Assembly (NCBI GenBank): GCA_048013815.1
Contig: CM106585.1
Span: 16,244,001-16,308,000 of the forward strand
Length of the DNA: 64,000 bases
Direction: 5' to 3'
From: Setoptus koraiensis
Lineage: Eukaryota; Animalia; Arthropoda
Shown here: positions 1 through 64,000 of the stretch, in pieces
Position numbering within the stretch: position 1 is the stretch's first letter
Layout: every line of letters begins with the position of its first letter
Notes under the pieces: generated by a model
The model's input: only the letters and a program-made list of their open reading frames with translations
The model's database searches: none
What the model was told of the DNA's origin: nothing
Made by a program: the position numbers and the translations under genes

Positions 1-726
1 TATGATACATCGTTATTATTGTTTGCCGTGGACACACAGCTTTGATTTGTTCCCTGCGATTGCCCATTTGTTGTGGTCTCGTTAACGTTGCCACCAATAA
101 CAGTTTCGGTTTCATGCAATCGGTTGTTGTCCTGTGGTGCACACGTTGTGGTTGATTGTTGTAGTTGTGGTTGTGCATTATGATGATGATGATGGTGGTG
201 ATTGCGATTTTGCGATTGAATTGATGTGATATTAAAGGGTGAAGAGGGCAAAAATACGGCGCTTGGCGCTATAAGAAAAGATTTACATTGGAATAAATAT
301 GCTTTTGTTCAGTATTATCATCGTGATTTTTTGACAACTACTTCTACTGCTAATGCTATCGCTATTAATTAACAATTCATATAATTAATAGATTCGAATG
401 ATTCTTTTTTTCATTGTGTGAATCTCCATTCAAGATGGACGCGAATGTGCCACAATGATACACATTCATTGCTGAGAGAACAAAACTTGGACGCCACATT
501 GTGTGCCACCATGAGCGAACTTTTTCATTTCCAAGAAATCAAGCGCCATCTTCTACATGTGGACACACATGCTCACAACAGTGTCAATGTGCGTGTGTGT
601 TGCGCATCATATTGAATAACAGAATAACTAGATCAATGATCGAATTATTCAATTTGAACATATTGGCGCGAAATATTGCTCACAATTTCAGACTATCAAT
701 AGGCTAGTTTCTAACTTTGCTGCAAA

Positions 727-1531
727 CTAGGGGCACCAGTCTTGATACTTACGGTTATACAAGGCTCTCTCGTCAAATTGTCTTTCACCGAGCATTGGGG
801 TGTTGCTCATTGCTGAATTATCTTTCAGCGCTTTTCTAGCTAGATGACCTCTAACCAGGGCTTGGATTTTGATCACGGCATCCTCGACTTCTTGTTGGCC
901 AGAAACGGGAGAGGGCGATTCAGTTGGTTTAGGTTGTACTGAGGGCGCTGATCTATAAACAATGTGCTGCGAATTTGTGCGGAGCAAGAAGCATATACGT
1001 GTCAGAAAAGGTATGATTGGGACTGAAAACAAATGACAATTGCGGATTGGTCTAATGCGATACTCACTGGCCGGCTAGTTGGACTAGTTTCATTGGACTC
1101 GTTCACTGGATATCGTTGAGGCGCTATCGAAGAGCTCAATTGAGTAGGTTGATCTTGTCTAGGTGATGCTGGTCGAGCTATATTTGCTTTAGTCGCTGTT
1201 GTTGTGATCGCCTGTTGATTGGTTGCTCTCGGTTGCTGACTATTTCGACTATGGCTGTCTGAGGTGGCTAATGTAGGTCCGGTAGAATGTTGGGGCTGTT
1301 TCTTTGTGTGGCCTCCGCTGGCAGTGCTTGCGGTTACCTTATGAGTATCATCTAGGAATCGGTTTGGATATTTAATTAAGATTGCAATTAGTTGCCAGAT
1401 CATAGAATTATTTTAATGTTTAATTATTATTAGTATTCCTCTATGTCATCTAAATTACCTGAACTACCACCACTGCCATCACCGCCGCTACCGCCACTTC
1501 TCTTAAATAGTTTAGAAAAGAAATGGCCCAT
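727..1531 (-). CDS. Small N-myristoylated IQ-motif (calmodulin-binding) protein, 3 exons, ~198 aa
   Basis: Exons 1531-1459, 1351-1068 and 966-727 have GT..AG introns of 107 and 101 nt with matching phases (1, then 0); total 597 nt. N-terminus MGHFFSKLFKR followed by a Gly/Ser linker; IQ motif KIQALVRGHLARKAL in exon 3. The exon-3 acceptor is the least certain boundary. Confidence 0.7.
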
Positions 1532-4045
1532 CAGGTATGTCTATTAATGGGTTATTGGTTTGTTGAAAACTACAATTAATTCTCACAATAATGTTGCTAT
1601 AAATGATGATATACGCTAGCGATTATGATCAGTATAATATGTTGTGGCTATGCAAGGTACGATATCTGGTGGTTTTACGAAATGTGATTGTATTTACTTG
1701 ATTTATGTTATATAATTGACGCTGTGATTGTAATAACAAAACTAATTAGTTATATAAGATACAAGAGGTTGCAAGGTCGAACATGGACAAAAACAAGTAT
1801 CATCATCTATAGGTCATGATTTTATTTATGAGATGAGAGGTTAAGAGTATTAATAATAACTACACTTTCGACTCTACGTGTCGACACAACTCATCTATGA
1901 AAAAGTTCCGACCATCTAGTTGGCTCAACTGCTGGAAGACATTAAAATTGGTAGACTCAAATTTTTGCATACATCATCGTATGTGATAAAATTAGTTTGT
2001 CGTCGTTGTCGCTTGTAGGTTATGGTATTTGACTCTGTAGGTATTCTTGTTTGTTAAGTAGCATTGTGTTATCAGGAATAGCGACTTAATGAGTGCTATA
2101 TGCCACTGGCAACTATAACGCTGTAAAAAAGGGGATCAAGTGCAACAGAAACAGTGCGGATAAGTTGTTGTTTGTTGAGCATCCTCTGGGAATTATCCAC
2201 TAGCCAACTGCCACTACTCCTACTTTTAGTATGTAAGTCATCACAATACAAGACATAATAACAAGTTAGGATAAACTACTACCGCAGTTAGCGAGATATG
2301 TTATGAACAAAAAGAATACAGTGATGTGAGTACATGGACTCAGCGTAGTGAGTTGGTGGAATCTTATTCTAGAGGACTCATTGATAGATTTGCGCGACGG
2401 AGAGAGGACTCATTCGAGGGGAATCTGCCTCTCTCTCTTTCTCTGTTTCTCCATCTTATTTGAATGTTCTGTCTGGATTCGATGCCGTTGGAAGTGTTGC
2501 TGGTGTTACATACAGCCAGTGAAGTTTGTATGTTTGTGTCCAGCGTACAGGACCATTTTCGATTCTCAAGATAATTGAACTCGGCAGTAACAGTTTACAA
2601 AAATCATCATTCAAGGAAGAATAAGTATTTCGTCATTTGCGTTTGTTGTTTGACATCAAGTTTAAGGGAATTACCATTGAATTATTACTATTTCATTTTG
2701 AATTGGATCATCTTTCAGAATAAAACACACAGACAGGCCAACACAGATATAGACTGAGATATATACACGACAGAGCTGCTGATATTGCACGCTTGATGTG
2801 ACAAAAACTCGAGTGAGACATAGCGACAACTTATTTGAATGTAGCCAACAGTGTACAGCGGATCTATATTATACTGTATTATACGAGAGACAACAGAGTT
2901 AGAGAGAGATAGTTGTTGTGGATTAGTAGTATACGGCAAACTGGATTAATAATGGCACAACAAAAGTGCTTATTATACACATGTTATTACAGTGTTAAGA
3001 GAGAATAGACTCAGTTGACTTTATCATCCACTAATGCTAATCATATTGAAATAGTGTGAGCAAGAGAGTCGGCCCACTGTTGTGCAGGGCACAAGGAATT
3101 GGCCCCGAGCCAACTCGCATCGACTCTGCCTATGTGGCTCGAAATAAATGGGCGATCATTAATATTAACAACTATTCAAACTCTAGCCATTCCTTATGGG
3201 ACTAACTAACTTTGTTTTATTCTTTATGTCTTTCACACTTGCCATAATGATATGTGTGTGTGTGCAGTGTAACTTATTCTTGCGGCGGCCATCTAGACGC
3301 GGGGCCTGTAAGAATGTCAGCAGCGATCCGACACTAGATTATTTCTTTCAACGCGGCACACCAGAGGTCTCTGCGTTGGAATCGATTAGGTGATAGGATT
3401 TCTTCAGTGATCCGTCAATTCTTGCATCTTCTTACAATGTTCTCTTGTTGCATAACTGTGACGTAGCCAGCTTCCATTAGGTGATACAGTTACACGGTCG
3501 TGTTTGTGGCGCGTGCACGATGTTTGGCACATCATACATGCGACATTCATTAATTGATAGTTTAATAATTAATTAATTAACTAATTAGACAATTTTTGCA
3601 TTAATTAGTTTTTTAATTGATGCTCGCAGTTGATTAGTGCGCGCGATATGACACGAATGAAGCGAGCTGTATGCTGTGTGCACAGTGCAGTGATGGCAGT
3701 ACAGTATTAAAATGATCAATTTAAAAAACGAACACTGTGCTCGTTCCAGCCCCCCCCCCGCCAGAACACGACGCAACCGCTTGTGGGAGCCCGATCGAGG
3801 GGCGGCAACTCTGCCAGGGGGACGGTGAGAGAAGAAACGCGCCTGCTGCTTAGAGAGTGTCGCTGTGTCCTGCGCTGGCGCGATTCGTTGCATAATGTGA
3901 TCGATATGGACCATCTGCGCGCATTGCTGTCTTTGGCCAACTGTTGATTGTGCACACTCGGCACACCGTTGCCCACAGGGGGCCCCTTTAGTTACGCAAA
4001 GTGCCCCTTTGGTTTCATTGGAACCGTTAGTTTGGGAAAGAGTTT

Positions 4046-4189
4046 CAATACTTTGAGTACCCGAAGCAATACTTTTGTCACACAAAACAACACTTTTATT
4101 ACGCAAAGCAATACTTTTGTTACGCAAAGCAACACTTTTATTACGCGAAGCAATACTTTTGTTACGCAACGCAATACGTTGCGCACAAG
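4046..4189. repeat. 21-bp minisatellite, ~6.8 copies (consensus CAATACTTTTGTTACGCAAAG)
   Basis: Units start at 4046, 4067, 4088, 4109, 4130, 4151 and 4172. Confidence 0.9.
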
Positions 4190-6038
4190 CAACCGTTACT
4201 TGTTGCCCAGAAATAGAGCCCATTCACACCCCGTTCGCAGCCGTCATCCCATTCAAAACTGTTGCATCTGGAACAAACACAAAGGCAGTTTATCGTGTCG
4301 TGTCTGCCCGATTACGTGCTGCACATAACAACACGTAATATGTTTACTGTTGATGTGTGTTTCGGCATTGTGTTCGGCCCGTACCGGTCGTTGCACAACA
4401 CACGCACACACATGCATTGTGCTCCGAATAAAATGAGAGCAGCAGCTGGCATGGGAACCACTCACAACCGTCAGGTTCCCACAATAGCGACGCACACATG
4501 TTACATAACACAATGGTGGGTAACTAACTGTTGCTGGTGTTCGTTGCATAACTGTCCGCTATTATCGGTATATATATTGTGCCGGCATGTGCGCGTAAAA
4601 AAGCTCATCCATCTGAGAACTGCCCCTGTTGACCGGTCATTGCACGCGCCCGTGAACCCGAATGGACCCGAACTGTCGGGGGCATGCACCATGCAAATAT
4701 GCTGCGATGGCATCCTTGAACTTGTCAGAGTAATGTAGCACTGCTCTAGTGGCGCTAGTAATGAGAAATCGTATCAGTGCTGTTGTCCCTCAAACAATGG
4801 TTTCGATCGTTGGACCATATTTCAACTGAAACAGCGGTGTGTTCTTCGAATTCTTTCGGAGCGTCAGTAACGGTGTGCTGAATGTTACAACCAAGTTTAG
4901 CGAAGAATGTGAGCGAAATGCAGAATGTTAGAGCCATATTGCCGACGCTTCGCGCGCTCAATGATTGCATTTCGATCAACAAACTAAATCAGCGCCAGGG
5001 GTGTTTTGGGTTTGCAAAAACTCACTTTGTTACCTTTTTGGCAACAGCAAGCGAATGTAGTTTCGGAAATCGTTCGATTGTATGATTATTGAGACAGTTT
5101 TGTCTGGTTAGTAGATAGCACAACATTATTGGTAGAGCTACAACTGGCAGATGGTCGCTTTTAAAGTAGAGTTTTCAGCTAGATTAGTCGAGGGACACTT
5201 CACTAGCGGTGAATCACGGGCGAAAAGTCCATTGCGTGGCTCGCCACTTGTGTAAAATGTAGCAGATAAACAGGTTTTCTGCTTGGTTTGTTGTTTATTT
5301 GATGTCGTTGTTGCTGCCATTGCTGCCGTTTGAGACGCTCTTGTGGAATCCAGCAACTTGGTGGAGAGAACCGACAAAAGTCAACACTCATGCTCACAGC
5401 ACAATGAACATAATCCAAAGAAAGTGCTCTGTCTACCAGCTTGGCTTGTAATGTGATAATTGCTGTAGTGTATGCAGCAACTACTCACGTTAGCAAACGC
5501 TAGTTGGTAAGCTCAACAATCTCAACTATTTAATAGCATCGTCAGAATTCATTCGCTCTCAAAGAGCGAACTGCTAGCTTAACTCACCTGTTGCGCACCT
5601 GAAACATGTTTTGTATTGGCACGACTGGCGGGATGACTCATCGCTGTTTTTTATTTTATTATTATTTTTATGTATATGTGTAAACCTTATCTCGCTTGAA
5701 GATGTCTCGATATCGCGATGCGAGCAATGCAGACAGTTTTGTATTTTCTCTACCAACGATGTCTTTCCTATTATCCTCGTTGTATATTCGCATGTAATTC
5801 ATTTACGTTTGTCCATTTGTTGTTCACATTCGCCTCCAGTATACATTGAAACACAACAATATTATTATTATTATTATTGGTAGTATTTGAAACAAACAAT
5901 ACCAATACAATTAGATTATTCCAGAACCGGCAAAGAGAGACAGCAAATAAGTGCAATCACATGATTAGTCGATAAAGACAATACTCGAACCAGATAAAAT
6001 TACATTGATCAGTGAGGGACTAAATTGCACTTCTAAAC

Positions 6039-8117
6039 ATGGCCGATCAGCAAGAATATTGTGTGTCTAAGGCCAAGGAAAACGAACAACTGGCAGTGAG
6101 AGACTTGATCAGATATGAAGAAGAACAAGATAGCAGCAAGCCAGTTCAACCTGTGTCGTTTTGGTCAATGTCGCAGCCAGCGTCTGGCCCAGGGCTACCC
6201 AGCCTCACTACCAACAACAAATATCCGTCCTCTGTTATGGCTGTGAGCACAGAAATGACGAGCTCCGTGTTTGACAAAAGAGCCCGTCTGCCATTTCTCA
6301 TAATGTTCAACAACAACGACGACGAAAACAGAATCCAAGCCTCCATGCCCGTTGTGGGTGCCGAAGATTTAGAGAAGCCCAGGGTCAGCGAGGAACTGGC
6401 AGCCAGTCGGGCCGGACAATCGTTGCCCGCTTGCGCCATTGGTTCATCGGAACAACGCACCACTTTGAATTCAATCGCCGAGCAACCAGCAGAACAAATG
6501 ATGGACGTGACTAATCACGGCGATAGCTTGAGCGATAAAGACATGGTCAACATCACACCAGAGTCAACATGTTCCCCAGTGGTGCAAATTCAAACGCAAG
6601 AAGATGACCGGGACACACTAAACGAATTGTCGCAAACAGTCTCAAATCAGAGCCCAACATCAACCAACAAATTAAGTTTGAATCCAGGCCAGCAGACATA
6701 TTCAAGTATTGGCGACAGTTTAATAGATCTCATCATAAAACTGAGAGAAGAGAACACAATATTGGCGCAGGCGATCGATGCCAACAATCGCTACGTCAAG
6801 GAGCGCCTAGTTGAGGCGAAAGAAATCCACGAGTTGGCTCAAACGAACGAGCGACAGTTTGCGGTTGAACGGATTGAATATCAGGCTCAAATAAGTAAAT
6901 TACAACGCCAGAATACATTCTTGAGCGAACGACTGAAGAATTTAGAGGCTGCTAAGAAGCGTGGACAGTCTGGCGTGTCCGAACAAGATGCCAGTTCTGG
7001 CACGGATTCTGGCGATGCTCTGCTTAGTGCGGCCATGGATAGAATTTATCCTGTTCTCGATCACCATGACTCCTTCTCCAATCCCTATACGAGATCGGCG
7101 CCCAACAGCAGCAATGTCTCCAGCTCGAATGCTCAGCTGGACACCATACAAGAGTGCCAATCGACCACCACCACTAACGTGTCTGGCCTCAATGACGACC
7201 AAATGACCACTATCGATTATGATAGGCACAGGGTGCAACCAACGGCACCGCCAATGTCTGTGTCATCGAGTCACCACCATGGCCACCAGCATCAGCAAGA
7301 ATCGACAGATATTACCTACCCGAAAGCTCCGCAGCTAATCGAACGACCTGCTCAAGCGACGCAAACAAGCCTAGAGGATCCGATGAAACAATGCGACAAA
7401 TTGGAGCAACGACTCAATGACATTGGTAAGAAAGATTGCGAAATTACGCAACTACAAAATAGACTGAATCTTTATAGGCGAGATTATGGCTTTGAGCCGA
7501 TAGAAAAGCTAGAAGCACAACTGCAAATAGAGAAGCTCAGAAATGACATCGATCGATTGTGTCTGAAAAGGCTACAAGAACAACAACAAGGCAACAAGGG
7601 ATCGCCAACAGCATCAAGTGGGAGCACCAGCGAAAGCGATAACGGATCCGGGGCGCTGCCAGCCCAGGGTCGACATCGGCGAGGCGCGCACAAGTTGAGG
7701 CGTCATCATCGGCACCAACGTCATCATCAAGACGAGGCCGGGCCAACTGGAAGCTCAACTACTTTTTCTTCGGGTAGTTCGCCCTCGGTCATTGGTAAGC
7801 TTGGCAACCATCTTGGAAAGAAGGCCCTCAAGCATGCGGCAAAGGCAGCTAAAAAAGCCCAGATACATGCGGCCAAAATGGAGAGCGAACATGAGAATGC
7901 CATGAAGGATCATCATGTGCATTCATCGTCGAGAAGGAGAAGCAACCCTGGTTCAGATATGGTTAATGGGTTGTTCTCTACGGCAAACAAGGCCGTACTG
8001 ACAGGCTACAAGATCGCCTCTAACGTTGCCTCAAATCATGTGAATCTGGCCCTGGAAAGGCTCAATCAGCAGTACGACCAAGCTAATGCTCAGCAAGCGC
8101 CCAATAAACAGCAGTAG
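6039..8117 (+). CDS. NEMO/optineurin-like coiled-coil protein with degenerate UBAN-like region, 692 aa, single exon
   Basis: Long ORF. LREENTILAQAIDANNRYVKERL resembles the NEMO/optineurin N-terminal coiled coil. LQNRLNLYRRDYGFEPIEKLE resembles the UBAN segment. No C-terminal zinc finger. Confidence 0.65.
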   Translation: MADQQEYCVSKAKENEQLAVRDLIRYEEEQDSSKPVQPVSFWSMSQPASGPGLPSLTTNNKYPSSVMAVSTEMTSSVFDKRARLPFLIMFNNNDDENRIQASMPVVGAEDLEKPRVSEELAASRAGQSLPACAIGSSEQRTTLNSIAEQPAEQMMDVTNHGDSLSDKDMVNITPESTCSPVVQIQTQEDDRDTLNELSQTVSNQSPTSTNKLSLNPGQQTYSSIGDSLIDLIIKLREENTILAQAIDANNRYVKERLVEAKEIHELAQTNERQFAVERIEYQAQISKLQRQNTFLSERLKNLEAAKKRGQSGVSEQDASSGTDSGDALLSAAMDRIYPVLDHHDSFSNPYTRSAPNSSNVSSSNAQLDTIQECQSTTTTNVSGLNDDQMTTIDYDRHRVQPTAPPMSVSSSHHHGHQHQQESTDITYPKAPQLIERPAQATQTSLEDPMKQCDKLEQRLNDIGKKDCEITQLQNRLNLYRRDYGFEPIEKLEAQLQIEKLRNDIDRLCLKRLQEQQQGNKGSPTASSGSTSESDNGSGALPAQGRHRRGAHKLRRHHRHQRHHQDEAGPTGSSTTFSSGSSPSVIGKLGNHLGKKALKHAAKAAKKAQIHAAKMESEHENAMKDHHVHSSSRRRSNPGSDMVNGLFSTANKAVLTGYKIASNVASNHVNLALERLNQQYDQANAQQAPNKQQ

Positions 8118-8347
8118 TATCCTATGAAACACACTTTTGGTTGGCGGGCGATATTTTGTCTGGGAGACTTTAGGCCAAAAATAATCTTCACATCTTGACA
8201 TCATCAACTTTTACTAGTTATCACTAGCGCAAGCCCTCTGACCGAAGTGGGGCCCGTTGTTTGTTTTTTATTCAAAGAATACTTAAAGCATTGTACACGT
8301 CCATGTTGAATCATTAAAATATCTAGAACAAGCAACAACCCTTGTGA

Positions 8348-8520
8348 TTACGCCTGTTTTTTCGACAATCTTGCATAGAATTTAATGATAGCGGCTCGAA
8401 CCTCATCGCCCATCCAGGTGTCTTCGAGAGTTGCAATTGACTTCATCGACTTTCGATAGCCTGTCGCGTTTGTGAGTCCGTGCGTCAATATCACGCGCTC
8501 TCAGGATCTCTGAGTAAACT
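8348..8520 (-). pseudogene. ECI2: 3' fragment of a duplicated ECI2 gene, frameshifted
   Basis: Reads EDTWMGDEVRAAIIKFYARLSKKQA* versus LGTWMGDEVQAALVKFYTKAANKKK* in the intact gene at 11131. RDRLSKVDEVNCN lies in another frame: there are 10 nt instead of 12 between TGCAAC and ACCTGG, a 2-nt deletion. Confidence 0.8.
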
Positions 8521-8678
8521 GATGACATTTGCTCCAACAAATTGGATTACATGGCGGGTCCAGAAGATGTAACGTGCTATATTGTATTGATTTGGGTTAC
8601 ATCTATCGTCGAAATTGATGCCACGTTTTTGCGTAGTTTTTCGTTGGTATTGACTGAACAGCGGCATGTCTATTGAAT

Positions 8679-9140
8679 CTAGCTATAAAGTCCGGCTATG
8701 TCCAATTTACGAAAGAGCTCCTTGTCGAAGTTGAGATTATCGTCATATAACAGTTCGTGCCGGATAATGGAGTCCACGTCACATCTAAGCCCCCCATCTA
8801 ATTTTCTCAAATCTATATCTATGTTGTAGTAACTACTCAAAGCGTAGTTTTGACCTTGACTAAAATGTTGCATTTTTTCATGTTGGTAGCATGGTGGTTG
8901 TTGCTGCAAAGTATTCGGTTGCTGCCTCTGTGGCATGGAGGATGGTCGCGGCCTTTTCATTGCCCTGGGTTTTTGGCCCTTGGTAGATTTGTTTGCGCTC
9001 AGGTTATTAATATATCTGGAGGTTTCGTTGTGCACCTTTGCATCTAGTACCGGCTGGCTTTTCTCATAAATCATCGCTTTCTCCACATGTTGTTCTCGTA
9101 ATTTTTGTAACCTAGAATCATTTGGAGGTTCTGTGCTCAT
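8679..9140 (-). CDS. Short (153 aa) paralog of the Mastermind-like/FOXO-TAD protein
   Basis: Intact ORF. N-terminal RLQKLREQHVEKAMIYEKSQPVLDAKVHNET and C-terminal DIDLRKLDGGLRCDVDSIIRHELLYDDNLNFD both align with the 12898-14046 protein. Confidence 0.75.
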   Translation of the reverse strand: MSTEPPNDSRLQKLREQHVEKAMIYEKSQPVLDAKVHNETSRYINNLSANKSTKGQKPRAMKRPRPSSMPQRQQPNTLQQQPPCYQHEKMQHFSQGQNYALSSYYNIDIDLRKLDGGLRCDVDSIIRHELLYDDNLNFDKELFRKLDIAGLYS

Positions 9141-9813
9141 GGTGGTTACAATACAAACAGTCCTAAGTTTCCACTGGTCCCGAAATGTCGTTTCCTATTA
9201 TTCCTATGAGCGTTTGTTAAGCGACAGCATCGATAGAGAATTTAAGATGAAATGAACGATTTTAACTGATCTCTGAAATACAAAATCAAAAAAAATACAT
9301 GGTCACATGGGTACATCCAATACATACCGTATGTAAATGTTTATATTTGAAGAACGATTTTTTGAGCACAGGGCAGTTTAATACTCATGCAGCATCTACT
9401 GGATTTCATGTGGCGCTCGAAGCGCCCCCTTTGGCAGATTGCTGCAACTGCTTTCGAAAGCCATGAATAACGGTCACACAGCTTTCAAGTTGTCAGTTGA
9501 AGTTGTTCAAGTGCCACAAAAACGGAAATCCTCACAAACGGCCTCCATTGCCCCCCAATCTGATGAGCCCCGCTCATCAGCACCATAAATATGAAAAAAT
9601 GTTAGAGAGTGACAAAAGTTTGTCTCGAACAGCGAATGGGTCTCAAAAGATTCAATGGACAACATGTCAGACGGGTTTGGTATACTATCTGACGAAACCA
9701 CTGCCGCGATATTGTCAGCTAGCTAAAACTTATTTTATTGAACCTATTCTTACAATATTCTTCTCGAACTAATGCTGATCATTTGGAACTCTGATCAAAT
9801 CGCTCACACTTTT

Positions 9814-9929
9814 CTATTTACCCTTCCCAACCGGATGTTTGTCGTACCATCCGAAGGCTCCTTTATGCGCGGTCCAAGCACCCATGTCTAGCCAACCCTT
9901 TGTTCCATGTCCATGGTGTTTATGGTGAC
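9814..9929 (-). CDS. Terminal exon of a small His/Gly-rich protein (..GHHKHHGHGTKGWLDMGAWTAHKGAFGWYDKHPVGKGK*)
   Basis: TTTATTAG acceptor at 9931-9930, open frame to TAG at 9816-9814, protein-like Trp/Gly motif. Upstream exon(s) not identified. Confidence 0.55.
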
Positions 9930-9989
9930 CTAATAAATAGAGCAGTAGAGAATGGTATGAATAAAGACCGGCCTAATAAACAATTAGAC

Positions 9990-10525
9990 AAAAAAAAAAC
10001 ATTTATATAACAACAAATTATTTAACATTTCTTAATAAACAAATTCAAATCAATTAAAATACTATTCATCTTTATATAAATCAATAAACTTATTCTATAA
10101 CACTCAATAATACATTCAGCCAAAAACCTATTCAATAATCTAACTATAATAACTAAAAACAACCAACCCAAAATATACCATATTATCCACCATACCATAA
10201 ACATACCAAATCTTCATTTTTTTCAACCATCTCAATACACCCCATACTCACACCCCAACCATCATAACAAAACCTCTCAAAACTTCAAAAAACAAATAAT
10301 AACCAAAATAAATAGATTATTGATATAGAGAAATAATTTCATCACCAACAACCCAATCCCCAAAAACTTACAACCCCTAATTCCCATTACATTACTCAAA
10401 ACCACATATACTAAACACCCTACCACAACCTAATATGTGGCTAAACCCCAAAATCTTACACTTCCAATACTACCTTAATTACCTAACAAAAATCCCAATA
10501 TCACCCCTAACCCAAACATAACGCT
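9990..10525. other. Extremely G-depleted A/C-rich tract; candidate degraded mitochondrial insertion (NUMT)
   Basis: Hand count: 8 G in 500 nt (10021-10520). The minus strand is G/T-rich and translates in the invertebrate mitochondrial code to hydrophobic pieces (FGLGVMLGFLLG, IYLFWLLFVFWSF) broken by stops and frameshifts. No specific gene could be assigned. Confidence 0.4.
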
Positions 10526-11130
10526 ATTTCAGAGTCCACATCGTTAATAGTCACCCTCGAAAGCCAGGATGAGATCCCAGCCTCTACCATCAATCCCCCG
10601 CTTCCGGACCCGGCGGTGGTGGGGGCCCCCCCCCAGGCGTTGATTCGGGTACTCTCTCGACCGCATCACCCTACACGCCCCCAATTGTTGCTGTTGCAAT
10701 CGTAGATGGTTTGAGATGTCTCCTGACAATATGAATCGGTTATTTTTGCCGTTGTTGAGTGAACTAAAGAATAACATTCATCATGTACAAGATATAAGTT
10801 GAAGTACAAGATGAAGATATTACCTGTCCCAAGTGATAATTGTTTGACGGCAAACACATTGTTATTTCAAGTAAGCTCCACCCCGACATTTAACGAGAAT
10901 AAGATTCTTTTTGAATTGGATGTCATCACTTGGTAGATAAGTGTCATATAATAGTGGTTCTAATTTGAGAACAATCAATGAAAAACAGCTATACTTTTTT
11001 TTTATTGAATTCATTTATTCGCTCACAGAATCTAATACTAACTCGGGAGCTATATATTGTATATAAAAATAACTTCTTTCCAAATGGGTACCCATTACTC
11101 GACATCGGATTACAGTTATAGTTATTATAT

Positions 11131-12204
11131 TCACTTCTTTTTGTTCGCCGCTTTGGTATAGAATTTAACTAGAGCGGCTTGAACTTCATCACCCATCCAG
11201 GTGCCTAGGAGAGTGTTGCATTCAATTTCATTAACTTCCAATAGCTTCTGCCGATCATTGTTGTCCTTAATCATAGCTTTACACTTCTTCAAAGATTCGG
11301 GATAACAACCCTTCACTATGCCATCTTCTCCGTACAAGAGCTCATTCAGAGTGGACTCGAATTTGTCATTTGGAACAACATCGGATACCAGACCACTCGA
11401 TTTGGCCTTATCGGCCGTGAATGTCTTGTTCATGAGTAGTAGCTCACTCGCTCTACTTGTACCCATGATTTTGGGGAATGTCACTGTGGAGCAGGCCTCT
11501 GGCGATTGTCCAAGTGAGGTGAATGGTGTATAAAATGTTGCACTTTCACTACACATCACATAATCCAATAGAGGTAGCAACGTACAGGTGAATCCGACCG
11601 CTGGTCCATTCACTGCACCTATCGCAAATTTTTCCAAGTTGATTAGAGTGTCAATGAAACGTTTGAAAACTTTCACTCCCTCTTTGGCTCCTTCTGCGAA
11701 CCCTCCAGGATTGGCCTGCATTTTTAGAAAGTTAGTTAAATCGTTGCCGCTGCTAAAATATTTACCCACACCAGTTATAACAACCACCTTAATTTCTGGA
11801 TCACTATTGGCCTTCGTCAAGTGATCTATCATAGCTTGATACATGTCCAATGTGACGGCATTGAACTTGTTGGGTCGGTTAAACTTGAGCCACAAAACTT
11901 GATCTTTTTTCTCTACTAATAGGGGCTCTTCGCCAGAAGAGGTCGAAAAGCTACAGGTAGTAGCAGGGTCTTTAACGGACACATTTGTTCTAGTAATTTG
12001 TCCAGCTAAAGATGAATAACCGCTTGTCCTCACAACGGTTGAAATCTTGGGGTTCGTTCTCATGGGTAATGGAAATAGATACCGGTGGTCATGATAGCCT
12101 GAACTTATAAGTCGAATTTGGCCAGCATTAAAGGGAGTTATTGGATCGCAATGAATCAAGTTGTCGAGTCCTGATCGACACAGCGACAGCAATGATTTTC
12201 TCAT
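11131..12204 (-). CDS. ECI2: Enoyl-CoA delta isomerase 2 (crotonase fold), 357 aa, no ACBP domain
   Basis: Crotonase motifs FNRPNKFNAV, YFSSGNDL, GAVNGPAVG and FYTPFTSLGQSPEACS. The basic/hydroxylated N-terminal extension suggests mitochondrial targeting; no PTS1. Confidence 0.9.
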   Translation of the reverse strand: MRKSLLSLCRSGLDNLIHCDPITPFNAGQIRLISSGYHDHRYLFPLPMRTNPKISTVVRTSGYSSLAGQITRTNVSVKDPATTCSFSTSSGEEPLLVEKKDQVLWLKFNRPNKFNAVTLDMYQAMIDHLTKANSDPEIKVVVITGVGKYFSSGNDLTNFLKMQANPGGFAEGAKEGVKVFKRFIDTLINLEKFAIGAVNGPAVGFTCTLLPLLDYVMCSESATFYTPFTSLGQSPEACSTVTFPKIMGTSRASELLLMNKTFTADKAKSSGLVSDVVPNDKFESTLNELLYGEDGIVKGCYPESLKKCKAMIKDNNDRQKLLEVNEIECNTLLGTWMGDEVQAALVKFYTKAANKKK

Positions 12205-12897
12205 CTTTACTTGCGTGGGATATTTTGTATTTTAGTGGTGATTATTGGAAACTGATAATCAATAAAGTTGGGATGAAGTTAAAACTAATGTCCGTCTCAA
12301 AGCATCATACACAAAGCAAGCCAGATCTATAATTAATGGAATGCGTGATGTTGTTCTGGATCAGCTGATAGATGGTGAGAGATAATTTTTGTCAAGCCAA
12401 GCTTGTCCGTTTGTTGCGTCTGGTTTACGCCACTTTAAATGGCAGGTATTGACGTAACAGCTTCTCATAATCGATACCAAAAGACGATAATGGATACGAA
12501 GTCCATTTGGATAACGTGCTCAGATATTGTCTCCCCACGACAGACACACACGCTGACAGTCAGCGGCTGACTGATTGTATTCCCAATACTTTTTCCATTA
12601 TGACATCGATTCGTATTACCTGTTTCGATCAGGTTCTCATAAAAGAGTTATTTGGCGACTTAGAGGGAAATTACCCAACTGAGTTGGCCAACCGAGAAAA
12701 ATTTGTAAGAAAGGATAATTTAACAATACGGAATGTTCGATGGTATGGCAAAGAATATCATATTATGTGAATGCCTGGATCTCCAGTTTCGTTCTAGTTT
12801 CTTTTAATCGTTCAATGATAGCATCTTACATATCAGTAAATTATATACATAAACATACTGCTTGTGGCATCTACGGCCTATGCGGCACTACATTTAT

Positions 12898-14046
12898 TTA
12901 CATATGTACATTAACGTGTCCATTTGAGCTATCCAACTGATGAAATAGTTCATTATTGAAGTTAAGGCTTTCCTCATACGCGAGTTCGTGCCTGATAATG
13001 GAGTCCACGTCACATTCGAGTCCTCCATCTAATGAATTTAGATCTAAATCGGGCAGTATAGAGATAACAAAAGCTTGCTGTTGATGCGGACCTGAAGTAT
13101 TATTGCTCATATTGTAATGATTATTATTCATTGTATTATGAGTTGGGGGGTGCATTCGTTGCGTCGTATGTACTTGCGTTACCATAGACGTGGTGGTAGG
13201 TATTGAAGTTTGTTGTATATGGGGCCTTGTTTGATAGTGAATATTGTTATTAGTAGTAATGTTTCTATTATTGATATTTATATTTCCATTGTTGATAACA
13301 TTAACATTGCCATTGGTAGTGATGGCGTTATTGTGATGCATAATCATTTGTTGAGTTTGGTGACCTTGACTTGACAGGTGGCTATGAATTTGTTGCGGGT
13401 GTTGCTGTTGTGGAACTTGCCTATGCATCATTTGTTGATGATTTTGTTGGGACTGATTTTGGTGCGTTTGTTGTTGTTGTTGGTGGATTAGTTGGATTTG
13501 CATTTGGCTAGTAGAGTTCTGTTGTAACAGATTGTTAGATTGCATAGCATTTTGTTGTTGTTGTTGTTGTTGTTGCATAGCATTTTGTTGTTGCTGTTGT
13601 TGCATAGAATTTGGTTGTTGCATATTGTTATTTGGTTGAATAGTAGTTGGTTGCATAGCATTTATAGTTGTCATAGAGTTCTTTGGCAGTGATGGATTTG
13701 GTGGTGGTTGTTTTGGCGGTGTGGGTTGATGATTATTAATAGAGTTATTAGTGTTGACGTTGCCAGTTTGCGTCAGGGCGGTCGAAGAGGCTGATGATTG
13801 CAGTGAGGCCTGTTGTTGCCTTTTGGTTGCCCGGGGTTTTTGGCTTTTGGTTGTTTTAGTTCCATTGAGGGGATTATTCTTAAGATATCTAGCTGTTTCT
13901 TGGTGCACGCTGGCGTCTAAACTTGGCTGAGTTCTCCCATAAATGGCCGCCTTTTCCGCATGCTGGTTGCGCAATTTCTGAAACCTTTCATCAAGGTGAA
14001 TTCTTTCTTTGACATCATTGTGAGGCTCTGTGGGCATACTAGTCAT
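12898..14046 (-). CDS. Mastermind/LAG-3-like N-terminal helix + Q/N-rich linker + FOXO-type transactivation motif, 382 aa, single exon
   Basis: N-terminal LDERFQKLRNQHAEKAAIYGRTQPSLDASVHQET fits the Mastermind pattern. Poly-Q centre. C-terminal PDLDLNSLDGGLECDVDSIIRHELAYEESLNFN fits FOXO CR3. No forkhead domain. Confidence 0.8.
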   Translation of the reverse strand: MTSMPTEPHNDVKERIHLDERFQKLRNQHAEKAAIYGRTQPSLDASVHQETARYLKNNPLNGTKTTKSQKPRATKRQQQASLQSSASSTALTQTGNVNTNNSINNHQPTPPKQPPPNPSLPKNSMTTINAMQPTTIQPNNNMQQPNSMQQQQQQNAMQQQQQQQQNAMQSNNLLQQNSTSQMQIQLIHQQQQQTHQNQSQQNHQQMMHRQVPQQQHPQQIHSHLSSQGHQTQQMIMHHNNAITTNGNVNVINNGNININNRNITTNNNIHYQTRPHIQQTSIPTTTSMVTQVHTTQRMHPPTHNTMNNNHYNMSNNTSGPHQQQAFVISILPDLDLNSLDGGLECDVDSIIRHELAYEESLNFNNELFHQLDSSNGHVNVHM

Positions 14047-14181
14047 TGTGGGTGACTAACAAGATGGCCGATAGCCAGCAGAATTTATCTCGCTGTAATA
14101 TCTATTGTTTGTATAATAGGATTGTTGCTGGCTGCGTCCGTCCGTCTGTTCGTTGGTTCGTTGGTTGGTTCGTTTGTCCGC

Positions 14182-14182
<1 letters not shown>

Positions 14183-14212
<30 letters not shown>
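14183..14212. repeat. (GT)n microsatellite
   Basis: About 15 uninterrupted GT units; further CA/GT runs at ~14398-14412 and ~14747-14775. Confidence 0.9.
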
Positions 14213-14218
<6 letters not shown>

Positions 14219-14743
14219 GTGCCGTACGTAATGATTGTTGTTGGTTTAGTGTATAGAAGTAGATGATGATAATAGTGATAAAGAAAATAAATAAATGTCT
14301 ATACGGTAGTGATGGCAATACTAATAATAAATCTTTGTGTGGCGTTGGGCTAGTGTCCCAATCAGAATTACCAATAGATGTGCGGTCTAGTAGAGTGCGT
14401 GTGTGTGTGTGTAGCACCGATTGGATGATATGTGTAGTATCTATTATCCATAATCATCACCTACTCTATCATGATAATCTTTTGCAAGCCATCCCTGCTG
14501 GTAGCTGTAGAGTCACTCTACTGAGTACAATCTACTCACAGTCAGTAGAGTGTAAAGCAGCAGCAGCAAATCACACACTTCTTCTCTGCGATAGCTCACA
14601 CACACGGACACACTCACAGACAAACAAACTCAGCTCGATAGCGACACAGAGAGACAAACGCACACACTTACTGTACAAGTCAGAGCATGCAATCTATTGA
14701 CGTTTGTGTTCAGTGTCAGTGCGAACACGAAAGAGCAAGGGAG

Positions 14744-14776
<33 letters not shown>

Positions 14777-15536
14777 GATAGAGAGAAAAAGTAAGCATAA
14801 AATAATGCATAACTGTTAGACTTTTATTTAGCGCACAACTAGTTTTATTGACGATACACAAGTCAAGTAATTGTATATGGATTGTGCATTGGTATATACA
14901 ATATAGCCGCACAGTAATGACAGAATTGGCACACAAATACACAAATCGGCACAGCGTGTTCACACAATAACAAACCATCTTCAGGCGCATGCGTGAATAC
15001 AGGGAAGTAAATATATTTTCAAGACATACAGGATTCATTCGTTGCTGCCAATACACCCGCAGGCACGGATAACAAGTACGGATTATTCACACACAATACT
15101 CATGAATAGCGTATATTCTTCGAAATCATCTGATTTCGTCTGTGAATATGCTGTGTGTGAATACTATTCACTGAATAGTCGCTTACTAAGAAAAAAGCGC
15201 CCTGACCATTCGCCGTCAGTGTTGGGTCACAATCATACATGTCAGAACAATCAATTCCATAAACAGCTATTCTGCAATATTTAATGGCCCATTAGATAGC
15301 TGAAGATTACAGTTGAGAACAACTCCTTTGCATATTCATTCTTGATCGAGGCCAACAATTAACGTCCAACTGTATCCCTACCGAGACAATAGGTTAGTTC
15401 GGCTCATTCATAGAGATTTATTATTACTAGTACTGCATTGGCACAGGTTATCGAAAATTTCTTTGCAATCTTTCCGAACTTATGAGGACACTAGGGATTA
15501 GATAGTGCCGTCTAGGATGAAACCAACCGCTCGAAA

Positions 15537-17180
15537 TCAGTCTAATTGTACCGGACAATCAGATTCTGAAGAATGGATGCGTTGAGGTTGAATAGGTGAC
15601 TTGATTTTGTGTTCAACGACAGGCAAAGTTGACTCGACTTGGTTGAGCCAAAAATTACCACAAGATGAATGATAGTAATTATTTCCATCTATCGTGAGTA
15701 GATTATCTTCATTGGCATCATACTTGGCTGTCAGTTCCGACGTATCAACATCTAAACTGTCCGTGGTGACAGTATAGTAATTCGCAGAGCTTGACGCGGT
15801 TACACATATTGTGCAGACTTTCTCCTGAGAAACTTCCGAAGAATCATGGTTTTGTTTCGAGTCGCTACCCTCTTTGTTCTTCGACGATATTTCACTATGT
15901 AACCCGTCCATGATCGCCTCGATAAATTCGCCCTGGCCGGCTTCGTCGAAAAGATTTACTAATACGGCCCAACTTTCATTGATTGATGTCATGAGATCAT
16001 CTATAAGATGCACAAAGTTATCATTAATACGAAAATTCGAGTCCTGCTTAGTCTCTGACACCTTGATCCATATCCTTTGCGCTATGGGGTAGCATCGAGC
16101 CAGATTTTGAATAAATTTGGCACCATCGTGAGTCCTCAATGACTCTATGGAATTGTTACGTCCGTGCTGCACATTAAGTACATCAAATGTACGCTTAAAA
16201 ACAGTTTTGAGGGCGTCCATTTGTCTAGACCAGATACTTGCTATCATAGAAAACTCTTCATCGAGTTGCATCTCTTTACAATCCAAATCGAGTATACTTG
16301 TAGTTGTCTCATTACTACTATTGCAATGTTTCGATGATAATACTGATGGTGAAACCAATTGTCGATTGTCATTGTTGGTCGAAAGTGCGTCACGAGGATT
16401 GGACAATGCTAAAATTGATTTATTATTTAAAATGTTGCTTGTCTTGGTGAAATTATTATCAATACTGGGTACTTCTATGTGAATAAATGCATTGGTTGTT
16501 GCAATTTTGATTGGCCTATTGTTATAATTGGCAATTGATTTGTTGTTGCTATGTAGATTCTGTTTTTGCGTGTTAAGCTCAGCCGGTGACCGACTACTGT
16601 CATTTGAACTGTCATCGAGAAATTGAATGAGAGGCTCCTTGGTAGAGCCAAGCCCGTTTGAGTCTTCGATTTGAGGATATAGATTGGGCAACGGTGGCAC
16701 CCGTTCAGATTTGATAGCATTGAAGGGGTCTTTGATGTTTTTGCGTTGAAATAAGGCTATCAAGGCCAGCGCAAAACAGAGTTCCCTGTTGATTAGTTTG
16801 CCTGGAAATGTTTGATTAACGTGGGCCCAGATTGCGGCTAATATTTCGTGCGATAAACGACTAGTTAACAATAGTTGATAGACCCTCTCTGTGTCGGTGA
16901 GTCTATTGGGAAATTCCACCTGCGTTTGACCAGGGTAGTCATATTGAGCAATTTGAACTTGGCCTAGAACTCCATGATAAATGGCAGGCAATTGTTTAAT
17001 GGCTGCGTTGTTTCTGAGCCATGAAGGAAGATTTTTGGCCGCCTTCTCTAATTGACTCGACGAAATCTTGGGCAGCTCGATAGTGTGATTGGACAAATTC
17101 GATATTGGAACATGTTTCTTGGATGATGTAAATGCCTGCATTTCCAGTTTAGTTGATCCTTTCAATGGTGTTATGGCATC
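15537..17180 (-). CDS. SYNRG: Synergin gamma-like protein (main/last exon)
   Basis: EH-like region DTERVYQLLLTSRLSHEILAAIWAHVNQTFPGKLINRELCFALALIA and C-terminal CTIC...YHSSCGNFWLNQV match synergin gamma. Acceptor TTGTAG|GATGCC at 17181/17180; 5' exon not resolved. Confidence 0.8.
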   Translation of the reverse strand, partial: DAITPLKGSTKLEMQAFTSSKKHVPISNLSNHTIELPKISSSQLEKAAKNLPSWLRNNAAIKQLPAIYHGVLGQVQIAQYDYPGQTQVEFPNRLTDTERVYQLLLTSRLSHEILAAIWAHVNQTFPGKLINRELCFALALIALFQRKNIKDPFNAIKSERVPPLPNLYPQIEDSNGLGSTKEPLIQFLDDSSNDSSRSPAELNTQKQNLHSNNKSIANYNNRPIKIATTNAFIHIEVPSIDNNFTKTSNILNNKSILALSNPRDALSTNNDNRQLVSPSVLSSKHCNSSNETTTSILDLDCKEMQLDEEFSMIASIWSRQMDALKTVFKRTFDVLNVQHGRNNSIESLRTHDGAKFIQNLARCYPIAQRIWIKVSETKQDSNFRINDNFVHLIDDLMTSINESWAVLVNLFDEAGQGEFIEAIMDGLHSEISSKNKEGSDSKQNHDSSEVSQEKVCTICVTASSSANYYTVTTDSLDVDTSELTAKYDANEDNLLTIDGNNYYHSSCGNFWLNQVESTLPVVEHKIKSPIQPQRIHSSESDCPVQLD

Positions 17181-20100
17181 CTACAAATGAATAAATTATA
17201 AACGAAAAAAAAAATACATACATATATATATATAAATGTATATTGTCTATGGCATCCGTGGCATCTATGGCATTTATCGTGGCGGCTCGGCCGTGGTCTG
17301 CCTAGGTCATGCGTTTATTTGGCGTGCCAAGAAAATAAAATAGAGCTTATCGTTGAGCGATCACGATGAAGCTGTTGTTGATTAAACTGATGATTGCTAC
17401 TGTCGCCGTCGTGATGGTTCTGTGATGTAATAAATAGGTAACAATAAATAAAAATATTAATGCTAACAGAATGAATGAGGGTCGGTGTGCGTCAAGTTTT
17501 CAGTTGGTAGTAGGGTTTTCTAATGGCTCACTGTTTACACCGATTTGTCTTTGCAAGTGTGTCCTCGCGTACTCCTAATCCTAATGGTGGCCCATTCAAT
17601 AGTTTTATCGTGTATGGTGTGGGGCTAGAATGATTCGCGAACGCGGCACACAGCGAGCCGCGTGGAATGATGGAATGTATTATGGGAAAGAATAAAATGA
17701 AAACAAATCATATGTGCAATATGCTACCATAAATAGATGGTAATACAATAACGATGATAAAAACATTAATAATAATAGCAGTTGCTGTGACGAACGTTCG
17801 ACGATTGTAACCCGTACGGAGAATCTCACCCACTCAGAAAGGTTGTGAGTGTCAAACGAGCCTGATTAGAAAACACACACAGTGGTTGCTAATTAAGACT
17901 GTACACACAATCAATTGGAGTAGGTGACAAGCTGGGTTTATCTCTCTGTAAAACTACTACTACGACATATTGATTTCCACTTCGAAAGGACGTGCCACTC
18001 AAATGAGCCCTTCTCGTCCGAAACTCTCACTTCTTCTGCGGCAGCAGCAGCAGCAGCAACATCAGCACTAGCAGCGGTTTTATCCCACCCATCATATGCA
18101 CCACTACACTGTGTACTATACTAGTATAGGTAGAGGGGTGTGCACCCAAACGATGCACTTCTCCGCCGGAAGTGACTTGCTCGGGGGGGGGGGCACGCCC
18201 ATTTTTTATTCAACAACTGGTTTTTCGTTTGTTCAGTTTTTAATCGTGGTGCCACGAATTGAGACAGCTCGTGTGATTTTACATAACAATAATGTTATGA
18301 CATAACAGTACGTAGTACAGAGAGAAAAGGATAAAAGCAAGAGTCGGTGACCACCACCGACCGCTCGGGCGCCGCATACCCGAACCCAAAGTTGTCTGAC
18401 TTGAGTAAGTTTCGAGAGCTTCGAATGCCTCGAAAGGCCCAAATTATACAATATTCTATGCCAAGTTTTCTTGCCCACTCTGGGCCATATCATGATTCAT
18501 CTCTTGTTTGCTGTGTGCCGCGCCCGCCTACACACCCACGCGGTTTTCGTTTGCACCATTCTCGCACGGCGAGATGTTAGCGTTACTTTGCAGCCGCCAA
18601 TCGCATCACCGAGTCGATACTGGCGCCATCAACACTGCTTGCTATTATTATGTAATTCTTGTAACAATATTTGCACAGCATCCCAACAAAATTTCACTCT
18701 TGCTCGCGCGAGACAATCTCACAATATTGGCGCCTATGTCGGTTATCACATGCATGCTTGATATATCATCAGTGCCAATCAGTTTTCAAATTATTTTGTG
18801 AGTTAACCCCGGCCCATGCACCCTGTGCGAGACTATTTCTTTTTCATCATTCGAATGAGTTTAGCTGTCATACTTGCCAATGTGTACGCAACAACAAACG
18901 GCAGAGACTAAATCTACATTCATCTACATGATGGGCCACAGGATTATTCAGATAGTGCACAAGATTTGCATTTATCCATTCGTACTTGATAGATTGACAA
19001 GTTCGTTAGTATCGCTCTTGCGATAGCATTGTGACTAGCATAGAGACGCTTATAGGGATAGCCATACTATATACTGTATATAAGACACTTGGAGATAGTT
19101 GTTGCTGCAAGGTACCCGGCGTTCGAGCCATTGTCTCTGGCAAATTGATGCAACTGCAGTCAAGTGCGCCGTATAATCAACCGTGACATTTTATATTGCA
19201 ACAGGAGGTTGTCCATCAGCCTATTGCTCGGGTTTAGAATATTAGCATACGCAGAACGATTACGCAGTTATTTAGGTTTTGATAGGGACAAAAAAAGAAT
19301 ATTATTAAAAATATAATATAATGCTACCTATTTATTGATTGACATGAGTCACAGCTTAATTATGCCTGGTATCCATTTATCGCCATTAGCGGTTGTTGTT
19401 TTATAGCTCTACAACTAAACATAGTTAGTTTACGAAGAAAGCAATTGGTTAGGTGCGAATTTGAGCACATGCTAATACTGAAAATTACAAAAAGGTGTCC
19501 AAATGTATCACAACAACACATCAAAACAAGAGAAGTGGCCGGAACAATTAAAACTTGTTAACCTTGCCACTGCTTTAGCGGTATGACGGATTTAAACTTC
19601 CTAGTTTTCCTAAGCTAACCTCAGTGTTCCTTACGAGTGTACATGATTCAGCAAGCTAAAAATGAGCTGCGAAGTGTGTACTTATAATTCTATAACAAAC
19701 AAAAATTAGATTGTTCACCGTAGAAATTTAGTGACACATATCCTGTGGTAATTCTTAAATAGAATTTCCACTTGGCTAAGTTGTTGCTAGTAACAGTGCC
19801 ACTTCATAAAACTACAAATAATTTCCGAGTAAATAGTAATTGTTATAGATTTTTGGGTATTTTACACACACATTTTTGAAAGCGTTAGAAGATGCATATT
19901 CTTGCCTGGATCATTGTCACTTATCCGCTTGTAAGTGTTGTTATTTCCAGAAACAAACACTATCTGTTGTTGTTGCATATTTTTCCACTTGAAAGGCGAC
20001 TTGTGAGAGATATGACCACTATTCTGTGGGCGGTGATCTATGGATAGTAACAATGAATGTTATAGTATATATTTACATACGTATCCTAGTTTCGCAGAGA

Positions 20101-20621
20101 GAAATTATCCTACTCACACGACAAGCTGGCACAAAAAATATGCAATTGCGCTGGTAGTGCCAAATCAACTATTATTACTGCTAGTCCGTGACAATATGGT
20201 ATAACAATAGCAAGATAAAATATCTTTGATTGCTGCTCAACACTCCGAATGGAAAAAGTGATTTCAGTTTTTGATTTGAGACGATACGTTTCGACATGTT
20301 ATGTAATGAGCCAGAGATAGGTTCAACTTGAATGTAACCGCATACTAAAATCAATCCCAATTAACCGGCACTATCTTCGTGAGATCACGAGCTGTGTCCC
20401 ACATGAGCATCTTGCTATTCGCAGTGACACCAATGAACTAATGCGAAATCAATAAGAGTGTATCAAGAACCAATGATCAACTAAACGAAGCTCTGAAAAA
20501 TAATTAATCCTGCTTTGATGCAATCAGTTCAAACATTAGAACTCCCAAACAATAGTGGGGGATAAAGCGAAGCACCAGCAACAATTGAGACCACTTTAGT
20601 TAGTTTGAGGCGCCAACTAAA

Positions 20622-23600
20622 ATGATTCATCCCACGGATGTGCTGCTAACTGCCGCAGCCTTGGCCCTTCTGAACGCGGCCTGCTCGTTACACATTCAAC
20701 GGGTTTGCGCCACCAGCGACAGTGGGTCTAATCCGAGTCGAACCAATCCTATTATGGGCCAACCAGCTTACAATGTTGACCATTTCGAACTGACAAGAGA
20801 GAAAAGAATATCGGAGGCAAATAACGAACCTTTAGATTATATTCAAAGTAATAAGATTGATGTCGATAGTGAGTCACTGCAGCAAATACAAAATAGAGCT
20901 GACGCGCCAAGATTTCACAACAAAACACGCCATTTTTTGGCAAACATAAAAAAGAATATCAATCAAGCCCAAACCAAGATAAAAAATACAAACAACAACA
21001 ACAAATCGTCAGAACCCGCACGTAACACCAACAGTATAGTTGGAAGAAATCAAAACGCCGATGACAATAATTCAAGTGCACCAAACCTTTACTCCTACTA
21101 CGCAAAAAAAGACAATGATAGCCACAACGGCACAAACAATGACAATCACCATTTTAAGGTGATCGGCCAACAAGATGGTGTCGGGGTGACCGGACGCGAG
21201 ATACAAATTAGTTTAAGGAATGCACCGAGAGCGAGTGATAGCCGATCTAATTCAACCAGATTATCACATACTAGCAACGACTCTAATGTAAAGTCAAATA
21301 GCAGTCCATCGTTGTTCCTACTAAATTATAAGTCACATTTGCAAGATAGGGCCCCCACCAGAAATCAATTAGCGTCAGAGCTGGGTGCCTCGGAACAACA
21401 ACAACCGCCACCATCGACACTTGCTCCAAACAACAACCACAATAATAACAGACAATTGTTTTTGAATAACAATAACAACAACAACAATAATCTTCAACAA
21501 CAACAACTGCTGCAGCAGCGACAGCCCTTCAATCTGGGACTGCTTCCTGGGCAGCAACAAGCCAATCAGCAACAACAATATCAAAATCCTTTCCTCGGTC
21601 CATTGCAACTTTTAACTGCACCTCTACAGGCTGCCGCGCCATTCCTGCCACAATTACAAACAAATCAATATGCACCTCAAAATAATCAAAATCTTAACAA
21701 CAATCCTAGAAACAACAACAACAATCTAGCCAATAGACAAAATTATTCCCCAACAACACATAATAGGGGATCTTCACAATTGAGCAACAACAACATTCGA
21801 AATGGCAACGCGCAACAACAACAGCCTCTTAATGGAAATGGACAAATTAATCCAACGAATCAAATTAGCAATTCTCCTCCCACTTTACAATCTTTGTACC
21901 AGCAGCTGCCATTATATCAAGCTTTGTTAGCCGCTAGANNNNNNNNNNNNNNNNNNNNNNNNNNNNNNNNNNNNNNNNNNNNNNNNNNNNNNNNNNNNNN
22001 NNNNNNNNNNNNNNNNNNNNNNNNNNNNNNNNNNNNNNNNNNNNNNNNNNNNNNNNNNNNNNNNNNNNNNNNNNNNNNNNNNNNNNNNNNNNNNNNNNNN
22101 NNNNNNNNNNNNNNNNNNNNNNNNNNNNNNNNNNNNNNNNNNNNNNNNNNNNNNNNNNNNNNNNNNNNNNNNNNNNNNNNNNNNNNNNNNNNNNNNNNNN
22201 NNNNNNNNNNNNNNNNNNNNNNNNNNNNNNNNNNNNNNNNNNNNNNNNNNNNNNNNNNNNNNNNNNNNNNNNNNNNNNNNNNNNNNNNNNNNNNNNNNNN
22301 NNNNNNNNNNNNNNNNNNNNNNNNNNNNNNNNNNNNNNNNNNNNNNNNNNNNNNNNNNNNNNNNNNNNNNNNNNNNNNNNNNNNNNNNNNNNNNNNNNNN
22401 NNNNNNNNNNNNNNNNNNNNNNNNNNNNNNNNNNNNNNATCAAAATCTTAACAACAATCCTAGAAACAACAACAACAATCTAGCCAATAGACAAAATTAT
22501 TCCCCAACAACACATAATAGGGGATCTTCACAATTGAGCAACAACAACATTCGAAATGGCAACGCGCAACAACAACAGCCTCTTAATGGAAATGGACAAA
22601 TTAATCCAACGAATCAAATTAGCAATTCTCCTCCCACTTTACAATCTTTGTACCAGCAGCTGCCATTATATCAAGCTTTGTTAGCCGCTAGACAAAGACA
22701 GATGGCTCTGTTGGCCGAGAGACAGCGCCAACAACAACTAATTCAACAACATAATGGTCAATCACAAGGTAAGTCATGATTTCATTATTCCACCATCAAT
22801 GACATATTAGAATGTTAACTCCTTCGATCAAGCTTGTTTAATTATCCAATATTTATATAACCCATTTTTTACTTTTGTACATTAATGATTCGATCCATAG
22901 GTGTCACTGGGAACAATCAACGCTTTTCTAATCAACAGATTCCCAATGCTCATGGAATCAATAGATTTACCCCCAATAATGCACCATACGCAGGAACAAC
23001 AGGAAATAATCAGCAACAACAGCAGCAGCCGCAACAGCAACAGAAGCGTCCAAATTCAAACAATATCTTAGATCAGGTATTCGATGATAACTATAAACCC
23101 AACAATAACCAGCCCACTGCAAATAATAGTGGTGCAAACCAGAACAGCAACAACCAAAATCAAGTCAATCCGCATTCGAACAATCACAACCAAGCCAACG
23201 CTAACTCCAACTACGAACCGCAGCCCAATTTTGATGACGATGCCAACAATGGATCAGCGAAAGGAACAAGTGGCAACAAGGAGGAGGCTGGCACAAATGA
23301 TGGTGAGAATTCTAAAGATAACGGAGCTGGGCAAGACGATCAAGGTAATCAGGGAGATAACGGGGCCGGAGATCAAGACGATCCCGATATAAAGAACTTC
23401 CAAAATTTAGCCGGAAACGGTGACTTTCCAGCTGATGTCTTTCCACCTGGGATATTGACCGACAGTGACATCAAAGAGATACGTAAGCAACAGGAAGAGC
23501 AAAGTCGCAAACAAGAAGAAGAGGAAAGGCGTAAGCAGGAGGAGGCTCAGCAAAATGGCCAAGAGCAAGCGCCGCCGGCTAATCAGCAGGAGCAACCCAA

Positions 23601-24393
23601 TCAAAATCAACAACTTGGGAATGCATTCAATAATCAATTACAACAACCAAATCAAAATCAACAACTTGGGAATACATTCAATAATCAATTACAACAACCC
23701 AATCAATATCAACAACATGGGAATTCATTCAATAATCACTTACAACAACCCAATCAATATCAACAACATGGGAATTCATTCAATAATCACTTACAACAAC
23801 CCAATGTCGTAGGTGGTCTTCAGCCGTTCAATCAAAATGTTGGTGCTAACAACAATCAACAAAACGGGTTCCAGCAGAATGGTGGACAAGATCTAAATGG
23901 ATTCAATAATAATAACTTTGCTGGTGGCGCCCCACGAGGAGGTTCATTAGACAATACCTCAAGACAAAATGGATTCGCACAGAACAACCTTCCCAATGGT
24001 GGGTCGCCCCAACAACAGCCAGTTCAACCCAATCTGACGGATAATCACAACAACAATGAGGAAAAGAGCAATCCAGGGGATGGAGCAGACAATCAAGATG
24101 AGAATCCACAAAATGAAAACAATGACGAGAGTCCTCCTGAGAGAGAAACCAACGACGGCGAAGGAGATGAAAATAGCGACCAACCTGAAGAGCAACCTGA
24201 CCAAGATCAACCGTCTGCTGCCGCTTTGACGACAGCAGTCAAATTGAAGCAAGAGGAACCTAAAAATAATCGAGCTCAAACGACTGCCAAAGAGAATAAA
24301 CCTAATAGGCCCTATAAGGCGGGAGTCGAATATTCTTCTAACGAGCAAAGTCACAAACCAATTTCGGCAGTCAATGTGACAGAATTAAAATGA
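20622..24393 (+). CDS. Secreted Asn/Gln-rich low-complexity protein, 2 exons, ~961 aa if the gap overlap is collapsed
   Basis: Signal-peptide-like MIHPTDVLLTAAALALLNAACS. Exon 1 is 20622-21938 joined to 22693-22768; intron 22769-22900 (GTAAGT..CCATAG, phase 1 on both sides); exon 2 is 22901-24393; 2886 nt in frame. Confidence 0.75.
21685..22692 (+). repeat. 254-bp exact direct duplication flanking the gap (21685-21938 = 22439-22692)
   Basis: Both copies run from ATCAAAATCTTAAC to GCCGCTAGA and abut the N run. Confidence 0.9.
21939..22438. other. Assembly gap (500 N)
   Basis: Run of N from 21939 to 22438. Confidence 1.
23593..23805 (+). repeat. 51-bp (17-aa) coding tandem repeat, ~4.2 copies (QPNQNQQLGNAFNNQLQ)
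   Basis: Units start at 23593, 23644, 23695, 23746 and 23797. Confidence 0.9.
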
Positions 24394-24727
24394 TTTTCCT
24401 ATCGTTATAAGCGGGTTAAGAAATCACTGATCTGTTTAACGGTTATCTTGTCAATTAAGACTCACGCAATAAAAAACATATGTAGACACAGATGGTTGAC
24501 GAACATAGTAGACAACAACAACAATAAAAGCTCATAGGTTTATCATTTATTCTCTAAAATATTCATGTAGATTAAAATATTGGACCCAGTTGATAGTTTA
24601 TCGTGTATATTCAGTTAACTAGTGATAGCATGTAGTTGGTTAAATAAATAGGAAAAAAACGTTCTTCTCATCATCATCGTAAAAAAGTATGTATTACGAT
24701 TAAAAGTAGTTTTAGTTTCTCAGGTTT

Positions 24728-25603
24728 TCAATCCTTGAACGAATCTAGACTGACTGTGGGAGCTGTGATGAGTTGTTGTTGTTTCTGAGGTGTTGTTAGA
24801 TTACTATCAGGCGCTGGTTCAAGATTGAGTGACTTCCTGTAGTTTTCATCCTCGACAAGCTTCTGTAGTTCATCGATGTAACGACACGACAGTATGTATT
24901 GATAAACATGATCAATATGAACAAGATTGCTGTAAGTAGATTCTTGGAATCGTTCAATAGCACTTATCACTGTGTCCATCTTTTTGGTCCTCTGGGTTGT
25001 GCCTTGCGAGTGTGCAACACCAACATATATAAGGTCACGTGAGTACATACCCAGATAGGGTATGCAGGGAAGACTGCAAGTGCGGAGGTGAAGTCGAAGA
25101 GATTCAAAATTGCTCTCGTCTGAAAATAGTGCCATTAATCTATCTAGATGTTGCTTGTCCTTAAAATATTTCTTATTAACATAGTGCCATGTTTTGTACA
25201 ATCTGAATATGGGAGTGCTGAACAGTGCGGATACTATAGCATAGCACGAGTGTAAATTGTTCAATTTGAATAGTTTCTTGGCAACTCTGATAAAATGATG
25301 AATTGCATCGGCTCTGCTCCTGGCAGACGAATATGACAGTACCTGTCCAACTACCCAGAAGGTCACTTGATTGAATTGTCTGTTGATGGCAACCACATTG
25401 GGCGACAATTCTTGCTTTTTGTTTCCCGTCCACGAGCCAAGACTTGATAGTTCGTCGCGTCGTATGGCCTTGAACAATGGCAAATCTATGAGAGTTAATT
25501 GTGAGGCAAGAGCCTCGGGCTGGACATCTAAGGCAGATTTGATTGATTTTAAATTGGGCGAATGATTGTTGTTATTGGCGATGATGGTGTACATCATCTC
25601 CAT
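24728..25603 (-). CDS. RalGPS: RalGPS-type RasGEF (CDC25) domain protein, copy A, no PH domain, 291 aa
   Basis: VQPEALASQLTLIDLPLFKAI, SPNVVAINRQFNQVTFWVV, LNNLHS, IPYLGMY and RYIDELQKLVEDENY match the RalGPS1/2 catalytic domain. Confidence 0.85.
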   Translation of the reverse strand: MEMMYTIIANNNNHSPNLKSIKSALDVQPEALASQLTLIDLPLFKAIRRDELSSLGSWTGNKKQELSPNVVAINRQFNQVTFWVVGQVLSYSSARSRADAIHHFIRVAKKLFKLNNLHSCYAIVSALFSTPIFRLYKTWHYVNKKYFKDKQHLDRLMALFSDESNFESLRLHLRTCSLPCIPYLGMYSRDLIYVGVAHSQGTTQRTKKMDTVISAIERFQESTYSNLVHIDHVYQYILSCRYIDELQKLVEDENYRKSLNLEPAPDSNLTTPQKQQQLITAPTVSLDSFKD

Positions 25604-26933
25604 GGGTCCTAATTTTCTGATTGTCCCTAATTTTTTGATTGTTTGTCGATAATTAAAATTTTATATATCACTTATATATCAAGCGACTAAATGCAAACAA
25701 CAAAAGCATATATCAGTATACAATTGTCATTTAATTTTAACGCAACTTTTATTTTGCAACAATCACAGCCTTGCTCAACTCACATTCAACCCCTCGCGGA
25801 ATTTCTCTGCATCAATGTTTTGGCCATTTGGAATGATTCATTTCGAACAATGAATCATACACACAAACACACACACACACAATATGCACGATTCGCTTTT
25901 GTGGTAGCACTATTGTCACTAACAAGGCGCACCATGCTAGCGAGAATTACCGCTGCACGTAGGGTAACACTAAATTCAAAGTTAGTGCGGTTAGTTGCAC
26001 CATAGGCCATTGTTGTTGTTGTTGTTAGTTGCAAAACTTGAGTTGCGCCACAGTAATGTGGCGAATCGTGTGTAATGAGACTTGAAAATTACCATTTATT
26101 ACCAAACAAAACAAACACATTACACTACAGCATCACACATGGAGCTGATGCTCACCATCATCGCCAACAACGATAATCATAGTCATTCTCCCAATTCAAA
26201 ACCAATCAGATCCGCCTCAGACGTCCAGCCCGAGGCTCTTGCCTCACAATTAACTCTCATAGATTTGCCATTGTTCAAGGCCATACGACGCGACGAACTA
26301 TCAAGTCTTGGCTCGTGGACGGGAAACAAAAAGCAAGAATTGTCGCCCAATGTGGTCGCCATCAACAGACAATTCAATCAAGTGACCTTCTGGGTGGTTG
26401 GACAGGTACTGTCATATTCGTCTGCCAGGAGCAGAGCCGATGCAATTCATCATTTTATCAGAGTTGCCAAGAAACTATTCAAATTGAACAATTTACACTC
26501 GTGCTATGCTATAGTATCCGCACTGTTCAGCACTCCCATATTCAGATTGTACAAAACATGGCACTATGTTAATAAGAAATATTTTAAGGACAAGCAACAT
26601 CTAGATAGATTAATGGCACTATTTTCAGACGAGAGCAATTTTGAATCTCTTCGACTTCACCTCCGCACTTGCAGTCTTCCCTGCATACCCTATCTGGGTA
26701 TGTACTCACGTGACCTTATATATGTTGGTGTTGCACACTCGCAAGGCACAACCCAGAGGACCAAAAAGATGGACACAGTGATAAGTGCTATTGAACGATT
26801 CCAAGAATCTACTTACAGCAATCTTGTTCATATTGATCATGTTTATCAATACATACTGTCGTGTCGTTACATCGATGAACTACAGAAGCTTGTCGAAGAT
26901 GAAAACTACAGGAAGTCACTCAGTCTCGAGCCA
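24815..26933. repeat. Inverted duplication, arms ~24815-25603 and ~26139-26933, spacer ~535 bp
   Basis: Manual comparison found 3 synonymous differences over the ~700-bp core. The first ~85 bp are more diverged and contain an indel. Confidence 0.9.
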
Positions 26934-26942
26934 ATATTGTGA
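26139..26942 (+). CDS. RalGPS: RalGPS-type RasGEF domain protein, copy B, no PH domain, 267 aa from the ATG
   Basis: Same motifs as copy A. The ATG at 26139 aligns with the copy A start (MEMMYTIIANN vs MELMLTIIANN). Confidence 0.85.
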   Translation: MELMLTIIANNDNHSHSPNSKPIRSASDVQPEALASQLTLIDLPLFKAIRRDELSSLGSWTGNKKQELSPNVVAINRQFNQVTFWVVGQVLSYSSARSRADAIHHFIRVAKKLFKLNNLHSCYAIVSALFSTPIFRLYKTWHYVNKKYFKDKQHLDRLMALFSDESNFESLRLHLRTCSLPCIPYLGMYSRDLIYVGVAHSQGTTQRTKKMDTVISAIERFQESTYSNLVHIDHVYQYILSCRYIDELQKLVEDENYRKSLSLEPIL

Positions 26943-28105
26943 TAATCACTCATTATATCCGCCCTACTAATTTGTGCTGCATCCATAGAAACATACATGC
27001 TCATTCTTGTAGGCTATAAATGTACATTTGATACGATGGCAATCTTTTGACATACCGGCGCTCAGATTCTGCACTCTCACGAGCGATACGATGAATGTCG
27101 CTTCAATTCTTCCCTACAATGATTTGATAGATCATTAAGATTCTATTGTTTCACTCGATTCACCACGTAATTTGATCTGAGTCACAGAGCAGTCAATTAA
27201 TTGTTTGCAAAGCCAATAAAAGATGAGAAAATATTCTTTGAGACTAGTTTGCCCTCAACGGAGACCTCTCTTGTGGTATCAGTATCAATGGTCGATGAGT
27301 ATGGCCTGCAATTAATGTTATTGTGATGAACTTGAGCTTCAGTTTCATATGGACGCACTAATACATGCAAAGCGATGCACACCGCGCAGACGAACACGTC
27401 GCTCTATATTTCACATCTGACGATAATGCTCAACAGCTAGCATATTGAATTGTGTCACTAATCACGTGCTCTCGTCTCCATTTTGTAAACCTGTAAAGGG
27501 TGTTTCAGGCAGAGCGCACAAAAGCACTAATAGGGCCACGCTGCCTTCCACAGTTTTATGTCCTCCATTTTATTGGGCACGTAAATAGCCCATTAGACCC
27601 GATGCTCTTCAAGAAACTATTGAGTGCACTCACACCATACATCATCTCTTCAATCGTTACATTTTGGTATTCATCGTAGAGCTCGTTGATACAAATTGTC
27701 GGACTAGATATCGCCCCCGAACTAACTGCATGCTTCCAACGTGCATCTCAACATTATCGTAAGGCTTCCACAGCACGATCTCTACAATATCCATTCTTGC
27801 TTTCGGAATCTATCCCCCGCACAGCTGTCAGACGCTACACAGTGGGGGAAGAAAGGGGGAGAAAACACTGACGAGATACTATTAATATTTTCGCGTTTGT
27901 TGCTAAGGCGATCGAATCTATTGGAGTCTTCTTCTGACTTGCTGTCGAAATGTGATCTATTTTACATTATTTATTAGACGGTGTCACATGTCTTTGCTAG
28001 AAATATCCAATTCAATTCCGTATTATTATTCATTTTCATCTATTAAATAGCGGACAGTATCGTATTAGCACGGCACATTCTGGGAAAAGCCTCCAGCAAA
28101 CACAA

Positions 28106-29116
28106 ATGGAACAGCGGAAAGAGTGCGAGCTGATGCCTCCCAAAAGGACACAATTGATGGACCTTCCCAACGAGCTTCTCATAAAGATTCTCAATAAGAT
28201 AAAAGCCAATGGGTTGGACTATCTCAACTACACTAGTCTATGCAACAAGCGACTATTGCAGTTAACATTGGACCATGTCATTCCGAATAGGCTCTATTTT
28301 AGGTTAGTCGGATTCACTCGACTACATTTCGCCACCGGACTAGACGTTTGTCTCAATGGGAGACTGTTTACTCATGATCATATAGTGATTGGTGGTTACG
28401 ATCTAACTACATGTTTAGACTTGATGGACGAGAAGGCACTATTCAAGAACCGTCCATGCCAATCAATTCGATCCATGACAATCCAAGAATGCCTCATTAC
28501 GCCTAGGTCCTTTCGGTTATTGTTTCACCTATTCCCCAATCTAGAACAGTTGCATTTGACTAGGAACATTTATACTTTCAATCAGGATGACTTCCAGCAT
28601 GCTTGTCACTATAAACAAATTCAATGTCTCAAATTAACATTACCCATCCTGTGTAAGCACCACTCAATCTTATCTTGGTTACTTAACCAGTTCGAAGAAA
28701 TCCAACTGTTACATTTTACCTCAATCGACGGGCTGATTAGTAAAAAGAGGCACCATTATAGACGCCATAGAGAAAGTATTGATGAATGGATCTGGAGTAT
28801 GAGAAATTTGAGAGAGATACTCGAAACAGAAAAGGCCAAAAAGTCATTTGTTGATTGTAAGCTCACTACAAAGAGAAACCGAGACGACACCGATGAACTG
28901 CAGTTCGGCCTAGAGCGATTTGACGAAGCTCCAATGCCAGCCATGGTAATTCCTCAACGACATTTTGATGCCATGGACAATTTTGATTTTAATGTGGTAA
29001 TTGCTGGCGATCCCGACCGTGAGGCAGACGACTCTGATGACGATTTTTTCGCCGACGACTTGGAGGATTTCGCGAACTTTGGTGTCCCAGATCAAGGTCC
29101 ATTTGAATTTGATTGA
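28106..29116 (+). CDS. F-box domain protein with LRR-like region and acidic tail, 336 aa
   Basis: LMDLPNELLIKILNKI...SLCNKRLLQL is F-box-like; LFPNLEQLHL is LRR-like; single exon. Confidence 0.65.
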   Translation: MEQRKECELMPPKRTQLMDLPNELLIKILNKIKANGLDYLNYTSLCNKRLLQLTLDHVIPNRLYFRLVGFTRLHFATGLDVCLNGRLFTHDHIVIGGYDLTTCLDLMDEKALFKNRPCQSIRSMTIQECLITPRSFRLLFHLFPNLEQLHLTRNIYTFNQDDFQHACHYKQIQCLKLTLPILCKHHSILSWLLNQFEEIQLLHFTSIDGLISKKRHHYRRHRESIDEWIWSMRNLREILETEKAKKSFVDCKLTTKRNRDDTDELQFGLERFDEAPMPAMVIPQRHFDAMDNFDFNVVIAGDPDREADDSDDDFFADDLEDFANFGVPDQGPFEFD

Positions 29117-29744
29117 CTGGTTACATCGGATTTTATTTTTTGCATCGATATGGATCTGTTTATTTGACTGCCTGCTAGCTCGAGCAATGATGACATAATG
29201 CATGATCATAATTTAAGCCAGCCTTAACAATGTAATTAGCTCAATGATTTCATTGAACGCCTTCCAATCTAAAAGCCCACAAGTCACCTCAAGTCATTCG
29301 TCGTTAGGCAACTTGAGCGCCATGGGAGGAATAATAAAAGAAAACAGAAAAACTTTCAATTATCGTAATAAATGTTCTCTCGTTAAGAAAACGATTTCAT
29401 TCCAAACCAAATAAAGGTTTTTTTTTGTCATTTTTCATTTAAGCCACATTAATTATAGCATATCAAAACAAACATTGCCAGATACTATCTAGTAGATAGA
29501 CAATACATGTAACAAGAAAAGTCTTTGTTATTTGTGAATTGCTAGTGTCTCCTAAATTTATCATAGTAATGCCTGTTCATGCGAGAAGAATAATTATGCT
29601 ATATGATGGTGACATCTTTCATAGCATCATCATAGATCATTCTGATGGTAATAGTTGACAGTCGGAGTCCCTCAAGATTATCAAGACACACAAAATCCAA
29701 CTTCTTACAAGAGCAAATAGACGGGAAAAGCCCACGAGACGAAA

Positions 29745-31667
29745 ATGTTCCATGTTATTAATGGCGGCATGATATTATGCCTCTTTATTGATTGGCTACT
29801 CATCAATGAAATTTACTGTTCGACACTCCTTCGGCCTGCACAACAGGAAGCAGCGTCACTTGAAGTGGCCAGACCAAATGAATATAATCTGATGAAAAAA
29901 ATCGAGGATTCTATAAGTCATGAAGATTTCAACACTTACCCTCCAATTAGTGCCAACATGACGAGGGATCAATTTGGTTACTCCGCTTACAGTGATCTAA
30001 TTGACTACATTAGTCACCACCTTAGCTCCATGGTACCCGCCAAATATGAGCCGTCCAACTCGAACGACAACTTCACCGCTCTATTCGGATCAAAGTTACC
30101 AGTTGAAATGGAGTGGCATTCAACAAGTCGCTCTTTTTCTTCCGGTAATTCTGAACCTGTAACCTCTAGCGTATCCAAACTCATCGTCAATGGTGGTCTG
30201 CCTGTTTACATGACTACCGCAGAGTCAGTGGTCGATAGCATCACCACTCAAGTTGCTTCTATTGCTAAAAGAGGTCTTGATGGGGAAATCGAGGACGTGA
30301 AATGGATGATGGATAACAAACAGGTGCAACCTGGAGCAGAATCATCTCCAGTTAAACCTGTTGCCGCAAGTAGTGCTCGAGGCTTAGGAGAGGATATCAA
30401 GAGTTTGATAAATGATAAAAAAAATAATCACGGTCCAGATCTTGGCCACCACCACGGTCCAGATCTTGGCCACCACCACGGTCTAGATCTCGGTCAACAT
30501 CATGATCAGCACTCGGGTCTCAATATCCCAAATTTGCCCGGTCTAGGAAAGTCAAATGATGACAAGAACGTGTTCGAATCTGTGGGGGGTAATTTCAAAG
30601 ATGCCATAAAGAATTCATTTGAAGACATTGGTGGAGAAATACTGTCGAAGGGCGATATACTTCATAAGGACAACCACGATTATCAACACAATCTTCACCA
30701 ATTAGGTCAACATCGCGATCACCATTATGATCATCATCATGATCATCAGTTTGGTCATCATCAACTGGGTGAGCAGCACAATCATCATTTTGATCATCAT
30801 CAGTTTGGTCCTCATCATGATCATCAGTTCGGTCATCATAATGATCATCGTTTTGGTGAGCACCGGCAGCATGATTCATATAGGTCTGAGGATGATAAGA
30901 ATGTGTTCCAATCGGCTGCTGGAGCTCTGAAGGACTCGATTGACAACATATCAGGTGGTATTGGTAACAACAAAAAATCAAGTGTAAGCAGGAATGAGAT
31001 AGAATCTTCTAGACATGAAAATTCTCAAGCGGTTTCTGAATTGACTAAGACAATTGTTTCTTTACCACAGGAATTGAATGAGCCGGGCCTTCTCAAAGGG
31101 CCGGCCAAATTGGTGAACTCTGTATTGAAGACATCAATCGACACTGTGAAGTCATCCTCGAAAGAGATGAACTCATTGGGCGATACCATAAACGATTCAA
31201 AACTAGGTAGTGGTTTGGGTAAACTACTTCCAGGCGCTCTTCAGGCTTTAGGCGGTGGAGTGTCACTTGGTGAGAAAACATTGGAAACAGCAACAAAAAC
31301 ACATAAAAATTCGAAGCATGAAGAGGATCCCGACGCAAGTTTCTATGAAGACGATGACCCTGAAGCTCACAACAATCCGGGCTTATTTGATGGTGGAAAA
31401 AGGAAGTACTTCAGTAAGGAATGTCGTTTCCGAGTAGCCTGCGAAATTGGTCGAACTGTCATGTCGCCAATGCCGACTGACCTACTCAAACAGTACTCTG
31501 AAAACAAATATATGAAAGACTTTCAGAATAAGTACACGAAAGCCATGACTTTCGGTGTTACCCGAAAAGCTTGCGACCGTTACTATTGTGTGCTCGTTAA
31601 CATGATGGGCGGCCCAGGTCCGTTCGCCACAGGTGTGATGGAACTGTTTTTGAAGAAGTCTGTTTAG
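29745..31667 (+). CDS. Secreted His-rich protein with C-terminal Cys motif (CRFRVACEIG...ACDRYYC), 640 aa
   Basis: Hydrophobic N-terminus, His-rich repeats and a 4-Cys C-terminal domain loosely like the arthropod DM4/DM12 C-x-x-R-x-x-C-E pattern. Confidence 0.75.
   Translation: MFHVINGGMILCLFIDWLLINEIYCSTLLRPAQQEAASLEVARPNEYNLMKKIEDSISHEDFNTYPPISANMTRDQFGYSAYSDLIDYISHHLSSMVPAKYEPSNSNDNFTALFGSKLPVEMEWHSTSRSFSSGNSEPVTSSVSKLIVNGGLPVYMTTAESVVDSITTQVASIAKRGLDGEIEDVKWMMDNKQVQPGAESSPVKPVAASSARGLGEDIKSLINDKKNNHGPDLGHHHGPDLGHHHGLDLGQHHDQHSGLNIPNLPGLGKSNDDKNVFESVGGNFKDAIKNSFEDIGGEILSKGDILHKDNHDYQHNLHQLGQHRDHHYDHHHDHQFGHHQLGEQHNHHFDHHQFGPHHDHQFGHHNDHRFGEHRQHDSYRSEDDKNVFQSAAGALKDSIDNISGGIGNNKKSSVSRNEIESSRHENSQAVSELTKTIVSLPQELNEPGLLKGPAKLVNSVLKTSIDTVKSSSKEMNSLGDTINDSKLGSGLGKLLPGALQALGGGVSLGEKTLETATKTHKNSKHEEDPDASFYEDDDPEAHNNPGLFDGGKRKYFSKECRFRVACEIGRTVMSPMPTDLLKQYSENKYMKDFQNKYTKAMTFGVTRKACDRYYCVLVNMMGGPGPFATGVMELFLKKSV
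30429..30500 (+). repeat. 24-bp coding tandem repeat x3 (HGPDLGHH)
   Basis: CACGGTCCAGATCTTGGCCACCAC at 30429 and 30453, with a variant at 30477. Confidence 0.9.
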
Positions 31668-31980
31668 ATCTTTATAAAAATATACTGGAATTTGACCAGC
31701 CGTTCGGATTTATCCCAACCTAGGTGTTTGCTCTAGATGTGTTGTTAGCGTTATGAACTGTCACAATGAATGAATGTCGACCAAACTATAAACTACTATT
31801 ATGCAACGAAACAACCATAAAATAAGGCATTGAGAGATCTTGTTACCACATCCTGTTTATTTGCAAATCACAATATTGTTTCGGTCCCTCAAGTCAGGTG
31901 GATATATGTTGGCATTCTGGTAGACTCAAAAATTCACGACGCGCCAGACATAACAAAATTGCCAATACATATTATGCTAC

Positions 31981-33147
31981 TTAATGGTTTCTTGGAACAA
32001 AGCTCCACTTTTCTATCTGGGTGCGCTCCTCCAGAGTCAACTGTTGGTCAGTCTTGAAGGCCTTAGTTCCGTCCACTGCTTGCTGCGCCTCGCTGGCCGA
32101 AGCAACTTTGAATGGAGATTGGCTTACGCAAAGATTCTTCAGAGATAGTTCATGGCCCTTGTTGGCGGCGTTTCCTATCAAATCTTTCCATTGCTGATGG
32201 GTTTCTACTATGATTTTCTCTGCAAACTCTCTATTTTGAGCTTTTCCATCAAATGCAAATTTATTGACTGGCTTGCCATCGGGCACTTTGTATATCTTAA
32301 ACCATTCACGTGTTGCGTCAATGTAGCCAGGCATATTGGTCTCGATATCGTCGAGATCGTTTAATTTTGCAGCCATTGGATCGTTGGCGTTGATGACCAA
32401 CAATTTCCAGTCTGTTTCGCCATCATCGATGAGGGCCATAACACCCAACACTTTGACCGGAACAACTTGTCCACGTTTCAATTGCAATGAACCAATTTCG
32501 CATACATCAATGGGGTCATTGTCGCCCATAGCCTTGGTACGCTCATCAAGATGTTTCGGATTTTCCCATGTTTGTGGCAATGCTCCATAGTTCCACAAAT
32601 AGCCATGATAGGGAAAACAATTGTGCACAAAACGTAACGCTCCCTTCTTGACGTCCTGTTTGATGGGGTTGAACGGCTCCTTTGTGGCTATCTCCATTTT
32701 AGCGTTGGTAAATTTTGGTATCTCAACAATCATATTGTAGGTTTTGGCCTTGCCATCGGCCACCAATGGAATATCGTGAAAGGGCGAAATTATGTGACCA
32801 TCGGCATTCTTGATAAATACCCGATAATCGGGTGTATTGATGGTTCCTCTCTCTACAATTGAGTACATTTTTTTTGTTGATAAATTAACTAGAGTTCGTG
32901 CAGACCTGATTATCATATCATCAGTGAGACGAAGACCGATCGGCGATGTTGCCCGACAATTGGGATAATAATTGCCTATCGACAGCAATGTTATCAAGAT
33001 TACAATAGTGAACAATATTGACGCCGATAAAATTGACAGCTTGACGTGGTTTTTTATCATTATCCAACGTATGACACGCACGTTTGAGTTCACCATGCCA
33101 ACATCTTGAGGGCGCAGAGCGAGCTCGCCCTTGCGGACAATCGACAA
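31981..33147 (-). CDS. Nurf-38: Soluble inorganic pyrophosphatase (family I) with N-terminal extension
   Basis: Signature DNDPIDVCEIG, plus ISPFHDIPL, YGALPQTWE, DDGETDWK and YKVPDGKP. The true start codon is uncertain. Confidence 0.92.
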   Translation of the reverse strand: MSIVRKGELALRPQDVGMVNSNVRVIRWIMIKNHVKLSILSASILFTIVILITLLSIGNYYPNCRATSPIGLRLTDDMIIRSARTLVNLSTKKMYSIVERGTINTPDYRVFIKNADGHIISPFHDIPLVADGKAKTYNMIVEIPKFTNAKMEIATKEPFNPIKQDVKKGALRFVHNCFPYHGYLWNYGALPQTWENPKHLDERTKAMGDNDPIDVCEIGSLQLKRGQVVPVKVLGVMALIDDGETDWKLLVINANDPMAAKLNDLDDIETNMPGYIDATREWFKIYKVPDGKPVNKFAFDGKAQNREFAEKIIVETHQQWKDLIGNAANKGHELSLKNLCVSQSPFKVASASEAQQAVDGTKAFKTDQQLTLEERTQIEKWSFVPRNH

Positions 33148-35772
33148 AGTTCAGCTTGCGCATGCTATCAGCAGTGACAGTAGTGTTTGATTGTCAGCGT
33201 TGGATCGCCGCACTGCGTACAAAATTGCAACTACGTTACAGGAAAAATGTCGATTTGATGATTCGATTGATTTGATATCGATATTTGATATCGATATGAT
33301 ATCAATTTGAGTCGAATCAATATCCTCCCAAGATATCAAGATTTTTCATTATCAGTGCGCTCTAGTCAGGCCGATCTAGGAATGACTGGTCGCACTAGTT
33401 TGGCCGCTCAATCATCGCTATCGAATGTTACGTCGCGAGGGTTTTTTTGCAAGATAGTTAGCATAGGAAGTATCGATAAATAGAAGCTACATCCTGCGAA
33501 TACAGTCCAACTGTGTTGGCCGCCTGCGAAAACTTTTGGATGTGCCAAAACTTGTGAACTGATAACGAGTTGCCTCCAAGTGTTTAAGTGAAGAGAGGAA
33601 CAGGAAATAGAGATTTATTTTTGGCCAATTATTGAATTTCAACACATGGGTCGAATTAAGTGGCCAGTGTAGCGGCGTATTGCCGAATGAGTGTATTTAT
33701 TGCCGAATCGTTAGCTGCAGCAAGTGTATCGAAGCGTTTTGAATATTGCCGAAAGCATCTCACACTCCGTTCATCAACGTCTATCTGGGATGGTTTCCAT
33801 GAATTGAGGCTGCCTTGTGCTCCATTGGGAATTTCCAATCATCCATTGACGATCATCGAGCCACGGCCAACTGCGTCGGTTGCTTGACCAATTTTATTCT
33901 CCTTTTAACCCCACAAATGCGTCCACGAAACTTGAATGAAGCCGATCAATCGTAGCGAAGTTGCCCGGCCTTGGTATTCCGACACACAATCATTTGTTTG
34001 CGACCAATGGAACACTGTGCTCAATCATGTCACTTATGATAGACGACCGATCAGATCAGTGTGAACTTAACCTCATCCCGACTTACGCAAGGTTATGCCA
34101 TAGTGTTTGGCAAGGTTTAGCCACACGGAACCAACATCACAAAGCCAGCGGTGGTGGTAGTACATCAGCCTACTTAAGTGTTATATGATGTAAACAGAGA
34201 GAATCTCGTTTTTATTACCACGCTACTAATTCGCTAGCGAGAAAACTTCTTTGTCGACTTTTTTGTTGTTGTTGCCGCTGTGGATGTTGTTGCTGACCGT
34301 AAGTGGGTTTCGTTTGTTGTCTTGGCCTAGGAGCCATTGACCGTTCGTTTCGTCTCTGGCCACCGGTACAAGAGTAGAGGAAACCTCACTGCTGTCGAGG
34401 ATACAATAAGCGAATTGGTTACGTAAGTTGAGTTAAATTAAGCTCTAAAGCCGGCCAAGACAAGTTCGTCGGTCCATTCTTTTTGTTGGCTTGTCCCAAT
34501 CAACTCGGTTCGCCGATGGAACTATACCAAAGAGGCGAAACAAAGCAAAAAATATGTGATTAGAGTGCAATAATTGTTGCAATAAGTTATATCAGATAGT
34601 TCAGTCTGCAGTATATTGATTAACTTGGCACGATCAGTTTGATTGCAGTCGAAATGATACCTGTATCATGATCCATCATCGGATTTTCATCATGATCAGA
34701 GTGTGGCCAGAACTCTTTCGTTGCCGACTGTCCGATAGCAATCAAATTGGATAAAGCTCTCTCGCACAAATACAAAAATATTAGATAGGACTGCGTCGAA
34801 ATGTAAAAATATTCAAAATCGTGTCAATTATATCCATTATGAATGGCGAAAAAAACTGACGCATAATATGTAACTAATGAAGAGCTAGCTCTTGCAAGGA
34901 GGAGAATGATCGTCTCGAGCAGCTCCGAAGAATTGAGGGTCGCCGGACACTGACTGAGATTTTATTTTAGTGTATGTACATGTACATGAATATAATTAGA
35001 CGCCTAAGAATACTCTGTTGACTTCCTCCGAAGTTAATAGTTCAAGATATTTTGGAAGCTTCTCCTGCTTCTTTTTTCTTTTCATATGAGGCTTTGTTGT
35101 CCACAATTTTATTTCATAATAGGAAGTCGTAGAATTGAAGTGGAGAGAGAAAGAAAAAAGTTGCTCTTGGCTGGACCTTTTGTGGTTACTTACTAGCGTG
35201 AGCGCATGTTGTTGTTGTTGGCATTGTACAGTTATGTCTAGAATGACTGCTATTCTCGGACATTACAACAGTGGCTATAACAACAGCAACAGCAGCAACA
35301 ACAACAATAACAACAATATAACAGGATTCATTGAACTTGAACTTGGTTAACGTTCCGCTCAGGTGTAGAACACCTGTGTGGACACAACAGGTATAAATAG
35401 TGTTGCTTCTCTCGATTCGGGATAGTCGGCTTTGGCCAACACGGAGCTGAAGGTCATAATTTCTAGCAGAAAGAAACGTGCATTAGTGAAAGATAAATGA
35501 GGAGACAAACCCCACTGAATCGCTCAGTTATCAGTTGGTTTGCACCAGACCAACATCTCCAATTGCCTATAACTACAGGACTCAATAAGTTAGTATAAGA
35601 CACAATATAAGTATAGATTTATCTCAGACTACATATAGATAAAGGAAAGATATCAACAAGCTAACAAGCAATAATAAGAAACAAAATGAAAACCGAGTAA
35701 ATCAAACAAGAACATAGGTCATTGGCAGGAATCTCAATCAACGTTTAACAACAGACTAGTACAAGTGCAAAT

Positions 35773-38700
35773 ATGAAGTTTTCGTCACCATCGAACTCGC
35801 TCACAATTCTATCCATCATTTGCATTATTTCCATCATATCATGTGTAACTGTATCATCTAAACCTCTGAAAGAAACTTTACCCGAAGCGATAGATGAAGT
35901 GGCCGGTGATGTTGACAGTAGCGCCAAAGACAAAAATGATGTAGAATTTAGATCCACATCATCGCCGCCTGTTTCTCCCATTGACCCCGTAGCCGATCAA
36001 ACGACAACTGTGAGTAGCAGCAGCGACACCAGCAAAATCGACGACAGTAAACAACAAACCACCGATAATCAGGAATCCATTCAAGTTTCCACAAACCAAC
36101 CTCGCATAGCAGAGCCGGAGGCAGACAAGACGACCACAACAGAGTTGCCGCCGACCAAGAAGACGCTGCCATCATCAGACTCGGACCCTGCCTCAAGTCA
36201 ATCAGCGTCAGAGTCACCAAAAACAAGACAAGACGAACCAACAGCTTTATCAGGTTCCGAAGAAACTCCAACGACAAAAAAAGAAGTAAACTCGTCTGAT
36301 GTTTCGGAATCGCCTGTCAGGACATCAAACGACAGTCCGGCACCGACAACCGTTGTACCAAAGACAGAGGTGGTAAAAGATGGAGCGCTTTCAAGTGAAA
36401 CTGCGCCGTCAGAGAGTGATCAGAATGAAAACCCCAAAGAGATCGCATCGCCGGCCTCTGCCACAGAGAGTAAGTCAGTGATTGAGGACGTTTCTAAAAA
36501 TGTTCAGCCATCAACGAAGGACTCGTCTCCTGAAACGAAACCCACCGCCAAGAATGAAACGAGCGATGAGAAAAAATCCGTTGTTATCACCGATTTGTTG
36601 GCCAACAAGGACGACACTGAAAACGACCTCAACTCGCCGGACCTAGATGGACCAGTTGACTTTAGTAACAATTCCAAAGATACTGGCCTTAACAATCATG
36701 GTCACGATGGTCGATTTCATTACGCGTTTGAGGGCCCACCTCTGGATCAAGGCCAGGCTAAGGTAGAGACGACCACCGCCAAAAGTAAGTCTGATGAAGG
36801 CTCAAGCCAAGCGGAAACGGACAAACAAACAAGCACATCGGCGCCTCAAAGTGTGACAAGCTCTTCCGATGAAAAGAAACAGGAAAGTACCACCGTGGCG
36901 AATGTCGACGAAACGAGCAAGTCCGACATGCCATCAGACAACGCCAGACCCACCATGGATTCCGGGAACCCCGAGAGCAAGGTTGGCAGCGCCGACAAAA
37001 AAGTAGAAGAAGACAAACTCAACAAGAAGGCCGAAGAGGAAAAGGTCGACAGGAAAGAAGAGAAACCCTCGGAAGCGTTGGATGAGAACAAAAAAGATGA
37101 TGAAAGAAAATCGGGTTCAGAAAGTAAACCTGCGATCGATTCAGTGAATTTGTCGACAGAGGCAACGGTCACAACTAAACAAAATGAACCCGCTAGCAGT
37201 TCGACTGCAGCCCCAGCCAGCACATCTACTTCACTAGCATCAACAACGACAACAACAGCAGCATCAGCTTCGCCATCTGACATTGCCGATAAAACAAAAA
37301 CTGTTCTCGCGTCCGCTCTAGTTCCATTGCTAGTCTCGAGCATTGCCAACGCGAATAAGAACACAGAACCGTCCAGAACAATTGTTCCCGAGGTGCCTAT
37401 TGCAAAAGAGAGTGATAATAAATCTGCTTCGAGCAAACCGGATGCGACGGAACAGAAGGTCAAGAACACTACCTCACCAACATCACCCGAGCCTACAACT
37501 AAGACACCATGGTCCGGTCATTCAACCGGAAATAGTGGTAGACGCCGGCCATCTTTCAGACCGCCTCATCCTAATAGACGAAAGCACCCGACTCGCCCGT
37601 TTTCATTCGATGCAGACGATGGCCTTGATGCGTTCTCGTCGACATCAACAACAAAGCGAAATCGCGAACGAACGCCTTCGTCCACTGCCAGACCGTTTAG
37701 GCGAACCACGTTCAATACGGCCCATTCGAACAGTTTTTCGCCACTTGACGATGATGTTCCCATAAGTGGATTTGGTGGACATAACAATAGAAGACACTAT
37801 CACCATAGATATCATCATCATTATCACCATCATGCGGACAAACCTAGTAGACGCAACAGACCGAGTTACGCAAGCGAGGGCACCTCTTTTTACAATCGTC
37901 ATGATAGCTCTTTCGGAGCCGAGGACAGACCTCACAGCACAGTCAGCACCAGAGATGGAACATCGGATAGTGGCTCAGGTGTCAGGGATAGTCCGAGTCC
38001 GGCCACGTCCGAGAGACGCAGACCCGGTATTGGAGGATTGTTTTCTGGTGGAGGAATTGGCGATCTCTTGAGTCCGTTCTCATCATTTTTAGACCACTCA
38101 CACAATAGAAATCCTCTGAGTTCGGTTTTGGGTTCGCAAGATGAGTTTGGTCCTCGTCATCATCATAGACATCGTCCGCATCGTCATAGAGAAAATCACG
38201 GTCATCATCATGGACGCCACGGCGAACATGGCGGTTACGGTGGTGGATATGATCAGGGTGGTTACGGCAACAACTTTGGTTCTACTTACGGTGGTGGTTA
38301 CGGTCACGGTCACGGTCACGGAGGAGGACCTGAAGGCTTCGGAGGAGAGTTCGGTGGTGCCTATCCGCCCAGACCCCCTCCCATAGCCGGCCGACCATAC
38401 GGTGATAATTATGGTGATCAGTTCAGACCAATTGGAAGCGAATGGTCGCCATTCGACTCATTATTTTCAACATTTGATGACATGTTTACAGGTGGAGCTA
38501 TCCACACAAATAGACCATTCGGATACAGAAAGAATAATACCAGCCCTGTGAATCACGGTAGCAGTCCAAATAGTAGCGATAGCAACAGTCCAACCAGTGT
38601 CAATAGTAACAGAGATACTATCATCACGACTAACGATGATGACAGCACCGAGGATAGTAGCCAGGATAGCCCACGAATTCCAACCATGCGAAGGCTAGCT

Positions 38701-39144
38701 CGTGGCTCACCAAAGTCCAATTCTGGGGATCAACCTGTTGTTGTGGCTAAACGTCAGATAGCTGAGAGTTCTCCGAATGGTCAAGCAGAAGATAATTTGA
38801 AAGCCATCGCTCCTGTTGTCTCGCAGGCCAAAATCAGCGACATAGAGAAAGAAACACCCAAGGAGTCTGCCACGGCCAATGACATGGGTGGTAAACCAAC
38901 AAAATTTGATGGATCTACCGAGTCTGCCACAGGCAAAGAGACCACATACAAAATACCTCATGAGAGCCCAAGCCAAAACGGATCATCATGTAATGGGCCA
39001 GATGTAGATTTAAAGAGGGGCCTGGTGTGTTTCTTTTTGCACATTAACAAGCCAGTGCATCAATTCAACTGGTTCCCCTTAAATTTAAACAAGATGTTCA
39101 GTATACCCAATGTACCAGTACAAAAAAGCATGTTGTCAGCTTGA
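35773..39144 (+). CDS. Large secreted mucin-like S/T/D/E-rich protein with His-rich and Gly/Tyr-rich blocks, 1123 aa
   Basis: 3.4-kb uninterrupted ORF with signal-peptide-like ILSIICIISIISCVTVSS; no recognisable globular domain. Confidence 0.8.
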   Translation: MKFSSPSNSLTILSIICIISIISCVTVSSKPLKETLPEAIDEVAGDVDSSAKDKNDVEFRSTSSPPVSPIDPVADQTTTVSSSSDTSKIDDSKQQTTDNQESIQVSTNQPRIAEPEADKTTTTELPPTKKTLPSSDSDPASSQSASESPKTRQDEPTALSGSEETPTTKKEVNSSDVSESPVRTSNDSPAPTTVVPKTEVVKDGALSSETAPSESDQNENPKEIASPASATESKSVIEDVSKNVQPSTKDSSPETKPTAKNETSDEKKSVVITDLLANKDDTENDLNSPDLDGPVDFSNNSKDTGLNNHGHDGRFHYAFEGPPLDQGQAKVETTTAKSKSDEGSSQAETDKQTSTSAPQSVTSSSDEKKQESTTVANVDETSKSDMPSDNARPTMDSGNPESKVGSADKKVEEDKLNKKAEEEKVDRKEEKPSEALDENKKDDERKSGSESKPAIDSVNLSTEATVTTKQNEPASSSTAAPASTSTSLASTTTTTAASASPSDIADKTKTVLASALVPLLVSSIANANKNTEPSRTIVPEVPIAKESDNKSASSKPDATEQKVKNTTSPTSPEPTTKTPWSGHSTGNSGRRRPSFRPPHPNRRKHPTRPFSFDADDGLDAFSSTSTTKRNRERTPSSTARPFRRTTFNTAHSNSFSPLDDDVPISGFGGHNNRRHYHHRYHHHYHHHADKPSRRNRPSYASEGTSFYNRHDSSFGAEDRPHSTVSTRDGTSDSGSGVRDSPSPATSERRRPGIGGLFSGGGIGDLLSPFSSFLDHSHNRNPLSSVLGSQDEFGPRHHHRHRPHRHRENHGHHHGRHGEHGGYGGGYDQGGYGNNFGSTYGGGYGHGHGHGGGPEGFGGEFGGAYPPRPPPIAGRPYGDNYGDQFRPIGSEWSPFDSLFSTFDDMFTGGAIHTNRPFGYRKNNTSPVNHGSSPNSSDSNSPTSVNSNRDTIITTNDDDSTEDSSQDSPRIPTMRRLARGSPKSNSGDQPVVVAKRQIAESSPNGQAEDNLKAIAPVVSQAKISDIEKETPKESATANDMGGKPTKFDGSTESATGKETTYKIPHESPSQNGSSCNGPDVDLKRGLVCFFLHINKPVHQFNWFPLNLNKMFSIPNVPVQKSMLSA

Positions 39145-39424
39145 TGGACGGTACATCACCATTCAACAACCTGTCTCATGCAAACTAACGCATGTCGATA
39201 TGTAGCATTATTACGATAAGACGATTGACGAAAGAACACTCTATTTATTTATTTATAATTTTATTGAAACATACTACATGCATGATGACAATGTAGCAAA
39301 TGACGATGATATGATATACGAGATTCTCTAAATAAAGAATGCAAAAATAATTACACATATGCAACATTATGGTAGAAGTAACTTAAAATATATCTCATGG
39401 GCGAGGCTGGCCAAATCATCGCCA

Positions 39425-40291
39425 TCATCTCGTCATGTCTATTTCTTCTAGGTCCAATGATTTCATTTTGACTTCAACCTGTGACAACATCTTGAGATCT
39501 TTGTGAAACTCTTCGCTATTCATCTCCTGATTCAACAGGGCACATAAACCGTCAATCCAGATACCGTACCTTTTCTCATCTGGGGCAACAAAATTAAGTA
39601 TTCCCTCTTCACCATTCTCATAAACTAGTGAGAAGGCCAAATTGATTGTGGATCTTTTGTTCTTGTTGTCTTTCATGTGAGGACAATCTCTACCGAAAAT
39701 TATACGTTTCACATCTGTCAACGATAACTTGTTGTCTAATTCGTCAATTTTGGGATTGCTATCGTTGGCTAGACAATCGCCGTAGTGCAGGGCTTTGTGA
39801 TTACTTGAGAGCCTGCAGAACCAGTATTTATACTTGTTTCTATGTCCTTTGTTTGTATACTCATGGAACCGTTCACCCTCTATCAACCTCAGAAGGCGGT
39901 GCTCTTTTATTAAAGAGACGAGCTCCGGTCGAATTTGCTCAAGCAATTCCTGGGTATTTTTTGCTTTTACATCACATTCTTCTCGACCAGTGTGATCTCC
40001 ATGATGCCACTTGTTGCCAGTTGTCTCTATCTTGGCGTGATGTGATGACGAATTCTCAAAGGAGTCATACGACAAGGTATCATGCTTATAGTGACCATTA
40101 ACTGAGGAGCTGGCACCATCGTCGGAATCGGTAAGAACGAGATCGTTGTCATTTTGCTCCTTATCCAACGTTGATTCAATCGTCACACTAGTTTCTATAT
40201 CATTCGTTTCATTTATGACCTTCAATTCTGGAAATTCCTCAATTGTTGTAGGTTGCTTTCCACACACCAAATCTGGGGGTGTCACAACCAT
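39425..40291 (-). CDS. Stand-alone ELMO/CED-12 C-terminal PH-domain protein, 288 aa
   Basis: IRPELVSLIKEHRLLRLIEG, YWFCRLSSNHKALHYGD, IFGRDCPHMK and LNFVAPDEKRYGIWIDGLCALL align with the ELMO1 PH region. RBD, ARM and ELMO domains and the terminal PxxP are absent. Confidence 0.8.
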   Translation of the reverse strand: MVVTPPDLVCGKQPTTIEEFPELKVINETNDIETSVTIESTLDKEQNDNDLVLTDSDDGASSSVNGHYKHDTLSYDSFENSSSHHAKIETTGNKWHHGDHTGREECDVKAKNTQELLEQIRPELVSLIKEHRLLRLIEGERFHEYTNKGHRNKYKYWFCRLSSNHKALHYGDCLANDSNPKIDELDNKLSLTDVKRIIFGRDCPHMKDNKNKRSTINLAFSLVYENGEEGILNFVAPDEKRYGIWIDGLCALLNQEMNSEEFHKDLKMLSQVEVKMKSLDLEEIDMTR

Positions 40292-40567
40292 TACTGGGCT
40301 GTCATTATATATAGTGTCGACGTAATGTCAGAGATTTGTTACAGTAATATCAACATTAATTAAGACAGTTCAAGCTTATTTAGATCTTCACCAAATCGCG
40401 TGTTGGTAACTTCAGCCTGGATATAAACGAGAATATTCTCTAGTTAGTCGTGAATTAAAAGAAGAGAAGATAATCGATGGGAAAAGAAAATTTCTCGTTG
40501 AAAGTGCGAGCGCGAAAGTTGAATTTTCACTTTATTGTTGGATGTGATGAAGTATGATTAGGTATGA

Positions 40568-43519
40568 TTACATCTTTGTCTTTTTCGTGATGGGCTTGTC
40601 GTTGAAGTTTTCCTTGCGTTTATGAGTAGCCGACTCTGATGATTGGGAGAATTTCTTGACAGGCTGATTACACATGTCGTAAATCTTAGCAAGCGTTTTA
40701 CACTTTGGCCTCACCGTCTCATCTATCTTCGACAACTCAATATCTGAATTCTTTATGCCAACCAGTAAGCTGTCCATACATCTGGTCCTGCCTGCTTTCT
40801 CTAGTTGCGAAGTTATCGTCTTTAAATTTTTTTGAAGAACTATGAGGTCGTCGTAAATAGTCTTACCCGTCATGAATAGATATTCACTATGTTTATCCGG
40901 GAGAGGCTTCGACTCTGACACCTTCTCATTTTCTACATTTTGAACCTGCTCTTGTGGTGCCTGAGGTGAATCACAATCATTGATGATGGGTTCTAAGTTT
41001 TCATCTAAGGAATTTGATCCGGGATCCATCTCAATTTCTTCCTGGTTCTCTACACTCTGAACCTCTAGAACCTGCTCTTGTGGTGCCTGAGGTGAATCAC
41101 AATCATTGATGATGGGTTCTAAGTTTTCATCTAAGGAATTTGATTCGGGATCCATCTCAATTTCTTCCTGGTTCTCTACACTCTGAACCTCTAGAACCTG
41201 CTCTTGTGGCGCCTGAGGTGAATCACCCTCAGTGATGATGGGTGTTAATTTTTCATCCGGAGAATTTGATTCGGAATCCACCTCAATTTCCTTATCATTT
41301 TCTACATTTTGAACCTGTGGAACCTGCTCTTGCGGCGCCTGAGGTGAATCACTCTCAGTGATGATGGGTCTTAATTTTTCACCCAGAGAATTTGATTTAG
41401 GCTCCACCTCAGTTTCGACATTACTCTGGTCTTGAGGAACCTGGTCTGGAGGAGGCTGAAATGAAACATAGTTATTGCTGATAGCTCTAGATTTGACAAA
41501 TCGTGAATTTCCAAATATGCGCCCAAGATTTCCCGGCCGAGGTCTCGGTAAAAGCTCCTGCCTCGTAGAGTTGTTTTGTGATGACGAGAGCTGGCCATTT
41601 GAGGGCGTACTTGTCGGTCTCATAGGGGTCACTTGTTTGGAGGACTCCTTAGGCTTAGGAGTATTGTTTTGTGATGACGAGAGCTGGTCCTTGAGTGGCT
41701 CTACAGTCCCTCTGCCAGGTGTGCCTTGTGAGGCAGAAAGACTCGTCTTTGGAGTGTTGTTTGCTAATGACGAGATCTGGTCCATGAGTGCATTTACAGT
41801 CGTTGTGACAGGTGTCTCTGGTGGAGCAGACTCTCCGGTCTTTGGAGTGTTGTTTGTTGATGACGAGAGCTGGTCCTTCAATGGCGCGGCAGTTGGTCTA
41901 ACAGGTGTATTTAGTTTGGAAGAAGTGTCGCCTGAAACAGCATCAGCTGATGGAACAGGCGACCAAGACATTAAATCAGTATCAACTTTGCGCAACAGCA
42001 GGCGAGGCAGAGGTTCCTCTTTAGATGGTGTTTTGTCTGTGACGAGATCTTTAATACCACTTGAAGTTATTTTTGATTCTTGCGCGCTGCCCGGTTTGGC
42101 AGACTTGGGCCTTGGCTTCACGTTTAGAAGAGTTGCTGTTAGATTCTCGAATTTACTAGTAATCTCTTTTGGTTTAGGTGTACTAACGGGTCGAGTTTCT
42201 TGGACTTTTGGAGATTCTGATGGCCTAGGTAGAAAATCCGGAATGATTCCGTGAGACGTAGAATCTATTCTCTTTTGCATGATATCGATACGTTTAGGAG
42301 CTGGGTCTGAGATTTTCTTGGTTGTAGAAGTTTGAATTGGAATAGGTTTTCCGAAAAGAGTATCAGGCTCTGGCTCTGGCAGAGGGTTTGGCTTATCTAT
42401 AATTTCTATAACTTCACTGTTGTTCTTTGAGGATTCAGAAGAATTTTTAGGGAATACCCTCTGAATACCTCTAACACCGGAGGATGAGGGTTTAGGCTTA
42501 TGAATTTTAGATGAAAACTCATCGACTCTAGGCCTCGGTGCTGGTGGTAATGATCTATTGAGAACAGAATGAGAGGATGAAGGCCCGGCCGATCGTGGAT
42601 CTTTTGGTGGGATGTGGGAGAATCGATTGGGCTTGAGGCTCGCCTTGATTTGCTGAGGAGTGAGTGGTTCGTTTGAATCAAAAGCAAGCCTCATAGATTC
42701 CCTTGGGGATACTGAGGTTACCTCTTTGGACTTGTCTTTGGGTGCCTCTTTAGACTTGTCTTTAGGTGCCTCTTTGGGCTTCTCCTTTTGTGCCTCTTTG
42801 GTTTTTTCCTTTGATGCCTCTTTGGGCTTCTCTTTTGGTGTCTCATTGGAATTACCTTTAAGTAGCTCATTAGGATCTTCCTTGGCCTTGTCTTTGAGTT
42901 TTTCTTTGTGTTTGTCAGAGAAATTATCTTTGAGCTTGTCTTGGGGTTTTTCTATGAGAGTTTCCCTTGAAATATCTCGAGAAGGTTCCTTCGATGACTC
43001 TTTGAACGAGTCTCGATGTAATGAGGAGCTCTTCTTTGCTGGCGTGGAACTGGTCATGGATGAGTTTTTCTTGAATTTTGAGTTGGTAGATGCCCGTTTT
43101 GAGGATGATTCTCTTTCTTTTTCGGCCAATTGCTTTAAGACTGCTCTAGTATCCGCAACAAGGCCTTCTAATTGTAGTGGGCGACAAACGAAACAGACCC
43201 AATCCTCGTTAGTTGATATTTCGTCAACTTTGCCTTGGCCAAGATTTCTCACAATGCAACATTCGCAAAATCCGTTGTGGCAGCCATCAGTGGCGCACAA
43301 GAATAGGCTGCCACCATCTGTGCACCATCTACAATAGTTATCATCACCGTTTTCGTCTACACCACTGTCGATGCGACTAAAGTCGCCATCGCCATAAGTA
43401 TATACACATCTGGCACATTCTAATGTGCCAAGTCTCGGATGGGTTTTGGCATCTTTAAGGCTGGCGATAATATTACCACAGGCCATGCACGATACTTTTT
43501 TTGAAGATCGAGGTGACAT
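40568..43519 (-). CDS. ATRX-type ADD-domain protein without SNF2 helicase, 983 aa, single exon
   Basis: CMAC..HPRLGTLECARC..YCRWCTDGG..FCECCIVRNLG..WVCFVCRP matches the ATRX ADD zinc finger. The rest is low-complexity or repetitive. Confidence 0.85.
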   Translation of the reverse strand: MSPRSSKKVSCMACGNIIASLKDAKTHPRLGTLECARCVYTYGDGDFSRIDSGVDENGDDNYCRWCTDGGSLFLCATDGCHNGFCECCIVRNLGQGKVDEISTNEDWVCFVCRPLQLEGLVADTRAVLKQLAEKERESSSKRASTNSKFKKNSSMTSSTPAKKSSSLHRDSFKESSKEPSRDISRETLIEKPQDKLKDNFSDKHKEKLKDKAKEDPNELLKGNSNETPKEKPKEASKEKTKEAQKEKPKEAPKDKSKEAPKDKSKEVTSVSPRESMRLAFDSNEPLTPQQIKASLKPNRFSHIPPKDPRSAGPSSSHSVLNRSLPPAPRPRVDEFSSKIHKPKPSSSGVRGIQRVFPKNSSESSKNNSEVIEIIDKPNPLPEPEPDTLFGKPIPIQTSTTKKISDPAPKRIDIMQKRIDSTSHGIIPDFLPRPSESPKVQETRPVSTPKPKEITSKFENLTATLLNVKPRPKSAKPGSAQESKITSSGIKDLVTDKTPSKEEPLPRLLLRKVDTDLMSWSPVPSADAVSGDTSSKLNTPVRPTAAPLKDQLSSSTNNTPKTGESAPPETPVTTTVNALMDQISSLANNTPKTSLSASQGTPGRGTVEPLKDQLSSSQNNTPKPKESSKQVTPMRPTSTPSNGQLSSSQNNSTRQELLPRPRPGNLGRIFGNSRFVKSRAISNNYVSFQPPPDQVPQDQSNVETEVEPKSNSLGEKLRPIITESDSPQAPQEQVPQVQNVENDKEIEVDSESNSPDEKLTPIITEGDSPQAPQEQVLEVQSVENQEEIEMDPESNSLDENLEPIINDCDSPQAPQEQVLEVQSVENQEEIEMDPGSNSLDENLEPIINDCDSPQAPQEQVQNVENEKVSESKPLPDKHSEYLFMTGKTIYDDLIVLQKNLKTITSQLEKAGRTRCMDSLLVGIKNSDIELSKIDETVRPKCKTLAKIYDMCNQPVKKFSQSSESATHKRKENFNDKPITKKTKM
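40920..41460 (-). repeat. 126-bp (42-aa) coding tandem repeat, ~4 copies
   Basis: CCTGAGGTGAATCAC anchors at 40960, 41086, 41212 and 41338. Confidence 0.9.
41570..41885 (-). repeat. 93-bp (31-aa) degenerate coding repeat, ~3.5 copies (DQLSSSxNNTPK...)
   Basis: ATGACGAGA anchors at 41581, 41674, 41767 and 41860. Confidence 0.85.
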
Positions 43520-43720
43520 CGCTAGTAAGTGTTTGTGTATTTTTTGTGTAGCTTTGGTGTGAGGTCAAATATGCGCTGCCAGAAGAATTTGTCGTGTTTG
43601 TGATACTGGTTAAAAAAAGTTGAGAACGAGCAGTTTGTATAAGTGACGATAGTAATAATAATGTCGGCGAGGCGCAAATAACAAGATATATAGTATAACA
43701 TATAATAATATAATCTATGG

Positions 43721-43722
43721 TA

Positions 43723-43755
<33 letters not shown>

Positions 43756-43800
43756 GTAATAATAATAATAATAATAGTAATAATAATAATAATGATAATA
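43721..43800. repeat. (AAT)n microsatellite upstream of the ADD gene
   Basis: About 80 bp of TAA units with a few TAG/TGA interruptions. Confidence 0.9.
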
Positions 43801-45165
43801 TTTAGTTGTGATCCACTGGGCTGGCTGGTTTGCGTGGGGACATGTGCCGACCGAGAGCTACAAGTCTATTGGGTTGTGTTGGTGCGCACCATTTTAGTAT
43901 CGGTTGAATCTGTGGAATAACAAACACTAACAGCGAGGTTACAGTGAGTGTTGTAAAACATGCGCATTGCTTCGAATGGCCTGTAGATTACCACAAGTGT
44001 GCGAACTAGTGTAGTTGAAGTTCTGTCCCCCGTCGGCGAATTAATCGACTGATATCGCTCGCTCGCTCCGTTTGCCGGGTGCGACGATCAATTTGGCCAG
44101 CTCAACATCGCTCTGTGCAGGCTTATCAACGCATAATCTGTGCAGCAGATGCACCAAGACGCCGCGTATGAGCGTCGCGCGGAATTGGTTGGCTTGATGG
44201 GCAGCACTAACAATGTGATTCGTGATTCACCAAAGAGTGAGTGCAACAACTCACACTGATTCTCGAGCGCATGCGCCCAAACTGAAAAAAAAAAATGCAT
44301 CAACCGCGTGCTCATGCAATAGCGAAAGTAAGTTGCGAACAGATGACTGACTGCACTAGCGGTTTTCGGGGTATCCCGCGGCAAACATTCAGCGATTCGA
44401 CACAGGCCGAATCATTGCACGCCTACCCTGTCCGCGCCTACCCACTCGCGCCTCCTACCCTCTCTGATGGTCACTTTGTTTGTTTGAGGGGCAACGATGA
44501 AACGCGAGTCGCGAACACAAGTTTCAACCTTGAAACTGGGGCACCTTTGGCGCCCATGAAACGGGTAGCGCGACCATTGATTGAAAGCGCGATGAAAGGG
44601 CGTGTGCGCGATGCAAGCATGTGACGCGATGAAACGGGGTAGAGAGCCGATTTTTGTTGCTTGCATTGTTCCTCTCCCCTCGTTTGCTCCCTCGTTGAGC
44701 GTTCGTCTGCCAAATGATTCAACTGTTCAACTGTGGCTGCTACTGTAATTATTATTCCATGCACCATGTTGCCCTCAGATTACCTCTATAACCTATTGGT
44801 GGTGGGCCCTTTTCTACATTATAACGTACACACTTAAGCGCCAGACTCATTAGCAAAATACTTTAGTCGGCAACTGTATCCATTGGCGACCACTCTAATC
44901 CTCTTATCTATCTTAAACCCCTTGGAGCCAAACGCATCGATCGGCCTTATTCGCCAGTATTCAACCCGTAACACGCCAATCTTTTGTTGCTGATTATTGT
45001 CTCGCCATCATTGGATTCGACAACTAGACAGCGCCAAGCGTCTAAATGACACCGCGTGATCACCAGCACCCGTCCTATTTGTGATGCACCATAACTATTA
45101 CTATAGTATAATTTAATTATTACTAATACCATTGTTCCAGTTGAACAAGCGCTCAATCTACCACC

Positions 45166-48100
45166 ATGTCCATTAAAACAACCCAGGCATCCAAGCTGTA
45201 CCAGGCCGACTTGTATGACGCTGTCAAGAACGATAACAGCATAGTATGTCTCGGTTCAGACAGGGCCAAAACATTTATATTTCTCATGACAATCAAAAAT
45301 CGGGCCAATGAACTACATAAATATTACAATCAAGCTAATGTGGATAGTCATACAATTGACTCAAAGTTGACACTCATAATTGAGCCGGAAAATAGCCTAG
45401 CGGAGAGGCGTGCTCAACTCATTAATGATCACACTGAATTGTCATTGGTTAATCTATTTCAGCTTCCTGAGGACTCTCACATTGATGAACTCAATAAGAG
45501 GGTAACCTGCAATCAGATCATCATTATTAGCGCGCATCAACTTCAGAGAATGCTCGAAAATGACACCGACTCCCTTAAAAAACGTATCAATTTGATCATA
45601 TTTGATCATGCTCATTTATTGCTTGAATCTCGCCCTGTCACCTCAGCTATCTCCAAGATAATGGAAAACTTCAAGGTTCAACAAGGGAGTTTAACTAAAA
45701 CAACTGTGCCAGTTCTAGTTCTTATGTGCAGTCTTATTACTAATCAAATTGAACCCTACCCATCCACCACAACACAATTGATCGCGTCACTTGAAGACTT
45801 GTTTGCATCGAAATGCGAAACTTTAAGCGATCTCAGATCCCTAAACAAGCAGTTGTCCGAACCAATCATGAAAGTAATTGAATTCAGATCGTCGCAGGTG
45901 GATCTTTGTGACTGGTTTCTGCTTGTGGATGCGCTATTGAAGGATTTTTGCGAATTTATTCTAGCCGAAAAATCGGAAACAGGCAAAGAAAAGATGCCAA
46001 ATGTCAAATCCGAAATAGACGATCCATTAGGCATTGATCTTGATTTGTTAAAGATCGGCGGTGAGACTAAAGGATTGATTAGGGAAACTTTATTAAACAA
46101 ATCGAAGCAACTACTACTCATTCAATCCTGTCTATCAGATCTGTTATATGCAATGCACTGCTTGGGATATTGGTGTACCAAGACCACAATTCATTTGTAC
46201 CTGACAGAGTTTGCCCGATTATTGGAACTGCCAACAGAACAAGACAACCCTCCAGCGAATCTGATCTCAGCTACTACGACAATGTTAAATTGTCTATATG
46301 GCCGCCTCGATTCACTCTCAGAATATTTCCATGCAATACCACATGACGATTGCTATGTCGACGACATTTTAAAGAAGAATCACTCACCTGAACAGCCAAG
46401 TACATCTTCAGATTTCGATGAGTGTCCCAAGGAGGATATTGTTGAAGAAAAATTACTATATGGAATATCTCCTCAATTGAAAGCGTTACTGTCTATATTG
46501 ATGAAGTACAAGCAGTGTGAAGCTTTTCAGAAATTCGGTTCTGACAAAAATGCCCACACAAATAGATCCGTTAATCAGGGATACAATACTTCGGTGCAGT
46601 CAAGACCTCTCTGTGGTTTAGTTTACGTGAAACGTCGTGTGATAGCTAAAGTGATAGCCCTTTGGCTGTATAAGCTGTCAACTCGAATTGAAGATTTTAA
46701 TTTCATCAAGCCCGACTATATTGTAGGTACTTCGAGAAAACATCGTAACAGATTGGCTGTGGATAATTTTGATCTGCATCACGAAGCTGCAATAAGGAAC
46801 TTCCGCTTTGGTGAATGCAATTTATTAGTCACATCAACCATTTGTGAGAAAGGAACAGACATGCGGTGCAACTTAGTTGTATCTTTTGATTTGCCACAGA
46901 ACTTTGCTGATTTTATTTATGCTAAAGGTAGTTCGAGGTCAGAATCGGGAAAATACGTAGTGCTTCTTGATAACCTCGCGGATCAAGAATCAAAGAAAAG
47001 GCTTGTGGGTTTCATGAATCTAGAATTGTTGCTCAGTAATATTAATCGGAAACAATCTGGTCCAGATCCAGAGGACAATCAAGAAATAATAGACTCAATT
47101 AATATGCTATGTCCTCTCAAATATAAGACACCCTATCCTAGCGAAAATACTAGGAATGCAGCAACAATCTGGAACAGTATAAGCACAATATATAAATACT
47201 GCGCTCGATTACCAAGCGACTCATTCACTAAACTATCGCCAGAATGGACAATCAAAGAACTTCCAACCAAAACATCTGAGAGACTCTATTATTGCGAAGT
47301 CCGTTTACCGATTAACTCTCCCGTTCGTCAGACTGTTATTGGACCTGTAGTGTCGAACAAAAATCTTGCTCTTCGTACAGCCGCTTATAAGACCTGCTGT
47401 GTTCTACGTGAATCTCAAGAACTAGATGATAACCTGCTACCCATCACGAGAGACTCCCTTCGCTCGATTCATAGTTCCCTAAATTCAGAGACCAAGTCTA
47501 CTCGTGTGAACCCAACCACCAATGTAAGGGAGAGGCGATCTCGTCGAGGCCAAGCCATTGGTTCAACAAGACATAGACAGTATTATCAGAAGATGACAGC
47601 CAAAGCTTTTAGCGGCCCTCTGCCCACCTCTGACAGTCCATGCTTCTTATACAAGTTTTCGATGATTTTGACTTGTCCAATCCCTGACGAACAGAACAGA
47701 CGAGGACGGCGTGTAGTTGATCCTGCTGAGACATTTCGAAACTTTGCTATTATATGTAGTAGAAAGTTACCGAAAATATGCTCATTCCCTGTTTTCACGA
47801 GATCTGGAGAAGTCCTAATATCTTTAGAACTGATAGATAGTGAATTCTATCTTAGCTACGAGCAAATAGAAAATTTGAAAGCATTCCATGAGTTTACCTT
47901 CTCAAAAGTTTTACGTCTAAAGCGTTATCCTATTAGGTTCGAGCCTGAAAAGAGTTCATTCGCAGTGCTGCTAGCGCCTGTATTAGATATGAAACTTACT
48001 ACACAAGATAAAATTGAAGCTAAGATTGATTGGGAATTTGTAGATAAAATAGTAAAACTTGGAGATTGCCATGCGCACATCCCTTCCGAAGAAGAGAGGC

Positions 48101-51100
48101 TTAATTTCAAGTTTAACTATAACGACTACGTTGATGCTGTTGTAATTCCATGGTATAGAACTACAGACATACTGCAGTTCGCGTATTATGTCGCCGAAAT
48201 ATGTTCCGACCTTACCCCTAACAGCCCCTTCCCCGATGAAACAAGTGGCTATAAAACATTTACTGAATATTATGAGACTAAGTACAATCTCAAAGTTTAC
48301 CACTCTAACCAACCTGTACTTGATGTTGATCATACATCAGCCCGGCTTAACCTACTGACTCCCCGTTATGTCAACAGAAAAGGCATAACATTGCCTTCAA
48401 GCACCGCCAAAACCAGGAGAGAGTCTCGTGAAAGTTTGGTCCAAAAGCAGTTGCTCATACCAGAATTGTGCTCCATCCACCCATTCCCTGCATCCTTCTG
48501 GAGAAAGGCTGTCTGTTTGCCTTGCATATTTTACAGACTTAATTCTTTGTTTCTGGCAGAAGAACTTAGAAGGGATGTTGCTGATGCGACAGGTGTTGGA
48601 TTCATAGAACCTCCTCATGATTTTAAGTGGGAGCCACTAGACTTTGGATGGTCGTTGCGTGACGTAATAAATATGCAATCTGTGGAAGACGAAGATAAAC
48701 TGAAGGCAATAGACTATTCGGATGATCTCAGCAAACGAAACAGTTCTTTTGATAAGAGAAGTCCAGGTGAGTCCTGTAGTTCTGCTTTGGTTTCAGTGAA
48801 CCGATCTCTGGAAATAGAGAGCACAAAGAAAAGACGACCTAAGAAACAAGTAATAATTCAAGAACCTGTGCAACTCGAAGAAGACTTTGTTATAGATCAT
48901 TTTGATCCAACTAAAGTAGTTATACCAGACGTGTCCATGGAGGAGCCGTTGCAAGACTGGATGAATATAAAGCTCATCTCAAGTACTGTTACCGATGATA
49001 AGGATGGAGGTCCTCAGGGTTGGGACCAGCCAATTGTTCAGAGAGATCTCTATTTAGAGGAGGATGATCAAGCTACCTGGAGTGACTGCGAAATGGAGTT
49101 CGATGGCGAGGTCACGGAGCGAGTTGGTCAAATACGATGTGGTTCGCCCAGTGCTTTTGAATCTACCAGGACCAACGCTAATGCTTTTGATACCAATAAC
49201 AGTGATTTTGCAAATGCTGGCCTGTTGTCAATCAAATCATTCACATGCAAACAAAGTGATGTTGAACCTTCGGATGATGACAGTTCGTGGTCTGGATCAG
49301 AAGAAGGGACTCCAGAGAACGTTGCAGATGCTGATATCGAGCCTGGTCCGATAAGATATGGTGAATGGAAAGACAGCAAAGTTCAAAACCCTCCGCTACT
49401 TCGAGAAATATTCGTTCCTTGTGCACAAGTTAAGATTTGTCTTGACAGCGATGTCATCAAAACTGTCCACGACAATTTGATTGACCAATCCGAGCTTTCA
49501 CTCTTAAAGGATGCTGCAAACTTCCATCATATAACATCTAGATTCAAATGTTTACTCACAGTAGACAGTGAAACGTTCGACGGTAAAGCATCGAATGCAT
49601 TGATAACTGTACTTGAGCAACTATTTTCCGTCAACTGGACAGAAACCACGGCGAAACTTGATCTCAGTTCTGTTTCCGAAAGTTGGTACAAAATTATGCA
49701 ACAATTAGAGATGAATGTCACACAAACAATGATCAACGAACCGGATTTATTTGCAGATAATGCTGTAGATCTATCTCCAGTCAAAGACAGCATGAGTGGA
49801 ATGTACGATGATGATTTAGCAGACGTAGCAGATAGAATATTGCATAAGCCAACATTCGGTGAACTTCTACCAAATCGTGACCAATCTAGTCTAGATATGT
49901 CAAGTCGGGATACCTCCATTAAATTTACTGTCGGAACCGACAGCAATGATGATACTGACACGAGCGAATCAGAAACTTGGAAGAATATCCGCTTCGATCC
50001 AATCAAAGAAGAAAGAAATTCAATGGGCCCTAGCCCGAGTGTCATTTTACACGCGTTGACTATGTCGAACGCTAGTGACGGTATCAACTTGGAACGTTTA
50101 GAGACAGTTGGAGATTCTTTCCTCAAATATTCTATCACCGCCTATCTTTATTGTGTTTGTCCGTCAATGCACGAGGGAAAACTGTCGTTTTTGAGAAGTA
50201 GAGAAATAAGCAACTTGAATCTCTATAAGTTGGGCTTGGCGAAAAATTTAGGCGCAATGATGTCCGCAACAAAATTTGAGCCAAATGACAACTGGCTCGC
50301 CCCCGGCTATGTTGTTGGATCAACTGATATGGAAGCCGGTGATGAATTTTACAAAGAGAGTAGTATCAGTTTTGTCGATGATGACTGGAGCGGCAAAAGG
50401 AGAGAAATAGATAGAGCACTTGCTGAAGTACCTTATGACCTGCTCCTTCAGCACTCTATTCCAGATAAGAGTATTGCTGACTGTGTCGAGGCTTTAATTG
50501 GAGCTTATCTGACAGCGTCTGGATCCAGAGCGGCTATACTGTTTATGCAATGGTTAGGCTTAAAGGTTATACCTTCCACTTTTGATTCATCTATTAACGA
50601 CAATCCAGAATCTAGCTCAGACCAAATATGGAGATGGTTGAAGATTCCACCATCACCATTGATTGTATTACCAGCATCTATTGAAACGGATCTAGAGCCA
50701 CATGTCGAAGACAACAGGGATATGGAAACTCTGCGGGAAGCGGCCAAACATGAACTCGATTGGCATTATTATTCCGGCTCTTTAGATGTATTTGAAAAAG
50801 CCATAGGTTACACGTTCAACGACAAAGCCTATCTTGTTCAAGCGTTCACACACAACTCTTATTACGAGAATAGAATCACTGATTGTCATCAAAGATTGGA
50901 GTTTTTAGGTGATGCTTTGCTAGATTATTTGATAACTAGATATTTGTTCGAAGACCCCAAATGCCACTCGCCAGGCACACTTACAGATTTACGTTCAGCT
51001 CTAGTCAACAATACTTTTTTTGCCTCATTGGCTGTCAAGTACAACTTTCATAAATATCTCAAGTACATTTCTGATGAATTATTCCATGTTATCGACGGAT

Positions 51101-51570
51101 TTGTCAGGCGCTTTCAATCGGATGCTGAGATGACTACGAAAGGCTACACACTATTGATAGCAGAAGGGGAAAGCGAGTATGCCGAAGATATTGAGGTGCC
51201 TAAAGCGTTAGGTGATGTGTTTGAGTCGGTGGCGGGCGCAATTTACTTGGATAGTGGCATGTCATTAGATACTGTGTGGCAGGTATATTTTCGTATGATG
51301 CGGCCCGAAATAGATTACTTCAGATGTCATGTTCCTAAATCACCTATTAGAGAATTATTAGAGAGTATGCCTCAAAACGTTCGATTTAGCCCATCTGATC
51401 TGGCACCCGATCGTAAGCATAGAGTTATAGCGGAAGTGTTTGGATTGGGTCGATTCATAGGAGTTGGCAGGAATAAGCATAGCGCCAAATGTACCGCAGC
51501 CAAGAGGGCTTTGCGAGCTTTAAAACTGAAAAACAGTAAAATGAATCAGGATCGTTCAGAGCAAGATTAG
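45166..51570 (+). CDS. Dcr-1: Dicer-1 (helicase-like, DUF283, PAZ, RNase IIIa, RNase IIIb, dsRBD), 2134 aa, single exon
   Basis: ERLETVGDSFLK/IADCVEALIGA (RNase IIIa), QRLEFLGDALLD/LGDVFESVAGA (RNase IIIb), KYCARLPSDSFT (DUF283), DAVVIPWYR..RLNLLTPRY (PAZ). CCACCATG start with an upstream in-frame stop. Confidence 0.95.
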   Translation: MSIKTTQASKLYQADLYDAVKNDNSIVCLGSDRAKTFIFLMTIKNRANELHKYYNQANVDSHTIDSKLTLIIEPENSLAERRAQLINDHTELSLVNLFQLPEDSHIDELNKRVTCNQIIIISAHQLQRMLENDTDSLKKRINLIIFDHAHLLLESRPVTSAISKIMENFKVQQGSLTKTTVPVLVLMCSLITNQIEPYPSTTTQLIASLEDLFASKCETLSDLRSLNKQLSEPIMKVIEFRSSQVDLCDWFLLVDALLKDFCEFILAEKSETGKEKMPNVKSEIDDPLGIDLDLLKIGGETKGLIRETLLNKSKQLLLIQSCLSDLLYAMHCLGYWCTKTTIHLYLTEFARLLELPTEQDNPPANLISATTTMLNCLYGRLDSLSEYFHAIPHDDCYVDDILKKNHSPEQPSTSSDFDECPKEDIVEEKLLYGISPQLKALLSILMKYKQCEAFQKFGSDKNAHTNRSVNQGYNTSVQSRPLCGLVYVKRRVIAKVIALWLYKLSTRIEDFNFIKPDYIVGTSRKHRNRLAVDNFDLHHEAAIRNFRFGECNLLVTSTICEKGTDMRCNLVVSFDLPQNFADFIYAKGSSRSESGKYVVLLDNLADQESKKRLVGFMNLELLLSNINRKQSGPDPEDNQEIIDSINMLCPLKYKTPYPSENTRNAATIWNSISTIYKYCARLPSDSFTKLSPEWTIKELPTKTSERLYYCEVRLPINSPVRQTVIGPVVSNKNLALRTAAYKTCCVLRESQELDDNLLPITRDSLRSIHSSLNSETKSTRVNPTTNVRERRSRRGQAIGSTRHRQYYQKMTAKAFSGPLPTSDSPCFLYKFSMILTCPIPDEQNRRGRRVVDPAETFRNFAIICSRKLPKICSFPVFTRSGEVLISLELIDSEFYLSYEQIENLKAFHEFTFSKVLRLKRYPIRFEPEKSSFAVLLAPVLDMKLTTQDKIEAKIDWEFVDKIVKLGDCHAHIPSEEERLNFKFNYNDYVDAVVIPWYRTTDILQFAYYVAEICSDLTPNSPFPDETSGYKTFTEYYETKYNLKVYHSNQPVLDVDHTSARLNLLTPRYVNRKGITLPSSTAKTRRESRESLVQKQLLIPELCSIHPFPASFWRKAVCLPCIFYRLNSLFLAEELRRDVADATGVGFIEPPHDFKWEPLDFGWSLRDVINMQSVEDEDKLKAIDYSDDLSKRNSSFDKRSPGESCSSALVSVNRSLEIESTKKRRPKKQVIIQEPVQLEEDFVIDHFDPTKVVIPDVSMEEPLQDWMNIKLISSTVTDDKDGGPQGWDQPIVQRDLYLEEDDQATWSDCEMEFDGEVTERVGQIRCGSPSAFESTRTNANAFDTNNSDFANAGLLSIKSFTCKQSDVEPSDDDSSWSGSEEGTPENVADADIEPGPIRYGEWKDSKVQNPPLLREIFVPCAQVKICLDSDVIKTVHDNLIDQSELSLLKDAANFHHITSRFKCLLTVDSETFDGKASNALITVLEQLFSVNWTETTAKLDLSSVSESWYKIMQQLEMNVTQTMINEPDLFADNAVDLSPVKDSMSGMYDDDLADVADRILHKPTFGELLPNRDQSSLDMSSRDTSIKFTVGTDSNDDTDTSESETWKNIRFDPIKEERNSMGPSPSVILHALTMSNASDGINLERLETVGDSFLKYSITAYLYCVCPSMHEGKLSFLRSREISNLNLYKLGLAKNLGAMMSATKFEPNDNWLAPGYVVGSTDMEAGDEFYKESSISFVDDDWSGKRREIDRALAEVPYDLLLQHSIPDKSIADCVEALIGAYLTASGSRAAILFMQWLGLKVIPSTFDSSINDNPESSSDQIWRWLKIPPSPLIVLPASIETDLEPHVEDNRDMETLREAAKHELDWHYYSGSLDVFEKAIGYTFNDKAYLVQAFTHNSYYENRITDCHQRLEFLGDALLDYLITRYLFEDPKCHSPGTLTDLRSALVNNTFFASLAVKYNFHKYLKYISDELFHVIDGFVRRFQSDAEMTTKGYTLLIAEGESEYAEDIEVPKALGDVFESVAGAIYLDSGMSLDTVWQVYFRMMRPEIDYFRCHVPKSPIRELLESMPQNVRFSPSDLAPDRKHRVIAEVFGLGRFIGVGRNKHSAKCTAAKRALRALKLKNSKMNQDRSEQD

Positions 51571-52796
51571 GCATGCCAAAAAAGTGATCAATATAGTGAT
51601 GTAAGCAATAACTATATGATAATGTATGTATTGTAGTCTGAGTAAAGAAGAAACCTTTTATCCCTCCATAGCAGATTGACAAGAGCAAACGGGGAATAAA
51701 CAAGCAACCCACTTCGATGCTAAAGTAACGATTTTCTCAACAAACAAAGAGTTACGCGTTCTATCACGCGACCCGCAATCCTGAGGTGTACTATGTGTCT
51801 ATCAAGTCACGTTAAAGAGTCGTCTTGGGTACATTTCATTAGTTTGATTTATTTAGTCGCGCGCCTAGAGATTGTTGAAGAGAAAAAGAGAATAGCAGAG
51901 ACAAGAAGAGGTGTGGGCTACAAAAATAATAATAAATTAAAAAAATCTCTTTTTCCATACAAATCCATTGCATTTCCGTATGAAGATGGGAACTTTTTAA
52001 CGCCATCCGGTTGTTCCCTGCAACATTTTGTTATGTGTAATGGTAGCCCGCTTCTCTATTCCAGCGTCTCTCTATTTCTCCTTCTTTCTCAAACACAATG
52101 CCTATTTCTCTTGTTGCTAATGGTATGTATGTCCCTCTGAAAGTCCAAAAGGGGCTGTCGCCTCATACAATTTACAAGGCGATATTTGTACCAAATATTC
52201 ATGGGTTAATTAAGATAACTAAACAGATTGACTAATAGAGCGACTAAATAGAGACGGTTACGTTCGTTCGCTTGCCGAGAGTATCCAATGATTGCTGTTA
52301 TTCAGTTCATGGTCACCAACGATATACATCTTAAGTGATAATAACTATCAATAACTATTAACTAGGCAAGAATTAGTTTCTAGTTTAGTTTCCACATGTA
52401 AATGAGAAATAAATGTGTGAGTGTTGTTGTTGCTGTTGTTGTTCTTTTGAAGATAATCAGTTGGACCAATCTGGAGTGTGTTTGTTTGGCTCCAATTATT
52501 ATTAGCAACTTGTCCCTAGGATTGCGTGTGCTATAAAATTACATAATTGTGTTTGTTTTGTTGTTTTCTTTAATAAACTTTGAATTGCTCTAGATAGTAA
52601 GTGGTGAAAATACATTGATTGTTTTGTGTGGTTGTTTAGTGTTGTTCAGGTTGTTTGTTGTTGTGTCTATATGGTTTTATTGTTGTGGGTCATAATGGTA
52701 GTTGCCCAAGTGTGCATATAGTAGATGAATAATAATAATGATGATGATCAGAGGAAGATTGTACTTGGAATTGGCTACTTGCTCTCACATAAGCTA

Positions 52797-53821
52797 TTAG
52801 GGCCTATTTGTTTTTCTAACTGAATTAATATCATAAACAGGCATTGTGTAAGCTATTGGCACTTGTTGTTGTTGTTGCATTGAAGCCAACATTTGTTGTT
52901 GGATCTGTTGCTGTTGTTGTTTGCTAACAGTAGTTGTGTGTTGAGGTGAGTTAGATAATTTTGAGCATTTTACGTAATTCCTTTGTCGCATATACAATGA
53001 TAATGCTACTAAACATGATATCAATAGTGTCAATACAAGTACAATAAGTGATATAACAAAATTAAACGACGACATACACACTGTGTTGCTCAAATCTAAT
53101 TGCGACGCGCCGTTATTAGACAATTGTTGTCCATCCAGTGACATTTGTGTTGATTCATTAATATTGTTCATTTGTTGTTGCTGTTGTTGAATACTGAACG
53201 CTAGATCGCCACTTGAGACCACCTGTATCACCTTGTTCAATCCAACCGATTGGGTTGCTGGTTGATGTGTTGCACTTGCGTCATATCTTGACGCTCCAAA
53301 CAATCGTCTTGCATGGTGTTGGGTTCCATTAATTAACCAATTGACGTCACGACGTTCACGGCTCAACGACACCTTTCTCAAATGTTCCTGATGCGATCCA
53401 GGCTGAGCTTGACTATTAGAATGTATGTTAAATGTGCCAGCCAGTGTAGATTCGGCAAATGAGGCCCCCTCGCTGGTGCCACCGAGCGAACATTGTTCTG
53501 GGCACTGGTGACGACAAATTTGTATGGTGCACTGAAAGTGAACCTCCATGGAATCGGGAAATTTAAATGCCTGAAAGTGTGCATAGGACAGCACTGTTGC
53601 CGATGAGCCGAAATTTTTAATTTTAGTGAATTTGCTCATCAATTTTGGCCTAGTTATGCAACCGCTCTTGTCCACCAGTTCAATGGGTCCCTTTTTGGCG
53701 TCGTGCGCAAAACAATTCCTGACCAGCATGTCGAATTTGTTTTCTTCGTCCTTGATGGCCAGCACCATTGTCATGGTCTGTCCGATTTTCACAATGCCCG
53801 CCACTTCGCTGGCCCACGGAC
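52797..53821 (-). CDS. dyl: Last exon of a dusky/dusky-like ZP-domain transmembrane cuticle protein
   Basis: GPWASEVAGIVKIGQTMTMVLAIKD...AFKFPDSMEVHFQCTIQIC matches the dusky-like ZP-C. Furin-type RERR site and a TM segment follow. Acceptor TTGACAG| at 53823-53822. ZP-N exons were not found in the window. Confidence 0.85.
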
Positions 53822-54034
53822 CTGTCAATTGGAGTGTATAATTAGAAAGTTTGCGGTTAGTACCAGTACAAGTGTGTTGTCGAGCCGATCGGCAGCATAT
53901 AAGCAAGCATGATGAACAACAAGTGTCAGCATATAAAATAGAAACAACAAGTGGCAGTATCAATGGCGAGCGGCATAATAGCCGCATGACGCAACACACA
54001 CACAATACACATGTCGCCAGCCGACGACAGGTGA

Positions 54035-54036
<2 letters not shown>

Positions 54037-54085
<49 letters not shown>
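54037..54085. repeat. (GT)n microsatellite, ~24 units
   Basis: Uninterrupted GT run. Confidence 0.95.
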
Positions 54086-54086
<1 letters not shown>

Positions 54087-56542
54087 CAGCGAGCGACTTT
54101 CTAGGAAGGCTCAGGTACAACCTGTCATCACGCAACGGTCTCATGAGCGGCTCGACAAACGGCGCTGGCCAGTTGCGGCCGGGCTGACGGGCGGCCGCAA
54201 CTGATCATTAGAGGCATTTGATGGCCATTGGCATCCATTGATTATGCAAATGGCGCGTTGATTGAGCGCAAAAGTGGAGCACACAGCGAGCAGTCAGCTG
54301 ATGCGACCCGACGACGAGCTGTGACGGCATTGAGTCGACAATCTAGTCTACAACAGGTGAGTCGATAAAAAGTGGCCCACGACAGCGAGCGTCGGCCGGC
54401 GCCGGCGCCGGCGACGCAGGCCCGTTCGTCGAGCATCGTTAGCAAGCGAGAGTCAGATATTGATAGTTGCGTAACGGTTGAGCCGCCGTCGAGGCGCCGT
54501 GTCGTAGGTGACCAGTGAGTGGACAAACGCATTTGTGGCTTTCGTGGCTTTTGTGGCCTTGGTGTGTGCATTTGGCTTGTTTACCTTGCGCCGCCAGTGG
54601 CACTTGTTGCCAGTGGCGCGATGATTGGCACCGATCATGAATGAACAAGTGAGCGAGCTGGCCAACCGGCCGCTCGCTGACAAGGGCACCGCTGACAGCT
54701 TATCATCATTTGGCATCGACAAGCGACCGCCATTTCGAACGCCGCCGCCAGTTGCCGTGACACACACACACCATGCGAGTTACGCAACAACAAGTGGCGC
54801 AACAAGTGCACTAAATCGCACAGGTAACTCATCGTCCATTGGGCATGATGATAAATGTTGTCCACAGTGCGTTGTCGGCAGCCGCGCCAGTGGAAGTAAC
54901 AAAAGTAATTTGCATGCTCCAATTGATTGCTGGCCGCACTTGTTAGTTGTTGTTACTGGCTGTGCCTGAGCCGTCGACAGCGGCAACAGTTACAAGGCAA
55001 CAGAACAAGTTACTTTTGATTAGAGGTCAATCGGCGGCGCACCGAGCGCCGGCCCGAATGAAGCCGTCATCGTCTGCGGGCAGCCGCGGTGGCATCATTA
55101 CAACCGTTGGCAAGCGCCGCTTGCATTGCCGGCATGCATTATGCACGATTACGCATCGACTCGGTGCGCCAATAATGAGCCGGCCAGCCATTACTGTTAC
55201 GTAACGGTGGCAGCGTAACGGTCGCTGCGGTGCAGTTATGTAAAACAAGGCAGCGTGTATGTTTATGACGATAGTTAATAGGCCAGCGGCGCGCTCGGGC
55301 AGCCGCCACTGGCCAGCAGCGGATCGGCTGTCGCCGGGCCGGCCAAGGTTGCCGCGCCGCTGCGCGGCCGGGCCGCCCGACGAGCCGCACGCCGGAGCGA
55401 GCCGCAAAACTAGCGAGACCGCACGGCTAAACTGGAGAGCGGCGAGCTCATTTCGGGCGCTTGTTTGTTTTACGCATCATTAATCATTAGCATCATTATC
55501 GGGCGTAATTACGGCGCGGCCTGTTCTTCTTCGCTCGCCGAGAGCGTCTGCGCGCTTTTTGCGGCCTCTTTTTGCCCGCCGCGGCCGCCTCGGCGCCGCA
55601 GTTTGCCGCTTGGTGCCGCAAATGGCCGGCGCGACGGCGCGCGCCCCAAGCGAGAGCCTGAACTGTCCTGCGACGAGTGCGCAAAGGGCTGCCCGGCCGC
55701 CGATGATCGGCCCAGATTTGCACAGTCGGGCCAAACGCCGAGTGGCGACCATCGGTGACGTTACATCACTGGACGGCAGCACGCTCTGGCGGGCACACAG
55801 CCGACGGTCGCGACGGTTGTTTTAGCAGTTTGGCGAGATCAGTTTGGCGAGCTCACTTGGCGAGCTCGTCCAGAGACTCCGAGGGCGACTGACGCGGCGA
55901 CCCGGCAGCGCCGGCGAGCCTTGTGACGTCACCGCGCGGCTCACACAGAGCGGCGGCCGCCAAAAGACGCTCGACGCCGGTTTGTTTTGCCGATGAGCCG
56001 AGTAAGCGGGTCACCGGCGAAACTGGAGCCGGCATCATGCGGATCGGGCGGCCGATTATGGCCCGGTGTGCGCTCGGCGCGGCGTCGGCGCATCTCGCAT
56101 CTCGCGTCGGCGCATCGGCGAATTGAATCGGCGAATTGGATCGGCTAACTGGAGCAACAGACAATGCTGCACCCTGCGCGATTATCATAAGTCATAGCGC
56201 TTGCGTATTACATAATATGCTGCTTACGCAATGCTCACGATGCTTGCCGCAATCATAACAGAGCGAGCCGCGAGTCGCCCGTCTCCAATTTGTTTGTGTG
56301 ACCGCCCGGCGGTGAGCCGGCCAACGTGAACACCGGCGCCTGTCAGCGGCCGCACCAGCGAATTGAAGCCAACAAATTGAAGCGATCGGGTTCGCGCACG
56401 CCAACGGATCCGCCGACCGTGGGAGTGACGCGCCGGCGCGGCGCGCAACATTGCGCAACATCATCGTTGTCGTTGTTTGGTTACTATCACTCATCATTAC
56501 TCGTTGTTACTATTGTGCCGCCGTTGCCATTGTTGTCGCTCT

Positions 56543-56639
56543 CTAATACCTCGCCGCTAACATCTCGCCGCTAATACCTTGCCGCTAATACCTCGCCGCC
56601 AACATCTTGCCGCCAACATCTTGCCGCTAATATCCGCCG
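56543..56639. repeat. 14-bp tandem repeat x7 (CTAATACCTCGCCG)
   Basis: Units start at 56543, 56557, 56571, 56585, 56599, 56613 and 56627. Confidence 0.9.
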
Positions 56640-59339
56640 CGGGGCACAGGTGAAATAGGTCAGGTGAGTGATGCCGCTGCGCGCTTGTTGCATCGGGCCA
56701 CGCGCGTTTCACTACTTTCTTCCGTTCAGCGGAATCCGCTGCGGCAAGTGCGGCCCGCGAGTTGCGGCTGGCAAGTTGCGGGTCGCAGCAACAGCAGAGA
56801 AAACAGCGGCGACGACAATTGAATGGCGAGTAATGGCGCCATGAAGCGCCACAATGGGCCATAAATCGAGCGGCCCGATGCGTGGCGACTGGCCGCCGGC
56901 AACCCCTGTCGGACGTTGCGCAACACAATCGCACAAGCTATCACCTGTTATCATAACAGTGTTATGTAACCGGTGTGTTGCGTAAGTGAGCTGCGGAGGC
57001 CGGAGCAGGTTGCTGTTGTCCGTTGGCCGCTGCTGTCCGTTGGCCGCGTTTGTCTTGGCGTCTCGGTGCTGACGCTCGCCGAGCAGCAAACAAACAAACG
57101 CAGACGCACAAATAAACTGACCATTACAAACAAGCGAATAAACGAGCGAGTAAACAAACAAGCGGCCATATTTGGGCGCCGCCAAGCTCAACTGTCCAGC
57201 GGAGAGTCTGTGCCCACTCAATAAACAATATCGGTCGCCTAATGGCCAACACTGGCTTGTTGCTTGCGCTTGGCTCGGCTCGCTCGGCCATCTTCTGCGC
57301 CGGCCAACGGAATTCTCGGCCAAGCGATCAAATTCTCGGCCGAGCCACTGCCGGCGGACAAACGCACATAACAGTCTTACGCAACAGTCTTACGCAACAG
57401 TCGCTTGTGTAACAGGCGCTTGCGAAAAAGCCGCTTGCGCCAGTTTGTTTGCTCGGGCCGCGGCGGCTTGCGCCGACGGGCGAATGCGCCGGCCGACCGT
57501 TACTCATCAGCATACTGCATGCGTAATGTTATCATTATTACATCATTATTAATTTAGCGGCCAGTGGCCCGCTAAATTGTGCGCTGGCAAGGCGGCGCAA
57601 GCTCACCTGTTGCTGGCTGTTCGCTGGCCGGTCATAATTCATTTGGCCACTCGCGCCGGAGTGGTCGTCGGCGCAGCCGGATGCCGAGCGGCCGGCAGAC
57701 GGCGAGGCGGCGGCTGCCGGCCGCAGCAACCGACGCAACCGATGCAACAGCAGATAAACACAACAAGTGGCAATAACTCATCGCTCGTCGCCTTTATTAT
57801 TTATTACATGCTCGCAATTGCGCAATTGCCCATTTGCCCACTTGTCCGCTCACGGCCAATCGGTCAGCGGAGCGCCGCTGCGTCGGCGAGTGGCCGGGCA
57901 AGTTGCGCAACGGCGCACGACACTGGACAGCGTATGTAAACATATGTACATATAAATGTGTCTGTGTGCCGATTGCGATGCGCACGATTCGCGCTCACCT
58001 GTCGGGCTGGCCAACCGCCGGCGAGCTCACGTCGGCCGCCGCTCGTCGAGCCGCCGCCGCATGAGACTCGGGCCGCCGCATGAGACTCGGGCCGCTGCAT
58101 GAGACTCGGGCGAGCGAGACTCCCTCCGCGACAGGTGACACATTTACCTGCGGGCACAACTGCGGCGCAACTGCCGCGCAACTGCGGGCGCAGGAAAGGG
58201 GCAATTTTTGCCTGGCCGACGCTGACACTGCCAGTGCCAGTGGCGGCAAAAGTTGTCAGGCAGCCCGGCGGCCAACGGCTAGAACAAAACCGGAGACGCA
58301 GCTAATTATGTCAACGGGCAGCCGCGCAGGCGAGCAGGCGACTCGCCTGAGGTGAGCGGGCGACGGGACGGGACAGGTTCAAGGGCAGACGAGCGGAGCT
58401 TGATTAGCGCCGCCGCTCATGATAATTCACTGGCCGGCTCATCGGCGGCCAAGAGCGAGCTTTGAGCCGGCCAGCGGTGGCGGTTGTTGCGTAACTGGCG
58501 CATTGACTGCGGTGTTTGCGTTTGCTGGCGAGCGGTAACCTGTTGCGCAATGTGAGACTCACCTGAGTCGAACGCTGCTCAAATGGGCCCGTTTTGGCGC
58601 TGCCGCTGACAGCTTCTGGCGAGCCGCTCGTTTGCATTCGAGTGGCACAGGATCTGGCCAAATCGCGCACGGCGAGCGGGCCAAATTGCTAAAAAGTTGC
58701 CGTCTGTTGGTGCCTTGGCCGGCCAATGTGGCCGAAGCGGCCACTGCGGCCGCTGCCGTGTCGGCGGGTTGCGAGCCGCCGGCCCAGCGAGCGCCAGCCC
58801 GATAAAGCGACGCCAAGTGCTGATTGTTGCGTAATAGTTTTTTGTTTGTCTTGGCTTTGGCCACTTCGAATTAACGCGCTCGCCAATGCCTTATGCCGCT
58901 GTCGCCTGCAGCCAGTGTCGCATCTCCGCCGTTAGCTGTCCGCCGTCCGAGCGGCCGGGCGCCGGAATGTCGCCGCTCGCCGGGGACGCGGACGACGGGA
59001 GCGGCGAGCCGACGACCGTGACGGTCGCTCGTAAAGTGGCGCTGGCGTCGCCGCAACAGCGACGGAGAAACCGGCCAGTGGCCACTTCGGGCAGCGCCGA
59101 CGGGATTTGCGGACGGACACATGAGTCAGGTGACATGACGAATGCGCCGGCGCGACCGCGACCAAAATTGCCGATGCTACCCACGCAATCGTAAACACGG
59201 CAGCAAATTGTCGCAAACGAGCGTCTCGGCGCTTGGCCTCGTTCCAACTTAAAATGCGGCGATAAAACATGCGACGGTATGAAGTATGAAACGCAAAATG
59301 ACGCGACATAAAAACTGCGCCAGCGCGGAAAATGGAAAA

Positions 59340-59445
59340 ATGGACAAGCGGACAAGCGGACAAGCGGACAGGCGGACAGACGGGCAAGCGGATAAACGGA
59401 TAAATGGATAAACGGTTAAATGGACACACGGACATGCGGACGGGC
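59340..59445. repeat. Degenerate 8-bp tandem repeat (CGGACAAG)
   Basis: GGACAAGC x3 grading into GGACAGGC, GGATAAAC and similar variants. Confidence 0.8.
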
Positions 59446-59692
59446 GGCGCACAAATGGAACGGAACGAGGACACGGCGCTCGCAGCGATACTCAGTGTGG
59501 CCGTGATAATGGCGACAGTGCGGCCACCAGAAGCCCGAGTGACGACAGCCGCGCAACGCTGGACGGCGGCCGGCCAGTCGGGCCGCGCTGCGGACGGGCC
59601 CGGTCGACGGGCGTCGGGCGGGCAATTGTTGCGATGTGTCGCGGCGCGACAGATTGACACACTTGTTGTCGGTTGTTTTTGCACTTGTCGTT

Positions 59693-59752
59693 GCCGCCAT
59701 TACCGCTGTCGCCGCCATTACCGCTGTCGCCGCCATTACCGCTATCGCCGCC
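59693..59752. repeat. 18-bp tandem repeat x3 (CGCCGCCATTACCGCTGT)
   Basis: Three near-identical adjacent units. Confidence 0.85.
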
Positions 59753-60911
59753 GTTGGTGTGACGCAACAAGCTCGCAGCAGGCGACACACGGACAAACGG
59801 AAAGACGCGCCTCGCTTGTGCTGCCATGAATAGCGACAAAAACAATAACACAAGAGCAGCCACTATAAATAATAATAATCGTAGCGGAATCGCTGCAACT
59901 ACCAACATGCAGCCGTAACGGCATAATATGTGAGTTACATAATATGTGAGTTGCATAATGTAACGGTGCATTCAAATTGCGTCATCGTACTTGTGTTGGC
60001 TCGTCGCGTTCGCATCACGCCAATTTTATATTGCGTCATCATAAGTGAATGCGTGATATTGGCGCATTGACAGGGCTGGAAAGTGGCGTCGATTGTCCTC
60101 GGGCTCGCTCGATTATGAACGCCGTTCCACTTGGACAGTCTAACGACTCGCGAGCGTGTATCGGCGTCGTTGTTGCCGTTGTCTGGTCGTTGTCGCTGTT
60201 GTCTCGCCGTTGTCTCGTCGCTGCAGCTGAGGGCGCCCCGAGAGTTTGGTCAGTTTATGCGCTCATGATGAGATACTTTCGTTGTTGCTGCTGCCCCCGT
60301 AGACACTGCTAGACACACACAACCATCTTACGTAATATATATATATATATAGACATAATCCGGCGTCTATTGTTGTGCCGTATGTAACCATGACAACAAA
60401 GCCTCACACAAAGCGACCCAACTGCGGCCAACTCGAGGATGACAGTCAGACAGGTTGCTGCTTGATGCGCTTGTTGCGTCACCGTGATTGTTGCGTCACT
60501 ACTGAGGAATCTATCAGGACACCAGCAGCAACAACAACAACAACAACAGCAGCAGCAACAACAACAACAGCAACAACAACAACAAGCTGTCAGCTGATTG
60601 TTTCAGGCTACTTTCGCCGCATCATTGGCGTCGCGCTTGATTATGCCGTCGCTGTGTCGCAACAGAGTCTGTTGTGTCTGTTCGCTGGCAACGAGTGGTC
60701 GCTTGGCGATGCCCGCCGCTCACCACAACAGCCAATTCTTGCACAACAACCGATTCTTGCGCAACAGGCGACTCGACGGCTCCATTTAAAGCGATTATGT
60801 TGCGCAACAATAACAATGGCCACCATCGGTCACGTTGTTACTGGCCGCGACCAGCAGCGCCCAGCCAGCGCCCGCCAGCGCCCGTTCGAGCCGGCTCACC
60901 TGGCCGGGCAT

Positions 60912-60953
<42 letters not shown>

Positions 60954-62317
60954 GCAATGGCGGCTGCGCCTCGAGCATCCCGAGGCTCGGGCATCGCGAG
61001 GCTCGGGCATCGCGAGTCGTCATATCTCGAGAGTGTCGGCGTAACGGCGAGCGCAGCGTCAGCGTAACGCGTTTCGCTTGCAAATGGCGGCAAATAAATG
61101 AGCGAATGCCGCCTCATTGTTTGTCCGCCCAAGTGGCTCGACCGAAGTGATGAGGACACGACGCCGGGCCAATTGAGCCGACTCGAAACAGCGAAGCCAA
61201 ACAAGGGGCAGCAGCAAGTGCACAAATAGCGGCTAACAGCTAAAAATAGCCGCCACTGTCGCTGGCACAGGCATGAAACAAATGAATAAAACAAACAAGC
61301 GAGCGATAGGGCCACACAATGATAAAATAAAGTGATTGTTATATAACAAGTTAAATGATGAGCTCATGCCGAGTTCAGCGTCTTGGCCGTTGGGTCATCT
61401 CGACAAGCGAGCTCACTGTTTCGCCGACTGTGTGTGTTGTTACAAGACTTTGTTGGACTGTGTGTGTGTGTGTGTCATGATAGAAGTGGCATCATTACGC
61501 AACGCAGCGGCCAACGATTCACATGATCACACAAATGAATCAACTTGGCCGCTCGAGCACATGCAAATGTGTCGCAGTTATGCAAATCATTATAAACACT
61601 TTTGGTTGGCGGGCACAGTTACGCAACTGTCGCTACTCGACAGTTGCCGCGATGAACTCTGGCGCTCATCGTTGGCCACTGGCGCCACTTGCGCAACTGG
61701 CCGCCGGCCGACATATCGGCCGTATGCCTACAAAAAGTGGCCGCCACTAATGATGCAGAACTCTCTCTCTTTGGGCTGTTCTGACAACAATTGCGACTCT
61801 CGGCCCTTGCGAACGGCGCCTTGGCGAGCCAACACAAGCTCGCCAGGCAAAGCTCGCCGGGCAAAGCTTGCCAGGTGAAACTGGCCGGGTGAAAGGCTCC
61901 TCACAAAGGCCACTTTCTAACCATTGTGTCGCTGGCCGCTGGCTGCAACGGTTGTGTGCGCAGGTCATTGTTGTCGGATATTGTGCGCCTCAGCGCGCTC
62001 ACTTTGCGCCGACGCCACCAAAAACAGTCTCAGTTAATTTCAGTTAAACTGGCCAGTGTGTGCTGCGGCATGCATTATGGTCAATCATTTCGGCCGGTGC
62101 GATGCTCCATTTGAGTGCAAGTGTGCCCGTCATTAGGACGTCACCGTTGCGTCATCGTGCCAGCGTCTCTCAATTGGCCGGCCACTGGGCCGTTGGCCTA
62201 TCGCCGTGTGACCCCGCTCGCTTGATGCGCCGCCGCCACACACCGTTGTGCGGCGCTGACTGATTGTGCGGCGCTGCTAGACAATCGCGCTCAATAATCA
62301 GTCTGGATCGCAAGCGG

Positions 62318-62404
62318 CCAACTGGTCACCAACCGGCCAACAGGTGAACTGGTCACCAACTGGCCAACAGGTGCACTGGTCATCAACTGGCCAACAGGTG
62401 AATT
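62318..62404. repeat. 27-bp tandem repeat x3 (AACTGGTCACCAACTGGCCAACAGGTG)
   Basis: CAGGTG at 62341, 62368 and 62395, spaced 27 bp apart. Confidence 0.85.
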
Positions 62405-63807
62405 GTGCGCAGCACCAATTACGCACTGCGCGGCCACTGCTAACTGTTGCCGTTAATGTTGCGTCATGGCTGCCACCGCGCCGGCGGTTAATGGCCCGTT
62501 AGATGGCGGGCCAGATATAGCAACAGTGACGTCCCGATGCAACAATAGCGACGGCCAGATATAGTAATAGTGACGGCCAGATATAGTAATAGTGACGGCG
62601 GTGGGCCCGCACTCAGACGCTCGCTGGGCGGCCGCGCAACGCGGCGCGACGCAGCCCAATGCGGCACAATGCGGCACATTGCGGCCGCCGATGAGGTCAT
62701 CGTGATGCATAAACGACCATTGTATGCAAATGAGACGTCGTTGCACACAAGTTGCGCATACTGCACACGCTGGACAGATTGCGCAATGGCCGCTGTGGCC
62801 CGGCGAACCCTCTAGGTGGCCGGTTGCGCAACGACCGGCCGGTGGCACAGTCACCGATGCTCCGAACGTATGCATCCGATAACGTATTTATGTATCTGAT
62901 GATGGCATCATCTGATAATAATATTACACGAAAAACAAGTTTACGTAATGTGGACCATCCATATCATGCCCACCGCAGGTCGCTGTCGAATATACAGTGT
63001 CGACCGCACCGAACGGCAGCCGCATCCGGCCCGTCGGGTCGCATCGAACGGGCCGCGCGTATCGCCCTCAACGGGGCCAGCGGGCCCGCGGGCGACAGTT
63101 TTGTTTGTCGCGAGCGACGGTTGTGCTTGTCGCGAGCGACGGTTGTGCTTGTCGCGAGCGCCGCTAGGCGACCCACGGAGCGCCAAAGTCGGGCGACAGA
63201 ACGAGGCCAAGCCGGCCCGAGGACAACAAGCCGACACGCAAGTCGGCGCTGACAATTCGCAATTGTTGTGGTTGCAGTTGACACTTTTGGTGACTTTTGT
63301 TTGTGCGGCCACAACTGTCCGATATCAGGCGCTTCAGGTGTGACAACAACCACCGATGATCGGATTGAGTCGGTGGTTGTTGCGTAAGCGTCGGGCCAGT
63401 TCTCACACACACACACACACACACGCACAGCGGACAGATATCGCATGATATGATAATCGCGCATTCATTCATTTTGTGACCATGTCCAGCACAGCACAAG
63501 CGAGCCCATGTTGCACTTGTTGTTTTGGTCGCTTGTTTGCAACGGTTTGCAACGCCAAACAAACGCAACTCACCTGTCGCACGCTGCCGGTCGCATTGTC
63601 TAGACAAACATGCGCTGATTGTGTTGCTTTGTGTCGCGCCGGCCGCAGCAACTGACCGACGCCGACGCATCGAGTTGGCCGTTGTTGCGCAACGCCAGCG
63701 GCCTCGTTCGGGCACACTTTCACATCGTTGTTGCGCAACAGTAACGGCCCCATTCGGACGAGTGCCACTGCGGCCGACAATGGCACCAATATCGCCTTGT
63801 TAGCAAA

Positions 63808-63812
63808 TTGTT

Positions 63813-63846
<34 letters not shown>

Positions 63847-63915
63847 CTGTCGTTGTTGCTGCGGTTGTTGCCGTCGTTGTCGCCGTTGCCGTTGCTGTCG
63901 TTGTTGCCGTCGTTG
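63808..63915. repeat. Mixed (CGT/TGT/TGC)n trinucleotide low-complexity tract
   Basis: Visible GTCGCC/GTTGCC/GTTGTT runs. Confidence 0.8.
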
Positions 63916-64000
63916 TCGGCAGGCAACAAGTGGCGAGCGAATTGTTTTCGTTGCTGAACGACAACATTGTTAAACAACCGAAATTCACACACACACACAC

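Follow-up and report, generated by a model that had tools for sequence, protein, structure and literature searches.

The window analyzed here, meaning the whole 64-kb stretch (64,000 nucleotides) of Setoptus koraiensis DNA from contig CM106585.1, harbors a complete, single-exon ATG-to-stop open reading frame (ORF) of 382 amino acids plus stop codon at 12898-14046, with the stop codon at 12898-12900. The ORF had been noticed at this position and length in a sequence-only reading of the DNA, which did not give the strand; it is the minus strand. An in-frame TAG lies three codons 5' of the ATG, and the MTS... start is common to the relatives P0001, P0004, P0007, and P0010 discussed below. From N to C terminus, the protein comprises a conserved N module (aa 10-78; 13813-14019; 99 bits against a family hidden Markov model, HMM) consisting of a predicted helix and a basic stretch, a Q/N-rich disordered linker (aa 79-328; 13063-13812; pLDDT < 50), and a C module (aa 329-375; 12922-13062) of the FOXO CR3 transactivation-domain type. 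The basic stretch, KTTKSQKPRATKR (aa 64-76; 13819-13857), is a likely nuclear localization signal. Both peptides quoted in the sequence-only reading can be located in the protein: aa 18-51 read LDERFQKLRNQH...HQET, and aa 333-364 read DLDLNSLDGGLECDVDSIIRHELAYEESLNFN. The poly-Q/N middle that this reading described is evident from the composition of the central 250 residues (23% Q and 17% N). In the AF2 model of the 382-aa protein, everything outside the N helix and the C module is disordered.

A second, closely spaced gene of the same type, encoding a 153-aa "mini" paralogue, is found 3.8 kb away on the same strand (8679-9140). It harbors an N module (8946-9119), a FOXO-TAD match (8700-8831; 28.7 bits), and the basic stretch, with a linker of only ≈40 aa; an RPRPSS (AKT-like) site at aa 63 of this paralogue is absent from the 382-aa copy. 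The window as a whole is intron-poor and gene-dense, in keeping with what has been published for an eriophyoid genome, where 83.7% of the genes lack introns (PMC7738191). Long single-exon ORFs neighbor the two copies at 15540-17180 (minus strand), 6039-8117 (plus strand), and 20604-24390 (plus strand), and one of the neighboring ORFs encodes an EH-domain protein (23.5 bits), while others, of 692, 444, and 510 aa, are Q/S-rich and match no Pfam family. A 500-N assembly gap at 21939-22438 breaks a long plus-strand ORF (20604-22448), and a (CA)n microsatellite is found at 14170-14215, in the presumed 5' region of the 382-aa ORF gene.

Exact database look-ups of the two window proteins returned no record, and a phmmer search of the PDB with the full 382-aa ORF returned no match. 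Four deep poly-A/oligo-dT RNA-seq runs placed 0 reads, including on the downstream enoyl-CoA hydratase gene; these runs carry the same species label as a DNA run in which 93% of the words of the gene occur, and the label probably denotes the host or substrate organism rather than the mite. No RNA run with more than 10% of the words of the gene was found in the run search.

The strongest signal in the protein is at its C terminus. The Pfam FOXO-TAD family (PF16676) matches aa 333-364 (12955-13050) of the 382-aa ORF with 38.6 bits and an E value of 1.5e-9 (cutoff 27.4), and the resemblance to FOXO CR3 that had been proposed from the letters is thus borne out far beyond chance. The same match is above the Pfam cutoff in 16 of 16 family members. 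When the C module is compared with the TADs of forkhead-bearing FOXOs, a set defined as proteins with a real forkhead domain or the flanking RRRAxSM region, identity reaches 82% (28/34), which is as high as that among FOXO TADs themselves. AF2 places helices at aa 347-360 and 365-372. The ΦXXΦΦ motif of the module is VDSII (aa 347-351; 12994-13008), and Cys345 (13012-13014) occupies the position of C481 in FOXO4. CR3 of FOXO binds CBP-KIX through the ΦXXΦΦ motif, with a nearby Cys providing a redox-dependent link to CBP/p300, and also binds the forkhead domain of FOXO itself (PMC12698673). At the level of amino acid sequence, homology of the C module to FOXO CR3 can be regarded as established.

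To place the 382-aa ORF in the context of related proteins, we carried out searches with its separate parts and with a profile of both modules. A word-indexed search with aa 1-100 yielded a sole relative, P0001 (367 aa, E 2.6e-9), which carries matches to both FOXO-TAD and MamL-1 (PF09596), the Pfam family of the Mastermind N-terminal helix; a search of the same kind with the last 61 aa gave no match. A two-module profile, from which the poly-Q linker was left out, was run exhaustively against 1.84 billion representatives and gave 55 matches, 13 of which (216-447 aa) match both modules. The remaining matches are to the C module only and correspond to true FOXOs or FOXO fragments, together with the family fragment P0015 and the protein P0017. 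A C motif that is a general feature of arthropod Mastermind had been named at the outset as an observation that would speak against a chimera, and no protein longer than 634 aa with this motif is found among the 55 matches, so that the motif is not one that long arthropod Mastermind proteins carry in general.

The resulting family comprises ≈15 proteins of 216 to 447 aa at the 50%-identity level, in addition to the 153-aa tandem paralogue, and all share one plan, in which the N-terminal helix and the basic stretch are joined through a Q/N-rich linker to a FOXO-TAD. The linker is variable in both length and sequence, cannot be aligned across the family, and is nearly gone in the 153-aa paralogue. 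Neither of the MAML activation domains TAD1 (PF20802) and TAD2 (PF20801) is matched in the 16 members. All family members derive from raw Logan, ENA, or JGI assemblies, and cluster look-ups returned no database name for any of them. The claim of a chimera made from the sequence alone thus stands as regards the two-module architecture but not as a one-off, since the 382-aa ORF is a divergent member of a conserved family. This family is probably lineage-restricted and from acariform (eriophyoid-type) mites. In L002 (9577-11385) and L003 (10001-12075), a Brix-domain gene in convergent orientation comes after the family gene, and genes for UQCC2/CBP6 and DnaJ lie close by. Neither the window nor L005 shows this Brix microsynteny. 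P0017 (L004, 117-1058; JGI 3300030743) is a singleton of 313 aa on an mRNA-sized contig, and a word-indexed search with its N part returned only P0017 itself. Its FOXO-TAD is very FOXO-like (59.6 bits), its MamL-1 match, over profile positions 6-54, is weak (18.6 bits), and the H-x6-Y-x4-P pattern described below is missing; from these features, P0017 may hint that the two-module architecture is older or of more than one origin.

FOXO-TAD is usually found at the C terminus of FOXO proteins, and the 382-aa ORF could on these grounds be the 3'-terminal exon of a conventional FOXO gene, with the forkhead exons upstream or in an assembly gap; the AG of the TAG 9 nt before the ATG could act as a splice acceptor, and the window does contain the 500-N gap. 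This explanation is at odds with the gene content of the window. An HMM of the forkhead domain, derived from six true FOXOs, gave a best E value of 1.4 against the six frames of the 64-kb window, with no forkhead-like segment in any frame, and the gene for the EH-domain protein, the first one upstream in the same orientation, lies between the ORF and the gap. The relatives have the same stand-alone character: those in L002, L003, and L005 are single ORFs wedged between unrelated genes, in L003 only 129 nt from a divergent neighbor, and those in L001 and L004 are stand-alone single ORFs on mRNA-sized contigs. In-frame stops are found 9 to 31 codons 5' of the conserved start in the relatives, the MTS... 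start is itself conserved, and nothing in FOXOs corresponds to the N module. Furthermore, Pfam Forkhead is matched neither in the 382-aa ORF nor in its relatives, and, unlike FOXO, the 382-aa copy has no match to FOXO_KIX_bdg (CR2C), no N-terminal FOXO regions, no RRRAxSM basic region, and no AKT/14-3-3-type R.R..[ST] site. The absence of a forkhead reported in the sequence-only reading therefore holds for the window, with relatives that stand alone in four other contexts, and an upstream forkhead exon spliced into the ORF, which that reading had named as contrary evidence, is likewise found nowhere in the window, with an in-frame stop three codons upstream. An origin as a FOXO exon is very improbable and effectively refuted, and we treat the ORF as a gene in its own right.

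The N module gives the weaker signal of the two. AF2 predicts a long α-helix at aa 8-57 (13876-14025; pLDDT 84-94), the proposed Mastermind-type docking helix, in a prediction made with the family alignment and not a solved structure. When the N modules of the family are scanned alone, 12 of 15 match MamL-1 (best E 2.5e-7), which is the only family that recurs among the N-module Pfam matches. All 10 N modules tested singly match it in one register (profile ≈8-45 of 58) with 13 to 27 bits. P0001, P0002, P0005, and P0007 exceed the MamL-1 gathering score of 25 (28.6, 26.1, 26.8, and 26.4 bits, respectively), and most family members score below it (13-23 bits). The N module of the 382-aa copy gives no match to MamL-1 or any other Pfam family at E ≤ 10, whether scanned as the full ORF, as aa 1-100, or as aa 10-78; this ORF is homologous to the relatives that do match, with an E value of 2.6e-9 to P0001 and 99 bits against the family HMM. 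Profile or structural support for the N-terminal helix had been set beforehand as a test of the proposal, and both are found, in the MamL-1 matches of the family and in the AF2 helix.

A comparison with human MAML1 provides residue-level detail. MAML1 (2f8x_M) ranks second of 177,635 PDB sequences when these are searched with the family N-module profiles, with an E value of 0.73, or 0.08 with a tight-group profile, neither of which is significant, and an equal score is reached by a dynein light chain, an unrelated coiled-coil protein; we therefore set this match aside as stand-alone proof. The alignment of MAML1 and the N module follows the pattern ER.R.R...R.HH...Y....P, within which the R-x2-H-x6-Y-x4-P spacing is identical in the MAML1 PDB fragment, the 382-aa ORF, the 153-aa copy, and 13 relatives. 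Pro41 (13924-13926) aligns with the proline that closes the aligned MAML1 stretch, and the MAML1-like spacing with a conserved proline, as first noted from the letters, is thus confirmed. The 382-aa and 153-aa copies lack the ER..R helix start and one His of the HH pair, all near-invariant in the relatives, and docking by the window copies may be altered as a result. Language-model neighbors of the N part are Mastermind/MamL-1 clusters (P0004, 0.87; 382-aa copy, 0.80) and those of the whole protein are Mastermind/MAML clusters, which we take as a lead only. Residues 8-76 of MAML are known to dock as a long kinked helix across CSL-ANK, which requires both partners (PMC12318201). The Mastermind likeness ascribed to the N terminus thus holds for 12 of the 15 family N modules but fails for the 382-aa copy when scanned by itself, with no Pfam match, and is marginal with respect to human MAML1. 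We consider the N module probably homologous to MamL-1.

The same observations are compatible, at lower probability, with a forkhead-less FOXO-TAD protein unrelated to Notch, encoded by a gene that is FOXO-derived or that captured CR3. The N helix would then be Mastermind-like by convergence, which is within reach of a single amphipathic basic helix, and would serve another partner, or the protein would be a free module that titrates CBP/p300 or competes with FOXO. Such a reading draws on the disparity between the modules, with 38 to 43 bits for the C module versus 13 to 28 bits for the N module, on the missing Pfam match in the N module of the 382-aa copy, and on the marginal PDB match to MAML1, level with a coiled-coil protein. 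It also draws on the true FOXOs (P0018-P0054), in which the region after RRRAxSM harbors a post-forkhead basic helix, KYEKKRGRVKKKVEALR, that is superficially like KYDEAERVRQRMDGLRKHH of the family and ERLRRRIELCRRHH of Mastermind. A derivation of the N module from this FOXO helix was considered and rejected, as hhalign returns a probability of 1.4% over 12 columns. Convergence is further countered by MamL-1 as the sole recurrent family, always in register, by language-model neighbors that are Mastermind rather than FOXO, and by the H-x6-Y-x4-P spacing common with MAML1. We regard a protein unrelated to Notch as an unlikely explanation and a Mastermind-type N module as the better one; on sequence grounds, an architecture of a MamL-1-type helix and a FOXO CR3 without a DNA-binding domain is supported.

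The two copies in the window allow an estimate of selection on each module. They pair as sisters (support 99/96) and share a long branch (0.96), the 153-aa paralogue being the faster-evolving copy (terminal branch 0.73), and 11 relatives are nearly invariant in both modules. Between the window paralogues, dN/dS is 0.17 in the N module and 0.14 in the C module; with dS ≈1.5, close to saturation, these values can be taken only as approximate but are clearly less than 1. At a dN/dS of about 0.15, the N and C modules alike evolve under purifying selection, and both copies are thus old and maintained. That the ORF is spurious, a product of low-complexity DNA, or that it belongs to a pseudogene in decay could be suspected from the two thirds of the ORF that are Q/N-rich and of low complexity, and from an ORF known from genomic DNA alone. 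Such an origin fits neither the conservation of the end modules across at least 15 divergent relatives, between which the linker is free to vary, nor the low dN/dS and the intact frame; its probability is negligible, and we consider it effectively refuted.

Judged from their sequences, the window copies are the most divergent members of the family, and their docking properties may be modified. They could be rapidly evolving paralogues with a shifted function, acting for instance as weaker or competing modulators of the complex, with a canonical family member or a canonical long Mastermind elsewhere in the genome performing the main job. The long branch of the window copies beside 11 nearly invariant relatives speaks for such a shift, as do the loss of the first turns of the helix in both copies and the absence at their locus of the Brix-gene synteny of L002 and L003. 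A distant species could account equally well for the long branch, purifying selection persists on both modules, and the word search with the N part returned only P0001, with no closer copy known. A functional shift of this kind is possible, if rather doubtful, and we retain for the 382-aa protein the reading as a Mastermind-type co-activator.

The known systems that the family most resembles differ from it in distinct ways. Like Mastermind/MAML1-3 (Drosophila Mam and human MAML), the family has at its N terminus a basic helix of ≈50 residues that follows the ER.R.R...R.HH...Y....P pattern, a basic stretch after the helix followed by a long Q-rich disordered region, and no DNA-binding domain. 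Unlike these proteins, its members are 3 to 10 times shorter (153-447 aa versus roughly 1000-1600 aa) and end in FOXO CR3 in place of any TAD1 or TAD2 match, and their MamL-1 scores lie around or under the gathering score. A precedent for a short, highly diverged Mastermind is LAG-3/SEL-8 of Caenorhabditis elegans, a small (about 490 aa), Q-rich, and functional Mastermind. The structure of the LAG-3 ternary complex is available as 2fo1 (cited in PMC12318201). LAG-3 was not recovered in searches with the mite family and, unlike the latter, has no FOXO-TAD. Dominant-negative MAML1 (residues 13-74) and minimal Mastermind constructs are engineered laboratory proteins. The 153-aa paralogue resembles the minimal MAML1 constructs in having a docking helix and a short tail; unlike dominant-negative MAML1, the natural mite protein keeps an activation motif and is for this reason expected to activate rather than block.

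The reading that we favor, with moderate confidence, is that the 382-aa protein functions as a stand-alone nuclear Mastermind-type co-activator that would dock on CSL-NICD and recruit CBP/p300. The N helix would dock, like the MAML1 helix, in the groove that CSL/Su(H) forms with the ANK domain of Notch, the basic stretch would provide nuclear import, and the CR3 module would recruit CBP/p300 through its ΦXXΦΦ motif, taking the place of the canonical Mastermind TAD1 and TAD2 that are absent from the family. In FOXO, CR3 has its own forkhead as a partner; this partner is missing in the mite protein, and, because no forkhead domain binds CR3 in cis, the motif would be permanently exposed and unrestrained. 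A bolder proposal, which we put forward tentatively and hold to be less probable, is that the canonical Mastermind of 1000+ aa has been replaced outright in this lineage by the mini chimera, such that Notch targets would be switched on via the FOXO CR3-CBP/p300 contact, including its redox-sensitive Cys. The 153-aa paralogue would then be the smallest natural Mastermind known, with a docking helix and any CBP-recruiting motif being sufficient.

The sequence-only reading knew of no described protein with this architecture, and we find none in the searchable literature or among named database entries. No description of Mastermind or MamL-1 together with a FOXO TAD, or of Mastermind in these mites, was found in the searchable literature, and the eriophyoid (Aculops) genome paper and its supplements contain no mention of Mastermind or FOXO (PMC7738191). 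What is new is the combination of a MamL-1-type helix with a FOXO CR3; both modules and their presumed logic were already known.

Among the core components of Notch signaling, Mastermind is the least conserved, and what portion of its roughly 1000-residue body is required is a matter of debate. If the favored reading is true, the mite family would represent a natural domain swap in which the docking helix was kept and the native activation regions were exchanged for a FOXO motif. This would support the view of Mastermind as a modular adaptor composed of a docking helix and a CBP/p300 recruiter, and would document a short disordered activation motif that moved between unrelated families of regulators. 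The 153-aa copy would provide a ready-made minimal construct. Finally, the family represents a clear case of regulatory-protein miniaturization in a genome-reduced animal.
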